This document shows positions 1-64,000 of a DNA stretch of 64,000 bases, one piece after another. The notes beneath the pieces were generated by a model. It did no database searches. It worked only from the letters and a program-made list of their open reading frames with translations, and was not told where the DNA came from. Positions within the stretch are counted from its first letter, which is position 1, and each line of letters starts with the position of its first letter. The stretch covers positions 92,658 through 156,657 of the forward strand of contig JAQUXC010000001.1 in NCBI GenBank assembly GCA_028692545.1, read 5' to 3'. The translations under genes and the position numbers were made by a program. Source of the DNA: Patescibacteria group bacterium (GTDB lineage: Bacteria; Patescibacteriota; Patescibacteriia; UBA1558; S5-K13).

Positions 1-1064
1 GTGTTGACATAGGAACATCTAGTATTAAGATTGTTCAACTTGCAAATGATAATAATAAAGCTAGATTAGTAACCTATGGTATGGCAGAAGTAAATTTTGA
101 TATTTTAAGAAATAAAAATCAAGAAAATGTTAATTTAATGGTATCTAATTTAAAAAATCTGTTAGCAAAATCTAGAGTATCCTCAAAAAATTGTTCAGCA
201 GCTCTTCCCACATTTTCAGTTTTTAGCTCTGTTATAAGTTTACCAGTAATGAATAAAATTGATTTAGATTCTGCTGTTAAATGGGAAGCTAAAAAATTTA
301 TACCATTTCCTATTGAAGATATGATATTGGATTGGAAAATTATAGACAATGGAGATATGAATATAAATAGTGTTGAAAAATCAAGTACAACTGTAGATGA
401 AAATATTATAAAAACAAAATCAAAATTTAATAGAGTTTTACTTACAGCAGCTCCAAAAAATTTGGTAGCTATTTATGTAGATGTTTTTAAAAAAGTAGGT
501 TTAAATTTGTGTAGTTTGGAAGTGGAATCTTTTGCTATGGCAAGAGCACTTATGGATACAAATAGTAATTCTACTATGATTGTTGATATTGGATCTATAA
601 CAACAGACGTTTGTGTTGTCGAAAATGATTTACCAGTATTGAATAGAAGTATAGAAGTTGGTGGACGTATAATAACTCAGAGCATTGCAAAGAGTTTAAA
701 TATTAATTTTGAAAGAGCAGAACAGTTTAAGCAAGATTTTGGTTTAGTTGCGAGCTCAGAAGAAAGCAGTAATATTCCAAAAACTATAGAAGAAACATTA
801 TCTCCAATGATTAATGAAATAAAATATGTTTTTGATTTATACAAAAGACAGGGTAAAGGTAATGTTGATAAGGTTATATTATCTGGAGGATCTGCCTATT
901 TGCCAAATTTGGTTGACTATCTAAGCAAAGTATTAAATACGTCTGTTTATATAGGTGATTCTTGGCATAAGGTAATGTATCCAAAAGAATTAAAACCAAT
1001 TTTAGATGAAATAGGTCCAAGATTTTCAGTAGCTATTGGCTTAGGATTGAGAAATATAATATAA
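1..1064 (+). CDS. pilM: type IV pilus assembly protein PilM (actin-like ATPase fold), 5' end cut by window edge
   Basis: The reading frame is open from position 3, with no start codon inside the window before 81. The N-terminal VDIGTSSIKIV motif is typical of the PilM/FtsA actin fold. pilN/O-like genes and pilB/T/C follow. Confidence 0.7.
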   Translation, partial: VDIGTSSIKIVQLANDNNKARLVTYGMAEVNFDILRNKNQENVNLMVSNLKNLLAKSRVSSKNCSAALPTFSVFSSVISLPVMNKIDLDSAVKWEAKKFIPFPIEDMILDWKIIDNGDMNINSVEKSSTTVDENIIKTKSKFNRVLLTAAPKNLVAIYVDVFKKVGLNLCSLEVESFAMARALMDTNSNSTMIVDIGSITTDVCVVENDLPVLNRSIEVGGRIITQSIAKSLNINFERAEQFKQDFGLVASSEESSNIPKTIEETLSPMINEIKYVFDLYKRQGKGNVDKVILSGGSAYLPNLVDYLSKVLNTSVYIGDSWHKVMYPKELKPILDEIGPRFSVAIGLGLRNII

Positions 1065-1071
1065 TTAAAAT

Positions 1072-2436
1072 ATGCCTGATATAAATTTATTACCAGAAGA
1101 TTTAAAAAAGAAAAATAATAATTCTTTCAAAAAGAAGAATGATTTTAATTCTAGGGAAGTTGAGTTTACTTCTGGTGTATCACTCAAAAAGGATAGTGAA
1201 GATGATGAAATAGATGCTGTAGATAAATTGTTTAGTTGGATGAAACCGAAAATGGATGAAAAAAATAATACTAATTTAGGAAGTGTAAATATTCCACAAA
1301 AACAAAATTTAATAAATAATAAAGTGCCAGAAATTCAAGAAAGGCCTTACACAATAAAATCAGATAAATTAAAAAAGGACAAAATAGTAAAAGTAAAAGA
1401 GAATAAGAGAAATTTTTTTTCTAAATTATTTTCACAAAAACAAAAAAACAAAAATATTAAAAATATAAAAAAGGAAATTCCAATAAATGATAACAAAAAA
1501 AATTATTTAGGTTCAAATAATTTTATAAATGAGAAAACTTTTAATTCAGATGGAAATTTATCGATTAACAAACCTTTGGTGGGTGGAGTAAAATCAAGTA
1601 ATATTTCAAATATTTCTACACAAAAAATATCTAATGATTCTAATATACAAAAAAATATAGTGTCTGATATACAATTAAAAAATATAGTAAATACTAAAGA
1701 TATTAGCGAATCAAAAATCAACAACAAAGTTATTACAAACAATAAAAAAGAAAGTCCAAATTCACCTAAAAAATCTAAATTTAGTCTAAAAAGTATATTT
1801 TCAAGTAAGAAAAAAAATAAAAATTTTTCAATGCTAGATCAAAACAATGATTTGGGGGTTAATCTATTGCCAGAAGGTATCAATACTCCTAGTGCTAAAA
1901 ATTTAATTTTTGTTTTATTGTCTACATTTATTGTGTCATGTATGATTGTTGTGGTTGCATATTTTGCTTTAAATATTTATGAGATTAAGTTGGTTGATAA
2001 ATATAAAGATATAAATGTGGAAGCAGGTAGTTATAAATCAAGTTTAGATTCCTATGATACCCTTATATCTGAAATACAATCTTGGCAAACAAAGATTGAT
2101 AAAATAAGAACACTATTTAGTCATCATGTATATTGGACTAAATTTTTTGAAACTGTAGAGGCAAATACTTTGTCAGATATAATATTTTCTAGTTTTACTG
2201 GTAGTGTGAATGGTAATTTGACTTTGAATGCTCAAGCTCCAAATTATGAAACTGTTGTTAAGCAGTGGAATTATTGGAATGGTGCAGATAAATTTGTTGA
2301 TAAGGTAATTATAAGTGGAGCGTCTTTATCATCAAATGGTACATCTCAAATAGTTAATTTTTCCGTTACTTTTGATTTTGTAGATAATATTTTTTATAAG
2401 ACGGATAAATTAGAAGAAAATAAACAAAATGAATAA
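1072..2436 (+). CDS. PilN-like fimbrial assembly protein with a long Lys/Asn-rich N-terminal extension
   Basis: It sits directly downstream of pilM. It has a single TM helix (LIFVLLSTFIVSCMIVVVAYFAL) followed by a roughly 170-aa periplasmic region, the PilN architecture. The 250-aa low-complexity N-terminus is unusual. Confidence 0.4.
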   Translation: MPDINLLPEDLKKKNNNSFKKKNDFNSREVEFTSGVSLKKDSEDDEIDAVDKLFSWMKPKMDEKNNTNLGSVNIPQKQNLINNKVPEIQERPYTIKSDKLKKDKIVKVKENKRNFFSKLFSQKQKNKNIKNIKKEIPINDNKKNYLGSNNFINEKTFNSDGNLSINKPLVGGVKSSNISNISTQKISNDSNIQKNIVSDIQLKNIVNTKDISESKINNKVITNNKKESPNSPKKSKFSLKSIFSSKKKNKNFSMLDQNNDLGVNLLPEGINTPSAKNLIFVLLSTFIVSCMIVVVAYFALNIYEIKLVDKYKDINVEAGSYKSSLDSYDTLISEIQSWQTKIDKIRTLFSHHVYWTKFFETVEANTLSDIIFSSFTGSVNGNLTLNAQAPNYETVVKQWNYWNGADKFVDKVIISGASLSSNGTSQIVNFSVTFDFVDNIFYKTDKLEENKQNE

Positions 2437-3151
2437 TATGTTAGATCAGAATAATAAAATTGATAATACTAATTTTAATTCAAATGTTAGTACTGACGTC
2501 TCTAAAGAACTTAGAGAAGTTCCTAAATATTTGTCAAATATTTTTAAACATTTAAAATTTTTAATTTTAATAGAAATAGTTTTGGTTTTGGTAATTGGTT
2601 ATATTTTTTTAATCAGAAATAAAGTTAGCTCTATAAAAGAGATAAATAGTCTTATTATAGAGAAACAAAATGAAGTTAATAATTTATTAAATTATAAATC
2701 AAAATCTGAAGAATTATCAAAAAAATATGAGGAATTAAAAAAATCAAAAGATAATGATATAGAAAAAATAAAAGAAGTTTTGCCATCTGAATCAGATTTA
2801 CCGGGTATTATGGCTCAAGTAGAGGCATTAGTAAAGGAAAATGGTTTAGAGCTTGGTAGTATATCCTTATCTGCTTTAGAAGAAAATGAATTACCTAAAG
2901 AAGATACTAAAAAAAATGTTGTTAAGGGTATTTCAAAGAAAAATGTAGATAGTGATATGTCTGGTATAAAAGAGGTGAATGTTGCTATATTTGTTTTTGG
3001 TAGTAATGGAGGATATGACAAAATAAAGAGTTTTCTTAGTGCACTTGAAAATCATATAAGACTTATAGATATTGTGTCATTTAATTTTGATGAAAAAATG
3101 AGTTCTTATTCAATTAATTTTAAAACTTATTATTTAAGCAATGAAAAATAA
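2429..3151 (+). CDS. PilO-like pilus assembly protein (TM helix plus coiled coil)
   Basis: The call rests on its position after the pilN-like gene, an N-terminal TM segment (FLILIEIVLVLVIGYIFLI) and a coiled-coil region. Confidence 0.35.
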   Translation: MNNMLDQNNKIDNTNFNSNVSTDVSKELREVPKYLSNIFKHLKFLILIEIVLVLVIGYIFLIRNKVSSIKEINSLIIEKQNEVNNLLNYKSKSEELSKKYEELKKSKDNDIEKIKEVLPSESDLPGIMAQVEALVKENGLELGSISLSALEENELPKEDTKKNVVKGISKKNVDSDMSGIKEVNVAIFVFGSNGGYDKIKSFLSALENHIRLIDIVSFNFDEKMSSYSINFKTYYLSNEK

Positions 3152-3500
3152 TTATTTTGATAAAAAATTAGTAGTTTTGTTTATTATAATGTTGGTTATG
3201 GTGTCTTTTATGTTTTATTTTTTAAAAACAAACTCATTACAGACTGAAAACATACAAACAGAAAGTGCACATAATGTAAATAATATAGATATACTTGAAG
3301 CAAAGAAAAATGCTATCAACAAACTTCTTGATGATATAGATAAATCATTTGATGAAGATTTGGAAAATTTTTTGAATGATATGCGTTCTTATGTAAATTT
3401 GCCTTTGAAAGCTGATAAAGTTGGAAATGATTATCCTTTTGGTAATTATATAGATACAAATGAAAAAAATATTCAAGATGAAACAAATAAAAAAGATTGA
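3141..3500 (+). CDS. small membrane-anchored protein in the pilus operon (PilP-like position)
   Basis: It has an N-terminal TM helix and overlaps the neighbouring genes at both ends, consistent with operon membership. There is no recognisable motif. Confidence 0.3.
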   Translation: MKNNYFDKKLVVLFIIMLVMVSFMFYFLKTNSLQTENIQTESAHNVNNIDILEAKKNAINKLLDDIDKSFDEDLENFLNDMRSYVNLPLKADKVGNDYPFGNYIDTNEKNIQDETNKKD

Positions 3501-5260
3501 TTATGCAAGTAGATTACAATGATAAAATTTTTAATAAAATACAAGAATTATCTTCTATAACAAAAGATAAGCTTGAGTTTTTGAAAAAAAAGTTAGTTGA
3601 AGAAAATCAAAATATAGATAGTATTATAAAAAAATATTATTTGATAGATTTGGAAAATTATGCACAAATAAAAGCTACTGTTATAGGTATGCCTTATAAA
3701 AATTTATTAGATGAAAAGGTAAATGCTGAAGCTTTAAAACTATTACCAATAAATCTTTCTGCTAATTATAAAATGGTTATTTTTAACAAGAGAGACAAGG
3801 TATTGGATGTAGGATTAGTTGATCCTGAGGATTTTAGCGCAATAGAAGCAGTAGAATTTTTAGCACACAAAAATAATTATAAATTAAAATATTATCTTAT
3901 TTCAGAAGAAAGTTTTAATTCTGTATTCAAAAAAACTGAAAATATTAAACAACAAGTAAACGAAGCTTTGGATTATGCAAAAGAAGAATTTGAAGAAATT
4001 GTAGATGAGTCTCAGTTTGATGAAGAAAATTTAGGTGACATTATCAAAACAGCTCCTGTTACAAAAATTATATCTGTGCTTTTAAAACATGCTGTAGAGG
4101 GAAGAGCTTCTGATATACATATTGAACCAGTATCTGAAAAATCAATTATAAGATTTAGAATAGATGGGAAATTACACAATTCAATAGTTTTACCAATTTA
4201 CATACACAATGCACTTATAGCAAGAGTAAAGGTAATGGCTAATATGAAAATAGATGAAACTAGAATTCCTCAAGATGGAAGAATCAGAGTTGCAATGAAA
4301 AGAGGTAAAGATGTAAAAAAAATAGATTTTAGAGTATCTACATTGCCACTTATAGACTACGAGAAAGTAGTTATGAGAATTTTGAGTACTCCAGAAAAAG
4401 TTCCAGAATTTGAGGAATTGGGATTCTTTGGAAATTCAAAAAGAATGATAGAAGAAGCTATCAGCAAACCAAATGGTATGATTTTGGTAACAGGACCTAC
4501 TGGTAGTGGTAAATCTTTTACATTATTTACTGCTCTAAATAAGATTAATTCTGAGTTAATAAATATTTGTACATTAGAAGATCCAGTTGAGTATAATATT
4601 AAAGGAATCAATCAATCACAAGTAAGGCCAGAGGTAAATTATACTTTTGCATCAGGTCTTAGGTCTCTACTTAGACAAGATCCAGATGTTATAATGGTGG
4701 GAGAAATTAGAGATAGTGAAACAGCAAAACTTGCTGTGCATGCTGCCCTTACTGGTCATTTGGTTTTTTCAACGCTTCATACAAATGATGCAATAGGTGC
4801 AATACCGAGACTTATTGATATGAAAATAGAACCATTTCTTTTGTCATCTACCTTGAATTTAGTTTTTGCACAGAGGCTAGTAAGAAGAATTTGTGATAAT
4901 TGTAAAGAAGAAATGATCCTTTCTGATATATTAAAAGAACAAATATCATCCTCTATTAATGATTTACCTGAGTCTGCTTTTTATGGTAATGTTAAGAAAG
5001 GAGATGTTATAAAATTCTACCATGGTAAGGGTTGTAATCGTTGTGGTGGAACTGGGTATAAAGGCAGAATAGCTATAAATGAAGTTTTTGTACCAAATAG
5101 AGCCTTGAAAGATGTTATCAATGATGGTAATGACATGGGAAAATTTCAAGATGAATTAAAAAAACAAGGATATATAAATATGATGCAAGATGGTCTTATA
5201 AAAGTTTTAAGTGGTATGACGACGTTGGAAGAAGTTTTGCGAGCTACAAAAGAATTTTAA
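3497..5260 (+). CDS. pilB: type IV pilus extension ATPase PilB/GspE family
   Basis: It has the Walker A GPTGSGKS, the Walker B DPDVIMVGEIRD, the His box LVFSTLHTNDA and a C-terminal tetracysteine (CDNC...CNRC) characteristic of PilB/GspE. Confidence 0.85.
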   Translation: MIMQVDYNDKIFNKIQELSSITKDKLEFLKKKLVEENQNIDSIIKKYYLIDLENYAQIKATVIGMPYKNLLDEKVNAEALKLLPINLSANYKMVIFNKRDKVLDVGLVDPEDFSAIEAVEFLAHKNNYKLKYYLISEESFNSVFKKTENIKQQVNEALDYAKEEFEEIVDESQFDEENLGDIIKTAPVTKIISVLLKHAVEGRASDIHIEPVSEKSIIRFRIDGKLHNSIVLPIYIHNALIARVKVMANMKIDETRIPQDGRIRVAMKRGKDVKKIDFRVSTLPLIDYEKVVMRILSTPEKVPEFEELGFFGNSKRMIEEAISKPNGMILVTGPTGSGKSFTLFTALNKINSELINICTLEDPVEYNIKGINQSQVRPEVNYTFASGLRSLLRQDPDVIMVGEIRDSETAKLAVHAALTGHLVFSTLHTNDAIGAIPRLIDMKIEPFLLSSTLNLVFAQRLVRRICDNCKEEMILSDILKEQISSSINDLPESAFYGNVKKGDVIKFYHGKGCNRCGGTGYKGRIAINEVFVPNRALKDVINDGNDMGKFQDELKKQGYINMMQDGLIKVLSGMTTLEEVLRATKEF

Positions 5261-5275
5261 ATTTAACTAAAAAAT

Positions 5276-5653
5276 ATGTCTGATGCAAATAAAAAAATAT
5301 TAATAGCAGAAGATGATCCATTTTTATCTGGCATGTATTCAGAAAAACTTGAATTAGAGAATTTTAATGTTATATTAGCAGTTGATGGAGTTGAAGCGAT
5401 AGATAAAATGAAAATATATAAACCAGATTTAGTTTTATTAGATCTTCTTATGCCAAAGAAGGATGGTTTTGAAGTTTTAAGTGAAAAATTATTAGATGAT
5501 AGTATAAAAGATATACCAGTTATAGTCCTTACGAATTTGTCACAAAAGGAACAAATTAAAAAATGTTATGATTTAGGCGCAAAAGATTTTTTGATAAAAG
5601 CATATTTTGTACCATCTGAAGTTATTAAGAAAATAAGAACAATAATAGAATAG
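5276..5653 (+). CDS. single-domain response regulator receiver (CheY/PilH-like)
   Basis: The receiver hallmarks are intact: an EDD acid pocket, a phospho-acceptor Asp in LLDLLMP, a conserved T/S and a K in KDFLIKA. Confidence 0.7.
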   Translation: MSDANKKILIAEDDPFLSGMYSEKLELENFNVILAVDGVEAIDKMKIYKPDLVLLDLLMPKKDGFEVLSEKLLDDSIKDIPVIVLTNLSQKEQIKKCYDLGAKDFLIKAYFVPSEVIKKIRTIIE

Positions 5654-5658
5654 TTATT

Positions 5659-6717
5659 ATGCCATCAATAGATAAGTTACATTTAAATGAGCTTATAAAT
5701 CAAGCTCTAAAAGAGAATGCTATTTCTCTTTCTTTTAATATTAGTAGTTATCCTATTATGAAAATAAGAGATAATTTAAAGATATTAGAAGATGCTCCAA
5801 TTTTAACAAAAGAATTTTTGGAGACAATAATGGATTCTATTTTAAATGATACTCAAAAAGAGATTTTAAAAAAAGAAAAAGAACTTACTATGGGTTATGA
5901 TTGGTCAAATGATGTAAGATTAATAGTAAATTTTTTTTATCAGAGGGGTTCTTTGTCTATTACTATAAAAATAGTACCAGCAGTTTTTAGAGATATTACA
6001 GAATTAAATTTACCAAATGTAGTAAATGATATAGTAAAAATGAAATCAGGACTTATTATTATATGTGGACCAGTGTCATCCGGAAGAACAACTACAATTT
6101 CATCAATATTAGAATATCTTAATAAAAATACTGATAATAGAATAGTTACAATTGAATGTCCAATAGAGAGACAATTTATTAATAAAAAAAGTATTATTCA
6201 ACAAAGAGAAATTGGTAGAGATGTAGACTCTATAGCAGACGGTCTAAATGATGTAATAGATGAAGATGTAAATATTGTTTATGTCGCAAAAATTAGTTCC
6301 AAAGAAGATGTAAAAGCTATGTTGCAAGTTGCAAATTCTGGGAAATTGGTTTTTGTGATTATGGATTTGGATTCTATAGTTTCTGTTTTAAATCAGATAT
6401 ATGGTAGTTTTGAATTATCGGAAAAAGATTGGGCCAGAAGTCTTTTGGTAGAATCACTGAGAGTTATAATCAATCAGAGATTAATACCAAGATCAGGTGG
6501 TGGAGAAATTCTTGCTTCTGAAGTTTTTACTATGACATCTACAAGTTATGCTATGGTAAAATCTGGAAATTTTGATCAAATAAAATCAATAATGCAAACA
6601 TCAAGACAAGATAATATGCAAGATTTAGATACGGTTTTAAAGACAATGGTTCAAAATGGTATTATCGAATTAGAAAATGCAAAAAAATATTCAAATAATC
6701 CAGAAGTTTTTAAATAA
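5659..6717 (+). CDS. PilT-like retraction ATPase homolog with degenerate catalytic motifs
   Basis: It has the PilT/GspE fold at typical length. The Walker A reads GPVSSGRTTT (Lys replaced by Arg), the Asp box is ECPIER, and the Walker B glutamate and His box are not conserved. Confidence 0.6.
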   Translation: MPSIDKLHLNELINQALKENAISLSFNISSYPIMKIRDNLKILEDAPILTKEFLETIMDSILNDTQKEILKKEKELTMGYDWSNDVRLIVNFFYQRGSLSITIKIVPAVFRDITELNLPNVVNDIVKMKSGLIIICGPVSSGRTTTISSILEYLNKNTDNRIVTIECPIERQFINKKSIIQQREIGRDVDSIADGLNDVIDEDVNIVYVAKISSKEDVKAMLQVANSGKLVFVIMDLDSIVSVLNQIYGSFELSEKDWARSLLVESLRVIINQRLIPRSGGGEILASEVFTMTSTSYAMVKSGNFDQIKSIMQTSRQDNMQDLDTVLKTMVQNGIIELENAKKYSNNPEVFK

Positions 6718-6722
6718 TATAT

Positions 6723-7934
6723 ATGCCAAAATTTAATTATAAAGCTTTAGATATAAACGGAAATGTAATCAATGGAATTGTAGATGCTCCTTCTCAGGAA
6801 TTAGCAAGTACTGCCTTGATAGATAAAAGTTTCAAAATTATTGATTTGGAAGAATCAAAGGGTTTGGTAAATTTTAATTTTAAGGCATTGTCTATATTTA
6901 ATGGAATTAGTAAAAAGGATTTGGTTATTTTTTCTAGACAATTAGCTGTTATGATATCAGCAACAGTTCCTATAATACAAGCACTTCGTGGTATTACAAA
7001 ACAGACAACTAATCAAGCTCTTAGTAGAAATGTTGAACAAATAGCAGATGATGTAGATGGTGGTATGAAATTATCAGATGCTATGAGTAAACATGCTATT
7101 TTTGATAATTTTTTTGTTAGCATGATTGCAGCAGGAGAGAGTTCTGGTAGATTAGACGAGGTTTTGAACTATTTAGCAGATGAGGTAGAAAAAAGTTATG
7201 ACCTCTCTGCAAAAATAAAAGGAGCTATGATATATCCTATATTTATTATAAGCGGTTTGCTACTAGTCGGTATTGCTGCAATGATTTTTATAATTCCAAA
7301 TCTTACGGAAATGTTGCAAGCATCAGGCGCTGTGTTGCCTCTTCCTACTAGAGTTCTTATATTTATAAGCGATTCACTTAGAAAATATTATATATTAATA
7401 ATATTATTTGTTGCTGTATTTGTTTTTGGATTAATTTATTCTATAAAGAAAACAGAACTCGGTAACAAAATATTCAATATAATAAAAATAAAATTTCCTG
7501 TTTTTGGAAAACTTTTTAAAAACATATATTTGGTAAGATTTTCTAGTACGCTATCAAGTCTTATTTCAGCAGGCGTACCACTCACAGAAGCACTTAGAAT
7601 TACAGGAAATGTTGTAGGAAATTACAATTACAAAAAAGTAATAAATGAAGCTGTAAAAAAAGTAGAAGATGGATACTCCATTGCTTATGTTTTTTCAGAA
7701 AGTAATTTGTTTCCACCGATGCTTTCTCAGATGTTGAAAGTTGGAGAAAAAACAGGAAGATTGAATATAGTACTTGATAAATTATCGGGATTTTATGCTA
7801 GAGAAGTTTCAAATATGGTAGGAAATCTTACAGCACTTATTGAACCACTTATAATGGTGATAATAGGTCTTGGAGTTGGTGGAATGGTAGCAGCTATTAT
7901 AATGCCTATGTATAATATGGCAAATACATTTTAG
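6723..7934 (+). CDS. pilC: type IV pilus inner-membrane platform protein PilC/GspF
   Basis: It has the two GspF repeats with TM segments and a conserved domain layout, and it lies in the pil operon. Confidence 0.8.
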   Translation: MPKFNYKALDINGNVINGIVDAPSQELASTALIDKSFKIIDLEESKGLVNFNFKALSIFNGISKKDLVIFSRQLAVMISATVPIIQALRGITKQTTNQALSRNVEQIADDVDGGMKLSDAMSKHAIFDNFFVSMIAAGESSGRLDEVLNYLADEVEKSYDLSAKIKGAMIYPIFIISGLLLVGIAAMIFIIPNLTEMLQASGAVLPLPTRVLIFISDSLRKYYILIILFVAVFVFGLIYSIKKTELGNKIFNIIKIKFPVFGKLFKNIYLVRFSSTLSSLISAGVPLTEALRITGNVVGNYNYKKVINEAVKKVEDGYSIAYVFSESNLFPPMLSQMLKVGEKTGRLNIVLDKLSGFYAREVSNMVGNLTALIEPLIMVIIGLGVGGMVAAIIMPMYNMANTF

Positions 7935-7943
7935 TAAAATATG

Positions 7944-7972
7944 TTTTGTTGATATTAATTTTGTGATATAAT
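7944..7972 (+). promoter_or_regulatory. sigma70-like promoter with extended -10 (TGaTATAAT) upstream of pilin gene 1
   Basis: tgaTATAAT lies at 7964-7972 with a weak TTGTTG/TTGATA -35 region upstream. It is about 110 nt upstream of the pilin ATG. Confidence 0.45.
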
Positions 7973-8083
7973 AATAACAGTTATAAATGGATTTAGTAAG
8001 ATTTCCACAGTCTTACAATAAATCATATATATAATAAAATTTAAAAAATTATCGAGCTTAGCTCGAGAAAAGAAAGGGATAAA

Positions 8084-8560
8084 GTGATGAATAAAAAAGG
8101 TTTTACATTAATAGAACTTTTGGTCGTCATAGCTATTATTGGTCTTCTTTCCACATTAGCAGTATTTTCTTTGAATTCTGCTAGAACAAAGGCAAGAGAC
8201 GCAAAAAGAATATCTGATATGAAAATGCTTGGAACAGCAATGGAAATGTATGCTACAGAAGGGGGTACTTATGTAGGTTCTTTAGGTACCACTACTACTG
8301 GTGGTGATCTTTTACATGAATTGGGAAGTATTCAGTATGGGGGAGAATCTTTATTGGATTTATCAGTTTTAAAAGATCCTTCTAGTCCAACTGATGCATG
8401 TACAAGTGGTTCAGATGCTGCATGTAATTATGCTGTAAGAATTGTTCCTACGGCAAGCACCTATCAAATTTGTTTTTATTTAGAGAAAGGTGCTGCAAGT
8501 TTTGGATATGGTCCACATAAATTGATTCAAGGTGGAGGAATGTCAACAGGTTGTGATTAA
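8084..8560 (+). CDS. type IV pilin (class III signal peptide, prepilin)
   Basis: The N-terminus MMNKKGFTLIELLVVIAIIGLL is the prepilin peptidase cleavage/methylation motif. The C-terminal half is Cys-rich and variable. Confidence 0.85.
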   Translation: MMNKKGFTLIELLVVIAIIGLLSTLAVFSLNSARTKARDAKRISDMKMLGTAMEMYATEGGTYVGSLGTTTTGGDLLHELGSIQYGGESLLDLSVLKDPSSPTDACTSGSDAACNYAVRIVPTASTYQICFYLEKGAASFGYGPHKLIQGGGMSTGCD

Positions 8561-8581
8561 GGTTAAAGAATTTTTTTTAAA

Positions 8582-8618
8582 ATCCCTATCAGTTTTTATT
8601 TGATAGGGATTTTTTTTA
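8582..8618 (+). terminator. intrinsic terminator after pilin gene 1
   Basis: A 10-bp stem atccctatca/tgatagggat is followed by a T8 run. Confidence 0.75.
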
Positions 8619-8648
8619 TATATAATTATTTGTCTATTATTTTTTATT

Positions 8649-8677
8649 TTGATTAATTTTTTTATTTTTGATATAAT
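8649..8677 (+). promoter_or_regulatory. sigma70-like promoter TTGATT-N17-tgaTATAAT upstream of pilin gene 2
   Basis: It is near consensus, with a -35 box, a 17-bp spacer and an extended -10. Confidence 0.5.
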
Positions 8678-8704
8678 AAATCTATTATTATTATAAATAA
8701 ATAT

Positions 8705-9205
8705 ATGTTAAAGAGTTACAAAAAAGGTTTTACATTAATAGAACTTTTGGTCGTCATAGCTATTATTGGTCTTCTTTCCACATTAGCAGTATTTTCTTTG
8801 AATTCTGCTAGAACAAAGGCAAGAGACGCAAAAAGAATATCTGATATGAAAATGCTTTCAACAGCAATGGAAATGTATGCTACAGATGAAGGTTCTTATG
8901 ATGATGCTATTACTTCATGTGAAAGTGGGTTATATACTTGCAGTGGTATATCTTACGGAGGAGCTCCTTTACTTGATTTAGTTACGTTGAAAGATCCATC
9001 TAATCCAACTATTCTTTGCAATGGTGAATTAGTACCATGTGAATATACATTTTTTTCTAATCCTGCAGTTTGGGATTGGTCTGTTTGTTTTGGTCTAGAA
9101 AAGCCGACTGGTAACCAAGGAAGTGGTTTGCATGCTATAGGTCCTGGTGGTAGTATTGTCAGTGTGGATGATAATAATATAGATGATTATTGTCGCGATG
9201 AATAA
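8705..9205 (+). CDS. type IV pilin paralog; N-terminal 57 aa nearly identical to pilin 1, C-terminal domain divergent
   Basis: It has the same prepilin motif as pilin 1. Nucleotides 8723-8892 match 8097-8266 with only 2 mismatches. Confidence 0.85.
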   Translation: MLKSYKKGFTLIELLVVIAIIGLLSTLAVFSLNSARTKARDAKRISDMKMLSTAMEMYATDEGSYDDAITSCESGLYTCSGISYGGAPLLDLVTLKDPSNPTILCNGELVPCEYTFFSNPAVWDWSVCFGLEKPTGNQGSGLHAIGPGGSIVSVDDNNIDDYCRDE

Positions 9206-9227
9206 TAAATTGAAATTCATATAAACA

Positions 9228-9253
9228 AAAAAGACTCATAAGAGTCTTTTTTG
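9228..9253 (+). terminator. intrinsic terminator after pilin gene 2
   Basis: The stem aagactc/gagtctt is followed by a T-run. Confidence 0.65.
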
Positions 9254-9368
9254 TTTATATAATAGTATGTTAATAAAAAATATATATTAGTGCTCTTATT
9301 AGCTATTTTTTATTAATCTATATAGATCAACTTCGAAGGACTTACTAGGAATTTCACCTCGCCACATA

Positions 9369-9443
9369 TGGTGTCCCGACTAGGAATCGAACCTAGATTA
9401 CAAGCTCCGCAAGCTGGCGTTCTATCCATTGAACTACCGGGAC
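9369..9443 (-). tRNA. tRNA-Arg (anticodon GCG by my fold)
   Basis: The 75-nt cloverleaf folds with acceptor stem GTCCCGG/TCGGGAC, D stem GTTC/GAAC, T arm CTAGG-TTCGATT-CCTAG, discriminator A and encoded CCA. The anticodon loop is TTGCGGA. Confidence 0.65.
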
Positions 9444-9558
9444 TATATTAGTAATTTTTATAAATATAACTATATCTTCAAAAACAATTTATTGCAAGTA
9501 TTTATAATAATTAAAAAAGGTTAAAATAAAACCTTTTCTTTTATATAAATATATATTT

Positions 9559-10047
9559 TTAAAATTTTAACATTCTTGATAATAAATCAGATGTTGGCTC
9601 TTCTTCTCTTTCCAAATTTTCTTCTAAAAATGTTAATAGAATATCCCTTGTTTTTACAGGATTTTGATTTTTAAGTGGAATACTTAATCTGGTTTTGAAT
9701 CCATTTTTTAATTCTAAATAGAGGTTTGATATTTCTGGTGGTTGATAAATTATAAAAAAATCTTTTATATTATTGTAGTGATAGAATTTTTCACCTATAT
9801 CTATTCCAGCTTCTTTTATGCTTATTTCCATTTCTTGTGGATTTTTTCTGTTTTGCATTAATAATATTATTACTACCATTACCACAATAACCGCGAACAG
9901 AAAATTTATTGTAATTATAGAGTATATTACAAAAGTCGTAGCTATTACAAATAATAATATATACCACAATAAATTTCTATCATGTGGTTCAAACTCTGGA
10001 AAGTGCCACTGTGCTAATGTTTTACCTTTTTCTATTTTTTGTTCCAT
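9559..10047 (-). CDS. hypothetical membrane protein (2 TM)
   Basis: The ORF has hydrophobic segments and no recognisable motif. Confidence 0.35.
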   Translation of the reverse strand: MEQKIEKGKTLAQWHFPEFEPHDRNLLWYILLFVIATTFVIYSIITINFLFAVIVVMVVIILLMQNRKNPQEMEISIKEAGIDIGEKFYHYNNIKDFFIIYQPPEISNLYLELKNGFKTRLSIPLKNQNPVKTRDILLTFLEENLEREEEPTSDLLSRMLKF

Positions 10048-10133
10048 TTTTTTATCTTATATTATAAATTATACATTTTTATCATCTGATTGACAATGAT
10101 ATATTTCTTAGATATAATTTTAACACGTTTAAT

Positions 10134-11675
<1,542 letters not shown>

Positions 11676-11721
11676 AAACTTGTTTTAAGATCGATGAGAA
11701 AAATTCCGCTTTTGGCAGTTC

Positions 11722-11802
11722 TTAAAAGGTAGGAAAATTCAGTTTAAAGCCCAAATTGGCTATTCCGCAATTCTGAATTCGCCCCCAAAATCCGATTGGC
11801 GG
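11722..11802. repeat. 81-bp inverted repeat copy B
   Basis: It is the perfect reverse complement of 10239-10319. It is contiguous with the next repeat, overlapping it by 5 nt (GGCGG). Confidence 0.9.
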
Positions 11803-11899
11803 TGTGTTTTGGAAAATATCCGAACAGAAATGGCGGCGGCTGAGAATCTCCGCGGGGCAGCCGCCGCCAAATCCTCAAAAAACTAATCTGTCGCTTCCC
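11798..11899. repeat. 102-bp inverted repeat copy R1
   Basis: It is the perfect reverse complement of 19609-19710. Its centre region forms the imperfect palindrome CCAAAA...TGGCGG...TTTTGG together with repeat B. Confidence 0.9.
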
Positions 11900-12054
11900 A
11901 AAACTGCCAAAGAACCAGAATGGAAGATATCGGCTCGGACTTCATTTCGGTCAAAAGCGGAATTTTTCTCATCTTTAGATTTATCATACTACGTATTGTA
12001 TTATAATACAATATTGCTTAATAAAGCAAGGAAGAGTAAAATTAAAACAAGTTT

Positions 12055-12261
12055 ATGAACAAAATTTCTAAAAAATTAGGTCAAAACCTTAAAAAAATCC
12101 GTACTCAAAAAGGAATTTCTCAAGGAGACATTTCTCGTAAGTTAGATATGGACAGAGGTTATATTAGTCGTTTAGAAAATGGGATGAAGAATCCTACCCT
12201 TTCTACTATTCAAAAAATAGCTGATTTTTTAGATGTTAGTGTAAACGATTTAATGAAATAA
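12055..12261 (+). CDS. XRE-family helix-turn-helix transcriptional regulator
   Basis: The HTH_3-like segment ISQGDISRKLDMDRGYISRLENG is present. The protein is 68 aa. Confidence 0.7.
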   Translation: MNKISKKLGQNLKKIRTQKGISQGDISRKLDMDRGYISRLENGMKNPTLSTIQKIADFLDVSVNDLMK

Positions 12262-12270
12262 TATAAAAAT

Positions 12271-12717
12271 ATGAGCAATTGGTTAAAAAATATATATGAG
12301 ACTTCTGTTGCTAAAAACATTATTGAAGCTAAAAATACTCGAGATTATCTAAGGAACAATACTAATTTAGAAGAAGTTGCTGGAAAAAAATCTATTGAAT
12401 CCCTTGGTGATCCCAATAAAGTTTCTAAAAAATTAAAAAGAACTTGGTTTTGGCACGATTATGGTATTGCTTTTTATATTCCATTATTCTTTTCTGTATT
12501 ATCCTTTGGTTTTCTAATTTTTTATATAAAAACCTATTTAGCTTTTATTGTTAGTATAGTTGTTTTTATTTTAGCAGTGATAATTACTGTCAAAATTATA
12601 TATCAGAAGCAAAAAAAATATATAAAATGGTATAAATCTTTATCAAAAGAAGATATACAAAAAATGCTTGATATGTATCCCAAAAATGTAAAATATGAAG
12701 AGAAAATAATTAAATAA
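12271..12717 (+). CDS. hypothetical membrane protein
   Basis: It has two TM helices and no recognisable motif. Confidence 0.4.
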   Translation: MSNWLKNIYETSVAKNIIEAKNTRDYLRNNTNLEEVAGKKSIESLGDPNKVSKKLKRTWFWHDYGIAFYIPLFFSVLSFGFLIFYIKTYLAFIVSIVVFILAVIITVKIIYQKQKKYIKWYKSLSKEDIQKMLDMYPKNVKYEEKIIK

Positions 12718-12728
12718 CAAAAAAATAT

Positions 12729-13016
12729 ATGAACATTTACAAAATTAGTAAAAGTCAATTAATTACCTCCTGGATATTTGGAATATTATATGCATTAACA
12801 ATCGCGATAATTTCAGATACAGAGTACATTTTAACTGCGACTTTAGCTATTCTAGTCCCTTATTTATTATTCTTTTACACTTTGGGGTGGAAACAAGTTA
12901 ATAAAGATATTAAAAATACAAAAAAAGAAAATATAATTTACTGTAACGAATGTGGTCAAAAATTATTAGAGGATGCTAAATTTTGCAATAAATGTGGAAA
13001 TACAATTAAGAAATAA
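12729..13016 (+). CDS. small membrane protein with C-terminal zinc ribbon
   Basis: It has 2 TM helices followed by CNECGQKLLEDAKFCNKCGN. Confidence 0.45.
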   Translation: MNIYKISKSQLITSWIFGILYALTIAIISDTEYILTATLAILVPYLLFFYTLGWKQVNKDIKNTKKENIIYCNECGQKLLEDAKFCNKCGNTIKK

Positions 13017-13018
13017 TT

Positions 13019-13816
13019 TTGAAAAATATGGTAGAAGAAAAAACCATAAAAGAAATATATAAGGAGGAAAATTATAAAATAGAAAATTTAGAAGAAAAAA
13101 ATGAAGAAAATTTTTTCTCTTTCAAAGGAAGAATAACTAGGTTGACATACTTTATTAGATCTCTGGTACTATGGATACCTATGGTTATAATATACCTTTT
13201 AATAAAGGATGTGGATTTTATCTTTTCTGTATCAAGCTCACTTATCGGTTTTTTAAGTATGTGTATGTTGTTTTTATATATTTTGTTAATGATGCAAACT
13301 ATCAAAAGATTACATGACACAAATAATAGTGGTTCTTATTGGTTAATATCTTTTATTCCTATAGCCTGTCATGTTCTAGGGATATATTTATTAGTCAAAG
13401 ATGGTACAATTGGAGGAAACAAATATGGTCCAGACCCTAAAAACAGAAAAGAAGGTGAAATATATAATAAAGATGATAACTCAGAGATTAACAAAACTGA
13501 GCCTCAAGAAGATATAATAAAAGGAATTAAAAACAGATATATAATCTCTATTATATTTATACTAGTATTTCTGTTTTTCTTTATTATATTTTTAATTAAA
13601 ACTATAAATGATTTTACTTGGGGATTGTTAATAATTGATCTCCTAATGTTTGGTTTTGTAATTTTTCTATTAGAACGTTTCGTTTCAATAAAAGAAGAAT
13701 TAAATAATTGCAAAAAAGTAGATAAAAGCAACAAAACAAAATATTGTTCCAAATGTGGTAAAAAGATTTCTATTACTGATAAATTTTGCATTAAATGTGG
13801 AAATAAAATTAAATAA
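13019..13816 (+). CDS. DUF805-like membrane protein with C-terminal zinc ribbon
   Basis: It has a GRITRLTYF...GSYWLISFIP region resembling DUF805, several TM helices, and a C-terminal CSKCGKKISITDKFCIKCGN. Confidence 0.4.
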   Translation: MKNMVEEKTIKEIYKEENYKIENLEEKNEENFFSFKGRITRLTYFIRSLVLWIPMVIIYLLIKDVDFIFSVSSSLIGFLSMCMLFLYILLMMQTIKRLHDTNNSGSYWLISFIPIACHVLGIYLLVKDGTIGGNKYGPDPKNRKEGEIYNKDDNSEINKTEPQEDIIKGIKNRYIISIIFILVFLFFFIIFLIKTINDFTWGLLIIDLLMFGFVIFLLERFVSIKEELNNCKKVDKSNKTKYCSKCGKKISITDKFCIKCGNKIK

Positions 13817-13839
13817 TAATCTTAAATATATGCATTGTC

Positions 13840-14408
13840 CAAAATGCAATCACAAATTATCTAGTGGAAGTAAGTTCTGCACTCAATGCGGTAATGAAAT
13901 AAAAATTATCGAAGAAACTTTAAAGGATAAAAAAGTAAGAGAAGAAAGAATAATATCCATAATATTTATATCAACACTCTTTATTCCTTTTATTATTTTT
14001 TTAGTCAAAATTATAAATAATTTTAATTGGGGAATCTTTATACTTGAACTTATTAACTTGTTATTTATAATTATTTGCTTGAAACACTTAATTTATACAG
14101 AAGATGAGACTGATGATTATAAAAATGAAAAAAAGTATTGGTATAATAAAAATATTTCTTATTATCCATTAACAACGATTATCATTTTTTATGGCTTTTT
14201 TATTCTTCTATCTGGTTTATTAAATTCAATGACCTTATTATTTCTTATCCCTTTACTCACAGCATACTTTTTATTTTGTTACCTTTTAAAACTTTGGAAT
14301 CAATGGGATAATGAAATAAATAAAAATATTATTAAAAAATTATTTTCTTATTTAATTGCAATATCTTTTCTAATAATCTTAATTTTCATTGCTTTTCTAG
14401 GTAAATAG
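13840..14408 (+). CDS. membrane protein with N-terminal zinc ribbon (likely true start at 13840, MHCPKCNHK)
   Basis: MHCPKCNHKLSSGSKFCTQCGN is followed by TM helices. The upstream in-frame extension from 13755 overlaps the previous gene. Confidence 0.45.
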
Positions 14409-14467
14409 TTTTACTAAATAATCAAAAGTATATAAATAAAATAAAATTAAATAATAACTTTAAATAT

Positions 14468-15712
14468 ATGCATTGTCCAAAATGTGGTCATAAATTACCT
14501 AACAAAAGTCAATTTTGTACTCAATGTGGAAATAAAATTTTATCTGAAAAAAATTTAGAAAAAAAAGAAGAAAAAGAGCAAAACATTGAAGAAAAAACGA
14601 AAAATAATAAATTAAAAGGTATGGGTGGATGGCTATCTTTTTTTATTTTATCTCTGATTATTTCTAATGTCTTAACTATCATTGAAGGAGCTAAAGATAT
14701 CTCTCTTATTTTAAGTTTTCCATATCTAGTAAGTTGGATGCCTTATTTTTTAATTCTTTTGGATGTCTTAATTTTTGGTAGTGTGATAGCATTTGGAGCT
14801 TATGCTATTTATTCATTTATAAAATTAAAACCCAACGCTGTTCATCTCGGAAAAATGTATTTAATTATAGTTTTTTTAAATAATGTAATGCCATTCATTT
14901 TTTCAGGCGAAACCATTTCTTATGATGAAGGTAGTGTCGTCTCTAGAGCTTTAGGTTATTGTATAACATGGTTTTTATATTTATCTTTATCAGAAAGAAT
15001 CAAAAATACTTTTCCAAAGGAAAAAAGAAAAATAAAAAAAATTGATAAAATTTTATTTTTTATAGTCATAATAATAGCCCTGATTTTTAATATATTAACA
15101 TCTTATATATTGTATAATAATGATGATACTTCAATGGAATATGACGAATTTGATTATAATATAGAAGAAATAGATAATTCTAAAGTAGAAATAGAAAAGA
15201 TAAACACAGAAAAAGACCCAAGTATTGGAGCAAAAAATCCTATAATGGAAATAGAAGAATTTGCTTCTTTTGATTGTCCTTATTCTGCCGTTTTTTATCC
15301 AGTATTGAGAAATTTTGTTCTAGACAACCCAAATAAAGTTAAAATTATTTTTAAAGATGCACCATATGATATCGAAGAGGATCTAAATATGAATTCTCAT
15401 TTAGCTGCTAACTGTGCTTATGAGCAAGGAAAATTTTGGGAAATGCATGATAAAATTTTCGACAACCAAGACAATATTACTAAATCAGTAATTAATCAAC
15501 TAGCAAAAGATATTGATCTAGATTTAGAAAAATTTAATATCTGTCTATCATCCGAGAGATATTATGAGGATATTGAAGAAGATTTTGCAGAAGTTATCAG
15601 TCGTGAGGTCGAAGGTACGCCTACAATTTTTATAAACGGAGAAAAATTTTCTGGTGTAATGTCTAGAGATATATTGGATCAAATCTTAGAAGCAATAGAG
15701 AATAATAGTTAA
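14468..15712 (+). CDS. zinc ribbon-membrane-DsbA-like thioredoxin fold fusion protein
   Basis: The N-terminus is MHCPKCGHKLPNKSQFCTQCGN. A polytopic membrane region follows. The C-terminal roughly 170 aa resemble a DsbA family domain with a CPYS (CxxS) active-site variant. Confidence 0.45.
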   Translation: MHCPKCGHKLPNKSQFCTQCGNKILSEKNLEKKEEKEQNIEEKTKNNKLKGMGGWLSFFILSLIISNVLTIIEGAKDISLILSFPYLVSWMPYFLILLDVLIFGSVIAFGAYAIYSFIKLKPNAVHLGKMYLIIVFLNNVMPFIFSGETISYDEGSVVSRALGYCITWFLYLSLSERIKNTFPKEKRKIKKIDKILFFIVIIIALIFNILTSYILYNNDDTSMEYDEFDYNIEEIDNSKVEIEKINTEKDPSIGAKNPIMEIEEFASFDCPYSAVFYPVLRNFVLDNPNKVKIIFKDAPYDIEEDLNMNSHLAANCAYEQGKFWEMHDKIFDNQDNITKSVINQLAKDIDLDLEKFNICLSSERYYEDIEEDFAEVISREVEGTPTIFINGEKFSGVMSRDILDQILEAIENNS

Positions 15713-15718
15713 GATTCA

Positions 15719-17065
15719 ATGCATTTAAAATTTAAAAAAATAAAATCTATAAAATGGATAATAGTTATTTCTATTGTTTCAATCTTCTTGATTATTATTT
15801 TTTTAATATTCAATTTACAAAAAGAAAAATCCCAAAATTTTCAAGAGATTACTCAAAAATCTTTTAAATATTTAAATAATTCCGGTATTCGTCCAAAATG
15901 GCAAATGGATAACAAAAAAATTGAATACAAGGAATTTCTAAATGATGCATATGATTATCATGATGATATTCAGGATTGGTTTTTTAATAAAAAAGATTTA
16001 AAAGATATTAATAGCTGGCACTTTGATCAAAATATTCAAAAAATAATTTGGCTTAATAAAGAAGATACAGCAATATTAGAAGCCGATGCTCAAATAATTG
16101 GCACCCTGGGGTATTCTAGAAGAACTGGAATAGCTACTTGGAATTGGTCGTGGAATTCAAAAGATACAGAACCGGAATTAACGACTAAAATTGTTGAGGT
16201 AAAAGATTTTGGAGAAATCTATGATTATGATATTCGAGAAGCAAATGATGGAATTAACATTTTAACAGAAAATTATTGGGAAGCTAATGAAAACGATGCA
16301 ATAACAATAGCAGCAATTTCTCAATATATTGTTGGTGGAATAGGAGTATATCCAATGCCAGTAGATGATTATTTAACGGTATATGCATTAATTACAGGAC
16401 TGAGAACAACTAATGAAAAAATAGATTATTCTACGGATGATTATAATAAAAGAGATATCTATAAAAGTTATAAAATTGGAAATAATATTATAAATATATC
16501 AATTCCATATGACAGATATACTTATTATATAGAAAAAGAAACACACAGATTCAATAATGACTATTCAAATATTTTAGAATTTATAACATATAATGAACAA
16601 ACAATTGTAGAAATAGCTAAACAATTACAAATTCATTTTGAACCAGAAGAAGCAATTGAATCAATTTTTTATATAGTTTATCAAAATCGTTATTTAGATG
16701 ATTTTAATTATGGAACCCCAGAGTATCCAAAATATCCAATTGAAACACTAGTAGACGGGGCTGGGGATTGTGAAGATACTTCTTTTTTGCTGACAGCGCT
16801 ATTTAAAGCCTATTTAAATGAATATTACAAAGATGAAAACATTCCCGAAAATGAACAAATTAAAGTAGCGATATTAGAATATCCAGATCACATTGCAGTA
16901 GGAATTGGTTATTCCAATGAACTTTATGAAAATGATACAGAAATTTGTTATCAAAATGAAAATCATTGTTATTATTATATAGAAACAACCTCAGAAGATT
17001 TTTTCTTTGGAGAAATACCAGGGGAATATCAAAATATAAATCCAGTTATTTATATTGTAAAATAA
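15719..17065 (+). CDS. transglutaminase-like (papain-fold cysteine protease) domain protein, membrane anchored
   Basis: It has an N-terminal TM helix. The GAGDCEDTSFLLTALFKAY motif resembles the transglutaminase-like catalytic Cys motif, with downstream His and Asp candidates. Confidence 0.35.
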   Translation: MHLKFKKIKSIKWIIVISIVSIFLIIIFLIFNLQKEKSQNFQEITQKSFKYLNNSGIRPKWQMDNKKIEYKEFLNDAYDYHDDIQDWFFNKKDLKDINSWHFDQNIQKIIWLNKEDTAILEADAQIIGTLGYSRRTGIATWNWSWNSKDTEPELTTKIVEVKDFGEIYDYDIREANDGINILTENYWEANENDAITIAAISQYIVGGIGVYPMPVDDYLTVYALITGLRTTNEKIDYSTDDYNKRDIYKSYKIGNNIINISIPYDRYTYYIEKETHRFNNDYSNILEFITYNEQTIVEIAKQLQIHFEPEEAIESIFYIVYQNRYLDDFNYGTPEYPKYPIETLVDGAGDCEDTSFLLTALFKAYLNEYYKDENIPENEQIKVAILEYPDHIAVGIGYSNELYENDTEICYQNENHCYYYIETTSEDFFFGEIPGEYQNINPVIYIVK

Positions 17066-17072
17066 TAGAAGT

Positions 17073-19475
17073 ATGAAATTAGAAATAATTAATAAAATTA
17101 AAAATTATAAATCATTTCGGGACTTTTCTTGGGATTCTTTTTTTAATTCTCAAAAATTTCACAACACAGTCAATATCTTTTATGGTGAAAATGGATCAGG
17201 CAAAAGTTCTATTTGTAATGTTCTAAAAAGTGTTTGTAATAAAAAATCATTTATAAATAATCAAATTCCCGATGAAATTTGTTTAAAATTTAATGATGGA
17301 GATTATAAATTTTCAAATGAATTAAATACTTGGGATAAGTATAAAAATAGTGACGATTTTTTATTTTTTGATCGTGAATTTGTTCATAACAATATACATT
17401 TAGGAAATACAAGAAAAACAGACGCAGAGGGTCAAGAACAAAAATCAGGAAAAATGATTATTGAATTTGACGGTAAAGCGATAGAACTTCGCAAATTAAA
17501 AAACAGTTTAAAGAAACAAATTTCAAAAAGCGAAGAAAATGAACCAGAAACATTGTTTGACCAACTAAAAAGTTTCCGAGAAGAACACAAAGATACTTTG
17601 AATTTTTCACTTTTAGATAATGAAGAGTCCTTGTTTACTACTTATAAAGATAAAACAAAAAAGGAAATCACTAAAATAAAAAAAGAATTCGCAGAAGAAA
17701 GAAAGGAAATTGAAAAAAAACTTGAAACTGACAAGGCAACTCAAAAACAGGTCAATAATATCCAAAATTCAATTTCTGAAATAAATAACGAAGAAAATGA
17801 ACTATCATTATCAGGACAATCTGATTATCAATTAATTTTCAATTTTGACTTAAAAGAACAGGTTCAAATACAAGCCGAACAAGATTTAATTACCAAAATA
17901 AGACAACACAAAGATTTTTTCCAAACTGGTATTGAAATCAGAGAAGAATATAAAAATAAATGTCCTTTTTGTCAGTCAAAGAATGAAGAAGAAAGTGTTG
18001 AAAAAATTATTAAATCCTACAATGATATTTTTGACGACACTTATCAAAAACAGCTCCAAATATTTAAAAATAACAAAAAAATACTGATTGAAGAACTAGA
18101 AAAAATCATTAATGTAATTAAAGATTATGACCTAAATTCTATTTTCGTTTCTTTAAGTGAACTTAATCAAAAATATAGAATCAGAGACATTTATTCAGTT
18201 GATGAACAAAAAAAATATAAAAAATCGACAACGAACAAAATTGCAAATTTAAAGAAAAAAATTGAAAATTTAAAAAAACCAAATAATGAAAATATAGAAG
18301 AAATTTACAATGAAGCAAAGATGGAATTTGAAACTTTAGAAACTTTTTTTGATGATATTTATGAATTTATTGAAGAAAAAAATACACTAATTCGTAAATT
18401 TAAGACTGAAAATACAGACGATAAAATACAGCAAAGAATCACAACAAACAATCAAAAAATAAAAGAAATTGATCTGAAAATTACTTTTTTAAATGAAAAG
18501 AAAATTGAAAAACAAAAGCAGAAAGAAGCTAAAGAAAAAGATCTTGCCATTATTCAAAAAAGATTTGAAATTTTAAAAGCAAAACATGATAAGGTTAAGG
18601 AAGATTATGAAAAATATTGTTCAGAAGAAGTTTTTAATAAAACTTTAAAAAAAATTGAAGAATATTTTGATAAATTCAAATTCAATTTTAAATTAAAACT
18701 GAAGACAGAAAAAACAAGAAATAAAACAGAACTTCCTTTTGCTTTTAAAGTTTTAGATAATGAAAAAAATGAAAGAGATTTTAAAGAAGGATTATCAGAA
18801 GGAGAATTGCAAGTTTTATCATTATGCTTTTTCTTTGCATTTCTCGATATACAAATAGACCCTCAAAATAAAATTTTAATATTTGATGATCCTATAACAA
18901 GTCTTGATAACAACAATTTAAGTCATTTAGTCGAACTAATTACAGAAAAACACACGAAGTTTTCTCAGACCTTTATTTTCACTCATCATAGAACATTTTT
19001 TAAGTTTTTGAGATCTAAATTCAATTTACAAAAAAAACCAAATAAAAAAGCAAGTGAATATTATATTTTTAGAAATAAAAAAGACTTTGGCGGTAGTTTT
19101 ATTTGTCCAAATAAAGTTGATAATATAAAACAAAAATTAAAAAATCTTGATTCACATATTAGTCAAGAATCTCAAAACGGTGGTATATCCGAAGAAAGTC
19201 TTATTATTGAATATGGGCAATATCTAAGATATGAAATAGAAAATTATATCAAAAATGACTTACTTCATATAAATAAGCCAAATTTCGGCAATGTTATTGA
19301 TTGTTTAGTAAAAAATAAAGAAAAACAAGAAGATATTCCTGTTGAAGATTTAAAAAAATTGAAAGAAATTTATTCATTCTGTAATTGGACAGCTTCACAT
19401 GTTAATGTTGGAGATGATCCTGGACTTAGGCAATTAAAAGATAAAATCAACGATTTTATCAATATTATTAAATAA
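17073..19475 (+). CDS. RloC-like (AAA_13 type) ABC ATPase with Rad50-like zinc-hook coiled coil; candidate anticodon nuclease / defence protein
   Basis: The protein is 800 aa. It has the Walker A GENGSGKSS, a long Lys/Glu-rich coiled-coil insert containing CPFCQ, an LSEGELQ signature-like motif, and the Walker B/D-loop ILIFDDPITSLD. The C-terminal roughly 200 aa carry R-x-E...H candidate residues. Confidence 0.5.
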   Translation: MKLEIINKIKNYKSFRDFSWDSFFNSQKFHNTVNIFYGENGSGKSSICNVLKSVCNKKSFINNQIPDEICLKFNDGDYKFSNELNTWDKYKNSDDFLFFDREFVHNNIHLGNTRKTDAEGQEQKSGKMIIEFDGKAIELRKLKNSLKKQISKSEENEPETLFDQLKSFREEHKDTLNFSLLDNEESLFTTYKDKTKKEITKIKKEFAEERKEIEKKLETDKATQKQVNNIQNSISEINNEENELSLSGQSDYQLIFNFDLKEQVQIQAEQDLITKIRQHKDFFQTGIEIREEYKNKCPFCQSKNEEESVEKIIKSYNDIFDDTYQKQLQIFKNNKKILIEELEKIINVIKDYDLNSIFVSLSELNQKYRIRDIYSVDEQKKYKKSTTNKIANLKKKIENLKKPNNENIEEIYNEAKMEFETLETFFDDIYEFIEEKNTLIRKFKTENTDDKIQQRITTNNQKIKEIDLKITFLNEKKIEKQKQKEAKEKDLAIIQKRFEILKAKHDKVKEDYEKYCSEEVFNKTLKKIEEYFDKFKFNFKLKLKTEKTRNKTELPFAFKVLDNEKNERDFKEGLSEGELQVLSLCFFFAFLDIQIDPQNKILIFDDPITSLDNNNLSHLVELITEKHTKFSQTFIFTHHRTFFKFLRSKFNLQKKPNKKASEYYIFRNKKDFGGSFICPNKVDNIKQKLKNLDSHISQESQNGGISEESLIIEYGQYLRYEIENYIKNDLLHINKPNFGNVIDCLVKNKEKQEDIPVEDLKKLKEIYSFCNWTASHVNVGDDPGLRQLKDKINDFINIIK

Positions 19476-19490
19476 AAGAATTTGCCGCCA

Positions 19491-19512
19491 AGCGATTAGC
19501 GAAAGCTAATCG
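19491..19512 (+). other. perfect hairpin gcgattagc-GAAA-gctaatcgc
   Basis: It has a 9-bp stem with a GNRA loop and lies just 3' of the RloC-like gene. Confidence 0.6.
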
Positions 19513-19540
19513 CACATTATGAATTTCAAACCTTATTTAC

Positions 19541-19575
19541 CCCGCACCTTTTCTAAAAAAATGGTGCGGGGTGTA
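19541..19575 (+). terminator. GC-rich hairpin ccccgcacc/ggtgcgggg with A/T runs (bidirectional terminator-like)
   Basis: A 9-bp GC stem is flanked by a T run on one side and an A run on the other. Confidence 0.5.
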
Positions 19576-19608
19576 TTTGAAATCCGTAGTGAAGAAAAAC
19601 TTGAAATC

Positions 19609-19710
19609 GGGGAAGCGACAGATTAGTTTTTTGAGGATTTGGCGGCGGCTGCCCCGCGGAGATTCTCAGCCGCCGCCATTTCTGTTCGGATATTTTCCAA
19701 AACACACCGC
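19609..19710. repeat. 102-bp inverted repeat copy R1-prime (right end of integrated element)
   Basis: It is the perfect reverse complement of 11798-11899. Confidence 0.9.
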
Positions 19711-19739
19711 CACCCCGTGATAGCACGATGACCCCCATT

Positions 19740-19795
19740 TTATAGGGTCTTAGAGCTAGCACGAGGAAGTTCGAATCCCTTTGTGTCCGCCAAGA
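19740..19795 (+). other. degenerate duplicate of tRNA-Ser 3' end (T arm, acceptor, CCA); att scar
   Basis: gaggaagttcgaatccctttgtgtccgcca resembles gagggttcgaatccctccctctccgcca of the intact tRNA-Ser. It is in the same orientation and no full tRNA is present. Confidence 0.5.
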
Positions 19796-19871
19796 CAATT
19801 TATTATCGGAGTCAACCCATTTGTCTATGACGAATGTGCGACCCGACTGCCCAATAAATTGTAGATAAAAA

Positions 19872-19905
19872 CAACGACTTCACAGTCGCTGTTTTTATTT
19901 TGCTC
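19872..19905 (+). terminator. intrinsic terminator-like hairpin plus T-run
   Basis: The hairpin cgact-tcac-agtcg is followed by ctgtttttatttt. Confidence 0.45.
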
Positions 19906-20015
19906 CATGCCGTATCTTCTTTAATAGAGCGGCTTTTTGTGGTACTATTTAATTAGTAGAGGAACAATATAACCAACTGATTAATATAAAAACTATTAAG
20001 TGGATTGGGAGAATA

Positions 20016-20318
20016 TTGGCATTAGGTATTTTAATTTTTGCCTTACCCTTTTATTTTGGCTACGGCAATCCTTTACCGTTTGCTAAAGCAGATTATTCCC
20101 TTTGGGAAAATGTCGCGCTTGCCATGATGCCATTGGTTTTTATCGGTTTGGCTCTGGGCTGGAAATATCCCAAAGTCGGAGGGTGGCTTATAATTATTTC
20201 AATCGCAATCGGATTAATTGTTGGGCTTTTAACTGAAGCAAATATTAGTGTCAATTTAGCCGTTCCTCTTATTCCGGGAATCTTATATTTGATAGATGGA
20301 TATAAAAAATATCAATAG
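20016..20318 (+). CDS. hypothetical small membrane protein (GC-richer than surroundings)
   Basis: It has three predicted TM helices, and its codon usage differs from the flanking sequence. Confidence 0.4.
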   Translation: MALGILIFALPFYFGYGNPLPFAKADYSLWENVALAMMPLVFIGLALGWKYPKVGGWLIIISIAIGLIVGLLTEANISVNLAVPLIPGILYLIDGYKKYQ

Positions 20319-20372
20319 ATAAGTTTCGTTTGATGTTCTAATGAAATAAAAACATCATCGGGTGTTTTAAAA

Positions 20373-20401
20373 TTGCCATTTTTAGCCTGATTTGATATAA
20401 T
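20373..20401 (+). promoter_or_regulatory. sigma70-like promoter TTGCCA-N17-tgaTATAAT
   Basis: It is near consensus with an extended -10 and lies about 135 nt upstream of the rnk-like ATG. Confidence 0.5.
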
Positions 20402-20465
20402 ATATTTAATATGTTTCTGCATAATATATACAAAAACGCCACACTTTCTTTTCCTACCGTCACTT

Positions 20466-20522
20466 AGTCGGTTGTTTTTAGCGCCTGAGCAAAAACAACC
20501 GACTTAAAACGGTTGTTTTTTT
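20466..20522 (+). promoter_or_regulatory. leader attenuator: 14-bp hairpin (20466-20504) mutually exclusive with terminator hairpin plus U-run (20491-20522)
   Basis: agtcggttgttttt pairs with aaaaacaaccgact. That same right arm alternatively pairs with the downstream cggttgttttt, which is followed by a T-run, immediately before the ATG at 20536. Confidence 0.5.
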
Positions 20523-20535
20523 AAATTTAGAATCT

Positions 20536-20931
20536 ATGACCAACATATACATTACAAAAAATGATCACAAAAAATTGATCAAGTTGATAAATGAAAAATT
20601 GCCGAATAACGACAGTACTCGTTCTTTGCTTTCGGAACTTAAAAGAGCGGAAATTGTCGAACCGAAAAAGATACCTGCCAATGTCATTACCATGAATTCC
20701 TTGGTGAATTTTACAGATGTAGATTCGGGAACGGAACTTGAGTATTGGTTAGTTTTCCCCGAGGATGCTGACATTGCTCAACGCAAGATATCAGTGATTT
20801 CTCCGGTGGGGTGTGCTTTATTGGGGTATCGCGTTGGTGATATCATTAATCTTAAAACACCGAGTGGAGAGAAAAAAATCAAAGTCGAAAAAATATTGCA
20901 CCAACCCGAAGCCGAAGGCAACTATGAATAA
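20536..20931 (+). CDS. GreA/GreB-family C-terminal domain protein (Rnk-like regulator of nucleoside diphosphate kinase)
   Basis: The protein is 131 aa. It has the motif ISVISPVGCALLGYRVGDIINL, typical of the Gre factor C-terminal FKBP-like domain. Confidence 0.6.
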   Translation: MTNIYITKNDHKKLIKLINEKLPNNDSTRSLLSELKRAEIVEPKKIPANVITMNSLVNFTDVDSGTELEYWLVFPEDADIAQRKISVISPVGCALLGYRVGDIINLKTPSGEKKIKVEKILHQPEAEGNYE

Positions 20932-21580
20932 TATAAAAAACAAAAATAAAATAAGCACGACAATCCGCTTTTTAATATTGTCCGATTTTTTTCTTTTTTT
21001 TGCCGTCGGTTTATTGGCACCAATATTCGCCGTCTTTGTCCTTGACAATATAGATAACAAAATAGAAGTTATCGGTTTTGCCGTGTCTTGCTACTGGTTG
21101 ACCAGAGTGATTATGGTTGTTCCATTTAGCCGGCTAATGGATAAAATCAGGGGTGAAATTGACGAATATTCGTTCATGATCATTGGCACTTTTTTAATAT
21201 CGATCATTCCTTTGTTTTACATCATGTCATCCGCCTCTTGGCATATTTATGTATTGCAGATAGTGAACGGAATTGCTAACTCTATGGCGGTTCCGGCTTG
21301 GCGTATTCTCTTTACCAATCACATAGATAAAAAAATTGTAGGTCTTGAATGGTCGTTAGAAGATGTCGGGGTTGGCATCGCTACGGCCTCCAGCGCCACT
21401 ATCGGCGCTTTTATTGCCAGCAAGCTGGGTTTTAACGCTTTGTTTGGAATTATTTCGTTTTTTGGTTTAATAGCGACAATAATTCTTATTGTTTTGAGCA
21501 AGAAAAAAGGAATGATTTTAAGTAAATTTATCATCAATAAAGCGGAAAAAGCACCGCTCAAGTTGGATACTTTTAAATAA
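20924..21580 (+). CDS. hypothetical polytopic membrane protein (MFS-like half); start adjusted to ATG 20924
   Basis: The ORF-track start at 20813 overlaps the upstream gene. The in-frame ATG at 20924 abuts the stop of the previous gene. The protein has 6 TM helices. Confidence 0.4.
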   Translation: MNNIKNKNKISTTIRFLILSDFFLFFAVGLLAPIFAVFVLDNIDNKIEVIGFAVSCYWLTRVIMVVPFSRLMDKIRGEIDEYSFMIIGTFLISIIPLFYIMSSASWHIYVLQIVNGIANSMAVPAWRILFTNHIDKKIVGLEWSLEDVGVGIATASSATIGAFIASKLGFNALFGIISFFGLIATIILIVLSKKKGMILSKFIINKAEKAPLKLDTFK

Positions 21581-21584
21581 ATTT

Positions 21585-22514
21585 ATGATTAACAGTTTAT
21601 TCATTTTTATAGTCGCTCTGCTAATGGTTATAAAAGGTGCAACAATGGCCACAAAATACTCAGCCAAATTGGCGGAGAGTTTTAATATTTCAAAATATAT
21701 TGTGGGATTTATTATCGTTGCGTTTATTTCAATCCTACCAGAGACATTAATTTCAATTAACTCTGCCATTGGCGGTATTCCTGAATTCGGACTTGGTACA
21801 TTATTTGGCTCAAATATTGCTGATTTATCTTTGATATTTGCAATTCTAATCATATATGCTAGGAGAGGAATAAAAATAGAAAGTAAGGTTTTAAAAAATA
21901 TTCGACTATATCCTTTTTTTCTGCTTTTACCACTATTATTCGGTTTAAATGGGCATTATTCAAGAATTGAAGGTATATTCTTAATTATCGCAGGTATAGT
22001 TTTTTATTATTTGGTATTTAAAAATGGGATTGGTGTATCTGCTAATTTACGAAATGGCAACGGAAAATATAAAAGTCTTCTGTTTTTAATTATCTCGATG
22101 GCTTTACTATTGATTGGCTCGCATTTTACCGTAACTTCAGCTACTGCTCTGGCTCATACTCTAAAAATAACACCTATTCTTATCGGTATGCTTGTTGTAA
22201 GTTTGGGTACGACTATGCCAGAATTATTCTTTTCTTTAAAGGCTGTAAAACGAAAAGATGATGGATTGGCAGTTGGCGATATTCTGGGATCGGTTTTGGC
22301 AGACGCTACTATAGTGGTTGGTATTTTGGCCACAATTAGTCCGTTTTTCTTTCCAGTTAAAATTGTTTATATTACAGGGGTGTTTATGGCGATATCCTCA
22401 TTCATACTGCTTAAGTTTATGAAAACAGGAAAGTTGATCACAAAAAATGAAGGGTATTTACTTTTATCTTTTTGGGTTATTTATGTTATTGTTGAATTTA
22501 TTGTAAACAGGTAA
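21585..22514 (+). CDS. Ca2+/cation antiporter (CaCA family, YrbG-like) membrane protein
   Basis: It has two alpha-repeat-like motifs (GSNIADLSLIFAI and GSVLADATIVVGIL) and the motifs PETLISI and MPELFFS, in a roughly 10-TM protein. Confidence 0.55.
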   Translation: MINSLFIFIVALLMVIKGATMATKYSAKLAESFNISKYIVGFIIVAFISILPETLISINSAIGGIPEFGLGTLFGSNIADLSLIFAILIIYARRGIKIESKVLKNIRLYPFFLLLPLLFGLNGHYSRIEGIFLIIAGIVFYYLVFKNGIGVSANLRNGNGKYKSLLFLIISMALLLIGSHFTVTSATALAHTLKITPILIGMLVVSLGTTMPELFFSLKAVKRKDDGLAVGDILGSVLADATIVVGILATISPFFFPVKIVYITGVFMAISSFILLKFMKTGKLITKNEGYLLLSFWVIYVIVEFIVNR

Positions 22515-22642
22515 AATCAATGGATGCGTCCTAAAATTCCGCCAAAAAAATCGTCCCAACGAAAAATGTGTTAAATGAAATAAATACCTTCCAAGAATAT
22601 TTACATGGAGGCGCTGAAAAAAATTGAGAAAAATAATCTATT

Positions 22643-23857
22643 ATGATCTTTAAGTATTTAATAAAAAATAAAAAGATTTTATTACCTATCCTCGCTATAG
22701 TCTCTTTGATTGCAGGTATTTTTCTATCTTTATATTCTTCGGTCATTTTCCAAGAAGGTAATCCTTGGCCACAGATTAAAGGTATGGTTCAATTAAAATT
22801 TGACGATAGTGATATTGTGAAGTTGTCGGGTTCAGACAATAGATTTATGACTGAAAGTAAAAATGGGACCATGATACATGATTTTATGAAAACCAAAGGA
22901 TACGAATTCACCGAGCAAATGGGTTCAGGTTATTTTTTTAAGTCTACAACAGGACAAACCGCCATTGCCACTCACAGATATTACAGTCGTTATTATTCGC
23001 TTTGGACTATTACTGAAGATAACAATGATTCCAATAATAATCTGTGGACTACAATTACTAATGATCGAGGTGTTACGTTTCAATATCCAAAAGAACTGTT
23101 GGCAAAATATGTGAGCGTTGTGGAATGGCCTCCGGTTATTGCTATTGAAACCAGTGCATATTCATGTAAAAACACACCACAGGAAGTAAGCAGTATGTCG
23201 GATATCACTTCGGAGAGGATGGTTGATAATAGAACTTATTGCTTAAATGTTAAGAATGAGGGTGCGGCAGGCAGTGTTTATTCTTCATACGTTTATACCA
23301 CTGTTAGGGGTGGTAAACTCGTAAAAGTTAGCTTTACTCTGCGATATCCTAATTGTAATAATTATGATGAAGAACAAAGTAAAGCTTGTGCCAGCGAGCG
23401 AGAGGCTTTCGATGTTGATTCCACTGTTGACAGGATAGTTCAAACAATCGAATTGGATTTATTGCAAAACGAAAGTCTGTCGGATCAAATTAGAAAATGC
23501 ATAGTCATGAGCGATACAGCCAGTCATGAAAAATGTAACCAATTGTTAAAGCAGATAACTGATTATAATTCCTGTGTTAGAGCTGGCTTTTCGATTATGA
23601 AATCTAGTCCCCCACAGTGTGCTACTCTTGATGGTAGAAACTTTACGGATGAAACTAATAGTGACTGGAATATAGTCTTAGCGGCCCTTAAAAACTGTGA
23701 GGTGGAAAGAGTATTTCAAACACACAGTAAACTAGTAATTCTAAAACTTAAAAACGGCGATAAAGTTTCTGCTTATGAACCTCAAATTGATGATGTTATG
23801 AAAGTGGTTGAAAGTTTAAATGGTAAGTGTGGCAATATTATAATGGCGACTGAATAA
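22643..23857 (+). CDS. hypothetical secreted/membrane-anchored Cys-rich protein
   Basis: It has an N-terminal TM/signal anchor and many Cys residues. No motif was recognised. Confidence 0.35.
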   Translation: MIFKYLIKNKKILLPILAIVSLIAGIFLSLYSSVIFQEGNPWPQIKGMVQLKFDDSDIVKLSGSDNRFMTESKNGTMIHDFMKTKGYEFTEQMGSGYFFKSTTGQTAIATHRYYSRYYSLWTITEDNNDSNNNLWTTITNDRGVTFQYPKELLAKYVSVVEWPPVIAIETSAYSCKNTPQEVSSMSDITSERMVDNRTYCLNVKNEGAAGSVYSSYVYTTVRGGKLVKVSFTLRYPNCNNYDEEQSKACASEREAFDVDSTVDRIVQTIELDLLQNESLSDQIRKCIVMSDTASHEKCNQLLKQITDYNSCVRAGFSIMKSSPPQCATLDGRNFTDETNSDWNIVLAALKNCEVERVFQTHSKLVILKLKNGDKVSAYEPQIDDVMKVVESLNGKCGNIIMATE

Positions 23858-24075
23858 TATAGAATAATTTTATTAATAATTTTATAATAAATATATGATG
23901 GAAATAATTGATTCAAACACAAGATTTTATATTGATATTGATATTAAGGCCAAAAAAATTTTAAACTGGAATTATGGTCAGAGAGAAAAGTTGGAACAAG
24001 AATTAGCAAATTCAAATCATCGTAGAATTTTTATAACCAAAGGTCAATATAATAAATTGGACAAAGAAAAATAAT

Positions 24076-24474
24076 ATGAAATCAAATTTAATTGCTCCTT
24101 GCGGTATGAACTGTACTTTATGTATAGCATATTTGCGAGAAAAAAATCACTGCCCAGGATGTAGAGGCAATGCTATTGGATCTTGCCAAAAATGTATTAT
24201 AAAAAATTGTAGTATTCTAAAAGGAAATAAATGGTTATTTTGCTCTGACAAGTGCGAAAAATATCCGTGTAAAAGATTGAAAGATTTAGACAAAAGATAT
24301 AAAACAAAATATGCCATGAGTATGATTGACAACTTAAAATTCATAAAGAATAACGGCATCATGATGTTTTTCAAAAAAGAAAAAGAAAAATGGACGTGTA
24401 AAAAATGTAACGGAACTATATGTGTTCATAGAGGATTTTGTTTAAATTGTGGTAATAAAAATTTAAACGTTTAG
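24076..24474 (+). CDS. cysteine-rich (multi-CxxC) small protein, DUF3795-like
   Basis: Multiple CxxC pairs are spread across its 132 aa. Confidence 0.4.
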   Translation: MKSNLIAPCGMNCTLCIAYLREKNHCPGCRGNAIGSCQKCIIKNCSILKGNKWLFCSDKCEKYPCKRLKDLDKRYKTKYAMSMIDNLKFIKNNGIMMFFKKEKEKWTCKKCNGTICVHRGFCLNCGNKNLNV

Positions 24475-24974
24475 TTTCAATATGGATGAAAAATAAAAAT
24501 TTTTTCAAAAAGAGATTACTTTTGCTATTTGAAAAATATTTTTTAAAATCCTAAAAATTTGGTTGAGGTGTAATTGTTTTAACTGATGGTAAATTTTATA
24601 TTGTATCTATGAAAAGCAGAGTACATTTTGGTTTTTCTGTTATTGTCTTAGATAAGGAAGATATTAAATTTTTGGATGGAGGCAGTAAAATAATGAAACA
24701 TATTAAAATATTGGATTTGAAAAGTATTGATGAGGTAAAATTGAAAAAAACAATAGGGATAGTTTATAAAAAAGTTAAATATGTTGGTTGTTAAAAAAGG
24801 TTTAATTTAAATGATGAATAATTTGTGGATGTTGATTTTTATTTTTAATTACTTACTATGTTGAAAAAGAAGATTGAGGTTAGAAATTGGTGTTTGCACA
24901 AGATAAATAAGTACGGAAATAATAATTTAGCATGTTTTAAATGACTAATATTAGAAAAATATTGCACATTAAAA

Positions 24975-24994
24975 AACAACTCATAAAGTTGTTT
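24975..24994. terminator. bidirectional terminator hairpin aacaact/agttgtt flanked by A- and T-runs
   Basis: It lies just downstream of the rel stop (minus strand). Confidence 0.55.
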
Positions 24995-25020
24995 TTTGTT
25001 TTTTTATAAATAAATTGAAA

Positions 25021-26535
25021 TTATTGTCTTTTGTTTTTTATATATTTTAGAGTCTTACTTATGATTTTATATTTTGAATATTTTTCTGATTCGGATAATT
25101 TGTTTCTTATTCTTTGTCTTGCCATATTTGTTTTTGTAAAATTTAGCCAATCTGGATTTGGAAGTTTTCTATTTTTATCAATTATAATTTCTACCATATC
25201 ACCATTTTTTAATTCTGTGTCCAATTTTGACATTTTGTTGTTGATTTTCACTCCTACACATTTGTTTCCTATATCTGTATGTATATGATAGGCAAAATCT
25301 ACTGGAGTTGATTGTTCTGGTAATTCTATAACATCATTTTTTGGTGTAAAAATAAATATTTTTGATTTAAATATGTCTGTATTTATTTTTATAGATCTCA
25401 AATAATCTTTGTTATTTTTTATTTTTTCTTGCCATTTTACTAATTCCTTTATCCATTTTATTTTTTTTTGATCTACTTTTATATTTAAGGCATTTTTATA
25501 TCTCCAATGTGCAGCTATACCAAATTCTGCTTCTATTTCCATATCTTGCGTTCTTATTTGTATTTCAACAGGATTATTGTCTTCATTAAAAATAGTTGTA
25601 TGAAGTGATTGATATTTGTTTGGTTTTGGTTGTGATATATAATCTTTTACTCTGCCATTTAGAGCATGCCAATTATTGTGAATTAATCCTAAAATAGTAT
25701 AGCAATCATTTGAGTTTTTTGTTATCACTCTTATGGCTATTAAGTCATATATTTTTTGAATTTCTCTATCCTTTCTAAGGAGTTTTTGATATAGGGAGTA
25801 TAATTTTTTCTTACGGCCATAAACATTCATAAATTCTATATTGTTTTTTTTGAGAAGATTTATTAGTACATTTTTTGTTTTTTCTAATGATTCTGCTCTT
25901 TCTTCTATATGCGATTTGAGTTGTTTTTTTGTCCAGTTATATTCTTTTGGGTATACATATTTAAAAGATAAATCTTCTATTTGTTCTTTTATTTTGTACA
26001 TACCAAGTCTTGCAGCTATTGGAGCATATATTTCTAATGATTCTAATGCTATTCTATATCTTTTTTCTTTATTTGGATGATATTTTAATGTTTTTAAATT
26101 ATGGATTCTATCAGCAAATTTTATTATTATAACTCTTACATCTTTTGATGTAGCTATAAACATTTTTCTTAAATTTTCAGCATATCTTTCTACTCCTCTA
26201 TATTTAATTTGACCTATTTTTGTAACACCTGATACGAGATGTGCTATATTTGATCCAAATTCTTCTTTTATGTTATCTATAGAAAATTCTGTTTCTTCTG
26301 GTATATCATGTAATAATCCGGCAACTATTGTTTCTGTATCCATTCCCATTTTTGCCAGTGTGTGAGCAGTTTCTAGCGGATGATTTATATATTCTTCACC
26401 ACTTAGTCTTTTTTGATTTTGGTGAGCAACGGCTGCAAATTCCCAAGCTTTAACAATAAGATCTATGTCTATTTCATTTTTTTCATTTTTATTTTTTTCT
26501 TTGATTGTTTTTAGTATATCGTCTATTGTTGTCAT
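25021..26535 (-). CDS. rel: bifunctional (p)ppGpp synthetase/hydrolase Rel (short form: HD, synthetase, TGS)
   Basis: It has the HD hydrolase motif HDIPEETE and histidines in HPLETAHT. The synthetase region contains RVKDYISQPKPNKYQSLHTTI. A C-terminal TGS-like region is present. Confidence 0.8.
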   Translation of the reverse strand: MTTIDDILKTIKEKNKNEKNEIDIDLIVKAWEFAAVAHQNQKRLSGEEYINHPLETAHTLAKMGMDTETIVAGLLHDIPEETEFSIDNIKEEFGSNIAHLVSGVTKIGQIKYRGVERYAENLRKMFIATSKDVRVIIIKFADRIHNLKTLKYHPNKEKRYRIALESLEIYAPIAARLGMYKIKEQIEDLSFKYVYPKEYNWTKKQLKSHIEERAESLEKTKNVLINLLKKNNIEFMNVYGRKKKLYSLYQKLLRKDREIQKIYDLIAIRVITKNSNDCYTILGLIHNNWHALNGRVKDYISQPKPNKYQSLHTTIFNEDNNPVEIQIRTQDMEIEAEFGIAAHWRYKNALNIKVDQKKIKWIKELVKWQEKIKNNKDYLRSIKINTDIFKSKIFIFTPKNDVIELPEQSTPVDFAYHIHTDIGNKCVGVKINNKMSKLDTELKNGDMVEIIIDKNRKLPNPDWLNFTKTNMARQRIRNKLSESEKYSKYKIISKTLKYIKNKRQ

Positions 26536-26579
26536 ATATTTATTATAGACATGTATTTTCTAATTTGTAATTGCCTACA

Positions 26580-26606
26580 AAAATTCCGCTGAACGCGGAT
26601 TTTTTG
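26580..26606. terminator. hairpin tccgc-tgaac-gcgga with A/T runs (terminator of topA, minus strand)
   Basis: It lies immediately 3' of the topA stop. Confidence 0.5.
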
Positions 26607-26608
26607 TT

Positions 26609-28651
26609 TTATATTTTACTTTTGCATTTTGAATTCGAGCATTGTATTTTACCCTTTGGGGTTTCTATCATTGCCTCGTTGCATTCTGGACATAATTCTC
26701 CTGTTGGTTTTTGCCATGTTGCAAACTTGCATTCTGGAAATTTGTTACAACCATAAAATATTTTTCCACGTTTTGTTTTTCTTATTATTATATTTCCATC
26801 TTTGCATTTTGGACATTTTATTCCAAGATCGGACGTAATTGCTTTTGTATTTCTGCATTCTGGAAACCCAGAACATGCCAAAAATTTTCCAAATCTTCCA
26901 AGTTTTATTATCATAGGTTTTCCGCATTTTTCACATACCTCGTCTGTCTTTTCATCTGTGTCTATTTTTTCTACAGTTTTATATTTCTCTTCTAAATTTT
27001 TTATAAAAGGATTGTAAAATTCTAGCAGAAATGGTCGCCATTCTTTTTTTCCTATAGCTATTTCATCTAATCCTTCTTCTAGATTTGCTGTAAATTGATA
27101 ATCTATTATTTCAGAGAAATAGTCTATGAGTGTTTTATTTATAAGATTTCCTAATTGAGTAGGAGATAGTTTTCTACCTTCTTTTATTATATATTTTCTA
27201 AATATTATATTTGATATTGTTGGAGCATATGTAGATGGTCTTCCTATTCCAAGTTCTTCCATTTTTTTGATTAATGATGCTTCATTGTATTGAGCTGGAG
27301 CTTCTGTGAAATGTTGTTCTGGTTTTATTTCAATAAGTTTTAAATTTTCGTTTGTTTTCATTTCTGGAAGTATATTTTCTTCTATTTTTGATGTGTATAC
27401 TTTCAGGAATCCATCAAATTTTATAACATTACCAGAACTTGTAAATGTATAATTTTTTTTATCATCTTCTATGATAATTTTTGTCTTTTCAATTATTGCA
27501 CTTTGCATTTGGGATGCCAATGTTCTTTCCCATATAAGTCTGTATAGTTTGTATTGTTTTGGATTTAGAAATTTTTCTATATTTTCAGGTTTGTTGTTTA
27601 TGTCTGTAGGTCTTATTGCTTCATGTGCTTCTTGAGCATTCTTTGATTTTGTTTTGAATCTTTTTAATCTTGAATATTTTTCTCCAAAGTTTTTTGTTAT
27701 AAAATTTTTTGTAGAATTCAAGAATTGTTCTGATAAATTTAGCGAATCAGTTCTCATATAAGTTATAAGTCCTGTGCCTTCTGATTCTATATCAATACCT
27801 TCATATAGTTGTTGAGCTAGCATCATTGTTTGTTTGGATGAAAATCCAAGTTTTTGGTTTGCTACTTGTTGTAAGGTTGAAGTTGTAAAAGGTATTGGTG
27901 AACTTTTTTGTCCATCTTTTACTTCTATATTAGTTATTTTGTATGTATATTTTTTTGCATCTTTTGCAATATCATTTGCATTCTGTTCTTTTTGGATTCC
28001 TAATTTTTCTATCTTTTTGTTTTTTATTTTTTCAAGTTTAGAATTTATTATTATCTTTTTTTCATTTTCAAAATCAGCATCTATAGTCCAATATTCATCT
28101 GTTTTGAATTTATTTATTTCTTCTTCTTTTTCACATATAAGTCGTAGTGCAACGGACTGAACTCTACCTGCAGATAATCCTTTTGCTATTTTTTTCCATA
28201 AAAAAGGAGATAATTTATAACCCACTAATCTATCTAAGATTCTTCTTGTTTGTTGTGCATCTACCAAATTCACATCTATTTCTCTTGGACTTTCAAGTGA
28301 TTTTAGAATGGCTTGTTTTGTAATTTCATGAAATGAAATTCTTTGGTAATTTTTTGGTTTTAAAATATAATTTAAATGCCACGATATTGCTTCTCCTTCA
28401 CGATCCTCATCAGTAGCAAAATATACTATTTCAGATTTTTTTGCTAATTCTTTTAATCTATTTACATTTTTTTTTGCTTTTGTAGGAATTACATATTGTG
28501 GTTCGAAATTTTTTTCTATATCAACACCTAATTTTGTCTTTGGTAAATCTCTTACATGTCCAAAAGATGACTCTACCATATATGACTTGTCTAAAAATTT
28601 TTGGATTATTTTTGCTTTTGTAGGGGATTCTACTATTACTAATTTTTTCAT
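26609..28651 (-). CDS. topA: DNA topoisomerase I
   Basis: The N-terminal Toprim domain has KKLVIVESPTKAKII. The active-site region is conserved. C-terminal Cys4 zinc ribbons (CEKCGKPM..., CPKCKDG...) are present. Confidence 0.85.
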   Translation of the reverse strand: MKKLVIVESPTKAKIIQKFLDKSYMVESSFGHVRDLPKTKLGVDIEKNFEPQYVIPTKAKKNVNRLKELAKKSEIVYFATDEDREGEAISWHLNYILKPKNYQRISFHEITKQAILKSLESPREIDVNLVDAQQTRRILDRLVGYKLSPFLWKKIAKGLSAGRVQSVALRLICEKEEEINKFKTDEYWTIDADFENEKKIIINSKLEKIKNKKIEKLGIQKEQNANDIAKDAKKYTYKITNIEVKDGQKSSPIPFTTSTLQQVANQKLGFSSKQTMMLAQQLYEGIDIESEGTGLITYMRTDSLNLSEQFLNSTKNFITKNFGEKYSRLKRFKTKSKNAQEAHEAIRPTDINNKPENIEKFLNPKQYKLYRLIWERTLASQMQSAIIEKTKIIIEDDKKNYTFTSSGNVIKFDGFLKVYTSKIEENILPEMKTNENLKLIEIKPEQHFTEAPAQYNEASLIKKMEELGIGRPSTYAPTISNIIFRKYIIKEGRKLSPTQLGNLINKTLIDYFSEIIDYQFTANLEEGLDEIAIGKKEWRPFLLEFYNPFIKNLEEKYKTVEKIDTDEKTDEVCEKCGKPMIIKLGRFGKFLACSGFPECRNTKAITSDLGIKCPKCKDGNIIIRKTKRGKIFYGCNKFPECKFATWQKPTGELCPECNEAMIETPKGKIQCSNSKCKSKI

Positions 28652-28740
28652 ATAATTTAGTTATAAAGTTATAAAGTACCAAGTTATAAGATTTTTAAAA
28701 CTTTATAACTTATTACTCTCAACTATTTTTTCATATATCA
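28652..28740. repeat. intergenic repeat element (gttataaag / ctttataac words), family shared with 57603-57680
   Basis: agttataaagttataaagtaccaagttataag...aactttataactta is homologous to aagtcataaagtacaaagttgaaagtactttataactcagaactttataacttta. Confidence 0.5.
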
Positions 28741-28763
28741 TTGTAAGTTTCTCCATTAATTCC

Positions 28764-30044
28764 CTAAAAGCTTTTTCTATTTCTTAATATATATTCTTCA
28801 TCAATCCATTTTTCTCTTAATTTTCCAGATAAGTACATAGAACCAGTTATGAGAAGACAATCATGTACTCCTGTTTCAGATATTGCATAACTTAGTGCTT
28901 GCCATGGATCTAGAAAATAATTTGTCTTTGCTTTTACCTTTAATTTTTTTATAATATCTTGAAAATTACCAAGTGGAACGGTTCTTCTATTTCCCGGAAT
29001 TTCAAGTGCTCTTGTAAATATTATATGATCTGCAAGATGAACTATTTCTTTTATTGATTCTTCTGTATTTTTTCCAGCAGTCATACTGAAAAGCAAAATC
29101 AACTTTTTGTATTTTGTACCCTTTATTTGTTCTGCAGTTTTTCTAAGTTTTATTCTGTTGTGAGCTCCGTCTATTATTATTTTTGGAACTTCTTGTATTG
29201 TTTCAAATCTACAAGGTAGTTTTATGTTTAATAAACTTTTTTCTATTATAGAATCTTTTATATTTAATATTTTACCAACCTCTTTTGCTATAATATTGTT
29301 TTTGTCACCCTCTTTATATTTTAGGCTTATATATTTTGCATTTTCTTTTTCACATTTTTTTTCGAAGAGCTTCAATAGACTAGGTCTTTGTTCTGTTGTT
29401 ATGAAAGTAGATTTATTTTTTATAATTTCCATTTTATCACTTGCGATGTGTTTTAGTGTAGGACCAAGAACATCTTGATGATCATAATCTATATTTGTAA
29501 TAACAGCCATTTTTGTATCTTTTATAACATTTGTTGCATCATATTTTCCACCCAACAGTGCTTCTAGAACAACCCAATCGCATTTAATGTTTGCAAAATG
29601 TATAAATGCTATTGTAAGAGAAACTTCGTAGTATGAGGGTGTACCATAAGGACTATATAACGCGCATTCTGTAATTGGTTTTTTTAGACTTTCTACTATA
29701 TTTGCAAAAGTGTTTGGGGATATATATTTATTTCCAACTATTATACGCTCTATGTGCGTTGTTGTATGTGGAGAATAATAAGATCCAACTTTATATCCAG
29801 CTGCTTTTAATACGTTGTGTATTGCCCAAGTTGTACTACCTTTTCCTGCTGTTCCTGTTATATGTATATATTTTGATTTATCTTGAGGATTACCTATCAA
29901 TTTTAGTAAATACTTCATTCTATCAATATAAAAAGATCTATCATATTTACTTTTTCCGACTTTGTAATTTAGGTAGTTTTTTCCAGGTATATTATTTAAA
30001 GATTCTAGAAATTTGATTGCCCTTTGATACTTTGTTAAAACCAT
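28764..30044 (-). CDS. folC: folylpolyglutamate synthase / dihydrofolate synthase (Mur ligase family)
   Basis: It has the P-loop ITGTAGKGST and a DGAHN motif, and its length is typical of FolC. Confidence 0.7.
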   Translation of the reverse strand: MVLTKYQRAIKFLESLNNIPGKNYLNYKVGKSKYDRSFYIDRMKYLLKLIGNPQDKSKYIHITGTAGKGSTTWAIHNVLKAAGYKVGSYYSPHTTTHIERIIVGNKYISPNTFANIVESLKKPITECALYSPYGTPSYYEVSLTIAFIHFANIKCDWVVLEALLGGKYDATNVIKDTKMAVITNIDYDHQDVLGPTLKHIASDKMEIIKNKSTFITTEQRPSLLKLFEKKCEKENAKYISLKYKEGDKNNIIAKEVGKILNIKDSIIEKSLLNIKLPCRFETIQEVPKIIIDGAHNRIKLRKTAEQIKGTKYKKLILLFSMTAGKNTEESIKEIVHLADHIIFTRALEIPGNRRTVPLGNFQDIIKKLKVKAKTNYFLDPWQALSYAISETGVHDCLLITGSMYLSGKLREKWIDEEYILRNRKSF

Positions 30045-30088
30045 ACTTTTAAGTTATTGTGTTTATTTTTAAATAAAATAAAAAGCCG

Positions 30089-31192
30089 TTATTTTTTTAT
30101 TTGATAGATTTGCCCCCCAGTGTTATTAATTAATTTAGAAATCTCCATCTGAGTCAAATTTGATATAACGACATTAGCCTTTAGTGTACTATATTCTATG
30201 ATTTTGTCAATGTGGCATGGACCATTCAAAAGAATTTTGTAGATTATTTTTTGTTGTTCATTTTCAAAATTTATAAAATCAATATTCTCCTTTATCATTA
30301 TAGTCTTTTTGCCGTATATCTCCAATATATCCTCTACTTTTTCTATTATTTTTGCACCTTGTTTTATAAGCCTTATGTTTCCTTTTACATAATTATCAAA
30401 TATAGATCCAGTAACTGTGAGTATTTCTCTATTTTCATTTATAGCAAATTCAGAAGTTATTAGAGCTCCAGATTTTTCTCCTGCCTCTACTACAAAAGTA
30501 GCTTGAGATAATCCAGCAATTATCCTATTTCTTCTTGCAAAGTTTTCTTTTACAAAAGGAGTGTTTATAGGCATTTCAGATATTATAAGTCCATTTTTGA
30601 GTATTTTCTGCGCAAGATTGTAATTGCAATTTGGATATATTTTATCTATTGGTGTGCCTAAAACAGCAATCGTAGATCCAGATGTATCCAGTGATTCAAT
30701 ATGTGCAAGTGAATCAATACCAATTGCAAGTCCTGACACTATTGTAATGTTTTGTTCTGCAACTGGACGGACAAAATTTTGCACAACAGATTTTCCATAT
30801 TGAGTATTTCTTCTTGTACCTACTACACTTAAGAAGTTTTTATGTTGGAGTAAATTTATATTTCCTCTTGCAAATATTACAAGTGGAGGAGAGTATGTTT
30901 GTTTTAATAAATATGGATATTCATTATCAAAAAATGTAATAATTTTTATATTTTGATTTTTGTATAAATTCCATGTTTTTTCTACATTTATTTTATCTCG
31001 TTCTTGTATGAAACAATTTGTTAAATTTTCTGGGAAATTTATTTTTTTGAAATCTGAATAATTCAAATTCCAAATTTTTTCCCAATCCCCAAATTCTTCA
31101 TATAATTTTGTAATTCTACAAAATCCTAAATTGGGTATCAAAAAAAGGCCAAGAATTATTTTTCGATGCGCTTCTTCAAAATTGCTTTTCAT
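30089..31192 (-). CDS. dprA: DNA processing protein DprA (Smf)
   Basis: It has the Rossmann-like DprA core with GLAIGIDSLAH and TIAVLGTPIDKIYP. Confidence 0.75.
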   Translation of the reverse strand: MKSNFEEAHRKIILGLFLIPNLGFCRITKLYEEFGDWEKIWNLNYSDFKKINFPENLTNCFIQERDKINVEKTWNLYKNQNIKIITFFDNEYPYLLKQTYSPPLVIFARGNINLLQHKNFLSVVGTRRNTQYGKSVVQNFVRPVAEQNITIVSGLAIGIDSLAHIESLDTSGSTIAVLGTPIDKIYPNCNYNLAQKILKNGLIISEMPINTPFVKENFARRNRIIAGLSQATFVVEAGEKSGALITSEFAINENREILTVTGSIFDNYVKGNIRLIKQGAKIIEKVEDILEIYGKKTIMIKENIDFINFENEQQKIIYKILLNGPCHIDKIIEYSTLKANVVISNLTQMEISKLINNTGGQIYQIKK

Positions 31193-31315
31193 ACATTTTG
31201 ATTATTTCTTTATTTGATATTATATTTTTTTTAAATTTTTGTAAATAGGCAAAACTTGGATATTAATTATTGTAGAGTTAATAGTGTTACCTATTAGTAT
31301 TAATTATACAATTAC

Positions 31316-31344
31316 TTGACAATACTTGTTTAATTTGCTATACT
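31316..31344 (+). promoter_or_regulatory. consensus-like sigma70 promoter TTGACA-N17-TATACT
   Basis: It is an exact -35 with a 17-bp spacer and a good -10. Confidence 0.55.
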
Positions 31345-31349
31345 TCCAT

Positions 31350-31527
31350 TTAGTTTTAACAATTTATATTTAGATTTCTGCTTGTTGGTAGTTCTTGATA
31401 ACACCCCTCCTTGTTGTCTTGAGCGCAAGTTAGATAGTTTTCTTTGCTTCGGCTTATGAAGATTGTTTACACCAGCGAGCAGTAATGTGCATATAAATAG
31501 CAAGTCTTTCTAGGGCTTGTTTTTTTT
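31350..31527 (+). ncRNA. candidate small RNA or cis-regulatory leader bounded by a promoter and an intrinsic terminator
   Basis: A promoter lies at 31316-31344 and a terminator hairpin caagtc/ggcttg plus T8 at 31501-31527. A UUCG-capped stem gcttcggc is internal. The downstream ORF has its own GGAGG RBS at 31570. Confidence 0.35.
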
Positions 31528-31536
31528 GTATAAAAT

Positions 31537-32007
31537 GTGTTATTGTTTAAAATTAAAAAAGAATACATTGGAGGAATGATGCAAGTAACATCAGAAAATA
31601 TTTTAGTGATTATAAGGAGTACATTGGACAAAAGTGCAAGAAGTATGAATCAAGTGATAACTGCAAAAATATTAGAGTTGGGTTCAATGACTCAAAAGCA
31701 AGCAGAAGTATTTTGCAGTATTTTGAAAGGATCTTTCAAAGATTCTCTTGGGGATTTTGTAAAGGTGTATTCCCATTTTGTTGAATGTGGGAATTTTATC
31801 ATGATTAAGGGCAGTAGAATTGTTGGTCACAACGAGTCAGTTGCTAAGGTCTATAGAAGAATTGCTAAACTTCTCTTAGCGACAGCATCTGATGAAGAAA
31901 TTTTATCATATGCTAAGAATGTTAAACGTTTTAAAAAGGATCTAACTTCCGAAAGAGATAAGCTCCAACCAAAATTTAGAAAAAAACAAAAAGGAGATAA
32001 AAAATGA
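31537..32007 (+). CDS. hypothetical protein (likely true start at ATG 31576/31579 after the GGAGG RBS)
   Basis: It is a 156-aa ORF with an RBS at 31570-31574. No motif was recognised. Confidence 0.4.
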   Translation: MLLFKIKKEYIGGMMQVTSENILVIIRSTLDKSARSMNQVITAKILELGSMTQKQAEVFCSILKGSFKDSLGDFVKVYSHFVECGNFIMIKGSRIVGHNESVAKVYRRIAKLLLATASDEEILSYAKNVKRFKKDLTSERDKLQPKFRKKQKGDKK

Positions 32008-32555
32008 AGAGTTTTATGTTTTTGATAGTCGTGATGTTGGCTCTATTCATGTTTGGGTGTGAAGACATCACGAGAGTCTCAATTCATGATGACAATCAAG
32101 ACGGAGTATATCACTGGGGCCCAGGAGATGTTGTGGGTAATGTTGCGATGGACTTTCATCCAGCAATAGAAAATACTCCGGCATACTCTGTGGTGCATAA
32201 TCTCTCTCCTGTTGCTATAGGGTATGACGTTAGAAAAAGGGATGATGCTTCATTTATCTGTTTCGCAGATTCCTACATTGGTGGTAATGATTACTCTATT
32301 CAACAGGGAAATCTTCCGCTTGACGAATGGCTCAAAGTTCGCCTCGTGGTTTATAAGAGCGGACTTTTGGGTGGAGTTGTTGTTGTTATTCAGGCTTTGG
32401 GTTTAGACTTTTTTGATTCGCTGAAGTCTTATATGATAGATTCTGTCTATGAGGCAGAGTTTATTCTTATCTCAGACGATGGATTGAAATGGTCTGACAT
32501 ATGGTCTGGCCTTCATTGGAAGAAAATTTTAAAGGAGGAATTTTTTAAGAAATAA
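32004..32555 (+). CDS. hypothetical secreted protein / possible lipoprotein
   Basis: The N-terminal hydrophobic segment ends in FMFGC. It overlaps the upstream gene by 4 nt. Confidence 0.4.
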   Translation: MKSFMFLIVVMLALFMFGCEDITRVSIHDDNQDGVYHWGPGDVVGNVAMDFHPAIENTPAYSVVHNLSPVAIGYDVRKRDDASFICFADSYIGGNDYSIQQGNLPLDEWLKVRLVVYKSGLLGGVVVVIQALGLDFFDSLKSYMIDSVYEAEFILISDDGLKWSDIWSGLHWKKILKEEFFKK

Positions 32556-32575
32556 ATAATAGTACAATCTATAAA

Positions 32576-32603
32576 AAACGCGTCGAGCTTAACTCGACGC
32601 GTT
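32576..32603. terminator. bidirectional intrinsic terminator (11-bp stem aacgcgtcgag/ctcgacgcgtt)
   Basis: It sits between convergent genes and is flanked by an A-run and a T-run. Confidence 0.75.
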
Positions 32604-32630
32604 TTAATTTTGTATTGTTTTAAAATAAAT

Positions 32631-33182
32631 TTAATTGTATTTGTTCATAGCTTCTGTCATTTTATTTTCTAAACATAGTTTCAATGCTTCTATAGAATTA
32701 TCAATTGCGATATTTACTTTTTGTTTTTCATCATCAAAGAATTTTTGAAGGACAATATCTTCGCTAGGAATATTTTTTATTGTCTCATTTTTTATTCCAA
32801 CCCTAATTCTTGCAAATTCTGTTGACTTCAAATTTCCCGTTATTGATTTTATTCCATTATGCCCAGCAGAGGATTCAAATATTCCAATTTTTATTTTCCC
32901 CATTTCTATATCCAAGTCATCATTAATTATTACAATATCTTTTGTGTCAATTTTGTAATATTCTTTTAACAAACTTACTGCATCTCCACTTTCATTCATC
33001 CAAGTAGTTGGTTTGGCAATAATTATATCTCCAATTTTTGCAATTTGAGATTTTAATTTTTTGTTTTCTGTAAAAATAGTCTCAAGTTCAGTTGCAAATT
33101 TTTCTACAACAAGAAATCCACAATTGTGTTTTGTGTTTTCATATTGCTTACCTGGATTTCCAAGTCCTATTATTAGCTTCAT
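32631..33182 (-). CDS. pth: peptidyl-tRNA hydrolase
   Basis: It has the N-terminus MKLIIGLGNPGKQYENTKHNCGF and a conserved HNG motif. Confidence 0.85.
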   Translation of the reverse strand: MKLIIGLGNPGKQYENTKHNCGFLVVEKFATELETIFTENKKLKSQIAKIGDIIIAKPTTWMNESGDAVSLLKEYYKIDTKDIVIINDDLDIEMGKIKIGIFESSAGHNGIKSITGNLKSTEFARIRVGIKNETIKNIPSEDIVLQKFFDDEKQKVNIAIDNSIEALKLCLENKMTEAMNKYN

Positions 33183-33189
33183 ACTTATA

Positions 33190-34566
33190 TTATGTAATAT
33201 TTTTCAATTTTTTTACATAGACTACTACTTGAATACCTTTTAATCCATATTCTTCTCTTATCTTTTTCTCTATAAATCGTAAATATGATTCATGTAAACT
33301 AGATTTTGCTCCTATCATTATTTCAAATGTTAGAGGAGAAATTGCTACTTGTTTTATCTTGTATAATCTTGGTTTTATAGCTCCACGTCCTATTGTAGGT
33401 GGATGAATTTTTATTATTTTTTTTCTTAACCAGTCTAATTCGTCATCTGTAAATTTTCTTTTTGATTCATTATAAATTCTTATTGCTTCATCTAATATTT
33501 TTGTAGTTCTAATTTTTTCTTTTGCAGATACTGGCAATATTTGAGCCCATTGTAAGAATGGCATAGCTTGGTAATAATATTTTACATATTCATTGTATGT
33601 CTGTAGATTTTTTTCTTCTATTAAGTCCCATTTGTTTGCAATTATTATAAGTCCTTTTTTATTTTCTTTTACAAGTTCTGCAAATTTTAAATCTCCTACG
33701 CTTAAATTTTTTGATGAATCAGTCACTAGAAGTACTACATCTGTTTCTTTTATAGATCTTTCAGTTTGTTTTACTGATTTGAATTCTAATTCATTTTTTC
33801 TAATTTTACTTTTGTTTTTTCTAATACCAGCAGTATCTATAAGTAAAAATTTTGAATCTTTGTATGAAAAAGGAATAAATTGTGGATCTCGTGTTGTGTG
33901 TTCATCGCTTGATACTATAACTCTTTCTTCTTGTAATATGGAATTGATAATAGAGGATTTGCCAACATTTGTTTTTCCTATAAAAATAATTTTTATAATA
34001 TCTTCTTCTTTTTCTTTTTTTGTTGGTCTTTTAGCTTTTACATTCTTTACAACTATATCAAGAAGGTCTCCTACGCCAGAACCATTTATAGCAGAAATTT
34101 TTATTGGTTCTCCAAGTCCTAATTCATAAAATTCATCAGCTTGTTGTCTTTCTTTGTTATTTCCACATTTATTTGCAACAAGTAAATATTTTAATTTATT
34201 CTTTTTTAAATAATTTGCAAATTGTTTGTCTTGAGGCATAATCCCAGTTTTTGAATCAACAAGAAACAAAACTAATTGAGATTTTGATATTGCATCTTTT
34301 ACTTTTTGGATTATTTTTAAATCCATTTCATCTTGTATTTTATCTTCTTTTTCAAACATATTTTCTTCAATTCCACCAGTATCTATTGCTATGAATTTTT
34401 TTCCAAGCCATTCAGTCTCTTGATAATTTGCATCTCTTGTTGTACCAGGAACTCTGCTTGTAAGAGCTTTCTTTTTTACAAGTAAATTAAAAAGAGTGGA
34501 CTTGCCTACATTTGCACGTCCTATTATAGAAATCATAGGTAATTCTTTGTTTTTTGTAGATTCCAT
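33190..34566 (-). CDS. der: ribosome biogenesis GTPase Der (EngA), two GTPase domains plus KH-like domain
   Basis: It has two G1 motifs (GRANVGKST and GKTNVGKSS) with matching DxxG and NKxD motifs. Confidence 0.85.
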   Translation of the reverse strand: MESTKNKELPMISIIGRANVGKSTLFNLLVKKKALTSRVPGTTRDANYQETEWLGKKFIAIDTGGIEENMFEKEDKIQDEMDLKIIQKVKDAISKSQLVLFLVDSKTGIMPQDKQFANYLKKNKLKYLLVANKCGNNKERQQADEFYELGLGEPIKISAINGSGVGDLLDIVVKNVKAKRPTKKEKEEDIIKIIFIGKTNVGKSSIINSILQEERVIVSSDEHTTRDPQFIPFSYKDSKFLLIDTAGIRKNKSKIRKNELEFKSVKQTERSIKETDVVLLVTDSSKNLSVGDLKFAELVKENKKGLIIIANKWDLIEEKNLQTYNEYVKYYYQAMPFLQWAQILPVSAKEKIRTTKILDEAIRIYNESKRKFTDDELDWLRKKIIKIHPPTIGRGAIKPRLYKIKQVAISPLTFEIMIGAKSSLHESYLRFIEKKIREEYGLKGIQVVVYVKKLKNIT

Positions 34567-34585
34567 CTTTGATTATTTTAAAAAA

Positions 34586-36004
34586 TTATTTTGATATTTG
34601 ATCTTCGCCTAATAATATCAAAAAGTCAAGGTTTTCATCGTCTTTATAATCTTTTAGATAATCTGGCAGAGCGGTAGATCTTGCTCCGAGTATTGTAGAT
34701 TGAATAGTTTTTAAAGTTTCAGGTTTTTTGTTTTTACTCAAATCGTATATTACTGTTGTAGATATTTCTTGGTTTGGTGAATTATCTATTTTTGTTATTT
34801 CTAGTCCAGCTTTTTGTAATTTATTAGATATGGTTGATGCTAGTCCAATAGTTTTTGTACCATTTAATATATATATATTAGATTGTTCTTTTTCTAATTT
34901 TTTCCCATCTTCTTCATTAAATATATTTATAAAAAATGAAGTAATGAGATTGTAATCATTATTTTTTGGTATCAATATAAACGCACCGTCATAGGTAGAA
35001 GTGGCGTTTCTTAGAAGATTATCTGGTTCATCATTTAATACTTTTTTATAAATATTATCTTTATCCATAGATCTAAGTGTTTCTACAAATCTCATAGCTT
35101 CCCAGCTTTCTGCATCTGTTATTATATAATTTTGTAATATTTTAAAAAGTTTTATTACTTTTTGTGGATTAGATAATGTAGAAAAACTTAATACTTTATC
35201 CTTTAAAGCTTTTATTATTTTGAATTGTCTTTCTGATCTTGCAAAATCAGATCCTTCAAATCCACTACCACTAGTTACTGTTCCATGACGACTTCTTGCA
35301 TATTGGAGTGCTCGTTCTCCATTTAGGTGTTGTTCTCCTTTTTCAAATTTTACAGTTTGATATTTATGATTTTTTGTTGGATACATATAATCCACAAAAC
35401 TATTATCTACATATACATCAATACCACCTAGAGCATCTATAATTTCTTCAAATCCGAAAAAATCTATCGCTACAGCATAGTGTATTGGTATGCCTATGTT
35501 TTTACTTATCATTTCTTTTGCATAAGAGAGTCCCCCATGGTTTCCAGAATATTCCCCAATACTATATAGATTATTTATTTTTTTATATGTATTATTATTT
35601 GTTTTTACAACCAAATCTCTTGGGATAGAAACAAGTGCAGTTTCTTTTGTTTCATAATTATAACTAAGAAGAATAATTGTATCTGTAAGAAGTGGTCCAT
35701 CGTGCCCTTCTCCACCCATACCAAGTATTAAGACATTTGTTCTTCCTTCTTTTTCACCATTTAACCTTTTTGTTTCAGATGATATGAGATGTGATATTTG
35801 GTTTATAAGAGGATTTTTTTTAATAGTAGTAGCAAATTCTGTTTTGGAATATGCCGCTATATTTGAAAGTAAAAAAATACATAACAAAAAAACTATTAGA
35901 AACAAAAAAAGCATATTTTTAAATATCAACCAGAATTTGCTTTTTTTATGTTTTTTGTCTAATTCTTGAAGAGTTATGTTTCCATCATTTTTTAATAAAT
36001 CCAT
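34586..36004 (-). CDS. LytR-CpsA-Psr (LCP) family cell envelope glycopolymer transferase
   Basis: It has an N-terminal TM helix, the LCP core NVLILGMGGEGHDGPLLTDTIILLSYN, and a C-terminal LytR_C-like region. Confidence 0.7.
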   Translation of the reverse strand: MDLLKNDGNITLQELDKKHKKSKFWLIFKNMLFLFLIVFLLCIFLLSNIAAYSKTEFATTIKKNPLINQISHLISSETKRLNGEKEGRTNVLILGMGGEGHDGPLLTDTIILLSYNYETKETALVSIPRDLVVKTNNNTYKKINNLYSIGEYSGNHGGLSYAKEMISKNIGIPIHYAVAIDFFGFEEIIDALGGIDVYVDNSFVDYMYPTKNHKYQTVKFEKGEQHLNGERALQYARSRHGTVTSGSGFEGSDFARSERQFKIIKALKDKVLSFSTLSNPQKVIKLFKILQNYIITDAESWEAMRFVETLRSMDKDNIYKKVLNDEPDNLLRNATSTYDGAFILIPKNNDYNLITSFFINIFNEEDGKKLEKEQSNIYILNGTKTIGLASTISNKLQKAGLEITKIDNSPNQEISTTVIYDLSKNKKPETLKTIQSTILGARSTALPDYLKDYKDDENLDFLILLGEDQISK

Positions 36005-36093
36005 GATTATTTTACTCCTAATTAAAAATCTTTATTAAAATCATAATAATACAAAAAAACGTTTTTGTCCATCATATAGAGATTTTTTAATTT

Positions 36094-36288
36094 TTGAGTT
36101 ATAATGCAAATATAGATAATTTTAAATATATGGGTACACAAGAAGATTATTTTGGAAAAAAGGTTGATGAAATTATTGATATTTTAGTTGGTTTTGTTTT
36201 TGAAAAACTTCCAGGGATAATTATTATAGCTGTAATAATATTTTTACTTTGGAAAATTTTCCAGCCATCCATTAATATAACTTATTAA
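36094..36288 (+). CDS. small hypothetical membrane protein
   Basis: It is 64 aa with one TM helix. Confidence is low. Confidence 0.25.
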   Translation: MSYNANIDNFKYMGTQEDYFGKKVDEIIDILVGFVFEKLPGIIIIAVIIFLLWKIFQPSINITY

Positions 36289-36294
36289 TTTTTT

Positions 36295-36855
36295 ATGAAT
36301 TATATATCAAATAAATTTGAAGGAGGAAGTATGGATTCTATAGATCTTATGCCAGATGATCAATTAGAAATAGATTTGTTAATTGATAAAGATGGCAAAT
36401 CAAAAGAAGCTAGTGTCTTTATTGAAAATATAGAAATATTCGATAAAGACAAAACAAAAGCAAAAGAAGATCAACAGGAAATTTTTGAACTTATTGAAAA
36501 ACATCAGGAATTTCCTACCGTAGATAGTATAAATGATGTAATTAATGATGATGTTTCTGAAATAAATCAGAAAAATGATAAAAAACCAAAAGAATATCTT
36601 TTTACATTTAGAAGAGATGACGGTCATGGTCATGTTGAAGAATGTACCGTTGTTGCTGTTAATAATAAGCAGGCAAAATGGAAGGCAAGAAATCTTCTCC
36701 AACCAAAGGACAATACTATAGGTATTTGGGATGATAGAGTCGTCGAATGTAAGCCTGTTCCAGTTAATTTAAGTCATTTAAAGCATGGTAAGAAAATAGA
36801 TCAGAATTTTCAAGACTACAAAAATTCATCCTATTATAAGGCATATCAAGAATAA
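36295..36855 (+). CDS. hypothetical acidic protein
   Basis: It is a 186-aa ORF and no motif was recognised. Confidence 0.35.
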   Translation: MNYISNKFEGGSMDSIDLMPDDQLEIDLLIDKDGKSKEASVFIENIEIFDKDKTKAKEDQQEIFELIEKHQEFPTVDSINDVINDDVSEINQKNDKKPKEYLFTFRRDDGHGHVEECTVVAVNNKQAKWKARNLLQPKDNTIGIWDDRVVECKPVPVNLSHLKHGKKIDQNFQDYKNSSYYKAYQE

Positions 36856-36907
36856 AAAAGAGCAGATTGTATAAAACATTTTGCTCTTTTTGTTTTTATG
36901 TAAATTT

Positions 36908-38119
36908 TTATAATTTATTTTTATATTCTTCTATAATTTTTTGAAAATTTTCTTTATCTGTTTCTTCTATGGATCCAGTATTTGGAAAATCTTCTGTTTG
37001 TGGATTTATAAGAGATCCATTTTTTAACATTTCATAATGAATATGTGGGCCAGTAGAAAATCCAGTTGAACCAACGTATCCTATGGTTTGTCCCTGAGTT
37101 ACATGCTCTCCAGATTTGACGGCAAATTTTGATAAGTGTCCATAGTGTGTAGTGTAAGTGCTGTTATGCCTTATACTTACAAAATTTCCATAAGCACCGT
37201 TCCAAGATGCCATCATTATAGTGCCATCACCAACTGCTTTTATAGGTGTACCATATGGTGCAGCATAATCTATTGCACGATGTTTTGTAGAAACATTGAA
37301 AGCTTCTATATATCTTGATCCAGTTGTAAATGGAGATGAAATATATTTGTAAGATACAGGAGCCTTTAAAAATATTTTTTGTAAACTATTTCCATCTTTA
37401 TCATAGTGCCCCTCAATTTCACTAGAATTTTTGAAATAATATCCACTGTATTCTCTACCACTATTTATAAATTTTGCAGCTAATATTTTTCCAGGCATTA
37501 TATAATTGCCATTTAGATATCTTTCTTCATAAATAAATTTAAAATAATCTCCTTTTTGTATATTCATTGCAAAATCAATTGTCCATTGAAAGACATCGGC
37601 AAGTTCTATGATAGCAACTTCGTCCAAATTTAATTTTAGTCCTGTTTCATAAAGAGAAGATTCTATTGTGCCCTCAGATGTTTTTATTTTTACCTCATAA
37701 TTTATTGGTTTTTTTTCTGCATTCCAAGAACCATCTTTTTGAAGATATACGCGTAATTCTTCCTCAGTATCTATTTGATATATTAATTCTTTTAGTTCGT
37801 TTGTATTTTTATCATGCATTAATTTTATTTCTCTTCCAACTCTTATTTTTGAAAGATCATATAAATTTTTTGCTGCTTCAAAAATTATGGTTGATGTAGC
37901 ACTACAAATATTAGCTTGTGTCATGAGTTCTCCATAGGTACATTCTGGCTCTATTTTTATAGATGTTTCTATATATGGATTTTCTTTTACTTTTTGAGCT
38001 ATTTCTTTATTAATTTTATTTGATGAATTATTTTTTTGAAAATAAATAAATATAGAAGAAATTAATAATATAATAATTATTAATAATACATATTTTTTAT
38101 ATTTTGATATTTTGTTCAT
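36908..38119 (-). CDS. M23 family metallopeptidase (LytM-like) with N-terminal membrane anchor
   Basis: The M23 motifs HRAIDYAA...HYGH...GSTGFSTGPHIHYE are present. Confidence 0.8.
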   Translation of the reverse strand: MNKISKYKKYVLLIIIILLISSIFIYFQKNNSSNKINKEIAQKVKENPYIETSIKIEPECTYGELMTQANICSATSTIIFEAAKNLYDLSKIRVGREIKLMHDKNTNELKELIYQIDTEEELRVYLQKDGSWNAEKKPINYEVKIKTSEGTIESSLYETGLKLNLDEVAIIELADVFQWTIDFAMNIQKGDYFKFIYEERYLNGNYIMPGKILAAKFINSGREYSGYYFKNSSEIEGHYDKDGNSLQKIFLKAPVSYKYISSPFTTGSRYIEAFNVSTKHRAIDYAAPYGTPIKAVGDGTIMMASWNGAYGNFVSIRHNSTYTTHYGHLSKFAVKSGEHVTQGQTIGYVGSTGFSTGPHIHYEMLKNGSLINPQTEDFPNTGSIEETDKENFQKIIEEYKNKL

Positions 38120-38232
38120 TTTTTGAAATTTATTTGTAATAATATTCTATCATATAAATTTATATAATCTCAATTTTGACAAAATAAATATAATTTTGTT
38201 AGGATATAAATAATAAATTTGATGGAGGAAAA

Positions 38233-38499
38233 ATGAAAACTATAAGTATATTCACTCCTGATCTTGGATCTATGGATATAAGCAAAATGGAGCCTTGGCA
38301 ACTGGTAATTTTTTTGACTTGGTTTTTTGGTCTTGTTATTTATTGCATAGTAATATACTTAAAAAAAAAGACTCCTCCTAATAATAAAAATGGAAGAGTC
38401 CAAAACAATGGATCTCATGATTCATTGTTTGATGAAAATGAAACTAATAGTAAGTACAGTTTTCTTGAATTTCTCAAGAGAACAAAGCATATGTCCTAA
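38233..38499 (+). CDS. small hypothetical membrane protein
   Basis: It is 88 aa with one TM helix. Confidence 0.3.
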   Translation: MKTISIFTPDLGSMDISKMEPWQLVIFLTWFFGLVIYCIVIYLKKKTPPNNKNGRVQNNGSHDSLFDENETNSKYSFLEFLKRTKHMS

Positions 38500-38502
38500 G
38501 GA

Positions 38503-38904
38503 GTGACAATGTTTGATAAGAAGATTATTATAGTTGATCTTGATTTATTAAATCGGAAACTATTTGGGCTCATACTTAAGGAGCTTGGAATACCAATAGT
38601 TTTTGCCGATTCTTATAACTCAGCTATCTGTGAAATTCAAGAAGATACACAAAAAGAAATTTGTTTAATGATGGTAAATCTTTCTCTTCCTATATGTAGT
38701 GGCAAAGAATTATCTGTATTTGTCCATGAAGAAAGGCCAGATATAAGAATAATTCTCTATGCTGCCCAACATATTTTAAATCTTACTAAAGAGATAGAAG
38801 AAATGTATCCAGATATAATACATGATTTTTTTTCAATTCCAGAGGAAAATGAGAATGTGTTAATCAGGATTGGTGTATTGTTGCCAGAAATTATGGGGGA
38901 TTAA
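38503..38904 (+). CDS. receiver-like domain protein lacking the canonical phospho-acceptor Asp (pseudo-receiver)
   Basis: It has a CheY-like fold pattern (IIIVDLD...) but Asn sits in MMVNLSLP where the Asp is expected. Confidence 0.35.
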   Translation: MTMFDKKIIIVDLDLLNRKLFGLILKELGIPIVFADSYNSAICEIQEDTQKEICLMMVNLSLPICSGKELSVFVHEERPDIRIILYAAQHILNLTKEIEEMYPDIIHDFFSIPEENENVLIRIGVLLPEIMGD

Positions 38905-39007
38905 TTTTTTTAAAAAAGAAGCCAGGTTCTATAGTATCCTGGCTTTTCATTATACAAAAAACTTTTCAATAGAGTTGAAAAGTTTTTAAATAGTTTATAA
39001 TAGGTTT

Positions 39008-39178
39008 TTATTTTTTTGCCAAAGTCTTTATGCATTTTGTACAAATTTTTATTTTTTCTCCATCAATTTTTTTTGATTGAAGATTTGCCCCTACTAATCT
39101 TCTTGTTCTAATGTTTGAATGACTTCTAAGAGATCCAGAAGTTGTTCCTTTTCCGCATTTTTCACAAACTCTTGACAT
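39008..39178 (-). CDS. rpmB: 50S ribosomal protein L28
   Basis: It is not in the ORF track because it is shorter than 60 aa. Manual translation gives MSRVCEKCGKGTTSGSLRSHSNIRTRRLVGANLQSKKIDGEKIKICTKCIKTLAKK, which carries the typical L28 N-terminus. Confidence 0.8.
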   Translation of the reverse strand: MSRVCEKCGKGTTSGSLRSHSNIRTRRLVGANLQSKKIDGEKIKICTKCIKTLAKK

Positions 39179-39267
39179 ATTATTTTGAATTTTATTGATT
39201 ATAATTTATAATACAGAGGATAGACAATTTTTCACATTTTGTCAACAATTATATATAAATTAATATT

Positions 39268-39906
39268 ATGATACTTGATTTATTATTTGAACAACCTATG
39301 GTTTTTGTAGCATGGCTTATAGCTATAGTTTTTAGTATTAGTATACATGAATTTGCTCATGCATATGCGGCAAATAGCCAAGGAGATCCAACAGCAAAAT
39401 TACTCGGGAGACTTACTTTGAATCCTTTGTCTCATATAGATCCAATGGGTTTTTTTGCATTACTTTTGGTAGGATTTGGTTGGGGAAAACCAGTTCCAGT
39501 AAATCCCATAAATTTTAGGAATAAAAAATGGGGAGATGTAATAGTGTCTTTTGCTGGGCCACTTTCAAACTTTGTCATGATTTTGACATTTGGTATTATT
39601 TTAAAATTGACATATCTGTATACGAATTTAGGACAAGATAATTTGATGATACAATTTTTATTTTTTATTGTAATGATAAATATTGTTTTGGGAATTTTTA
39701 ATCTTATTCCAATTCCACCGCTTGATGGTTCTCATATATTATTTAGTATTTTGCCATCTAACTTCAATGAATTTAAATATCAACTTGCAAAAAATGGACC
39801 GATGCTTCTTTTGGTATTAATTTTGGCAGATAATTTTTTAAATATAGGAATATTTTCTAGTCTATTTAATTATATATTTAATTTGGTTGGAAGATTGATA
39901 TTTTAG
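39268..39906 (+). CDS. site-2 protease family (peptidase M50) membrane metalloprotease
   Basis: It has HEFAHAYAA (HExxH) in a TM helix and NLIPIPPLDGSHIL (the LDG motif). Confidence 0.7.
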   Translation: MILDLLFEQPMVFVAWLIAIVFSISIHEFAHAYAANSQGDPTAKLLGRLTLNPLSHIDPMGFFALLLVGFGWGKPVPVNPINFRNKKWGDVIVSFAGPLSNFVMILTFGIILKLTYLYTNLGQDNLMIQFLFFIVMINIVLGIFNLIPIPPLDGSHILFSILPSNFNEFKYQLAKNGPMLLLVLILADNFLNIGIFSSLFNYIFNLVGRLIF

Positions 39907-40036
39907 ATAGTTCAAAATAATTTGTATTTTATAAATCACTTTTTAACTTTACACCCTCAGAGGGGGGTAGTATAATTAATATAATTATATATTTACATAT
40001 AAATATTAATAAAATTATTAATCTTTTTTAACGTCT

Positions 40037-41473
40037 ATGATCAAAACAAAACAATTAATCAAAATAAGTGTTCCATTTTTTATTCTAATTTTTAGCTTTT
40101 TTCTATATAATCCATCACATGCATCTATTACATATGGATCAATAGATAATACAAATAAATATGCATACAATGAAAATACTGGCTGGATAAATTTCAAAGA
40201 TGCAAATAGTGATATCTATATATCAGATACACAACTTATTGGTTATGCATATTTTGAGAATATGGGATGGATATCATTTAACTGTTCTAATACTAATACA
40301 TGTGATGACAATAATTACAAAGTATCAAATACAGAAAATGGAGTACTAGTTGGTTATGCATATAGTGAAAATGCAGGATGGATAAATTTTACTGGTGTAA
40401 CAATAAACACAAGTGGTGAATTTATTGGCTATGCATATGGAGAAAATATAGGATATATATCTATGAATTGTTCTAATACTAATACATGTGATGACAATAA
40501 TTACAAGGTATCAACAGATTGGATTCCAAAATCAGCAAGACCATCATCTGGTTCAACAGGTGGAGGATGGACTGGTTCTACAATAGTTACACCACCAACT
40601 ATACCAACATATTCTACAACTGTTACACCAGCAAATGGTGGAACACTTAATTATACATTTACTGATAATTCAAATATTAATATTGTAGTACCAGCTAATA
40701 CTGTAACATCTAATACCACTATTACTGTAAGCGAAGGGTCATTAAGTACTGATAATACACCAAATAGTAGTACTGGTGCATTTATGATTGGTAATAGTAT
40801 ATTTAATATATCAGCAATAGATATTAATAATAATTCTATTACATCATTTACTAATAATCTAACCATTACAATTACAATACCAAGTCTTCCAGATAATACA
40901 TCTAATCTAGGAGTATATTATTATGATACAACACTTGATAGCTGGATATTAGTAGAAAATGCCGTATTTGATATAACTTTAAACAAAGTAACATTCAATG
41001 TAAATCATCTAACCATATTTGCAATATTTAATATAGCAGGAGTACCATCTACTATTAATACAACAAATGATGAAAGTAGTATTCCACAATCATTCTGGAC
41101 TACAGGTAAGTGGATAAAAACAGAGGATAGATCTACAGTATATTTTGTAGATAGTAATAATGATAGACATGCATATCCAAATGAAAAGATATGGTATTCA
41201 TACTTTGATAATGATTTTTCATTTGTTTCTACAATAACAAAAGAAGAACTAGCTACTTATACACTAGGAAAGAATGTTCCATATAATACTGGTATACTAT
41301 TTAAAATACCAACAGTAGCTAAAGTATATCTAGTAGGAGTAAATGGACTTATACAATGGATAAAGACAGAAGAAAAAGCAATAGAACTATATGGAGCTAA
41401 TTGGAATAAGTTAGTTCATGATTTACCAGATGAATTCTTTGGGGATTATACGGAAACAACATCAATAGAATAA
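40037..41473 (+). CDS. secreted repeat-containing surface protein (internal tandem duplication of about 64 aa)
   Basis: It has a signal peptide. The block GYAY..NMGWISFNCSNTNTCDDNNYKVS occurs twice, and the nucleotides at 40285-40330 repeat at 40477-40520. Confidence 0.45.
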   Translation: MIKTKQLIKISVPFFILIFSFFLYNPSHASITYGSIDNTNKYAYNENTGWINFKDANSDIYISDTQLIGYAYFENMGWISFNCSNTNTCDDNNYKVSNTENGVLVGYAYSENAGWINFTGVTINTSGEFIGYAYGENIGYISMNCSNTNTCDDNNYKVSTDWIPKSARPSSGSTGGGWTGSTIVTPPTIPTYSTTVTPANGGTLNYTFTDNSNINIVVPANTVTSNTTITVSEGSLSTDNTPNSSTGAFMIGNSIFNISAIDINNNSITSFTNNLTITITIPSLPDNTSNLGVYYYDTTLDSWILVENAVFDITLNKVTFNVNHLTIFAIFNIAGVPSTINTTNDESSIPQSFWTTGKWIKTEDRSTVYFVDSNNDRHAYPNEKIWYSYFDNDFSFVSTITKEELATYTLGKNVPYNTGILFKIPTVAKVYLVGVNGLIQWIKTEEKAIELYGANWNKLVHDLPDEFFGDYTETTSIE

Positions 41474-41534
41474 ATGTATAATTGAGTAATAGGGTAATAG
41501 TATAATTGATAATTTTAAATAAATAACTTAATAA

Positions 41535-41603
41535 CTAGAGAGTTAGTAAGTTAGAGGGTTAGGAATTTATCTGACTCACTAACACTCTAACCTTCTAACC
41601 AAC
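41535..41603. repeat. foldback element built from GTTAG-octamer repeats (3 direct units, loop, 3 inverted units); family shared with 59177-59262
   Basis: The left arm agttagtaagttagagggttagg pairs with the inverted right arm cactaacactctaaccttctaacc. Confidence 0.5.
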
Positions 41604-41611
41604 TAAAAAAT

Positions 41612-42676
41612 ATGAAAACAAAAAACATCTTAAAAAACATTTCATTTGCAGTACTAGTAATACTTATTACATTTAGTATTACAAAGGCAGGAGATCTATT
41701 TCCGAGTGGTACAAGTATATTACCAACATTCTATACACTAGGAGATATATACGACAAATTAACAGACAATACAACATCCGCAGATGAAGGAGATCATGAT
41801 CTTACATCATCAGCCACACCAGCATCTACATTTCATACACTAAAAGATATATATGAAGCAATACCAACTATTGATGCAGATAAAATGCTTACAACAGCTG
41901 ACTATATGGGTGTACAAGGAACAATAGTAAGTATAGGTGCAGTAACAATAACACCAAGTACAACAGCTCAAACAATCATAGCTGGATATCATAATGGAAG
42001 TGGAACTGTTTCTGGTGACACAGATCTAATATCATCAAATATCCTATCAGGAGTAAATATATTTGGAGTAAGTGGTTCTGCTGTATCAGGTGCTGATTTA
42101 TCAAATATGTTCAATGGTAGTCTTACTCCATATGAGGGTAGCGGAGATCATCCAGGTGGAGCAACATCAACAGGTGGAGTAGATGATTATAATAATAGTG
42201 ATAATCCACCAGCAGATAGGTATGAGGTAGAGTGGATACAGTGTACACTAGGTAATAATTATTGTGGTACAGGAGATAACTTTGCACAAGCAAAGGACAA
42301 TAATACCAACCTTATATGGGCACTTCCATGTGCAGGGGCAGGGTGTTCATCAAACAGCACTACAACACAAAATTATTATACTTGGGATGGTAGCGATGGT
42401 TGGGATGTAAGTAATAATGGAATGACAGCTCAACAATTATGTTCAAGTTTGGGATCAGGCTGGTATCTTCCTCATCAGAAACAGCTTATGCAAGCATACA
42501 TAGATGGTTCTTATGGTAATCTTGAATTTCCCGGTACCTATGACTATTACTGGTCTGCTACTACGGTATCAGATGCTCCTGGTATTGCGTGGATCGTCCT
42601 TTTGTCTAACGGGTACACGACCAACTACGTTAAGTTTGTGACCTACAGAGTCCGTTGTGTTCGTTTGGCAAACTAG
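41612..42676 (+). CDS. DGR target protein: secreted protein with C-terminal variable region (C-type lectin-like fold expected)
   Basis: It has a signal peptide. The C-terminal 44 codons (42531-42663) are the variable repeat matching the template repeat. Confidence 0.8.
   Translation: MKTKNILKNISFAVLVILITFSITKAGDLFPSGTSILPTFYTLGDIYDKLTDNTTSADEGDHDLTSSATPASTFHTLKDIYEAIPTIDADKMLTTADYMGVQGTIVSIGAVTITPSTTAQTIIAGYHNGSGTVSGDTDLISSNILSGVNIFGVSGSAVSGADLSNMFNGSLTPYEGSGDHPGGATSTGGVDDYNNSDNPPADRYEVEWIQCTLGNNYCGTGDNFAQAKDNNTNLIWALPCAGAGCSSNSTTTQNYYTWDGSDGWDVSNNGMTAQQLCSSLGSGWYLPHQKQLMQAYIDGSYGNLEFPGTYDYYWSATTVSDAPGIAWIVLLSNGYTTNYVKFVTYRVRCVRLAN
42531..42663 (+). repeat. DGR variable repeat (VR)
   Basis: It aligns over 133 bp to 43288-43420. 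I count roughly 19 mismatches, all at positions where the template repeat has A. The 3' 20 nt are identical (IMH-like). Confidence 0.85.
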
Positions 42677-42722
42677 AATTTGATTATTTGATGATTTGGA
42701 TTATTTGATTATTTATTTATTT

Positions 42723-42747
42723 CCCCCCACCATTTTATGGTGGGGGG
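42723..42747 (+). promoter_or_regulatory. GC-rich perfect hairpin (11-bp stem ccccccaccat/atggtgggggg) downstream of VR
   Basis: It lies about 60 nt downstream of the VR end and is unusually GC-rich in this genome. It is analogous to the hairpin/cruciform that stimulates DGR homing in Bordetella phage BPP-1. Confidence 0.6.
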
Positions 42748-42762
42748 AAAAATTTAAATTTT

Positions 42763-43125
42763 ATGGCTCAATATGATCATTTACAGATTTTTAGATCTTC
42801 ATACAAATTAACTCTTGAAATTTATAAAGCATCACACAATTTTCCAAGAGAATACAAGTATACATTAGGTCAAAAGTTAAAAGATTTTTCATCAGATTTT
42901 ATAAATTTAATAATTCTAGCAAATTCTCAGAAAGAAAAATCCAAGACCCTAGAAGATGCAAGATTAAAATTAGAACAATTAAAAATTCACATTAGGCTAT
43001 CATCTGATTTAAAAATTTTAGGAATAAATAGGTTTGAGTTGTTTGCTGTATCTATTGAAGAAATATCAAAACAACTTTCTGGTTGGTATGATTGGTCATC
43101 TCAGCACACAATGGAACAAAAATAA
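42763..43125 (+). CDS. avd: Avd-like DGR accessory variability determinant (four-helix-bundle, 23S rRNA intervening-sequence protein family)
   Basis: It is 120 aa and lies between the target gene and the TR. The motif KYTLGQKLKDFS resembles the S23-IVS/Avd signature. Confidence 0.6.
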   Translation: MAQYDHLQIFRSSYKLTLEIYKASHNFPREYKYTLGQKLKDFSSDFINLIILANSQKEKSKTLEDARLKLEQLKIHIRLSSDLKILGINRFELFAVSIEEISKQLSGWYDWSSQHTMEQK

Positions 43126-43287
43126 AAAATATAAAAAGAGCCAGAATTTTAAATACTCGCGGGTATTAAAATAGGGCTTTCATTGCGATCTCATTCGGTT
43201 GAATTTCAACCATTATTTACAAAAATTTGTACTTTCCTTTGGAAAGATAAAGTTTTGGTGTTTTTAAAGTGATGAGATATTAATTTT

Positions 43288-43420
43288 CCGGTACAAATGA
43301 CAATTACTGGTCTGCTACTACGATATCAGATGATCCTGGTAATGCGTGGAACGTCAATTTGTCAAACGGGAACACGAACAACAACGATAAGAATGAAACC
43401 AACAGAGTCCGTTGTGTTCG
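43288..43420 (+). repeat. DGR template repeat (TR)
   Basis: It is the A-rich copy of the VR, non-coding, and abuts the RT gene stop. Confidence 0.85.
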
Positions 43421-43434
43421 TCTGGAAATGAATA

Positions 43435-44685
43435 TTATCTTTTTTTCTTGGCTCTTTTTATATTTTTTAAAAAATCCTTTTTTATTTTAAAAGAATAAAA
43501 ATTGGTATCCTTATTTTCTATATAATTTTTTATATACAAAAATCTGTTTTCGTATAGATTTTTTCTAAGATTATATGTATTTGCATGTCTAAAATGTCCA
43601 TAATATGAATTTATTGTTGCAAGTATTTTATTTATTGTTTTTATATCTGGATATTTTTTGAAATTGTATAATTCCATTTGAGAATTTTGTTTATATCCAA
43701 ATTCTTCTAAAATTTTATTGAAATTATTTAATTTTCTTTTTAAGTTATTTACAACTCTACGCCTTGATAAAATATAATCATTTTTTATTATATAACCAAG
43801 CCAATTTATTCCATTATTTGTACTTTGTAAAATTTGTTTTTTGGGATTAAGCTCTAAGGCCAATTTGTATTTTAAAAATTGTGATATTTCATTTCTACAA
43901 TAAATAAGTTCATTTTTATCTTTAGATAAAATAACAAAATCATCAACATACCGCATATAATATTTTGCTTTTAATTTGTGTTTTACGAATTGGTCCAGTT
44001 CGTTTAGATAAACATTTGCAAAAAATTGAGATGTCAAATTGCCTATTGGAAGTCCTTGAGTATTTGGTAGATAAAAAAGTGATTTGTGTTTTGGAATTAG
44101 TTGAAATAAACCTTTATCTCCTTTTTTGTGAAAGTTTTGAAGTGGATCGCAGAATATTATTTGTTTTGTAAGCCATAAAATTTTTTCATTTTTTAAATTT
44201 TTTGAAATAATTTCAAATAGTATTTTTTTGTTTATGTTCATAAAAAATCCTTTTATATCTAAATGAATGAAAAAAGCTTCGTTCTTATAATTTCTTGTAA
44301 TTTGCCTTATAAATTTGTTTAGGTATTTTATAGATTTGTGAGCACCTTTTTCTTTTCTATTTGAATATGAATGAAATATAAATTTTTTTTCAAAAATTGG
44401 TTCAAGAAAATTATATAACAAATGATGAATTACTCTATCTCTAAAATCAGAGGCAAAAATTTCTCTAAGCATTGGCTCTTTTATTACAAAACATATAAAT
44501 CTACTTGGTGTATATTTTTGATTATTTAATTCATTTTTTAGTTTTAAAATCTCTGACTCTAAATTTATTTCAAATTTTATTGCATTTTTTGTATTTATTT
44601 TGTTTTTACGACAATCAAGATATGCTTTATAAATATTCCGAAAGGTGAATAATTGTTTCAATTCATTTTTATTATTGACTAGCAT
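43435..44685 (-). CDS. DGR-type reverse transcriptase
   Basis: RT motifs are present: FRDRVIHHLL (domain 1/2), GLPIGNLTSQ (the domain 4 SQ signature typical of DGR RTs rather than SP) and RYVDDFVIL (YxDD). Confidence 0.8.
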   Translation of the reverse strand: MLVNNKNELKQLFTFRNIYKAYLDCRKNKINTKNAIKFEINLESEILKLKNELNNQKYTPSRFICFVIKEPMLREIFASDFRDRVIHHLLYNFLEPIFEKKFIFHSYSNRKEKGAHKSIKYLNKFIRQITRNYKNEAFFIHLDIKGFFMNINKKILFEIISKNLKNEKILWLTKQIIFCDPLQNFHKKGDKGLFQLIPKHKSLFYLPNTQGLPIGNLTSQFFANVYLNELDQFVKHKLKAKYYMRYVDDFVILSKDKNELIYCRNEISQFLKYKLALELNPKKQILQSTNNGINWLGYIIKNDYILSRRRVVNNLKRKLNNFNKILEEFGYKQNSQMELYNFKKYPDIKTINKILATINSYYGHFRHANTYNLRKNLYENRFLYIKNYIENKDTNFYSFKIKKDFLKNIKRAKKKR

Positions 44686-44813
44686 AATGATTTGTATTAC
44701 ATAATTTATATTATAAAATTACATTTGTTTATTGACTAATCGTACAACTTATGATATCCTTTTTTAATATTACGGGAAAATTTTATTTTATTAATTTTTA
44801 ATTTGTAAAAATA

Positions 44814-45233
44814 ATGCCAACAATAAATCAATTGGTCAAAAAACCAAGAAGAGATAAAACTAGAAAAGCAAAGTCTGCAGCTTTGAAAGTTACTCATAAT
44901 ACTTTGAAAAGAACAAAGCATATAGATAAAGTAGGTTCTTCTTTTAAAAGAGGTGTTTGCGTAAAAGTTACTACAACTACTCCAAAAAAACCAAATTCAG
45001 CTCTTAGAAAAATTGCAAGAGTTAGACTTTCTAATGGTCAAGAAGTAACTGCATATATTCCAGGTATGGGACATAATTTGCAAGAGCATTCAGTTGTTAT
45101 GATAAGAGGCGGAAGAGTAAAGGATTTACCAGGAGTTGCTTACCATATAGTCAGAGGTGTTTTTGACACTCAGGGTGTAGAAAATAGAAAGCAAGGTCGT
45201 TCACTTTACGGAGTAAAAAAACCAAAAAAATAA
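44814..45233 (+). CDS. rpsL: 30S ribosomal protein S12
   Basis: The N-terminus [13 protein letters not shown] matches S12 and the conserved core is present. Confidence 0.9.
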
Positions 45234-45264
45234 TATTAAAGTTATAAATAATTAAATATAGAAT

Positions 45265-45732
45265 ATGAGAGGTAAAAAAGCTCCAAAAAGAAAAATAAAA
45301 GCAGATACAAAGTTTAGTAGTATTGTCATTGCAAAATTTATAAATTATGTAATGAAAGATGGAAAAAAATCTTTGGCAAAATCTATAGTATATAAATCTT
45401 TAGATATAGTTTCAGAAAAAACTAAACAAGATGGTTTATCTGTTTTCAATCAAGCTATGAAAAACGTAGCTCCTTCTGTAGAAGTAAAAGGTAAAAGAAT
45501 TGGTGGTGCAAATTATCAAGTTCCAGTGGTGGTATCAGGAGAGAGAAGACAGGTTTTAGCATTTCGTTGGTTACTTGAAGCTACAAGAGCAAAAAAAGGA
45601 AAATCAATGGCAGAGAGATTGGCAGATGAACTTATTGCTGCTTATAGTAATGAAGGTGATGCTATGAAGAAAAAAGCAAATGTTCACAAGATGGCTGAAT
45701 CAAATAAAGCCTTTGCTCATTTTGCTAGATAA
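45265..45732 (+). CDS. rpsG: 30S ribosomal protein S7
   Basis: It has the S7 core motifs and sits in the str operon position. Confidence 0.9.
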   Translation: MRGKKAPKRKIKADTKFSSIVIAKFINYVMKDGKKSLAKSIVYKSLDIVSEKTKQDGLSVFNQAMKNVAPSVEVKGKRIGGANYQVPVVVSGERRQVLAFRWLLEATRAKKGKSMAERLADELIAAYSNEGDAMKKKANVHKMAESNKAFAHFAR

Positions 45733-45810
45733 AAATAGCTGTCAGCTTTCAGCAATCAGCTGTCAGCTTTTTTAAAGTTAAAATTTTTTAATTTAAATTA
45801 TAAAATATAT

Positions 45811-47883
45811 ATGTCTAGAGAATATTCATTAGAAGATACAAGAAATATTGGGATTATTGCCCATATAGATGCCGGTAAAACAACAATAACCGAGCGTATT
45901 TTGTATTACACTGGTAAAAAACATAAAATTGGAGAAACTCATAATGGAGCAGCAGAGATGGATTGGATGGAGCAAGAAAAAGAGCGTGGTATTACTATTA
46001 CATCAGCTGCTACTACATGTTTTTGGAATAATAAAAGAATAAATATTATTGATACTCCTGGACACGTAGATTTTACTGCAGAAGTAGAGAGATCTTTGAG
46101 AGTTCTAGACGGTGCTGTAACTATTTTTGACGGAAAAATGGGAGTAGAACCACAATCAGAAACAGTATGGAGACAAGCTGATAAATACAAAGTTCCTAGA
46201 ATGTGTTTTGTAAATAAAATAAATGCATTGGGTGGTGATTTTGATATGAGTTTAAAATCTATAAAAGAAAGATTATCTACAAATGCATTTGCAATACAAC
46301 TACCTATCGGTACCCAAGATCAACATAAAGGTATAATTGATTTAGTAGAAATGAAGGCCTATGTTTATTCAAATGAAGAACATACAGAAACAAAAGAAGA
46401 AGAAATTCCAGCTGATCTGTTAGAAACAGCAAAAGATCTTAGATCTCAGATGCTTGAAAAAGTAGTAGAGGTAGATGAGAGATTAATGGAGAAATATTTA
46501 AATGGAGAAGAACTTACTATAGAAGAAATAAAAAAACTTATTAGAAAAGCTACTTTGGCTGTGTTATTTTTCCCTGTTTTAGTCGGGGATGGTAGGACAG
46601 CAATAATAAAAAAACTTTTAGATGCAGTTGTTGATTATTTACCATCACCTGTAGAAGTACTCGCTATCGCTGGTGTAAATAAACACACAGAAGAACATAT
46701 TGAAAGAAGAGCTGCTGATGATGAAAAATTTTCTGCATTAGCTTTTAAAGTAGCTGTAGATCCTTTTGTGGGAAAATTAATTTTTGTAAGAGTGTATTCA
46801 GGAATGTTAAAAGCAGGTTCTTATGTATATAATAGCTCTACTGACACAAAAGAAAGAATTGGTAGAATTGTTTATTTACATGCAAATTCTAGAGAAGATG
46901 TAAGTGAAATATATGCAGGAGATATTGCTGGCGTAATTGGTCTAAAAAACACAAAAACTGGTAATACATTATGTGCCGAAGGAGATGATATAGTATTAGA
47001 ATCTATCACTTTTCCAGAACCTGTTATTTCTATGGCTATTGAACCAAAAACAAAACAAGATCAAGAAAAAATGGGTATTGCACTTAGTAAATTATCTGAA
47101 GAAGATCCTACATTTACAATAAAGACAGATGAAGAAGTACAACAAGTAATTATTTCAGGAATGGGAGAGCTTCATTTAGAAGTTTTAGTAGAAAGAATGA
47201 AAAGAGAGTTTAGTGTAGAGGTAAATACTGGAAATCCTCAAGTTGCATACAAAGAGGCTATAAAACAAGAAGCAGAAGCAGAAGGTAAATTTATTAAACA
47301 ATCAGGTGGTCGTGGTCAATATGGTCATTGTTGGATTAGTATAAAGCCAAGAGAAAGAGGAGAAGGACATAAATTTAATGATAAGATAAAAGGAGGGGTT
47401 ATTCCAAAAGAATATGTTCCCGCTATTGAAAAAGGTGTAAAAGAAGCTCTTGGAGAAGGCGTTTTGGCTCATTATCCTATTATTGACATAGAAACAACCG
47501 TATTTGATGGTTCTTATCATGAAGTCGATTCATCTGAGGCAGCATTTAAAATAGCTGGAAAGATAGCTTTCAAAGAAGCATTTAAAAAAGCAAATCCTAT
47601 TATATTAGAACCAATTATGAAAGTGAATGTAATGACACCAGAAAGTTATATGGGTGATGTTATTGGAGATTTGAATTCAAAGAGAGGACAAGTAGATCAT
47701 ATGGAAGATAAGGGTAATATAAAATCTATTGATTCAAAAGTTCCTTTGTCAGAATTATTTGGTTACTCTACATCTCTAAGAGGTATGACTCAAGGTAGAG
47801 CAAGCTATTCTATGGAGTTTAGTCATTATCAAGAAGCTCCACAAAAAATAGCTCAAGAAATTATAGAAGGAACAAGAAGATAA
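45811..47883 (+). CDS. fusA: elongation factor G
   Basis: It has the G domain AHIDAGKTT, the DTPGHVDF motif and all five domains. Confidence 0.9.
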
Positions 47884-47943
47884 GGTATTGATTTAATTTT
47901 CTTTTCATTGTAATATTGTACATTACTAAACAGCAATAATGAT

Positions 47944-48156
47944 ATGAATATAGATAAAATTTTAGATACAATTAATGATATTGGAAATGATGTAATTATT
48001 GCAAAAGATGATAAACCGCTTGCTGTTTTGATGAGTCTTGATAGATATAGAGAATTACTAAATAAAAAAGAAGTTGAAAAAAATAAAATAAAAATAGAAA
48101 ATAATTTTGATAATTATGTATCAGATATAAAGAGACACATTATATCAGATAATTAA
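47944..48156 (+). CDS. Phd/YefM-like antitoxin-family small protein (orphan, no adjacent toxin)
   Basis: The N-terminus VIIAKDDKPLAVLMSLDRYRELL matches the Phd/YefM pattern. It lies between fusA and tuf. Confidence 0.4.
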   Translation: MNIDKILDTINDIGNDVIIAKDDKPLAVLMSLDRYRELLNKKEVEKNKIKIENNFDNYVSDIKRHIISDN

Positions 48157-48295
48157 TATAGTTATTTGCATTTTGTGAAAACTTTTGATAGAATATTATC
48201 ACTATTAATTAATTCAAAAAAATAATTAAAATATTTAAAAAATTTTAAGTTGAACCTTTATATGGTTTGCTTAAATAATAGGGAGAATTAAGTTT

Positions 48296-49483
48296 ATGGC
48301 AGAAGCCTTTGATAGATCAAAACTACATGTAAACGTTGGTACAATAGGACACGTTGATCATGGAAAAACAACACTTACAGCAGCTATTTTACAAGTTTTA
48401 GCAGCTCATGGTGGTATCGCTCAAAATAAATCAGTTGATCAGATTGATAATGCACCAGAAGAAAAAGAGAGAGGTATTACTATTGCAACAGCCCACGTAG
48501 AATATCAAACAGAAAAAAGACATTATGCTCATGTTGACTGTCCAGGTCATGCTGATTATGTAAAAAATATGATTACAGGAGCAGCGCAAATGGACGGAGC
48601 AATATTAGTTGTTTCAGCTGCTGATGGTGCTATGCCTCAAACAAGAGAGCATATTCTTTTGGCAAGACAAGTAGGTGTTCCTTATATTATAGTTTTCTTA
48701 AATAAAGTAGATCAAGTAAGTGACCCAGAACTTATTGACTTAGTAGAAGAAGAGGTTAGAGACTTATTGAAAAAATATGAATTCCCTGGAGATGAAATTC
48801 CATTTGTAAGAGGTTCAGCCCTAAAGGCTTTGGAAGATCCAAAGGGAGATGCAGGTAAACCAATACTAGAATTACTAAATAAGTTGGATGAATATATTCC
48901 TACCCCTGAAAGAGATTTAGACAAACCATTTTTAATGCCTATCGAAGATATATTTTCAATTGAAGGCAGAGGAACTGTAGTAACAGGTAGAATAGAAAGA
49001 GGTATTATAAAAACCAGCGAAGAAGTAGAAATAATAGGTATTAGACCTACTTCAAAAACAGTTGTAACTGGAATAGAAATGTTTAACAAGTCTTTGAATC
49101 AAGGTGAAGCAGGAGACAATGCTGGAATTTTGTTAAGAGGTACAAAAAAGGATGAAGTAGAAAGAGGTCAAGTACTTGCAAAACCAGGAAGTGTTACTCC
49201 TCATGCTGAATTTGAAGCTCAGACATATATTTTATCCAAAGAAGAAGGTGGAAGACACACTCCATTTTTCAAAGGATATAAACCACAATTTTATATCAGA
49301 ACTTGTGATGTTACTGGTGATATAGAATTATCAGAAGGTACTGAAATGGTTATGCCTGGAGACACAGTAAATTTCAAAGTAAAATTATTACATCCAGTTG
49401 CTCTTGAAGAAAAACAGAGATTTGCCGTTAGAGAAGGTGGCAAGACAGTAGCTTCTGGTGTTGTAGTAAAGATTATCAAATAA
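48296..49483 (+). CDS. tuf: elongation factor Tu
   Basis: It has [10 protein letters not shown] and DCPGHADY motifs and is 395 aa. Confidence 0.95.
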
Positions 49484-49502
49484 GCTATGTAGATTTTTTA
49501 TG

Positions 49503-49543
49503 ATTGCCCTGAACAACATCATTTAAGTTCAGGGCAATTTTAT
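49503..49543 (+). terminator. intrinsic terminator after tuf (12-bp stem attgccctgaac/gttcagggcaat)
   Basis: The perfect stem is followed by a T-run. Confidence 0.7.
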
Positions 49544-49581
49544 AAAAACGTATTAATTTGTTCTTTATAAATAATATAAAT

Positions 49582-49932
49582 ATGGTAAAAGCAACTAAAG
49601 AAAAAGACGAAAAAACAACAGGAGAAATTTCAAATAGAATAAGGATCAAAATAAAAGCATATGATCATATGCTTATAGATCAATCTACAAAAACTATTAT
49701 TGATGTAGCAACGAGAAATGGCGCAAAGGTAGTAGGTCCAATTCCATTACCTACAGAATTAAAAAAATATACAGTTTTAAAGTCAACATTTGTTCACAAA
49801 GATTCTAGAGATCAATATGAAATGAGAACATACAAAAGACTGATAGATATTATAGATCCAAATAGAAAGATCATTGATTCTCTCATGAGTTTAGATCTTC
49901 CAAATGGTGTTGACATTGAAATAAAGATGTGA
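49582..49932 (+). CDS. rpsJ: 30S ribosomal protein S10 (with short N-terminal extension)
   Basis: It has the [18 protein letters not shown] core. The start is chosen at ATG 49582. An in-frame upstream ATG at 49558 is also possible. Confidence 0.85.
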
Positions 49933-50157
49933 TAATCTTGTTTAAGTTATATAATAATTTTTATTCTTTGTAAGAATTCAAGCAACCCATTATTAAAAAT
50001 GGAAGTACTTGGAAAATTATAATTAGAATAAGGAGATTTTGAAATCAATAAATTAAATTCTGCAAAATATATTAAATAGCAGAATCGCAACTTTACCCCT
50101 TGATAATATTAATTTATTAAAGTGTGAGGTTACGATTTTTTATATACAAAAAATTAT

Positions 50158-51003
50158 ATGAATTTCATATTAGGAAAAAAGATAAAAATGACGCAAATCT
50201 TTACCCCAGAAGGTAAAGTTATTCCTGTTACAGAGATTTCTGTAGAACCAAATACAATCTTAAGAGTTAAGTCACTTGAAAAAGATGGATACTCTGCAAT
50301 TGTTTTAGCAGCTGGAAATAAGAAAAAAGTAAAAAAATCAATACTAGGATTATTTAAAAATTTTGGTAAATTTAGATATGTAAAAGAATTTAGAATAGAT
50401 GATCCAAAAGATTTGAAACCTGGAGATATAATAGGACTTACAAGTTTTGAGGAAGGTCAAAAGGTAAAAGCAATAGCAATTTCAAAAGGTAAAGGATTTC
50501 AGGGACCTGTAAAAAGACATGGTTTTCATGGAACAGATGAACAGCATGGTAACAAAGACCAATCAAGAATGCCTGGAAGTATTGGAGCAACAGGACCCGC
50601 TCATGTTTTCAAAGGTACGAGAATGGCTGGAAGAATGGGTGGAGATAGAGTTACAATAGCTGGTTTAGAAATTATGAAAATAGATTTAGAAAATAATATT
50701 TTATATTTAAAAGGTGCAATAGCTGGCGGAAGTAATGCTTTAGTGCATATAGTTGGAACTGGTGATATAAAATTATATGAAAAACCAATTATAAAAGAAG
50801 AAATTGTTGAAGAAACTATATTGACACAAGAAGAAGTTGTTTCAGAAAATACAGATATAATTTCAGATGAAAATATTGAAAAAGAAAAACAGCCAGAAAT
50901 TTCTTCAGAAGAAGTGGCTACCGTTATTACAGAAGAAGAAAAAGTAATAGTTGAACCAGACCTTAAAGTAGAAGAACAAGATAATAGCAATGAAAATAAA
51001 TAA
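50158..51003 (+). CDS. rplC: 50S ribosomal protein L3 with an approximately 80-aa acidic C-terminal extension
   Basis: It has the L3 N-terminal core, and GFHGTDEQHGNKDQSRMPGSIGATG is conserved. Confidence 0.85.
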   Translation: MNFILGKKIKMTQIFTPEGKVIPVTEISVEPNTILRVKSLEKDGYSAIVLAAGNKKKVKKSILGLFKNFGKFRYVKEFRIDDPKDLKPGDIIGLTSFEEGQKVKAIAISKGKGFQGPVKRHGFHGTDEQHGNKDQSRMPGSIGATGPAHVFKGTRMAGRMGGDRVTIAGLEIMKIDLENNILYLKGAIAGGSNALVHIVGTGDIKLYEKPIIKEEIVEETILTQEEVVSENTDIISDENIEKEKQPEISSEEVATVITEEEKVIVEPDLKVEEQDNSNENK

Positions 51004-51005
51004 AT

Positions 51006-51647
51006 ATGATTAAAGAGAAAATTTACAATTGGGAAGCTAAGGATATTGGTGAAATAGAATTAAATTCTAACATTTTTGATGTAAAGATAAATCCAGTATT
51101 GGTACAACAAGTTGTAGAAGCTCATATGGCTAATAGAAGAGTTGCAATAGCTCATACAAAAATAATGGCTGAAGTCAGAGGTGGGGGTAAAAAACCTTGG
51201 AAACAAAAAGGTACAGGGCGTGCAAGACATGGATCTTCAAGATCTCCATTATGGATAGGGGGAGGAGTTACATTTGGTCCTAGAAAAGATAGAAATTTTG
51301 AAAAGAAAATAAATAAAAAGATGAAACAAAAAGCTTTGTTCATGATTCTTACAGATAAATTACGAAACGAAAAATTTAAAATTGTAGAAGATATTGTAAT
51401 GGATACCAAGAAGACAAAGGACTTAGTTTTAAAAGTTAAAAATTTTAATTTATCAGATAAAAAAGTATTAATAACACTTAAAGAAACTAACGAAAATATA
51501 AAAGATTCTGCAAAAAATTTAAAAAATATAAAAGTAATGCCAGCTGATAGTTTGAATGTATATACATTATTAAATTATGAATATTTATTTTTAACTAAAT
51601 CAGCAGTAGAAAAAATAAATAAACATTTTGTAAAGATAAATAATTAA
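51006..51647 (+). CDS. rplD: 50S ribosomal protein L4
   Basis: It is in the S10 operon order and carries an L4 motif. Confidence 0.85.
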   Translation: MIKEKIYNWEAKDIGEIELNSNIFDVKINPVLVQQVVEAHMANRRVAIAHTKIMAEVRGGGKKPWKQKGTGRARHGSSRSPLWIGGGVTFGPRKDRNFEKKINKKMKQKALFMILTDKLRNEKFKIVEDIVMDTKKTKDLVLKVKNFNLSDKKVLITLKETNENIKDSAKNLKNIKVMPADSLNVYTLLNYEYLFLTKSAVEKINKHFVKINN

Positions 51648-51648
51648 T

Positions 51649-52098
51649 ATGGGATTATTCAATAAGAAAAAAGAACAAGACAATGATATAAAAAATTCAT
51701 TAGAAAAAGTTGAAACTGATTTAACTATTGATGAAATAAAACAAGGTAAAACTACAAAAAAAGATAAAGCAGTTGTGGCTTCATCAAAAAAGAATATTTC
51801 AAAACAAGATAGTAAAGAAGCTTACAAATATTTGATAAAACCGCTTATTACAGAAAAAGCTACGCATTTAAAGGTGCAAAATAAATATTTATTTTTGGTT
51901 GATGATAGATCTACAAAAAATGAAATAAAAAAAGCTGTTTTTCATGTTTATGGTTATAATCCGGAAAGTGTAAATATAATAAATCTAGGTGGTAAAAAAG
52001 TTAAATTTGGAAGAACATCAGGAGTTAGAAAATGCAAAAAAAAGGCTATAGTAACACTTAAAAAGGGAGATAGTATAGAAATATACGAAGGAGTTTAA
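51649..52098 (+). CDS. rplW: 50S ribosomal protein L23 (N-terminally extended)
   Basis: The L23 core is in the C-terminal 95 aa, and the gene order fits. Confidence 0.8.
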   Translation: MGLFNKKKEQDNDIKNSLEKVETDLTIDEIKQGKTTKKDKAVVASSKKNISKQDSKEAYKYLIKPLITEKATHLKVQNKYLFLVDDRSTKNEIKKAVFHVYGYNPESVNIINLGGKKVKFGRTSGVRKCKKKAIVTLKKGDSIEIYEGV

Positions 52099-52119
52099 TA
52101 GGATAATAGAACAAAAAAT

Positions 52120-52965
52120 ATGGCAATAAAAGTTTATAAACCTACTACACCGGCAAAACGCAAAACATCAGTTGTGCTAAATCCTATTTTGTCCAAAAAA
52201 TCAGAACCATTAAAAAAACTTACTTGTATAAAGAAAAAAAATAGTGGTAGAAATAATCAAGGTAGGGTAACAGTCAGACATCAGGGTGGTGGAGAAAAGA
52301 GATATCTTAGAGATGTAGATTTCAAAAGAGATAAATATGATATTCCAGCAAAAGTTGAAAAAATAGAGTATGATCCAAATAGAAATGCATTTATTTCTCT
52401 AGTGTGCTATAAAGATGGAGAAAGAAGATATATACTTACAGCAGAAGGAATGCAGGTTGGTCAAGAGGTAATCTCTTCAAAAACTAAATTAGTATTAGTA
52501 GATGGAAATAGATTTCCTTTTACACTTATTCCAAGCGGTACCTCTGTATATAATGTAGAATTGACTCCTGGTAAAGGTGGTAAAATGATAAGAGGAGCTG
52601 GTGCAAGAGGAGTATTTACTGGTATTGAAGGAAAATATGCACAAATAAAATTACCATCATCTGAAGTAAGATTAGTTCCAAAAGATTGTTTTGCAACAAT
52701 AGGACAGGTTTCAAATTCAGAATTTAGAAATATAAGATGGGGTAAAGCAGGTAGAATGAGACATCGTGGAATAAGACCTACTGTTCGTGGTAAAGCTATG
52801 AATCCATGTGATCATCCACACGGAGGAGGAGAAGGAAGACATCCAATAGGTATGAAACATCCAAAGACTCCATGGGGCAAGCCAGCACTTGGTGTCAAAA
52901 CAAGAGCAACAAAAAAGTATAGTGACAGTATGATTTTAAATAGAAGAAAGAAAAGAAATAAATAA
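52120..52965 (+). CDS. rplB: 50S ribosomal protein L2
   Basis: It has GRNNQGRVTVRHQGGG and HPHGGGEGR motifs. Confidence 0.9.
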   Translation: MAIKVYKPTTPAKRKTSVVLNPILSKKSEPLKKLTCIKKKNSGRNNQGRVTVRHQGGGEKRYLRDVDFKRDKYDIPAKVEKIEYDPNRNAFISLVCYKDGERRYILTAEGMQVGQEVISSKTKLVLVDGNRFPFTLIPSGTSVYNVELTPGKGGKMIRGAGARGVFTGIEGKYAQIKLPSSEVRLVPKDCFATIGQVSNSEFRNIRWGKAGRMRHRGIRPTVRGKAMNPCDHPHGGGEGRHPIGMKHPKTPWGKPALGVKTRATKKYSDSMILNRRKKRNK

Positions 52966-52994
52966 TTTAAGTATTTTTTGTATAATATAAAAAT

Positions 52995-53273
52995 ATGTCA
53001 AGAAGTTTAAAAAAATTACCATTTACGTGTCCAAAGCTACTTAAAAAAATAGCTAAGGCAAAACCTGGAGATAGAAATTCTATAAAAACATGGTCTAGAG
53101 AATCTACAATTACTCCAGAAATGGTTGGTTACACAATAAATGTGCATAATGGAAAAGACCATTTACCAGTATTTGTTGTAGAAAATATGGTTGGCCATAA
53201 ATTAGGAGAGTTTTCTCCTACAAAGAAGTTTATTTCTCATGGCGGTAAAATGGCAAAAGTCCAAAAGAAATAA
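52995..53273 (+). CDS. rpsS: 30S ribosomal protein S19
   Basis: It has the S19 core and fits the gene order. Confidence 0.9.
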
Positions 53274-53312
53274 TTATTAATTTATCTAGATTGTTTATTT
53301 ATTAAAAAAACT

Positions 53313-53855
53313 ATGGAAGTTAAAGCAGTATTAAGAAGATATAGAGTAGCACCAAGAAAGGTTCGTTTAGTAGTGAATCTTATTCGTGGTTTGGATGTAG
53401 ACAAAGCTCTAGGTCAGTTAGATTTTTTAGATAAGAAATCTACACTTGCTATCTCAAAACTTTTGAACTCAGCAATTGCTAATGCTGTGAATAATTTTTT
53501 ATTGGAAAAGAATAATTTATATATTAAATCAGTATTTGTAGATCAAGGACCAGTTTTTAAAAGATGGATGCCAAAAGCACATGGAAGAGCTACAAAAATA
53601 AAAAAATATACAAGTCATATAACTATTATATTAGATGAGAGAGTTGAAAAATTAAAGAAAGAAAATTCTAAAAAAGTTGATGCAGGAAAAAAGAAATCTG
53701 AAAAAAAGACAAATTTGAAAGAGAATACAAGTGATAAAAAAAATAAAAATATCATTCCAAAAAAGAAATTTCTTGTTGATAGAAAGTCTATAAAAAATGT
53801 AAATGCAACAAGAAGTTTGAAGTCACATAATATAATAAAATCAGGAGATAAATAA
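53313..53855 (+). CDS. rplV: 50S ribosomal protein L22 with Lys-rich C-terminal extension
   Basis: The N-terminal L22 core is followed by a roughly 70-aa basic tail. Confidence 0.85.
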   Translation: MEVKAVLRRYRVAPRKVRLVVNLIRGLDVDKALGQLDFLDKKSTLAISKLLNSAIANAVNNFLLEKNNLYIKSVFVDQGPVFKRWMPKAHGRATKIKKYTSHITIILDERVEKLKKENSKKVDAGKKKSEKKTNLKENTSDKKNKNIIPKKKFLVDRKSIKNVNATRSLKSHNIIKSGDK

Positions 53856-53856
53856 A

Positions 53857-54597
53857 ATGGGACATAAAGTAAATCCAATAGCATTTAGAATGGGGATGTC
53901 ACAAAAATGGAGATCAAAGTGGTTTAGTGACAAAAACTATATAGAATATCTAAGGCAAGATATATTAATGAGAGGTTTTTTGAAGAAAAAACTTAGAGAT
54001 GCAAGCGTTGCAAGTATTGAAATAAAAAGATCATCAGATGTTATTGAGATTGTAATACATTCTGCAAGACCAGGTATTATTATTGGAAGAGGTGGAACTG
54101 GTATTGAAGATTTGAAAAAAGAATTAATTAAAAAGTTTATTAAAAAAGAAAAATCAAATTTGAGAATTAGTATAGAAGAAGTTTCAAGACCATCATTGTC
54201 AGCTGCTATAGTTTTACAAAGTATTATAGATCAAACAGAAAAAAGAATTCCATTTAGAAAAGTTATAAAGAGAACTATTGAAAAATCTATGGAAGACGGA
54301 TGTAAGGGTATAAAGATAACAATGTCTGGAAGATTAAATGGTGTTGAAATAGCCAGAACTGAAACATTAAAAGAAGGTAGATTGCCACTTCATACATTAC
54401 GAGCAGATATAGATTATTCAAGAGGTGCAGCAGCAACTACATATGGTAAAGTTGGTGTTAAAGTATGGATTTATAGAGGTGATGCATCAAATACAGAAAA
54501 TATAGAAGCAGAAAAAGATACAAAAGAAAATAAGAGAAATTTTGGTAAATTTAATAATAGAAGAGATAATAGTTATCAAAAAAATAATAAGAAATAA
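53857..54597 (+). CDS. rpsC: 30S ribosomal protein S3
   Basis: It has the KH domain and S3 C-terminal domain, and fits the gene order. Confidence 0.9.
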   Translation: MGHKVNPIAFRMGMSQKWRSKWFSDKNYIEYLRQDILMRGFLKKKLRDASVASIEIKRSSDVIEIVIHSARPGIIIGRGGTGIEDLKKELIKKFIKKEKSNLRISIEEVSRPSLSAAIVLQSIIDQTEKRIPFRKVIKRTIEKSMEDGCKGIKITMSGRLNGVEIARTETLKEGRLPLHTLRADIDYSRGAAATTYGKVGVKVWIYRGDASNTENIEAEKDTKENKRNFGKFNNRRDNSYQKNNKK

Positions 54598-54618
54598 AGA
54601 ATTAAATATTTTTAATAT

Positions 54619-55026
54619 ATGTTAGCACCAAAGAAACAAAAACATAGAAAATGGCAAAGAGGAGATCAGATAAGAGGTATTGCTACTCAAGGTAATAAAG
54701 TGAGTTTTGGTACCTATGGACTTAAAACACAGGAAGCAGCTTGGATTACCTCAAGACAAATAGAATCTGCAAGACGTGCTATAGTTCATCATTTACAAAG
54801 AGGAGCTAAATATTGGATAAGAATTTTTCCTGATAAGCCAATGACATCAAAAAGTGGTGAAATTCCTATGGGAAAAGGAAAAGGAGCGGTTGATCATTAT
54901 GTAGCAGTAGTAAAGCCTGGTAATATATTGTTTGAATTAGAGGGTATCGAAGCAAATAGAGCAAAAGAAGCTTTTAGATTAGCATCTCATAAATTGCCAG
55001 TAAAGTGTACATTTATTACAAAATAA
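54619..55026 (+). CDS. rplP: 50S ribosomal protein L16
   Basis: It has an L16 motif and fits the gene order. Confidence 0.9.
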
Positions 55027-55037
55027 TTTTAATTAAT

Positions 55038-55301
55038 ATGAAATTTGTAGAGTTGAAAAAAAAGAGCATAAAAGAATTAAATGATCTGTTGAAATCCAAA
55101 AGAGAGGAATTTAGGTCTTTGAGATTTAGTATAGGATCAGAACAAGAAAAAAATGTTAGAAAATTAAGAGAAGTAAAAAAAGTTGTTTCTAGAATTCTTA
55201 CAATATTAAATAATAATTTTGAAAATAAAAGTACAGATAATCTAGTTACTCCAGAAAATTTAGATAAAGAAAAAGAAATAAATGAAGAAAAAATTAAATA
55301 G
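55038..55301 (+). CDS. rpmC: 50S ribosomal protein L29 (start adjusted to ATG 55038)
   Basis: MKFVELKKKSIKELNDLL is a typical L29 N-terminus. The ORF-track start at 55005 overlaps rplP. Confidence 0.8.
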   Translation: MKFVELKKKSIKELNDLLKSKREEFRSLRFSIGSEQEKNVRKLREVKKVVSRILTILNNNFENKSTDNLVTPENLDKEKEINEEKIK

Positions 55302-55308
55302 TATAAAT

Positions 55309-55587
55309 ATGAATAAAGAAATACAAAAAATAGAATCTAGCCCAAAAAAAAGACAGTTTAGAGAATTAAAAGGTGTTGTTGTTAGTAATAAAATGGATAA
55401 AACTGTTGTGGTAAAGATTGATGTGATAAAGAGGCATAAAATTTATAAAAAAAGTTATACTGTTAGTAAGAGATATAAAGCACATGATGCAATAAATCAA
55501 TATAAAGTAAATGATATTGTTTTAATAAGACAAATAAAACCCATGTCAAAAGATAAAAAATGGGAAGTTATTAAAAAAATAAAATAA
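55309..55587 (+). CDS. rpsQ: 30S ribosomal protein S17 (start adjusted to ATG 55309)
   Basis: It has the S17 OB-fold core KGVVVSNKMDKTVVVKI. Confidence 0.8.
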   Translation: MNKEIQKIESSPKKRQFRELKGVVVSNKMDKTVVVKIDVIKRHKIYKKSYTVSKRYKAHDAINQYKVNDIVLIRQIKPMSKDKKWEVIKKIK

Positions 55588-55614
55588 TAATTTAAAAGCA
55601 AAGTATTTAAATAT

Positions 55615-55986
55615 ATGATACAACAACAGACAATGTTAAAAGTAGCTGATAACAGTGGAGGAAAAAAAGTCCAGTGTATTAAGGTGCTTGGTGGTACAAG
55701 AAGAAGATATGCTACTGTTGGTGATGTTATAGTTATAACAGTAAAAGTTGCTCAACCTCATAGTATAGTAAAAAAGAGTGAGGTTTTAAAGGCTGTAATA
55801 GTAAGACAGAAAAAAGCAATTAGAAGAAATAGTGGTATATATGTAAGATTTGATGATAATGCTGTTGTAATTTTAGATAAAAACAATAAAGATCCAAAGG
55901 GAAGTAGAATTTTTGGTCCTGTTGCAAGAGAGCTTAGAGCAAAAGGATTTAATAAAATTATTTCTTTGGCACCCGAGGTATTATAA
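55615..55986 (+). CDS. rplN: 50S ribosomal protein L14
   Basis: The N-terminus [17 protein letters not shown] matches L14. Confidence 0.95.
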
Positions 55987-56024
55987 TAGATCAATAGAAT
56001 TGAATAAAAAGTTAAATTATATAT

Positions 56025-56333
56025 ATGAAAATTAAGAAAAATGATACGGTAAAAGTAATTGTAGGTAAAGATAAGGGTAAAACAGGAAAAGTTACTCAGA
56101 TTTTTTCTAAATTAGATAAAGTAGTAGTAGAAGGAGTAAATAAAAGTTTTAAAAATTTGAAACCAAAAAAACGTGGTGAGTCAGGTCAGAGAATAGAATT
56201 TGATTTTCCTCTAAACATCTCCAATGTAGTTTTAATATGTAAAAAATGTGGCAAGACAACAAGAGTTGCTTACAAAGTATCAGAAAATAATAAGTATAGA
56301 ATATGTAAGAAATGTAAAGAAATAATAGATTAG
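56025..56333 (+). CDS. rplX: 50S ribosomal protein L24 with C-terminal Cys4 zinc-ribbon extension
   Basis: It has a KOW motif at the N-terminus. The C-terminal CKKCGK...CKKCKE is not present in typical bacterial L24. Confidence 0.85.
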   Translation: MKIKKNDTVKVIVGKDKGKTGKVTQIFSKLDKVVVEGVNKSFKNLKPKKRGESGQRIEFDFPLNISNVVLICKKCGKTTRVAYKVSENNKYRICKKCKEIID

Positions 56334-56346
56334 TTAATTTAAAATT

Positions 56347-56952
56347 ATGAGTATATTAAATACAAAAGAAAAATATCTAAAAGAAGTCGGACCAAAAATG
56401 ATGAAAGATTTTGGTTATAAAAATATTCTTTCTATACCAAAGATTGAAAAGATTACATTAAATGTTGGACTTGGAAAATCTCTTACAAATAAAGACCTTG
56501 TAAAGGTAGTTGAGAGTACTCTAAAAAGAATAACAGGTCAGACATCAGTTCTTACAAAAGCAAAAAAGTCTATTTCAGCATTTAAAATTAGAGAAGGTAT
56601 GGTAATTGGAGCAAAAGTTACTTTAAGGGGTAAAAGAATGTATGATTTTCTTGATAAATTGATTCATATTACATTTCCTAGAGTAAAAGATTTTCATGGA
56701 ATAGACGTAAGAAAAAAACATATAGATAAAATGGGAGGTTTTTCATATGGATTCAAAGAACATATAGTATTTCCTGAAATAAAAGCAGATGAAGTAGAAT
56801 CAATACATGGATTGGAAATTAATATGACAACTACATCAGAAAATCCTGCAGAAACTTATTTTCTATTAAAATATTTAGGATTTCCTTTTATTATAGATGA
56901 AGAGTTTGAACAGAAGTTAAAAGATCAGTATTTTTCTAAAAAGAATAAATAA
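56347..56952 (+). CDS. rplE: 50S ribosomal protein L5
   Basis: It has the L5 core and fits the gene order. Confidence 0.9.
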   Translation: MSILNTKEKYLKEVGPKMMKDFGYKNILSIPKIEKITLNVGLGKSLTNKDLVKVVESTLKRITGQTSVLTKAKKSISAFKIREGMVIGAKVTLRGKRMYDFLDKLIHITFPRVKDFHGIDVRKKHIDKMGGFSYGFKEHIVFPEIKADEVESIHGLEINMTTTSENPAETYFLLKYLGFPFIIDEEFEQKLKDQYFSKKNK

Positions 56953-56978
56953 AACCCAGTTAATCTGGAAAAAATATT

Positions 56979-57164
56979 ATGGCTACAAAAGCACAAATAG
57001 TAAAATCAAATAGTAAACCAAAATACTCAACACGATCAAATAATAGATGTTGGCGTTGTGGAAGAGGTAGATCTTATATGAGTGATTTTGGAATATGTAG
57101 AATATGTTTTAGAGAATTAGCAAGTAAAGGTGAATTACCAGGAGTAAAAAAAAGTAGTTGGTAA
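56979..57164 (+). CDS. rpsZ: 30S ribosomal protein S14 type Z (zinc-binding)
   Basis: It is 61 aa with the motif [23 protein letters not shown]. Confidence 0.9.
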
Positions 57165-57206
57165 ATTATTAATAAAATTATTAAATAATAAGAAATATTT
57201 AAATAT

Positions 57207-57602
57207 ATGATGACAGACCCAATAGCAGATATGCTAACTAGAATCAGAAATGCTCAGGCTGTAAAAAAGCAAGAGGTTGTTTTTCCTTTTTCTAAAATAA
57301 AATATGAAATAGCAAAACTGCTCGTAAGGGAGAATTTTATAGAATCTGCTGAAAAGATTTCTGAAAATAAGTTTGATCAAATAAAGATAGTTTTGAAATA
57401 CAAAGAAAATGGAAAACCATTTGTAGAACATATAAAGAGAATCAGTAAGCCGGGTCAGAGAGTTTATATAAATAACGGAGAAATACCAAATGTTTTAAAT
57501 GATTTAGGTTTGGCAATATTATCTACATCTCAAGGTATTATGACAAACAAGAAGGCAAGAAGAATGCAAATAGGTGGAGAATTATTATTTGAAATTTGGT
57601 AG
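57207..57602 (+). CDS. rpsH: 30S ribosomal protein S8
   Basis: The N-terminus MMTDPIADMLTRIRNA matches S8. Confidence 0.9.
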   Translation: MMTDPIADMLTRIRNAQAVKKQEVVFPFSKIKYEIAKLLVRENFIESAEKISENKFDQIKIVLKYKENGKPFVEHIKRISKPGQRVYINNGEIPNVLNDLGLAILSTSQGIMTNKKARRMQIGGELLFEIW

Positions 57603-57680
57603 AATTAAGTTGAAAAGTCATAAAGTACAAAGTTGAAAGTACTTTATAACTCAGAACTTTATAACTTTAAACTAAAAATT
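57603..57680. repeat. intergenic repeat element (ataaagtac / ctttataact words), family shared with 28652-28740
   Basis: It lies between rpsH and rplF. It has internal inverted symmetry aaagtac/gtacttt. Confidence 0.5.
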
Positions 57681-58220
57681 ATGTCAAGAATAGGCAAACA
57701 ACCAGTAAATATTCCAGAAAATGTTCAAGTAAAAATTGAATCAGGTGTTATTTATGTTGATGGACCAAAGGGAAAGTTGAATCAAAATTTGGTACCAAAT
57801 GTAAATGTGGAAATAAAAGAATCACAAATTATTGTAAGTGTTGATAATCCAAAGAACAAAGAGCAAAGAGCAAAATGGGGACTACAAAGAAGTCTTATAA
57901 ATAATATGGTTATTGGAGTCACAAATACTTTTGAAAAAAAGTTAGAAATAAATGGAGTTGGATATAAGGCCAGTATTAGCGGTCAAAAATTGACAATACT
58001 TGCTGGATATTCTCATCCCGTAGATTATGATTTACCAGAAGGAATAAGTGGATCAGTAGAAAAAAATTTAATAACAATTGTAGGTATAGATAAGCAGTTA
58101 GTAGGAACTGTAGCTGATAAAATAAGAAAAATTAGAAAACCAGAGCCTTATAAGGGTAAGGGTATAAGATATTTTGGAGAAGTAGTAAGAAGAAAAGAAG
58201 GAAAAACTTCTAAGAGTTAA
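57681..58220 (+). CDS. rplF: 50S ribosomal protein L6 (start adjusted to ATG 57681)
   Basis: The N-terminus MSRIGKQPVNIPENV matches L6. The ORF-track start at 57633 lies inside the repeat element. Confidence 0.85.
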   Translation: MSRIGKQPVNIPENVQVKIESGVIYVDGPKGKLNQNLVPNVNVEIKESQIIVSVDNPKNKEQRAKWGLQRSLINNMVIGVTNTFEKKLEINGVGYKASISGQKLTILAGYSHPVDYDLPEGISGSVEKNLITIVGIDKQLVGTVADKIRKIRKPEPYKGKGIRYFGEVVRRKEGKTSKS

Positions 58221-58252
58221 TATATCCAGCTGAGCTGGGGATAAAAAAATAT

Positions 58253-58606
58253 ATGGATAAAAATATTAAAAAAGATGTTTCAAAGAAAAGAATTCATAAT
58301 AGAGTTAGATCTGTTGTAATAGGTACTGCAGTAAGACCAAGAATGAGTGTATTTTTCAGTTTAAAACATTCATATGTTCAGCTTATTGATGATGAGAACA
58401 GTAAAACACTTATTAGCGCTAATGATAAAGAGTTGAAATTAAATGGTAAGAATATTAAGATAGCAGAAGAACTTGGAAAATTAATAGCAAAAAAAGCAAA
58501 AGAAATAAAAATTGAGAATGTTGTTTTCGATAGAGGATCTAAAAAATATCATGGCAAAGTAAAGGCATTGGCTGATACTGCCAGAGCAGAGGGTTTAAAT
58601 TTTTAA
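58253..58606 (+). CDS. rplR: 50S ribosomal protein L18
   Basis: It has the L18 core and fits the gene order. Confidence 0.85.
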   Translation: MDKNIKKDVSKKRIHNRVRSVVIGTAVRPRMSVFFSLKHSYVQLIDDENSKTLISANDKELKLNGKNIKIAEELGKLIAKKAKEIKIENVVFDRGSKKYHGKVKALADTARAEGLNF

Positions 58607-58621
58607 GGATAATTTTATTAT

Positions 58622-59161
58622 ATGAGAGAAAAATTTCAAAAAAGAGAGAAGCCAGAATTTGAACAAAGATTAGTAGATATAGCTAGAGTTACTAGAGTAA
58701 TGGCAGGCGGAAAAAGACTCAGATTCAGAGCTTGTGTTGTAATCGGAGATTTAAATGGAAGAGTAGGTTGGGGTATAGCAAAAGGAGCCGATGTTTCAAT
58801 TGCTATAAACAAAGCTGTTTCAAAAGCAAAAAAGCAAATGATAACTGTAAATACATACAAAAATACTATAGCTCATGAAGTGAAGAAAAAGTTCAAATCT
58901 GCTTTTATTTATTTAAAACCAGCACCTGAGGGAAGAGGGGTTATAGCAGGCGGTGTTGTAAGAGATGTTATGGAACTTGCTGGTATAAAAGATATTATTG
59001 CAAAAATGTATGGTTCAAATAGTAAAATAAATAATGTAAGAGCTACATTTGAAGCATTATCTGATTTAAGATTACTAGAAGAAAAAAAATCTGATTCAAA
59101 AGAAAAGGTATTAGAAAAATCAGAATCTATTTTAGTAGAAGATATAAAAAAAGAAGAATAA
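58622..59161 (+). CDS. rpsE: 30S ribosomal protein S5
   Basis: It has the S5 dsRBD-like core VTRVMAGGKRLRFRA. Confidence 0.9.
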   Translation: MREKFQKREKPEFEQRLVDIARVTRVMAGGKRLRFRACVVIGDLNGRVGWGIAKGADVSIAINKAVSKAKKQMITVNTYKNTIAHEVKKKFKSAFIYLKPAPEGRGVIAGGVVRDVMELAGIKDIIAKMYGSNSKINNVRATFEALSDLRLLEEKKSDSKEKVLEKSESILVEDIKKEE

Positions 59162-59176
59162 ATAATTAAAGATAAA

Positions 59177-59262
59177 TAGTTAGAGAATTAGAATGTTAGA
59201 GTCAGATAAATTATAAATAATATCTCTGACGCATTAACTAATTAATACGCTAACTCACTAAA
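59177..59262. repeat. foldback element of GTTAG/ATTAG-octamer repeats (same family as 41535-41603)
   Basis: The left arm agttagagaattagaatgttagagtcagat pairs with the inverted right arm ctctgacgcattaactaattaatacgctaactcactaa. It shares the core actcactaa with the other copy. Confidence 0.5.
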
Positions 59263-59265
59263 TAT

Positions 59266-59766
59266 ATGTTGACTCTAAGTAATTTAAAGATAAATAAAAA
59301 ATCTAAATCAAAAAAGCAACGTCTTGGTCGTGGTAATTCTTCTGGCCGTGGTAATTATTCTGGCCGTGGTATGAAAGGTCAAAGGTCAAGAAGTGGTGGA
59401 AAATCAGGATTAAAGAGACTCGGAATGAAAAAATTAATAGCTCAATTGCCAAAACATAGAGGTTTTAATAGAATTAGTGAAAAATTTGAAGTTTTAAATT
59501 TATCAATATTAGAATCAAAGTTTAATACAGGAGATGAAGTGAGTGTAAAAACTTTATTGAAATTGGATTTAGTGTCATCTATAAAAGCTAATGTAAAAAT
59601 ATTAGGCAAAGGTAATCTAACAAAGAAATTGAAAGTGAAGGCTCATGATTTTTCAAAATCTGCCAAAGAAGCTATAATAAAAGCTGGTGGAGAAGTAATA
59701 GAGACTCCTAAATTTAAAAAGAAACCAACTCTTAAGAAATCAAAGAGAGTTGCACATAAAGATTAA
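59266..59766 (+). CDS. rplO: 50S ribosomal protein L15 (directly after S5; no L30 gene)
   Basis: It has the L15 Gly/Arg-rich N-terminus GRGNSSGRGNYSGRGMKGQ. Confidence 0.85.
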   Translation: MLTLSNLKINKKSKSKKQRLGRGNSSGRGNYSGRGMKGQRSRSGGKSGLKRLGMKKLIAQLPKHRGFNRISEKFEVLNLSILESKFNTGDEVSVKTLLKLDLVSSIKANVKILGKGNLTKKLKVKAHDFSKSAKEAIIKAGGEVIETPKFKKKPTLKKSKRVAHKD

Positions 59767-59768
59767 AA

Positions 59769-61049
59769 ATGTTAGAAAAGATAAAACAAATCTATAAGAT
59801 TAAAGATCTAAGAAATGCAATTGGATTTGTTTTTGTCATGCTTATAATAACTAGAATAGTTGCACATATTCCTATTCCTGGAGTAAACATTGCAGAATTA
59901 AAAAACTTTTTTGAATCAAATCAAATTTTAGGATTATTGAATATTTTTTCTGGAAATGGATTAAAAAATTTTTCTGTAGTAATGCTTGGAATCGGTCCTT
60001 ATATTACAGCTTCTATTATTGTTCAGCTTTTAACCATGATAATTCCTTCACTTGAGGCAATATCAAAAGAAGGTGAGTCAGGACAGAAAAAAATAAATCA
60101 ATATACAAAATATTTAACAGTACCACTTACAATGATGCAGAGCTATGGTTTTATTAAATTGTTTCAAAATCAATCTCAATATTCTATAATAGGGCATCTT
60201 AGTGTAGCTCAATATATAGTAGCGCTTGTTACAATAGCAGCGGGTACTATGTTTTTGGTTTGGATAGGTGATCTTATTACAGAGAAAAAAATTGGAAATG
60301 GAATTTCACTTTTGATATTTGCTGGTATAGTTGCAGGTTGGATTTCTTCTATTCAAGGAATGATAGCTGTTTATGATCCATCAAAATTATTTGGTATACT
60401 AGCTTTTCTATTTGTAGCACTTGCTACGGTAGTTGTAGTAGTTATTATAAATGAAGGACAGAGGAATGTGCCTGTTTCTTATGCAAGACGAGTTAGAGGA
60501 AATAAAATGTATGGTGGTGTAAATACTCATTTACCACTCAAAGTAAATCAAGCAGGAGTTATTCCTATAATTTTTGCTATATCTCTTATTCTTATTCCAC
60601 CTATGATTGCAAAGTTTTTTGCTTCAGCCGGAAATCATATAGTATCTGGCTTTGCAAACTTTATAATTAATTTATTTCAAAATCAGGTTTTTTATGGAGT
60701 AAGTTATTTTTTGCTTGTTGTTGGTTTTACATATTTTTATACTGCTATTATATTTCATCCAGATCAAATATCAGAAAATTTACAAAAACAAGGTGGATTT
60801 ATTCCAGGAATAAGACCTGGTAAGCATACAGCAGAGTATTTACAAAACATTGTTACTCGTATTAATTTAGCAGGTTCTTTATTTTTGGGAGCTGTTGCAG
60901 TGTTACCTGTAGTGTTACAGAGTCTTACAAAAGGATTAGGTTCTATGGTTATAGGTGGTACTAGTATACTTATAGTAGTATCAGTTGTTATAGAAACAGT
61001 AAAACAAATAAATGCTCAACTTACAATGAGAAATTACGAGGAACTTTAA
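59769..61049 (+). CDS. secY: preprotein translocase subunit SecY
   Basis: It has 10 TM helices, SecY conserved segments and fits the gene order. Confidence 0.9.
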   Translation: MLEKIKQIYKIKDLRNAIGFVFVMLIITRIVAHIPIPGVNIAELKNFFESNQILGLLNIFSGNGLKNFSVVMLGIGPYITASIIVQLLTMIIPSLEAISKEGESGQKKINQYTKYLTVPLTMMQSYGFIKLFQNQSQYSIIGHLSVAQYIVALVTIAAGTMFLVWIGDLITEKKIGNGISLLIFAGIVAGWISSIQGMIAVYDPSKLFGILAFLFVALATVVVVVIINEGQRNVPVSYARRVRGNKMYGGVNTHLPLKVNQAGVIPIIFAISLILIPPMIAKFFASAGNHIVSGFANFIINLFQNQVFYGVSYFLLVVGFTYFYTAIIFHPDQISENLQKQGGFIPGIRPGKHTAEYLQNIVTRINLAGSLFLGAVAVLPVVLQSLTKGLGSMVIGGTSILIVVSVVIETVKQINAQLTMRNYEEL

Positions 61050-61223
61050 TAATTGCATAATTGAATAATAGTTCAATAGTTTAGTTGAATTCGGATTTTT
61101 ATCCGATTTTTTGTTTATTTATACTATTTGACATTATTGATTATTTGTGATATAATGATATATTGAAAAATTAATAAAAAAATTGTCATTCGTAGCCTTG
61201 GCGAAGAATGACAAGGAGGAAAA

Positions 61224-61538
61224 ATGTTTCAAGGCATGGTTATGGGCATTATATTCGGTATTATTACCGTATTAGTAGCTCTGGTATTTGGGATTTTTAT
61301 CCCAAGTCCGTACAATCAATATGTTGCCGTTTTTGTGACAACATTGTTTATGTCAGGGCAAGTTGAAAAATTTTTCTGGAAAGTGTTTTTGTCAATTGGG
61401 ATGGGATTCGTTTTTTGGCTAGTTCTATTAGCCGATCCCAAGCCAGCAATGACACCAGCTGTGACGTTTTTTTCACATGCCGGAGTAGCACTTGTTGGAC
61501 TCATAATTTTCCATGAATTCAGAAAAGAAAAAGATTAG
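61224..61538 (+). CDS. small hypothetical membrane protein (3 TM), compositionally GC-richer, inserted between secY and adk
   Basis: It has a strong RBS AAGGAGG at 61213-61219. An 8-bp hairpin lies upstream (61185-61212) and a hairpin gtcccatc/gatgggac downstream. Confidence 0.5.
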   Translation: MFQGMVMGIIFGIITVLVALVFGIFIPSPYNQYVAVFVTTLFMSGQVEKFFWKVFLSIGMGFVFWLVLLADPKPAMTPAVTFFSHAGVALVGLIIFHEFRKEKD

Positions 61539-61664
61539 TCCCATCTTTAGGATGGGACAAAATATATCAGGGCAGGTCGGAGGATCTGCTCTTTTATTAT
61601 TGTTTTTGGTATGAAAATAGAGTAATATAATTATACATATTATTAATTATAGGGAAATAAAAAT

Positions 61665-62291
61665 ATGAACATAGTATTTTTGGGAATGCCTGGAAGTGGA
61701 AAGGGGACTCAGGCTGAAATATTATCAAAAAAGCTAAATATTCCAATGTGTTCTACTGGAAATTGTTTTCGTAAAAATATAAAAGATGGTACAGAACTTG
61801 GTAAAAAAGTAGAAGTTATTATTTCACGTGGAGAGCTTGTTCCAGATAAAATTACATTTCAGATGTTAAAAGATGAAATACAAAATACTGATTTTTCAAA
61901 TGGGATTATTTTGGATGGTTATCCAAGAGATTTAGAACAAGCTGAAAAATTGGATGAAATTTTAAAAGTTGATATAGCTTTTAACATAGAAATGTCACAA
62001 GAACAAGTACTTCTTAGAATAGGTGGAAGGAGAACATGTAAATGTGGAGCTACTTATCATATAGAATTTAATCCCCCAAAAAAAGATGGAATTTGTGATG
62101 TATGTGGAGAAGAATTATTTGTAAGAGATGATGCAAGGCCAGAAATTATAAAAGAAAGAATAAAAGTTTACAAAGAACAAACAGAACCTCTTATAGAATA
62201 TTACAATAATAAAGGAGTTTTAATAAATATAAATGGAGATCCTATAATATCAGAAGTGACAAAAGAAATATTTGAAAAATTAAAACTATAA
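61665..62291 (+). CDS. adk: adenylate kinase with Cys4 zinc lid
   Basis: It has the P-loop GMPGSGKGTQ and the lid CKCGATYH...CDVCGEE. Confidence 0.9.
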   Translation: MNIVFLGMPGSGKGTQAEILSKKLNIPMCSTGNCFRKNIKDGTELGKKVEVIISRGELVPDKITFQMLKDEIQNTDFSNGIILDGYPRDLEQAEKLDEILKVDIAFNIEMSQEQVLLRIGGRRTCKCGATYHIEFNPPKKDGICDVCGEELFVRDDARPEIIKERIKVYKEQTEPLIEYYNNKGVLININGDPIISEVTKEIFEKLKL

Positions 62292-62292
62292 A

Positions 62293-63063
62293 ATGATTAC
62301 AGTAAAGACAAAAGAAGAAATAGAAATTTTATCCGAAGGAGGACAAATATTAGCCACTGTTTTAAAAGAAGTGGGTGAATATGTAAAGGTTGGGGTAAGT
62401 ACAAAAGAGCTTGATGATCTTGCAGAAAGATTGATATTAAAATATGGTGGACTTCCATCATTTAAAGGTTATGGAGCCGAAAATCCATATCCAGCTACAC
62501 TTTGTACATCTATAAATGATGAAGTAGTGCATTGTATTCCAAATGAAAATAGGATACTCCAAGATGGGGATATTATAGGACTTGATATTGGTATGAGATG
62601 GCCAAAAGATAATGGTTTTTTTACAGATCATGCTATAACATTTCCAGTAGGGAATGTAGATTCAAAAATTATAGATCTATTAGATGTAACAAAGGGAGCA
62701 TTAAATAAAGCAATAAGTATTGTAAGGCCTGGAATGTATATTGGCGATATTGGTGAGACAATTGAAAATTATGTAAAATCAAAAGGAAATTATGGAATAG
62801 TAAAAGACTTGGTAGGTCATGGAGTGGGATATGAGGTACATGAAGATCCAAAAATTCCAAATTATAAAACAAAAAGTAAAGGAGAGATATTAAAGTCAGG
62901 AATGGTTCTTGCAATCGAACCAATGATAAATATCGGAAGTTCAGATATAAATTTTTCAAGGGATAGTTGGGATATAAAAACAAGAGATGGCTCTATATCA
63001 GCACATTTTGAACATACTATTTGTGTGACAGATTATGGATGTAAAATTTTAACAACTATTTAA
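62293..63063 (+). CDS. map: methionine aminopeptidase type I
   Basis: It has the pita-bread fold and metal ligands (D, D, H, E, E) in conserved spacing. Confidence 0.85.
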   Translation: MITVKTKEEIEILSEGGQILATVLKEVGEYVKVGVSTKELDDLAERLILKYGGLPSFKGYGAENPYPATLCTSINDEVVHCIPNENRILQDGDIIGLDIGMRWPKDNGFFTDHAITFPVGNVDSKIIDLLDVTKGALNKAISIVRPGMYIGDIGETIENYVKSKGNYGIVKDLVGHGVGYEVHEDPKIPNYKTKSKGEILKSGMVLAIEPMINIGSSDINFSRDSWDIKTRDGSISAHFEHTICVTDYGCKILTTI

Positions 63064-63071
63064 TTATTTTT

Positions 63072-63509
63072 ATGACAAGATTTTTGGGAATAGATTATGG
63101 AAGTTCAAAAATAGGTCTTGCATTAGGTGATAATGAGCTCAAGATGGCTTTTCCTTTTAAAATTTTAAGTGAGGAATTTTTTTGGACAGATATAAAAAGT
63201 ATTATAAGTAGAGAAAATATAGATGAAATAGTTTTAGGTCTTCCAAAAAATCTTGAAAATAATGATACAAATCAAACAAATTTTGTATTGGAATTTTTAA
63301 AAAAACTAAGATCAGAAATAAATCTACCGATACATTTAGAGGATGAAAGAATGACTTCACTTATGAGTCAAGGAATGCAAGGTAAATATGTAAGGTCTGA
63401 TTCTAGAAAAAGTAGTAGAAAAAACAAAATCAAAATAAAATCAGATGACGATGCGTCTGCCGCAGCTATAATATTAGAATCTTATATAAAAAGAAATTAT
63501 GATTTATAA
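63072..63509 (+). CDS. ruvX: YqgF/RuvX-like Holliday junction resolvase / pre-16S rRNA nuclease
   Basis: The N-terminus FLGIDYGSSKIGLALGD carries the RNase H-like catalytic Asp. Confidence 0.75.
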   Translation: MTRFLGIDYGSSKIGLALGDNELKMAFPFKILSEEFFWTDIKSIISRENIDEIVLGLPKNLENNDTNQTNFVLEFLKKLRSEINLPIHLEDERMTSLMSQGMQGKYVRSDSRKSSRKNKIKIKSDDDASAAAIILESYIKRNYDL

Positions 63510-64000
63510 AATAATTTTATATTTTTCTATATTTTTAATATCAACTTTTTTAAGTTATATTTTTGCATTATGGATGAAAAAAATATCTTTCAAATTAAAT
63601 ATTTTAGATTATCCAAATGAAAATAGAAAAGTGCATGATAGACCAATTCCGCTTTTGGGTGGATGGGCAATTTATATTGTTTTTGTTTTGATGATGATAA
63701 TTTTTTGCCTGTTTTTTAAAAGTTGGATTTTTAGTCCAAGTATAGATATTCTTCAAATTGTGGGAATACTATTCGCTGGATTTATAGTAATGCTTGGGGG
63801 AACATTGGATGATAAGTATAATTTTTCTGCAAAAAAACAATTGATTTTTATCCTTTTGGCATGTGTCTTTATAATATTCACAGGGACAAATATAAAATTT
63901 ATAACTCGTCCGGGTGGAGGAGTAATAGACTTAACTGGCCCAGAAATGAAATTTTTTGGATTTAATATATCTTTGTTTGGTGCAATATTTACATTTTTAT
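63499..64000 (+). CDS. glycosyltransferase family 4 (MraY/WecA-like polyprenyl-phosphate sugar-1-phosphate transferase), 3' end beyond window
   Basis: Manual translation from ATG 63499 gives MIYKIILYFS...HDRPIPLLGG, followed by multiple TM helices. The frame is open to the window end. Confidence 0.55.
   Translation, partial: MIYKIILYFSIFLISTFLSYIFALWMKKISFKLNILDYPNENRKVHDRPIPLLGGWAIYIVFVLMMIIFCLFFKSWIFSPSIDILQIVGILFAGFIVMLGGTLDDKYNFSAKKQLIFILLACVFIIFTGTNIKFITRPGGGVIDLTGPEMKFFGFNISLFGAIFTFL

Follow-up and report, generated by a model that had tools for sequence, protein, structure and literature searches.

From the sequence, the predicted structures and the gene neighbourhoods, we conclude that the 800-aa open reading frame (ORF) at 17073-19475 on the forward strand of the window (the whole 64-kb stretch of DNA that was analysed) probably encodes a stand-alone anticodon nuclease of the RloC family, carried as mobile cargo, and that the 448-aa transglutaminase-like gene before it is a neighbour from another gene set. 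The family assignment is based on a full-length match to AAA_13, the ABC motifs, an insert with a CPxC hook, a C-terminal R-x3-E...S-H arrangement and the names given to homologues by JGI. The protein is an ordinary further member of this already known family. The many homologues of both proteins exclude a chance origin of either reading frame. A preliminary description of this DNA had given the same coordinates for the 800-aa ORF, and both ORFs, as well as the Walker A sequence GENGSGKSS, the CPFC and LSEGE motifs and the Walker B/D-loop, were present where it had placed them.

RloC (GkaRloC of Geobacillus kaustophilus; COG4694, AAA_13) is a wobble-nucleotide-excising, zinc-responsive anticodon nuclease. 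The family is defined by ABC motifs, a CC/CX2C insert and a C-proximal Arg-X3-Glu-X36-52-His motif, often with Ser before the His (PMC2610378). The 800-aa protein combines a split Rad50-like ABC ATPase head, a coiled-coil/zinc-hook insert and a C-terminal putative anticodon-nuclease (HEPN-type) domain, and has no transmembrane (TM) segment. Pfam AAA_13 matched it with an E-value of 6e-31 and 108.3 bits (cutoff 36) over residues 26-782, corresponding to profile positions 12-692 of 713. All residues called invariant in this family refer to an alignment of 22 sequences (A1); 19 distant AAA_13 proteins served as a wider comparison set. The Walker A motif or P-loop GENGSGKS (residues 38-45; 17184-17207, +) contains the invariant residues G38, E39, N40, G41, G43, K44 and S45, and Q123 is invariant as well. 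The second part of the head carries the ABC signature LSEGE (residues 574-578; 18792-18806, +; S575, E576 and E578 invariant), the Walker B and D-loop ILIFDDPITSLD (residues 601-612; 18873-18908, +; F604, D605, D606, P607, I608, T609, S610, L611 and D612 invariant) and the H-loop with the linchpin histidine, FTHH (residues 636-639; 18978-18989, +; H638 and H639 invariant). Between them lies a helical insert some 400 residues long (Lys 18% and Glu 14% over residues 131-560), with the zinc-hook motif CPFC at its apex (residues 297-300; 17961-17972, +; C297, P298 and C300 invariant). A single CxxC occupies the equivalent place in the 19 distant relatives, and the A1 profile weakly matched two structures of the Rad50 hook, 1l8d and 6zff (E 0.02-0.04; 0.02 for 1l8d). 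The AF2 model (mean pLDDT 80) has a split head and an all-alpha C-terminal domain, the latter of moderate confidence (pLDDT ~45-85); long helices are predicted over residues 121-532, with the hook in a loop (293-304) flanked by helices 280-292 and 305-351.

About 160 residues follow the H-loop and form a conserved domain; the preliminary description had noted a C-terminal domain of roughly 200 residues after the Walker B/D-loop. It contains the putative ACNase active-site span Arg719-x3-Glu723-x52-Ser775-His776, plus Asn771 (19227-19400, +), in which R719, E723, N771 and H776 are invariant. The first stretch reads R719-YEI-E723 and is followed by 52 residues and then S775-H776, an arrangement that fits the published RloC motif, and the R-x3-E and (S/G)H elements align across the 19 distant AAA_13 proteins. 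With the whole-profile AAA_13 match and the invariant CPxC, this bears out the RloC architecture proposed earlier. We compared the protein with GkaRloC (YP_146738; 804 aa, C291, R692/E696/H737; PMC2610378) through published lengths, motifs and positions. The two agree in length, as the preliminary description had said of RloC in general, in the Walker A Lys at position 44, in a CxxC hook within the coiled-coil insert (C297 here, C291 in GkaRloC), which would be expected to bind zinc here too, in the signature, Walker B/D-loop and linchpin His, and in the C-terminal triad, which is R719/E723/H776 here. Both are carried by an integrated element, and rloC is often the sole cargo of such elements (PMC3458546). 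The Glu-His spacing differs, being 52 here, at the upper end of the published range, versus 40 in GkaRloC. The PDB copy that was searched contains no RloC or PrrC chain.

By homology to the Geobacillus kaustophilus enzyme, the Rad50-like ABC head of the 800-aa protein would dimerise, and the coiled-coil/zinc-hook insert would hold the C-terminal RNase silent until a phage-linked cue, which for GkaRloC consists of DNA ends and ATP hydrolysis, frees it. The freed RNase, with the active site Arg719/Glu723/His776, would then cut the anticodon loops of tRNAs, and the ensuing halt of translation in the infected cell would constitute abortive infection.

We found 112 homologues of the 800-aa protein, more than 100 of them at 45-79% identity, and the named ones come from Patescibacteria or Saccharibacteria bins. 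Several (49-76% identity, three of them at 76%) carry the JGI label 'wobble nucleotide-excising tRNase', and the earlier statement that RloC-like proteins are scarcely documented in CPR bacteria was therefore overstated. R-M genes precede the ATPase relative in 15 of 20 loci, where it is mostly the final gene of the operon; the linked systems are of types I, II, IIG/L and IV (GmrSD-like). In this the clade differs from RloC as described, which is rarely linked to R-M (PMC2610378, PMC3458546). The contrast that the preliminary description had drawn with the R-M neighbours of PrrC is hence reversed, the clade being mostly R-M-linked and the copy described here the exception. A search of the whole window with 12 reference R-M proteins as queries yielded no R-M homologue.

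EcoPrrC of E. coli is a tRNA-Lys anticodon nuclease within the type Ic EcoprrI R-M locus. It resembles the 800-aa protein in having an ABC NTPase N-domain followed by a C-terminal ACNase with an Arg-x3-Glu...His triad, and within type I operons some relatives of the 800-aa protein are found at positions like that of PrrC, as in hsdM-hsdS-X-hsdR of locus L001. PrrC proteins are about 400 aa long, have no coiled coil or zinc hook, are without exception associated with type Ic R-M and contain a PrrC box and a LARP motif (PMC2610378, PMC3458546, PMC3025547). The 800-aa protein is set apart from PrrC by its length, by the helical insert with CPFC and by its neighbours, which are membrane proteins, no R-M gene having been detected in the window. 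In a PADLOC run the best match was PDC-S06 (E 1e-29), a computational label for a single-gene phage-defence candidate without a described mechanism, which the papers found mention only in defence-system inventories; 13 PDC-S06 models (727-862 positions) matched with E-values of 1e-29 to 4e-13. None of the PADLOC matches is named RloC or PrrC, and the library may contain no such models.

The nuclease domain of this clade has one peculiarity. Five residues before the His, distant AAA_13 proteins carry Arg, whereas the whole clade of the 800-aa protein carries Asn (N771), and residues 760-776 of the 800-aa protein contain no Arg. Judged from the alignment, the active site may be non-canonical, with the arginine of the HEPN Rx4-6H motif replaced by Asn771, and the protein could then be an RloC-like ABC-HEPN nuclease that acts on RNA other than tRNA anticodons, or mainly an R-M-linked regulator. 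The invariance of N771, the strict requirement for Arg349 in PrrC (PMC3025547) and the linkage of the clade to many types of R-M, unlike classical RloC, are consistent with this reading. We nevertheless consider it unlikely: the published Arg-x3-Glu...His triad is intact and invariant, RloC-like ABC-HEPN genes embedded in R-M operons have already been described (PMC3710099), and N771 may be the counterpart of PrrC Asn352, an essential amide near the His that is said, together with Arg349, to be conserved in RloC (PMC3025547), rather than a loss.

The gene preceding that of the RloC-family nuclease (15719-17065, +) ends 7 nt before it on the same strand and encodes a membrane-anchored protein with DUF6882 (4e-17) and a transglutaminase-like Cys-protease fold. 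Its single TM segment (residues 13-31) follows a Lys-rich N-terminus, and the catalytic domain is probably extracytoplasmic. C351, H391 and E422 are invariant among the aligned homologues. The C-terminal domain was modelled with pLDDT 84-96, and Foldseek matched it to LapG 4u65_E (prob 1.00), 3isr (0.99) and LapG 4fgq_B (0.98), with further matches to 3kd4, TgpA and PNGase. The model thus gives the protein the papain-like core fold of TGases and a triad of Cys, His and an acidic residue, in agreement with the membrane-anchored, transglutaminase-like protein recognised earlier. It resembles LapG/BTLCP proteins in fold, in the invariant Cys351, His391 and acidic Glu422 and in its probable extracytoplasmic location, but differs from them in the additional DUF6882, in Glu instead of Asp as the third residue, and in sequence similarity, which is below the cutoffs (Transglut_core, E 0.07-0.16; LapG NCBIfam, 16 bits versus a cutoff of 320).

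The preliminary description had presented the two genes as a paired module. Their close spacing on one strand, without a terminator-like site between them and within one repeat-bounded block, and the transglutaminase-HEPN combinations noted in other defence proteins (PMC3710099) would suit a two-gene defence system, with the protease as, for example, sensor or co-effector. The gene pair is not conserved, however, since no homologue of the 448-aa protein occurs in any of the 20 loci that carry ATPase relatives, and no AAA_13 gene lies within 8 kb of P0113, the only full-length homologue found (one locus, L004). What P0113 does retain is a preceding DsbA-like gene, as the 448-aa gene does here: the neighbour in the window (14468-15712, +) encodes a Zn-ribbon, multi-TM, DsbA-like thioredoxin protein (Thioredoxin_4 3e-22, DSBA 6e-17), the thioredoxin domain of which is 62% identical to the gene before P0113. 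Moreover, the 448-aa protein is TM-anchored and probably outside the cell, whereas the ATPase has no TM segment, and the 448-aa protein matched none of the PADLOC models. A two-gene system is thus very improbable. The 448-aa gene belongs to an envelope-directed set, consisting of zinc-ribbon membrane proteins, a DsbA-like protein and the DUF6882/transglutaminase-like protein, and its place beside the 800-aa gene is a coincidence of what the cluster contains rather than a sign of partnership. The 7-nt spacing and the probable co-transcription nevertheless leave a small chance that the ATPase has a local functional link to the membrane module. Two observations had been named beforehand as counting against the earlier proposal; the first, a gene pair not conserved elsewhere, is what we found, and the second, a best match to SMC/RecN/RecF-like repair ATPases without a nuclease-like C-terminal domain, is not, as the best match was to AAA_13.

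The top Foldseek matches of the 800-aa model were Rad50, SMC and LmuB (E 4e-8 to 5e-7). Rad50/SbcC and Lamassu LmuB, which are SMC-like ABC ATPases with coiled coils, share its head fold and antiparallel helical insert, but lack a C-terminal RNase-like domain, and their nuclease partners are distinct subunits (Mre11/SbcD, LmuA), none of which is present here. A Rad50/SbcC/RecN-type repair or SMC-like ATPase without RNase function is exceedingly improbable, despite these best solved-structure matches to Rad50 and SMC heads and weak sub-cutoff NCBIfam matches to RecF and Rad50, as AAA_13 scores far above SMC_N (38.6 bits, under its cutoff of 40), the conserved C-terminal domain with its invariant R-x3-E...S-H is lacking in Rad50/SbcC (PMC2610378), and no Mre11/SbcD-type nuclease gene was found beside the 800-aa gene or its relatives (block genes by domain search), the neighbours of the relatives being R-M genes.

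The gene of the RloC-family nuclease is the last of a block of eight co-directional genes separated by gaps of 2-59 nt. No terminator-like site was found between any two of them, and co-transcription of the block, including the 448-aa and 800-aa genes, appears plausible from this arrangement. One terminator-like match lies inside ORF 13019-13816. TM segments occur in six of the eight gene products, the ATPase and a helix-turn-helix (HTH) protein having none. A 103-nt perfect inverted repeat (100% complementary; left arm 11797-11899, right arm 19610-19712) brackets this cargo, and contigs from Logan end 30 nt inside the arm. A second perfect inverted repeat, of 81 nt (10239-10319 and 11722-11802), brackets the gene of a large serine recombinase (513-aa ORF, 10134-11675, -; Resolvase, Recombinase and Zn_ribbon_recom domains); its left arm begins with the tRNA 3' end CCGCCA, and its right arm overlaps the 103-nt arm by a 6-nt core. 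A tRNA-Ser(GCT) gene (10155-10244, +; ARAGORN; Rfam tRNA, 51.5 bits) abuts the recombinase unit, and the last ~60 codons of the recombinase ORF cross the repeat arm and the antisense of the tRNA. Similarity of the recombinase to XisF/Ccr recombinases was below cutoff. Because it is the last gene in a repeat-bounded block beside a serine recombinase and tRNA-Ser, the 800-aa gene was probably acquired as mobile cargo, and the location in a mobile element given by the preliminary description is upheld.

The first gene of the block encodes a 68-aa R-M-controller-like HTH protein (12055-12261, +; HTH_3 4e-18; PADLOC Control_protein 1.9e-14), which shares 58% and 46% identity with the HTH proteins heading R-M-plus-RloC-like operons in loci L005 and L009, respectively. 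A 20-nt perfect palindrome, TATTGTATTATAATACAATA (11994-12013), unique in the window, lies 41 nt upstream of its start, and the half-sites TTGTAT/ATACAA are likewise found upstream of the homologous HTH gene in L005; the palindrome may act as an operator. Genes for membrane proteins fill the place that R-M genes have between the HTH and the RloC-like gene. The likeliest origin of the block, as reconstructed from three loci, would be a controller-R-M-RloC cassette in which the R-M genes were replaced or lost.

A more far-reaching proposal is that the CPR-centred clade represents a portable 'guard' that closes controller-regulated operons at their 3' end and keeps watch over whatever lies upstream, wired here to a membrane module within cargo that may invert, which we hold to be quite unlikely. 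If true, the genes upstream of the guard, usually R-M of any type, would here be a non-R-M first line, for instance a superinfection-exclusion or envelope module, on an element with a serine recombinase in which perfect inverted copies of the element's own attachment arms flank the cargo. As a stand-alone RloC-family protein, the gene product adds one more RloC-type nuclease to an automatically annotated family, and little changes. The negative pairing result warns against annotating a transglutaminase-like gene as a defence component from adjacency alone. The block also indicates that a controller HTH and an RloC-like gene can persist as the ends of a cassette while its interior is exchanged. 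The R-M linkage of the clade, in contrast to the early description of RloC, favours the idea that ABC-HEPN nucleases back up restriction as a second line of defence.

The preliminary description had placed an RloC-like ATPase next to a membrane-anchored transglutaminase-like protein, and the two genes were recovered at 17073–19475 (+, 800 aa) and 15719–17065 (+, 448 aa), respectively, with a gap of 7 nt. Assignment of the 800-aa protein to the RloC family, an already-known kind of nuclease, is supported at the sequence level. Pfam AAA_13 matched over nearly its full profile (108 bits, residues 26–782, profile positions 12–692 of 713), SMC_N scored 38.6 bits, under the cutoff of 40, and both the published RloC motifs and those first noted in this protein were all present. 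Their conservation was read from an alignment of 22 sequences spanning 31–79% identity, in which the following were invariant: G38–S45 of the Walker A GENGSGKS (residues 38–45), Q123, C297-P-x-C300 of the zinc-hook motif CPFC (297–300), S575-E-G-E578 of the signature LSEGE (574–578), F604–D612 of the Walker B/D-loop ILIFDDPITSLD (601–612), H638–H639 of the H-loop FTHH (636–639), and R719, E723, N771 and H776 in the C-terminal domain. Lys and Glu account for 18% and 14% of the residues between the two head halves, and the AlphaFold2 model (mean pLDDT 80) contains long helices at 121–532.

The resemblance to the RloC of Geobacillus kaustophilus (GkaRloC) extends to length, hook and putative active site. 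In GkaRloC (804 aa) the hook cysteine is Cys291 and the triad is R692/E696/H737 (PMC2610378); the window protein has 800 aa, a hook at 297 and Arg719-x3-Glu723-x52-Ser-His776, with Ser775 preceding His776. In 19 distant AAA_13 proteins from other phyla, the Walker A, one CxxC, SEGE, DDPxTSLD, R-x3-E and (S/G)H all align with those of the window protein. The 800-aa protein carries each testable sequence-level defining feature of RloC and differs from PrrC, the E. coli tRNA-Lys anticodon nuclease, in length, hook and R-M linkage. It also seems to depart from the HEPN Rx4-6H motif, in which an arginine lies ahead of the catalytic His (PMC3710099): many distant relatives have Arg at the fifth position ahead of that His, whereas the clade of the window protein has an invariant Asn. 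In PrrC, Arg349 is strictly essential and the Asn352 position requires an amide (PMC3025547).

A database search returned 112 homologues of the 800-aa protein (45–79% identity) in dozens of clusters, the few named ones coming from Patescibacteria and Saccharibacteria bins; homologues labelled Deltaproteobacteria and Thermoproteota had about 33% identity, and several homologues bear the JGI label "wobble nucleotide-excising tRNase". An exhaustive profile search gave 129 cluster representatives at E ≤ 1e-30, rising to 2,298 at E ≤ 1e-10, which indicates that the family is populous. Plasmid and viral collections contained AAA_13 relatives, all of them distant. The top PADLOC match was the single-gene candidate PDC-S06 (1e-29), with other named systems far weaker and no match to an RloC- or PrrC-named model at E up to 10; NCBIfam gave no above-cutoff match for either the 800-aa or the 448-aa protein. 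Both the sequence and profile matches and the fold matches in the PDB were confined to SMC, Rad50 and AriA heads, and the sequence and profile searches found no RloC or PrrC structure.

The description of the 448-aa protein as a membrane-anchored transglutaminase-like cysteine protease is borne out at the level of the fold. The protein has a single hydrophobic segment (residues 13–31) behind a Lys-rich N-terminus, followed by a DUF6882 domain (residues 72–227, 4e-17). Its C-terminal domain matched Transglut_core (E 0.07–0.16) and LapG below threshold; some homologues of this domain have Pfam Transglut_core matches and JGI "transglutaminase-like cysteine proteinase" names. Cys351 (GDCEDTS), His391 and Glu422 (YYYIETT) are invariant in the family alignment. 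The AlphaFold2 model is confident for residues 240–448 (pLDDT 84–96), and its top PDB fold matches were LapG (4u65_E, 4fgq_B), the putative cysteine proteases 3isr and 3kd4, TgpA and PNGase. By the positive-inside rule, the catalytic domain is probably extracytoplasmic.

The further claim that these two genes form a defence module is not supported, with several lines of evidence against it. We inspected 20 non-redundant loci with ATPase relatives of 28–77% identity to the 800-aa protein (L001, L003, L005–L011, L013, L060–L063, L066–L069, L072 and L073), and a homologue of the 448-aa protein was present within the fetched flanks in 0 of the 20 (phmmer E ≤ 1e-4; tblastn E ≤ 1e-5). The only full-length homologue of the 448-aa protein is P0113 (57% identity), whose locus (L004) lacks an AAA_13 gene within 8 kb. 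The gene upstream of P0113 encodes a zinc-ribbon/DsbA-like protein, the thioredoxin domain of which is 62% identical to that of window ORF 14468–15712, and around it lie genes for zinc-ribbon membrane proteins of the type encoded in the block of eight co-directional genes in the window. Since P0113 keeps DsbA-like and zinc-ribbon neighbours without AAA_13, the conserved unit is a membrane module of zinc-ribbon proteins, a DsbA-like protein and the DUF6882/transglutaminase-like protein. Six of the eight block genes encode transmembrane segments, the exceptions being the HTH gene and the 800-aa ATPase. The zinc-ribbon membrane-protein genes form a paralogous array at 12729–14538; the gene starts at 13801–13900 and 14439–14538 share 82% identity over 100 nt, upstream sequence included, which points to a recent tandem duplication. 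In the thioredoxin domain of ORF 14468–15712 (residues ~266–272), FDCPYS stands at the expected CxxC site, and FDDPYS in the L004 homologue (6450–7976), so that the redox site of the DsbA-like protein looks degenerate.

The ATPase relatives keep other company. In 15 of the 20 loci R-M genes lie directly upstream and co-directional, the relative being the terminal gene of an R-M operon. These comprise Type I systems (L001, with hsdM-hsdS-X-hsdR, L003, L007, L011, L068 and L069), Type II systems (HinfI in L005 and L062, AlwI in L060, HaeII with Vsr in L009, MunI in L066 and methyltransferases in L008), the MmeI/Eco57I type (L061 and L073) and GmrSD/HNH (L006). Among the loci without R-M genes, L063 encodes a 1507-aa helicase alongside a serine recombinase, and L010 and L072 have conjugation genes; the neighbourhoods of L013 and L067 are uninformative. 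The linkage fits the "restriction-linked" origin of the RloC name as well as the R-M and Fic/Doc neighbourhoods reported for RloC-like ABC-HEPN genes by Anantharaman et al. (PMC3710099), and an HTH-Fic gene lies immediately ahead of hsdM in L001. Compared with an early estimate of 8 of 72 rloC genes at R-M loci (PMC2610378), the clade is linked to R-M much more strongly, and across R-M types, than in classical accounts of RloC.

Two of these loci have peculiarities of their own. In L061 (969–4586), the MmeI/Eco57I-like gene that precedes the gene for the ATPase homologue P0030 is broken into at least five fragments under table 11, and translation of the ATPase gene itself did not give the query protein, which suggests a pseudogene or a recoded genome (e.g. 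with UGA read as sense). In L063 (6001–9678; duplicate L071), the gene for the relative (53% identity) converges with a serine recombinase gene homologous to that of the window (phmmer 2.5e-61), the 3' end of which is 18 nt away, giving the same two gene types in another linear arrangement.

A search with 12 reference R-M proteins found no R-M homologue throughout the 64-kb window. The first gene of the block (12055–12261, 68 aa) encodes an HTH protein that resembles R-M controller (C) proteins (PADLOC "Control_protein", 1.9e-14) and shares 58% identity with the HTH gene heading the operon C-HinfI-MTase-MTase-RloC in L005 (1–303) and 46% with that heading C-MTase-HaeII-Vsr-RloC in L009 (231–419). 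A 20-nt perfect palindrome, unique in the window (11994–12013), lies 41 nt upstream of the HTH gene, and its half-sites TTGTAT/ATACAA also occur upstream of the L005 HTH gene. Scanning this AT-rich DNA for promoters gave no useful signal (56 sites versus 55.5 expected). As a reconstruction, we infer that the block derived from a controller-R-M-RloC cassette whose interior is now the membrane module.

Ordinary genes flank the mobile element, with T2SS E/F to its left and Rnk, MFS, a Na/Ca exchanger and RelA/SpoT to its right, and mobile carriage is ordinary for rloC. The element adjoins tRNA-Ser(GCT) (10155–10244, +) and contains a large serine recombinase gene (10134–11675, −) bracketed by 81-nt perfect inverted repeats (10239–10319 and 11722–11802), followed by the cargo (11900–19609) between 103-nt perfect inverted repeats (11797–11899 and 19610–19712). 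The 6-nt CCGCCA from the tRNA 3' end is common to all three repeat sites. Segment 11722–11899 (178 nt) is identical, in reverse complement, to right outer arm, core and left outer arm joined together; it looks like the attP junction of an excised circle, yet it is internal, inverted and directly upstream of the recombinase gene. A 22-nt perfect inverted repeat brackets this segment (11693–11714 and 11952–11973), and 11921–11947 repeats part of the 3' coding sequence of the recombinase (10319–10345) in reverse complement, at 93% identity. In Logan assemblies of two separate sequencing runs, contigs that enter the 103-nt arm all stop exactly 30 nt (k−1) into it (both ends of L064, downstream end of L065), so that the repeat is a genuine point of branching among the reads. 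Misassembly of integrated and excised forms was rejected as the source of the inverted attP-like segment, since a mixture of that kind would yield direct rather than inverted junctions and the two Logan assemblies branch exactly at the repeat. The attachment-arm sequences occurred in no other fetched locus, and the GC-rich hairpin in that arm had no exact match among metagenome contigs.

Just outside the right repeat arm, 19766–19795 carries a tRNA 3'-end-like remnant, gaggaagttcgaatccctttgtgtccgcca, resembling the T-arm and acceptor end of tRNA-Ser (10217–10244); ARAGORN and Rfam made no tRNA call there, and the sequence may have been left by an earlier integration. A tmRNA at 19610–19795 was dismissed, as ARAGORN called no tRNA or tmRNA and Rfam gave sub-threshold noise only. 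Elsewhere, tRNA-Arg(GCG) (9369–9443) is preceded by a 181-nt direct repeat (8093–8273 and 8720–8900; 97% identity, spacing 627 nt).

Family, motifs, fold and gene context come from the present analysis, and the mechanism is modelled on GkaRloC. By this analogy, the heads of the 800-aa protein would dimerise and intramolecular zinc-hook joints would hold the nuclease silent, until DNA ends and ATP hydrolysis free it; the HEPN-type domain would then cut out the tRNA wobble nucleotide and translation would stop. Two points alone deserve more attention, namely the linkage of the clade to R-M regardless of type and the odd repeat architecture of the element.

Follow-up and report, generated by a model that had tools for sequence, protein, structure and literature searches.

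Diversity-generating retroelements (DGRs) of CPR and DPANN organisms have reportedly been catalogued by Paul et al. in 2017. The sole structural model of DGR reverse transcription is that of one phage, Bordetella BPP-1, whose element has the order mtd-avd-TR-Sp-brt and whose bRT-Avd-RNA complex has been described by cryo-EM (PDB 8ub7 series; 10.1101/2023.10.23.563531); in this model the control RNA lies entirely after the template. In the classification of Wu et al. 2018 (PMC5758913), architecture B3, TR-(avd)-RT, is typical of the 'CPR set', and the DGR of Legionella pneumophila and DGRs with CLec2/DUF1566 targets are placed in category 'd'.

We describe here a DGR encoded in a 64-kb stretch of DNA from a Patescibacteria group bacterium, referred to as the window. 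The element is chromosomal, lies just upstream of rpsL-rpsG-fusA and belongs to a genome of 28% G+C. The best explanation of the locus, to which we give a probability of about 90%, is a chromosomal DGR that diversifies a secreted Lcl_C/DUF1566 protein, putatively by a leader-based mechanism. As a DGR it is nothing out of the ordinary within its known class; it is the layout of its template RNA that is unusual with respect to the textbook Bordetella element. All three of its ORFs are intact:

41612-42676, plus strand: target gene, 354 aa; hydrophobic N-terminus (signal or anchor), Lcl_C/DUF1566 domain at the C-terminus
42763-43125, plus strand: avd (accessory variability determinant), 120 aa
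43435-44685, minus strand: DGR reverse transcriptase (RT), 416 aa, convergent with target-avd-TR

The RT has the motifs LPIGNLTSQFFANVYL (LPIGNLTSQ) and RYVDDF (YVDD), and its catalytic motifs are intact. The best match among solved structures is the Bordetella bRT (PDB 8ub7, E=3.2e-35), followed at 2.6e-16 by the next match; group II and retron-type RTs are found at 3e-16 or weaker, about 20 orders behind bRT. The protein is further assigned to RVT_1 in Pfam (4e-20) and to PHROG 1423 (5e-108), and its phage homologues are DGR RTs, those of Bordetella phages among them. More than 7000 homologues are obtained at E<=1e-40, of which the named ones come from CPR MAGs and carry names such as Nomurabacteria, Moranbacteria, Doudnabacteria, Portnoybacteria, Paceibacterota and Saccharibacteria. 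Some names point elsewhere: the top NCBIfam match by name is group_II_RT_mat (TIGR04416, 128.8 bits), weaker ones are to retron St85 (NF038233, 61.9 bits), Drt3a and AbiA, and several homologues bear the source name 'retron-type reverse transcriptase', as would be expected of a group II intron, retron or defence RT lying near a direct repeat by chance. These scores, however, are far under the respective cutoffs (300, 235, 200 and 250), and neither a group II intron RNA nor a retron RNA is present in the Rfam scans. Together with bRT as the best structural relative, the adjacent avd, the adenine-only mismatches given below and the recurrence of the identical gene set in every relative inspected, this effectively refutes such an identity, which we regard as extremely improbable. 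Judged by its motifs and best matches, the RT is assigned to the DGR clade and the element is a genuine DGR.

The 120-aa product of the gene between target and TR matches bAvd in Pfam (2.2e-18, 67.2 bits, cutoff 40) and PHROG 3206, 'Avd protein of DGR' (6e-20); it also matches the NCBIfam equivalog DivGenRetAVD (NF033474) at 1.4e-19 with 70.3 bits, under the cutoff of 80. The initial annotation had proposed a DGR-type RT, an Avd-like gene and a complete DGR, and with RT, Avd, TR, VR and target each found and independently supported, all three proposals are upheld; the ORFs that it named are likewise present as described. Its view of the convergent RT as an uncommon arrangement has to be given up, the same layout being common to 11 of the 11 closest distinct relatives inspected; TR and RT on different strands have already been recorded (Wu et al. 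2018, PMC5758913).

Residues 228-351 of the target are assigned to Lcl_C in Pfam (PF07603, E=1e-10, 42.3 bits against a gathering cutoff of 34.9), a domain which spans the VR and is conserved in the relatives. Comparison of a profile of the target C-terminus with the PDB returns only 8q4e, a marginal match (E=0.002), and the single-sequence AlphaFold2 model, with a pLDDT of 37, is too low for reading a CLec fold. The hydrophobic N-terminus and the domain match agree with the secreted target bearing the VR at its C-terminus that had been suggested earlier. Going by these features of the sequence, the protein whose tip this DGR rewrites is secreted and lectin-like. The repeats concerned are as follows:

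42531-42664, plus strand: VR, the last 45 or so codons of the target gene
43288-43421, plus strand: TR, intergenic and non-coding, with 45 A in 134 nt
42645-42664, plus strand: IMH-like block, 20 nt identical in VR and TR, followed by partial and then by complete divergence

Offset by 757 nt, VR and TR form an ungapped alignment of 134 nt. The pair had been given before as 133 bp (42531-42663 and 43288-43420); the pair itself stands, and its measured extent reaches 42664 and 43421. Tabulation by TR base places all 19 mismatches, about as many as had been counted before, at TR adenines (A to T 13, A to C 4, A to G 2), for which the hypergeometric P is 4e-11 with 45 A in the 134-nt TR. A repeat search gives a wider homology of 85% identity between 42525-42671 and 43282-43428. 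The identical 3' end noticed earlier is likewise seen: CAGAGTCCGTTGTGTTCGT and one further base are the same in both copies, beyond which there is T/C at 42665, C/A at 42669 and unrelated sequence past 42671, the VR-specific and TR-specific flanks each being conserved in the relatives. In the target frame 16 codons differ between VR and TR, 14 of them non-synonymously, and these are mostly AAY (Asn) in the TR; the 26 variable TR codons allow about 10^23 possible protein variants. A second VR is absent from the 64-kb window.

The closest comparison is with a MAG locus, L001, whose RT gene is 94.1% identical and of which another locus, L011, is an identical copy. Identity to this locus is 75.2% in the VR, 89% in the rest of the target gene, 92.5% in the TR and 97.5% in the leader described below, which is above that of the RT gene. 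The two VRs differ at 21 positions; 19 of these are A in both TRs (P=8e-9), and at the remaining two the TRs are themselves unlike, and each VR has the base of its own TR. A block in the middle of the repeats is lineage-specific in TR and VR alike. Since the VR differences either lie at TR adenines or track the own TR, the comparison of the two sequences means that directional TR-to-VR transfer with A-mutagenesis has in all probability operated after the lineages split. The DGR is apparently recently active, and the earlier wording 'probably active' is supported to this extent.

A decaying or presently silent DGR, in which the TR/VR pattern is a fossil of past activity, could be suspected from a non-A mismatch at the edge of the repeats (TR C43422 against VR T42665), where the TR of the window alone has C, and from locus L007, whose RT is split into two overlapping ORFs and which indicates that members of the clade do decay. 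The mismatch shows either that the VR has been incompletely overwritten since the TR mutated or that the position is outside the transferred segment. The intact target, avd and RT with its catalytic motifs, the leader that is more conserved than the RT gene and the VRs of two lineages with RTs 94% identical, each rewritten from its own TR, argue against decay here, and we consider it quite improbable.

Two further features follow the VR:

42677-42722, plus strand: TTTGAT-like array with an 8-9-nt period, directly 3' of the VR and the stop codon
42720-42750, plus strand: GC-rich hairpin with an 11-bp core, 14 bp in all and a 3-nt loop, between target and avd

The units of the array start at 42679, 42687, 42695 and 42704, and this is the sole 46-nt stretch of the window with at least four TTTG[AG][AT] (expected 0.19). 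A TTTGAT-like array follows the VR in all relatives; over 46 loci the lag-8 autocorrelation of the VR flank is 0.46 against 0.25, and the 8-nt periodicity is absent 3' of the TR. The array may be a recipient-site signal of this RT lineage. The hairpin, reported previously with 11 bp, is present with core arms CCCCCCACCAT and ATGGTGGGGGG at 42723-42733 and 42737-42747. It is kept in L001 with one compensatory change (ACCAT/ATGGT to ACTAT/ATAGT) and is missing from relatives more distant than L001, and is therefore not a conserved part of the DGR lineage.

The region between avd and TR is predicted to form a structured RNA, enclosed by a long-range helix, P1:

43145-43287, plus strand: structured leader RNA, about 143 nt, between avd and TR
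43147-43157 with 43162-43171, plus strand: leader hairpin H1, tetraloop CGCG
43179-43184, plus strand: primer-like UUCAUU of the leader, followed by GCG at 43185-43187
43188-43195 with 43271-43278, plus strand: leader helix P3
43197-43202 with 43206-43211, plus strand: leader helix P3a
43222-43229 with 43249-43256 and 43232-43237 with 43241-43246, plus strand: leader helix P4
43123-43144, plus strand: P1 5' arm, overlapping the avd stop codon and pairing with 43448-43469
43448-43469, plus strand: P1 3' arm, antisense within the last codons of the RT gene
43427-43432, plus strand: AAUGAA on the 3' border of the TR homology, complement of UUCAUU at 43179-43184; candidate template:primer strand, P5

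RNAalifold gives 39 pairs for the leader, 29 with compensatory changes, and among 27 distinct sequences 95% of the cells are paired against 63% after shuffling, with double changes in 35 of 36 pairs, counts that are inflated by an alignment fitted to the structure through the covariance model and by the phylogenetic relatedness of the sequences. The leader covariance model, R1, scores 122-177 bits in the relatives. The leader matches no family in the Rfam scans, and in the DGR literature searched no mention was found of the leader RNA, of P1 or of the repeats flanking the VR.

P1 is a perfect 21-nt inverted repeat with one additional G.U pair, which makes a helix of about 22 bp around leader and TR, its 5' arm being 143 nt away from the TR. 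Ten relatives have a similar helix of about 22 bp at the equivalent place; positions 7-21 of it covary, and its G.U pairs are found only in the TR-sense strand. Nine of 10 convergent relatives can form P5 with 6-7 bp. One of its positions covaries (U-A to C-G), and four of the six pairs are invariant across the convergent group; its 6 bp in the window, as in any single sequence, are not above chance. It is found in at least three sequence versions, co-oriented relatives included, and always at the 3' edge of the TR. The leader strand of P5 is always followed by G, and the opposite base is G in most relatives and A (43426) here.

A non-coding spacer of about 140 nt 3' of the TR, as in Bordetella, has no room in this locus, where TR end and RT stop codon are separated by 13 nt. 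Most convergent relatives have values of -26 to +13 nt for this gap. Of 75 viral relatives, 70 have the TR directly next to the RT start, with an Avd-sized ORF that ends before the TR at a median distance of 166 nt. The spacer equivalent could still be RNA 3' of the TR, made up of the antisense of the RT 3' end here and of the RT 5' coding region in co-oriented relatives, with leader and P1 serving as the 3' UTR of avd, a terminator or a regulatory structure. Every cis element of the Bordetella paradigm is 3' of the TR, 207 of 278 surveyed DGRs have stem-loops just 3' of the TR (Handa et al., 10.1101/2023.10.23.563531), and the region beyond P1 is conserved among the relatives, though it is also coding. 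Against this, unrelated insertions of 260-350 nt in two relatives (L024 and L007) part the P1 3' arm from the RT and leave the distance between arm and TR unchanged, and the module of leader and TR is constant whether the RT gene is co-oriented or convergent. The 3' strand of P3 moreover stops 4-9 nt short of the TR, the place at which one would look for a stop duplex, and the TR 3' edge can pair with the leader segment beside P3, a complementarity that recurs in several sequence versions. We regard this reading, with an untranslated or regulatory leader and a spacer equivalent lying 3' of the TR, as unlikely.

In the leader-based mechanism that we favour, a plus-strand transcript comprising the avd 3' end, the leader, the TR and about 50 nt more would fold such that P1 closes the RNA and the leader forms H1, P3 and P4. 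The leader would be bound by RT-Avd, and cDNA would be primed in cis at UUCAUU-G (43179-43185) paired with AAUGAA at the TR 3' edge. Synthesis would cross the TR with misincorporation opposite A and halt at P3, and the A-mutagenised cDNA would replace the VR, flagged as recipient by its own 3' flank, namely the IMH-like block, the 8-nt array and here also the GC hairpin. In this way the ligand-binding tip of the protein could take up to about 10^23 forms. The RT gene would tolerate either orientation because all cis elements are then 5' of the TR or within about 50 nt 3' of it.

The order of elements in the leader mirrors that of the Bordetella Sp. Both appear to share, in sequence, a hairpin with a UNCG-type tetraloop, about 13 nt, a primer-like strand, G-C, a duplex strand, a small hairpin, a single strand and a long hairpin, and this analogy is the ground on which H1, P3 and P4 may be given roles in Avd binding, stopping and RT binding, their shapes and their order being alike. 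The likeness suggests that the RNA of this DGR could be a circular permutation of the Bordetella RNA, with the RNA that recruits RT-Avd and primes synthesis placed 5' of the template and with an extra helix of about 22 bp. We put this forward tentatively, at less than even odds; if true, it would account for the TR abutting the RT gene and for the invertible RT gene. That the permutation extends to a large RT lineage, on CPR chromosomes and in many DGRs of IMG/VR viral contigs, is a conjecture of comparable reserve.

The locus adds one more well-documented, apparently recently active DGR in a reduced genome with a secreted lectin-like target, and fits the idea that hypermutation keeps such organisms abreast of changing partners or surfaces; a CPR origin and a role in episymbiosis are suggested by the record names of the relatives. 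The DGR itself would be of modest interest, and its RNA layout a testable lead. About 70 related elements inspected resemble the present one in leaving no space behind the template, and a structured RNA supported by covariation precedes it. If the leader is the equivalent of the spacer, surveys and engineering that consider only what follows the TR would overlook the control RNA of a large share of natural DGRs. A naturally permuted RNA, if it is one, would allow testing which spatial relationships of primer, stop duplex and protein-binding hairpin are essential, and compact RNA designs for DGR-based mutagenesis tools might become possible.

Compared with known systems, the element shares with Bordetella BPP-1 the RT clade (E=3e-35) with the motifs IGxxxSQ and YxDD, Avd, a TR of 134 nt, adenine-specific differences, a VR at the 3' end of a target with a putative C-type-lectin fold, a stretch without changes where the repeats end on their 3' side and a predicted pairing of the avd 3' end with RNA beyond the TR, which here is P1. 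It differs in that the 140-nt spacer between TR and RT is replaced by structured RNA 5' of the TR, in the gap between avd and TR. The cPRT Stop duplex of Bordetella joins sequences upstream and downstream of the TR. P1 would fit this definition but is 143 nt away from the TR; P3 would fit by position but has both strands upstream, and this stop-like helix is a local one around the putative RT-binding domain. A template:primer-like duplex runs from the leader to the TR 3' edge, there is the additional 22-bp closing helix, and the RT, on the opposite strand and with a C-terminal extension of about 90 aa, overlaps the 3' arm of the RNA. The element is on a cellular chromosome and not in a phage, and its target is Lcl_C/DUF1566 and not Mtd.

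With the CPR DGRs of Paul et al. and the 'CPR set' of Wu et al. it has in common a small AT-rich genome, CPR-named RT relatives, a cassette containing Avd, components on both strands and a secreted target; the order is target-avd-TR-(RT) as against TR-(avd)-RT in the latter. The Legionella pneumophila DGR is similar in its Avd-TR-RT core and in a VR that falls within a C-terminal domain of the DUF1566/Lcl_C type, the protein being a secreted or surface one; it differs in being co-oriented and on a proteobacterial genomic island, with only a distant sequence relationship to the target of the window. The co-oriented DGRs of IMG/VR viral contigs (loci L029-L108, RT identity 36-52%) also have an Avd ORF followed by a structured leader of about 130-180 nt and then the TR, and the CPR-type leader covariance model matches 9-12 of these loci; they have an AUCUG:CAGAU duplex at the TR 3' edge and the 8-nt periodicity in the VR flank. 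Their targets and leader sequences are different, and their RT gene begins, in the orientation of the TR, where the TR ends; the RT gene described here has its own end at this point and lies on the opposite strand.

The diversity-generating retroelement (DGR) encoded in the window is comprised of the following features.

41612-42676, forward strand: target gene
42531-42664, forward strand: VR, within the target gene
42677-42722, forward strand: array of 8-nt period, with TTTGAT/ATTTAR-like units immediately 3' of VR
42720-42750: GC-rich hairpin between target and avd
42763-43125, forward strand: avd
43123-43144 paired with 43448-43469: helix P1, enclosing leader and TR
43145-43287, forward strand: leader
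43288-43421, forward strand: TR
43435-44685, reverse strand: reverse transcriptase (RT)

All the ORFs and motifs reported in the initial annotation have been found in the window. VR and TR align without gaps over 134 nt at an offset of 757 nt, with a weak extension of the homology to 42525-42671 and 43282-43428. The earlier claim that every mismatch lies at a TR adenine is borne out by pairwise alignment and tabulation by TR base, which place 19 of 19 mismatches at A (13 A to T, 4 A to C and 2 A to G). The hypergeometric probability of all mismatches falling on A, which occupies 45 of the 134 TR positions, is 4e-11. The final 20 nt of the two copies are identical and divergence is seen beyond them. 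AAY codons are abundant in TR when read in the target frame, 14 of the 16 altered codons are non-synonymous and about 10^23 protein variants are encodable by TR across 26 variable codons. A scan of both strands of the window with TR, treating A as a wildcard, has revealed no second VR besides the known pair. TR has C at position 43422, which is T in its own VR (42665) and in both TR and VR of L001, the locus with the most similar RT described below. This C is either a recent TR mutation yet uncopied into VR or a site beyond the transferred segment.

The best match of the RT among solved structures is the Bordetella DGR RT (bRT, PDB 8ub7; 3.2e-35), in an alignment containing IPIGSLTSQLFANVY of the window RT against LPIGNLTSQFFANVY of bRT, and group II and 'retron-type' RTs match at 1e-16 or weaker. 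The scores with the NCBIfam models of group II, retron, Drt3a and AbiA are far under the cutoffs, and PHROG 1423 is matched at 5e-108. Homologues of the RT number more than 7000 at E<=1e-40, the named ones being from CPR MAGs. RT homologues are also on record for phages, among them those of Bordetella, and for the archaeal virus ANMV-1. The 120-aa ORF has been assigned to Avd (Pfam bAvd, 2e-18; PHROG 'Avd protein of DGR', 6e-20) with a score slightly under the NCBIfam equivalog cutoff, and has no match in a PDB sequence search. Enrichment of DGRs in CPR genomes is known, and DUF1566 targets as well as split-strand cassettes have been described previously. The target of the window is hydrophobic at its N-terminus, and its C-terminus carries an Lcl_C/DUF1566 domain scoring over the Pfam gathering score, a class that includes the CLec2-type DGR targets (Wu et al. 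2018, PMC5758913). A PDB sequence search with the full-length target gave noise only, a profile of its C-terminus gave one marginal match, and an AlphaFold2 model of the C-terminal 170 residues, made from the single sequence with no alignment, was discarded at a pLDDT of 37. Judged by every feature that is testable in sequence, the element has the characters of a DGR and lacks those of group II introns and retrons.

L001 is a contig from a genome collection, identical to the metagenome contig L011, which encodes an RT 94% identical to that of the window in the same neighbourhood adjoining fusA.

Identity between the window and L001, by segment
avd: 97.0%
avd-TR intergenic region: 97.5%
RT: 94.1%
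TR: 92.5%
target upstream of VR: 88.7%
VR: 75.2%

The two VRs differ at 21 of 121 cleanly alignable positions, and 19 of these differences are found where A stands in both TRs. At the other two (43409 and 43415) the TRs differ as well and each VR carries the base of its own TR (P=8e-9). A block in the middle of TR is specific to each lineage, and each VR mirrors the version of its own TR. On these alignments the pattern is that left by TR-to-VR transfer and mutagenesis of adenines since the two lineages split, and the description of the element as probably active is in keeping with this between-lineage change of VR. The VR of L001 also has a 3-nt insertion with respect to its own TR (AACAAGGATGAC against AACACTGAC; about 620-645 and 1385-1405 of the reverse complement), which is unusual for a DGR pair.

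The convergent orientation of the RT had been regarded as uncommon, a view that does not hold among the closest loci inspected, namely L018 (RT identity 83%), L019-L027 (55-60%), L007 (48%) and L002 (52%). In all of them, as in the window, the RT is convergent to target, avd and TR, which share a strand, and therefore this layout is the rule in the clade; their TR/VR pairs are A-biased throughout. The occurrence of TR and RT on different strands has been noted before (Wu et al. 2018, PMC5758913). The distance from the TR 3' end to the RT stop codon is -26 to +13 nt in most of the convergent relatives and 100-381 nt in L019, L024 and L007. Among related viral DGRs (IMG/VR contigs L029-L108; RT identity 36-52%), TR abuts the RT start codon in 70 of 75, and the end of an Avd-sized ORF precedes TR by a median of 166 nt. 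The common layout of the viral sample is thus avd-leader-TR-RT and not the avd-TR-spacer-RT of Bordetella.

L007 (4596-4650, 7252-7305 and 7995-8047) and L024 (about 2145-2260 and 2663-2758 of the reverse complement) have palindromic, MITE-like repeats, about 50 nt in length, inserted between DGR parts. Some relatives have extra ORFs between the parts, which include a 253-aa ORF of unknown family, GIY-YIG and AbiEii/DUF6922. The module of leader, TR and 3' arm is undisturbed by such insertions. In L007, of Paceibacterota, the RT (5016-6138) is split into two overlapping ORFs by a frameshift or an assembly error, and the TR/VR pair is still A-biased. In the window the target is adjoined upstream by a gene (40037-41473, forward strand) for a 478-aa product, hydrophobic at its N-terminus and containing four GYAYxENxGWIxF-type repeats, for which no Pfam or NCBIfam match was found. 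The DGR directly adjoins the str ribosomal-protein operon, a neighbourhood shared by L001; the RT start and rpsL diverge from an intergenic region of 128 nt (44686-44813), and a sigma-70-like match, TAGTCA-17-TATAAT, lies upstream of the RT (44738-44710, reverse strand).

An array of 8-nt period follows VR in all the 46 loci compared and is missing 3' of TR. Besides the window, it is seen after VR in L007, L018-L027, L029-L036, L046 and 29 further viral loci. The lag-8 autocorrelation is 0.46 after VR against about 0.25 in TR flanks and random segments, 8 being the best lag in 29 of the 46. In the window it has four TTTGAT-like units (42679-42712), the sole such cluster in the 64 kb. The array remains beside VR even where other genes intervene between target and avd, and we suggest that it may be a recipient-site signal of this DGR lineage. 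The GC-rich hairpin pointed out earlier after VR is indeed present and is conserved in L001 with a compensatory change. It is gone in more distant relatives, being found in the window and L001 only, and is thereby ruled out as a conserved homing element of the lineage. Its score is terminator-like, and hence termination of the target transcript may be all that it does.

The adenine specificity identifies the forward strand as the template strand. TR ends only 13 nt from the RT stop codon, and the 140-nt spacer (Sp) that lies 3' of TR in the DGR of Bordetella phage BPP-1 therefore has no possible counterpart between TR and RT. TR and leader are enclosed by P1, a perfect 21-nt inverted repeat with one additional G.U pair, whose 5' arm overlaps the avd stop codon and whose 3' arm lies within the last codons of RT. 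A helix of about 22 bp has been identified at the same position in all 10 relatives examined. Its inner core, GAGCCAG/CUGGCUC, is conserved, and at each of positions 7-21 three or four pair types occur. Its G.U wobble pairs, 14 or more, are all in the TR-sense strand. A reading of P1 as terminal inverted repeats bounding a mobile cassette is ruled out by the retention of pairing and not of sequence between relatives and by the restriction of G.U to the TR-sense strand. In L036, a co-oriented viral locus, the closing helix has about 16 bp (2227-2243 with 2502-2518) and the RT start codon lies in its 3' arm, so that folding of the template RNA could occlude RT translation.

The 143-nt leader is alignable across the relatives, and of the 39 pairs in its RNAalifold prediction 29 show compensatory changes. 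Nine leaders were used to build a covariance model, which scores 122-177 bits in all the convergent relatives other than L007 (59) and L002 (47), and also matches a set of co-oriented IMG/VR loci at 14-55 bits. In these a TR follows the RNA directly and abuts the RT start codon. An nhmmer search with the leader profile retrieved close relatives only, and L007, L002 and the co-oriented loci needed the covariance model. Over 27 distinct sequences 95% of the cells are paired, against 63% when shuffled and 53% or less with slid partners, and 35 of 36 pairs have two-sided changes, figures that are generous, given the fitting of this alignment to the model and the relatedness of its sequences. A separate alignment of 29 viral relatives has its own conserved leader fold of the same outline. 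These comparisons show that the leader, P1 and the leader helix P3 exist, are conserved and covary. Searches of Rfam (evalue mode over 41000-45200, gathering mode over the whole window) assigned neither the leader nor the TR flank nor the hairpin to a family, the only gathering-level matches in the window being two tRNAs elsewhere.

The control elements could instead be located 3' of TR, an arrangement against which two observations argue. Unrelated insertions in L024 and L007 part the 3' arm of P1 from the RT gene and leave the distance between arm and TR unchanged, and the leader-TR module is the same for either orientation of the RT gene.

The leader also contains a candidate primer. In 9 of 10 convergent relatives its segment UYCAUU has a complement, AAUGRA, where the TR homology ends on the 3' side, and one position of the duplex covaries. 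At the same place of the leader L012 has AUCAUU:AAUGAU, the co-oriented L036 has UAUCCU:AGGAUA, and 24 of 29 viral loci have AUCUG:CAGAU, extending to 9 bp, with one compensatory variant. Within any single sequence the 6-bp duplex is no better than chance. The next leader base is G in every group, facing a template G in most relatives and A43426 in the window. A co-oriented 'CACUGG' subgroup (L029, L031, L033, L034 and L046; leader with UCACUGG-GC-P3) has a duplex of 4 bp only with the TR flank, CUGG:CCAG, and its leader segment is a better match to the VR 3' junction (CCAG/UGA, including the target stop codon), to which it is complementary over 6-9 nt. A different candidate primer duplex of 10 bp, 43106-43115 with 43408-43417, has been ruled out, the avd-terminal sequence being unconserved in L018 and other relatives.

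In the Bordetella RNA, the avd 3'-end strand and TR are followed by a UNCG-tetraloop hairpin that binds Avd, a primer strand complementary to the end of TR on the 3' side and terminating in the priming A56, G57-C58, a strand pairing with avd (the cPRT Stop duplex), a small hairpin and adenosines after it, a single-stranded 'thumb ring' and a long RT-binding hairpin (Handa et al., 10.1101/2023.10.23.563531). The leader has H1 (a hairpin of 10 bp capped by a YNMG/UNCG tetraloop), 7-18 unpaired nt, UYCAUU, GCG, the 5' strand of the 8-bp P3, the small hairpin P3a, a conserved single strand, the long bipartite hairpin P4 (often UUCG-capped), a further single strand and, on the 3' side, the second strand of P3, whose end lies 4-9 nt upstream of TR. 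On account of the parallels in element order, in complementarity to the TR edge and in the next G, we infer that the leader is the counterpart of Sp joined to the 5' side of TR, and that the DGR RNA would correspond to the Bordetella RNA circularly permuted, a closing helix being added. A forward-strand RNA spanning 43123-43469 would then be bound by RT-Avd at H1 and P4, priming would occur at 43184/43185 opposite 43426/43425, cDNA synthesis would halt at P3 and integration would be directed by the VR flank. The searchable literature, whose coverage is incomplete, has yielded no description of a spacer-equivalent located upstream of TR, of permutation in a DGR RNA or of repeats in the VR flank; the probability that the RNA layout is both correct and previously undescribed is put at about one third. 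The Bordetella phage DGR is the only mechanistically characterised DGR, and the RNA layout proposed here differs from it. The leader G that faces a template G after the primer-like segment resembles G57 of the Bordetella Sp facing G117 of TR.
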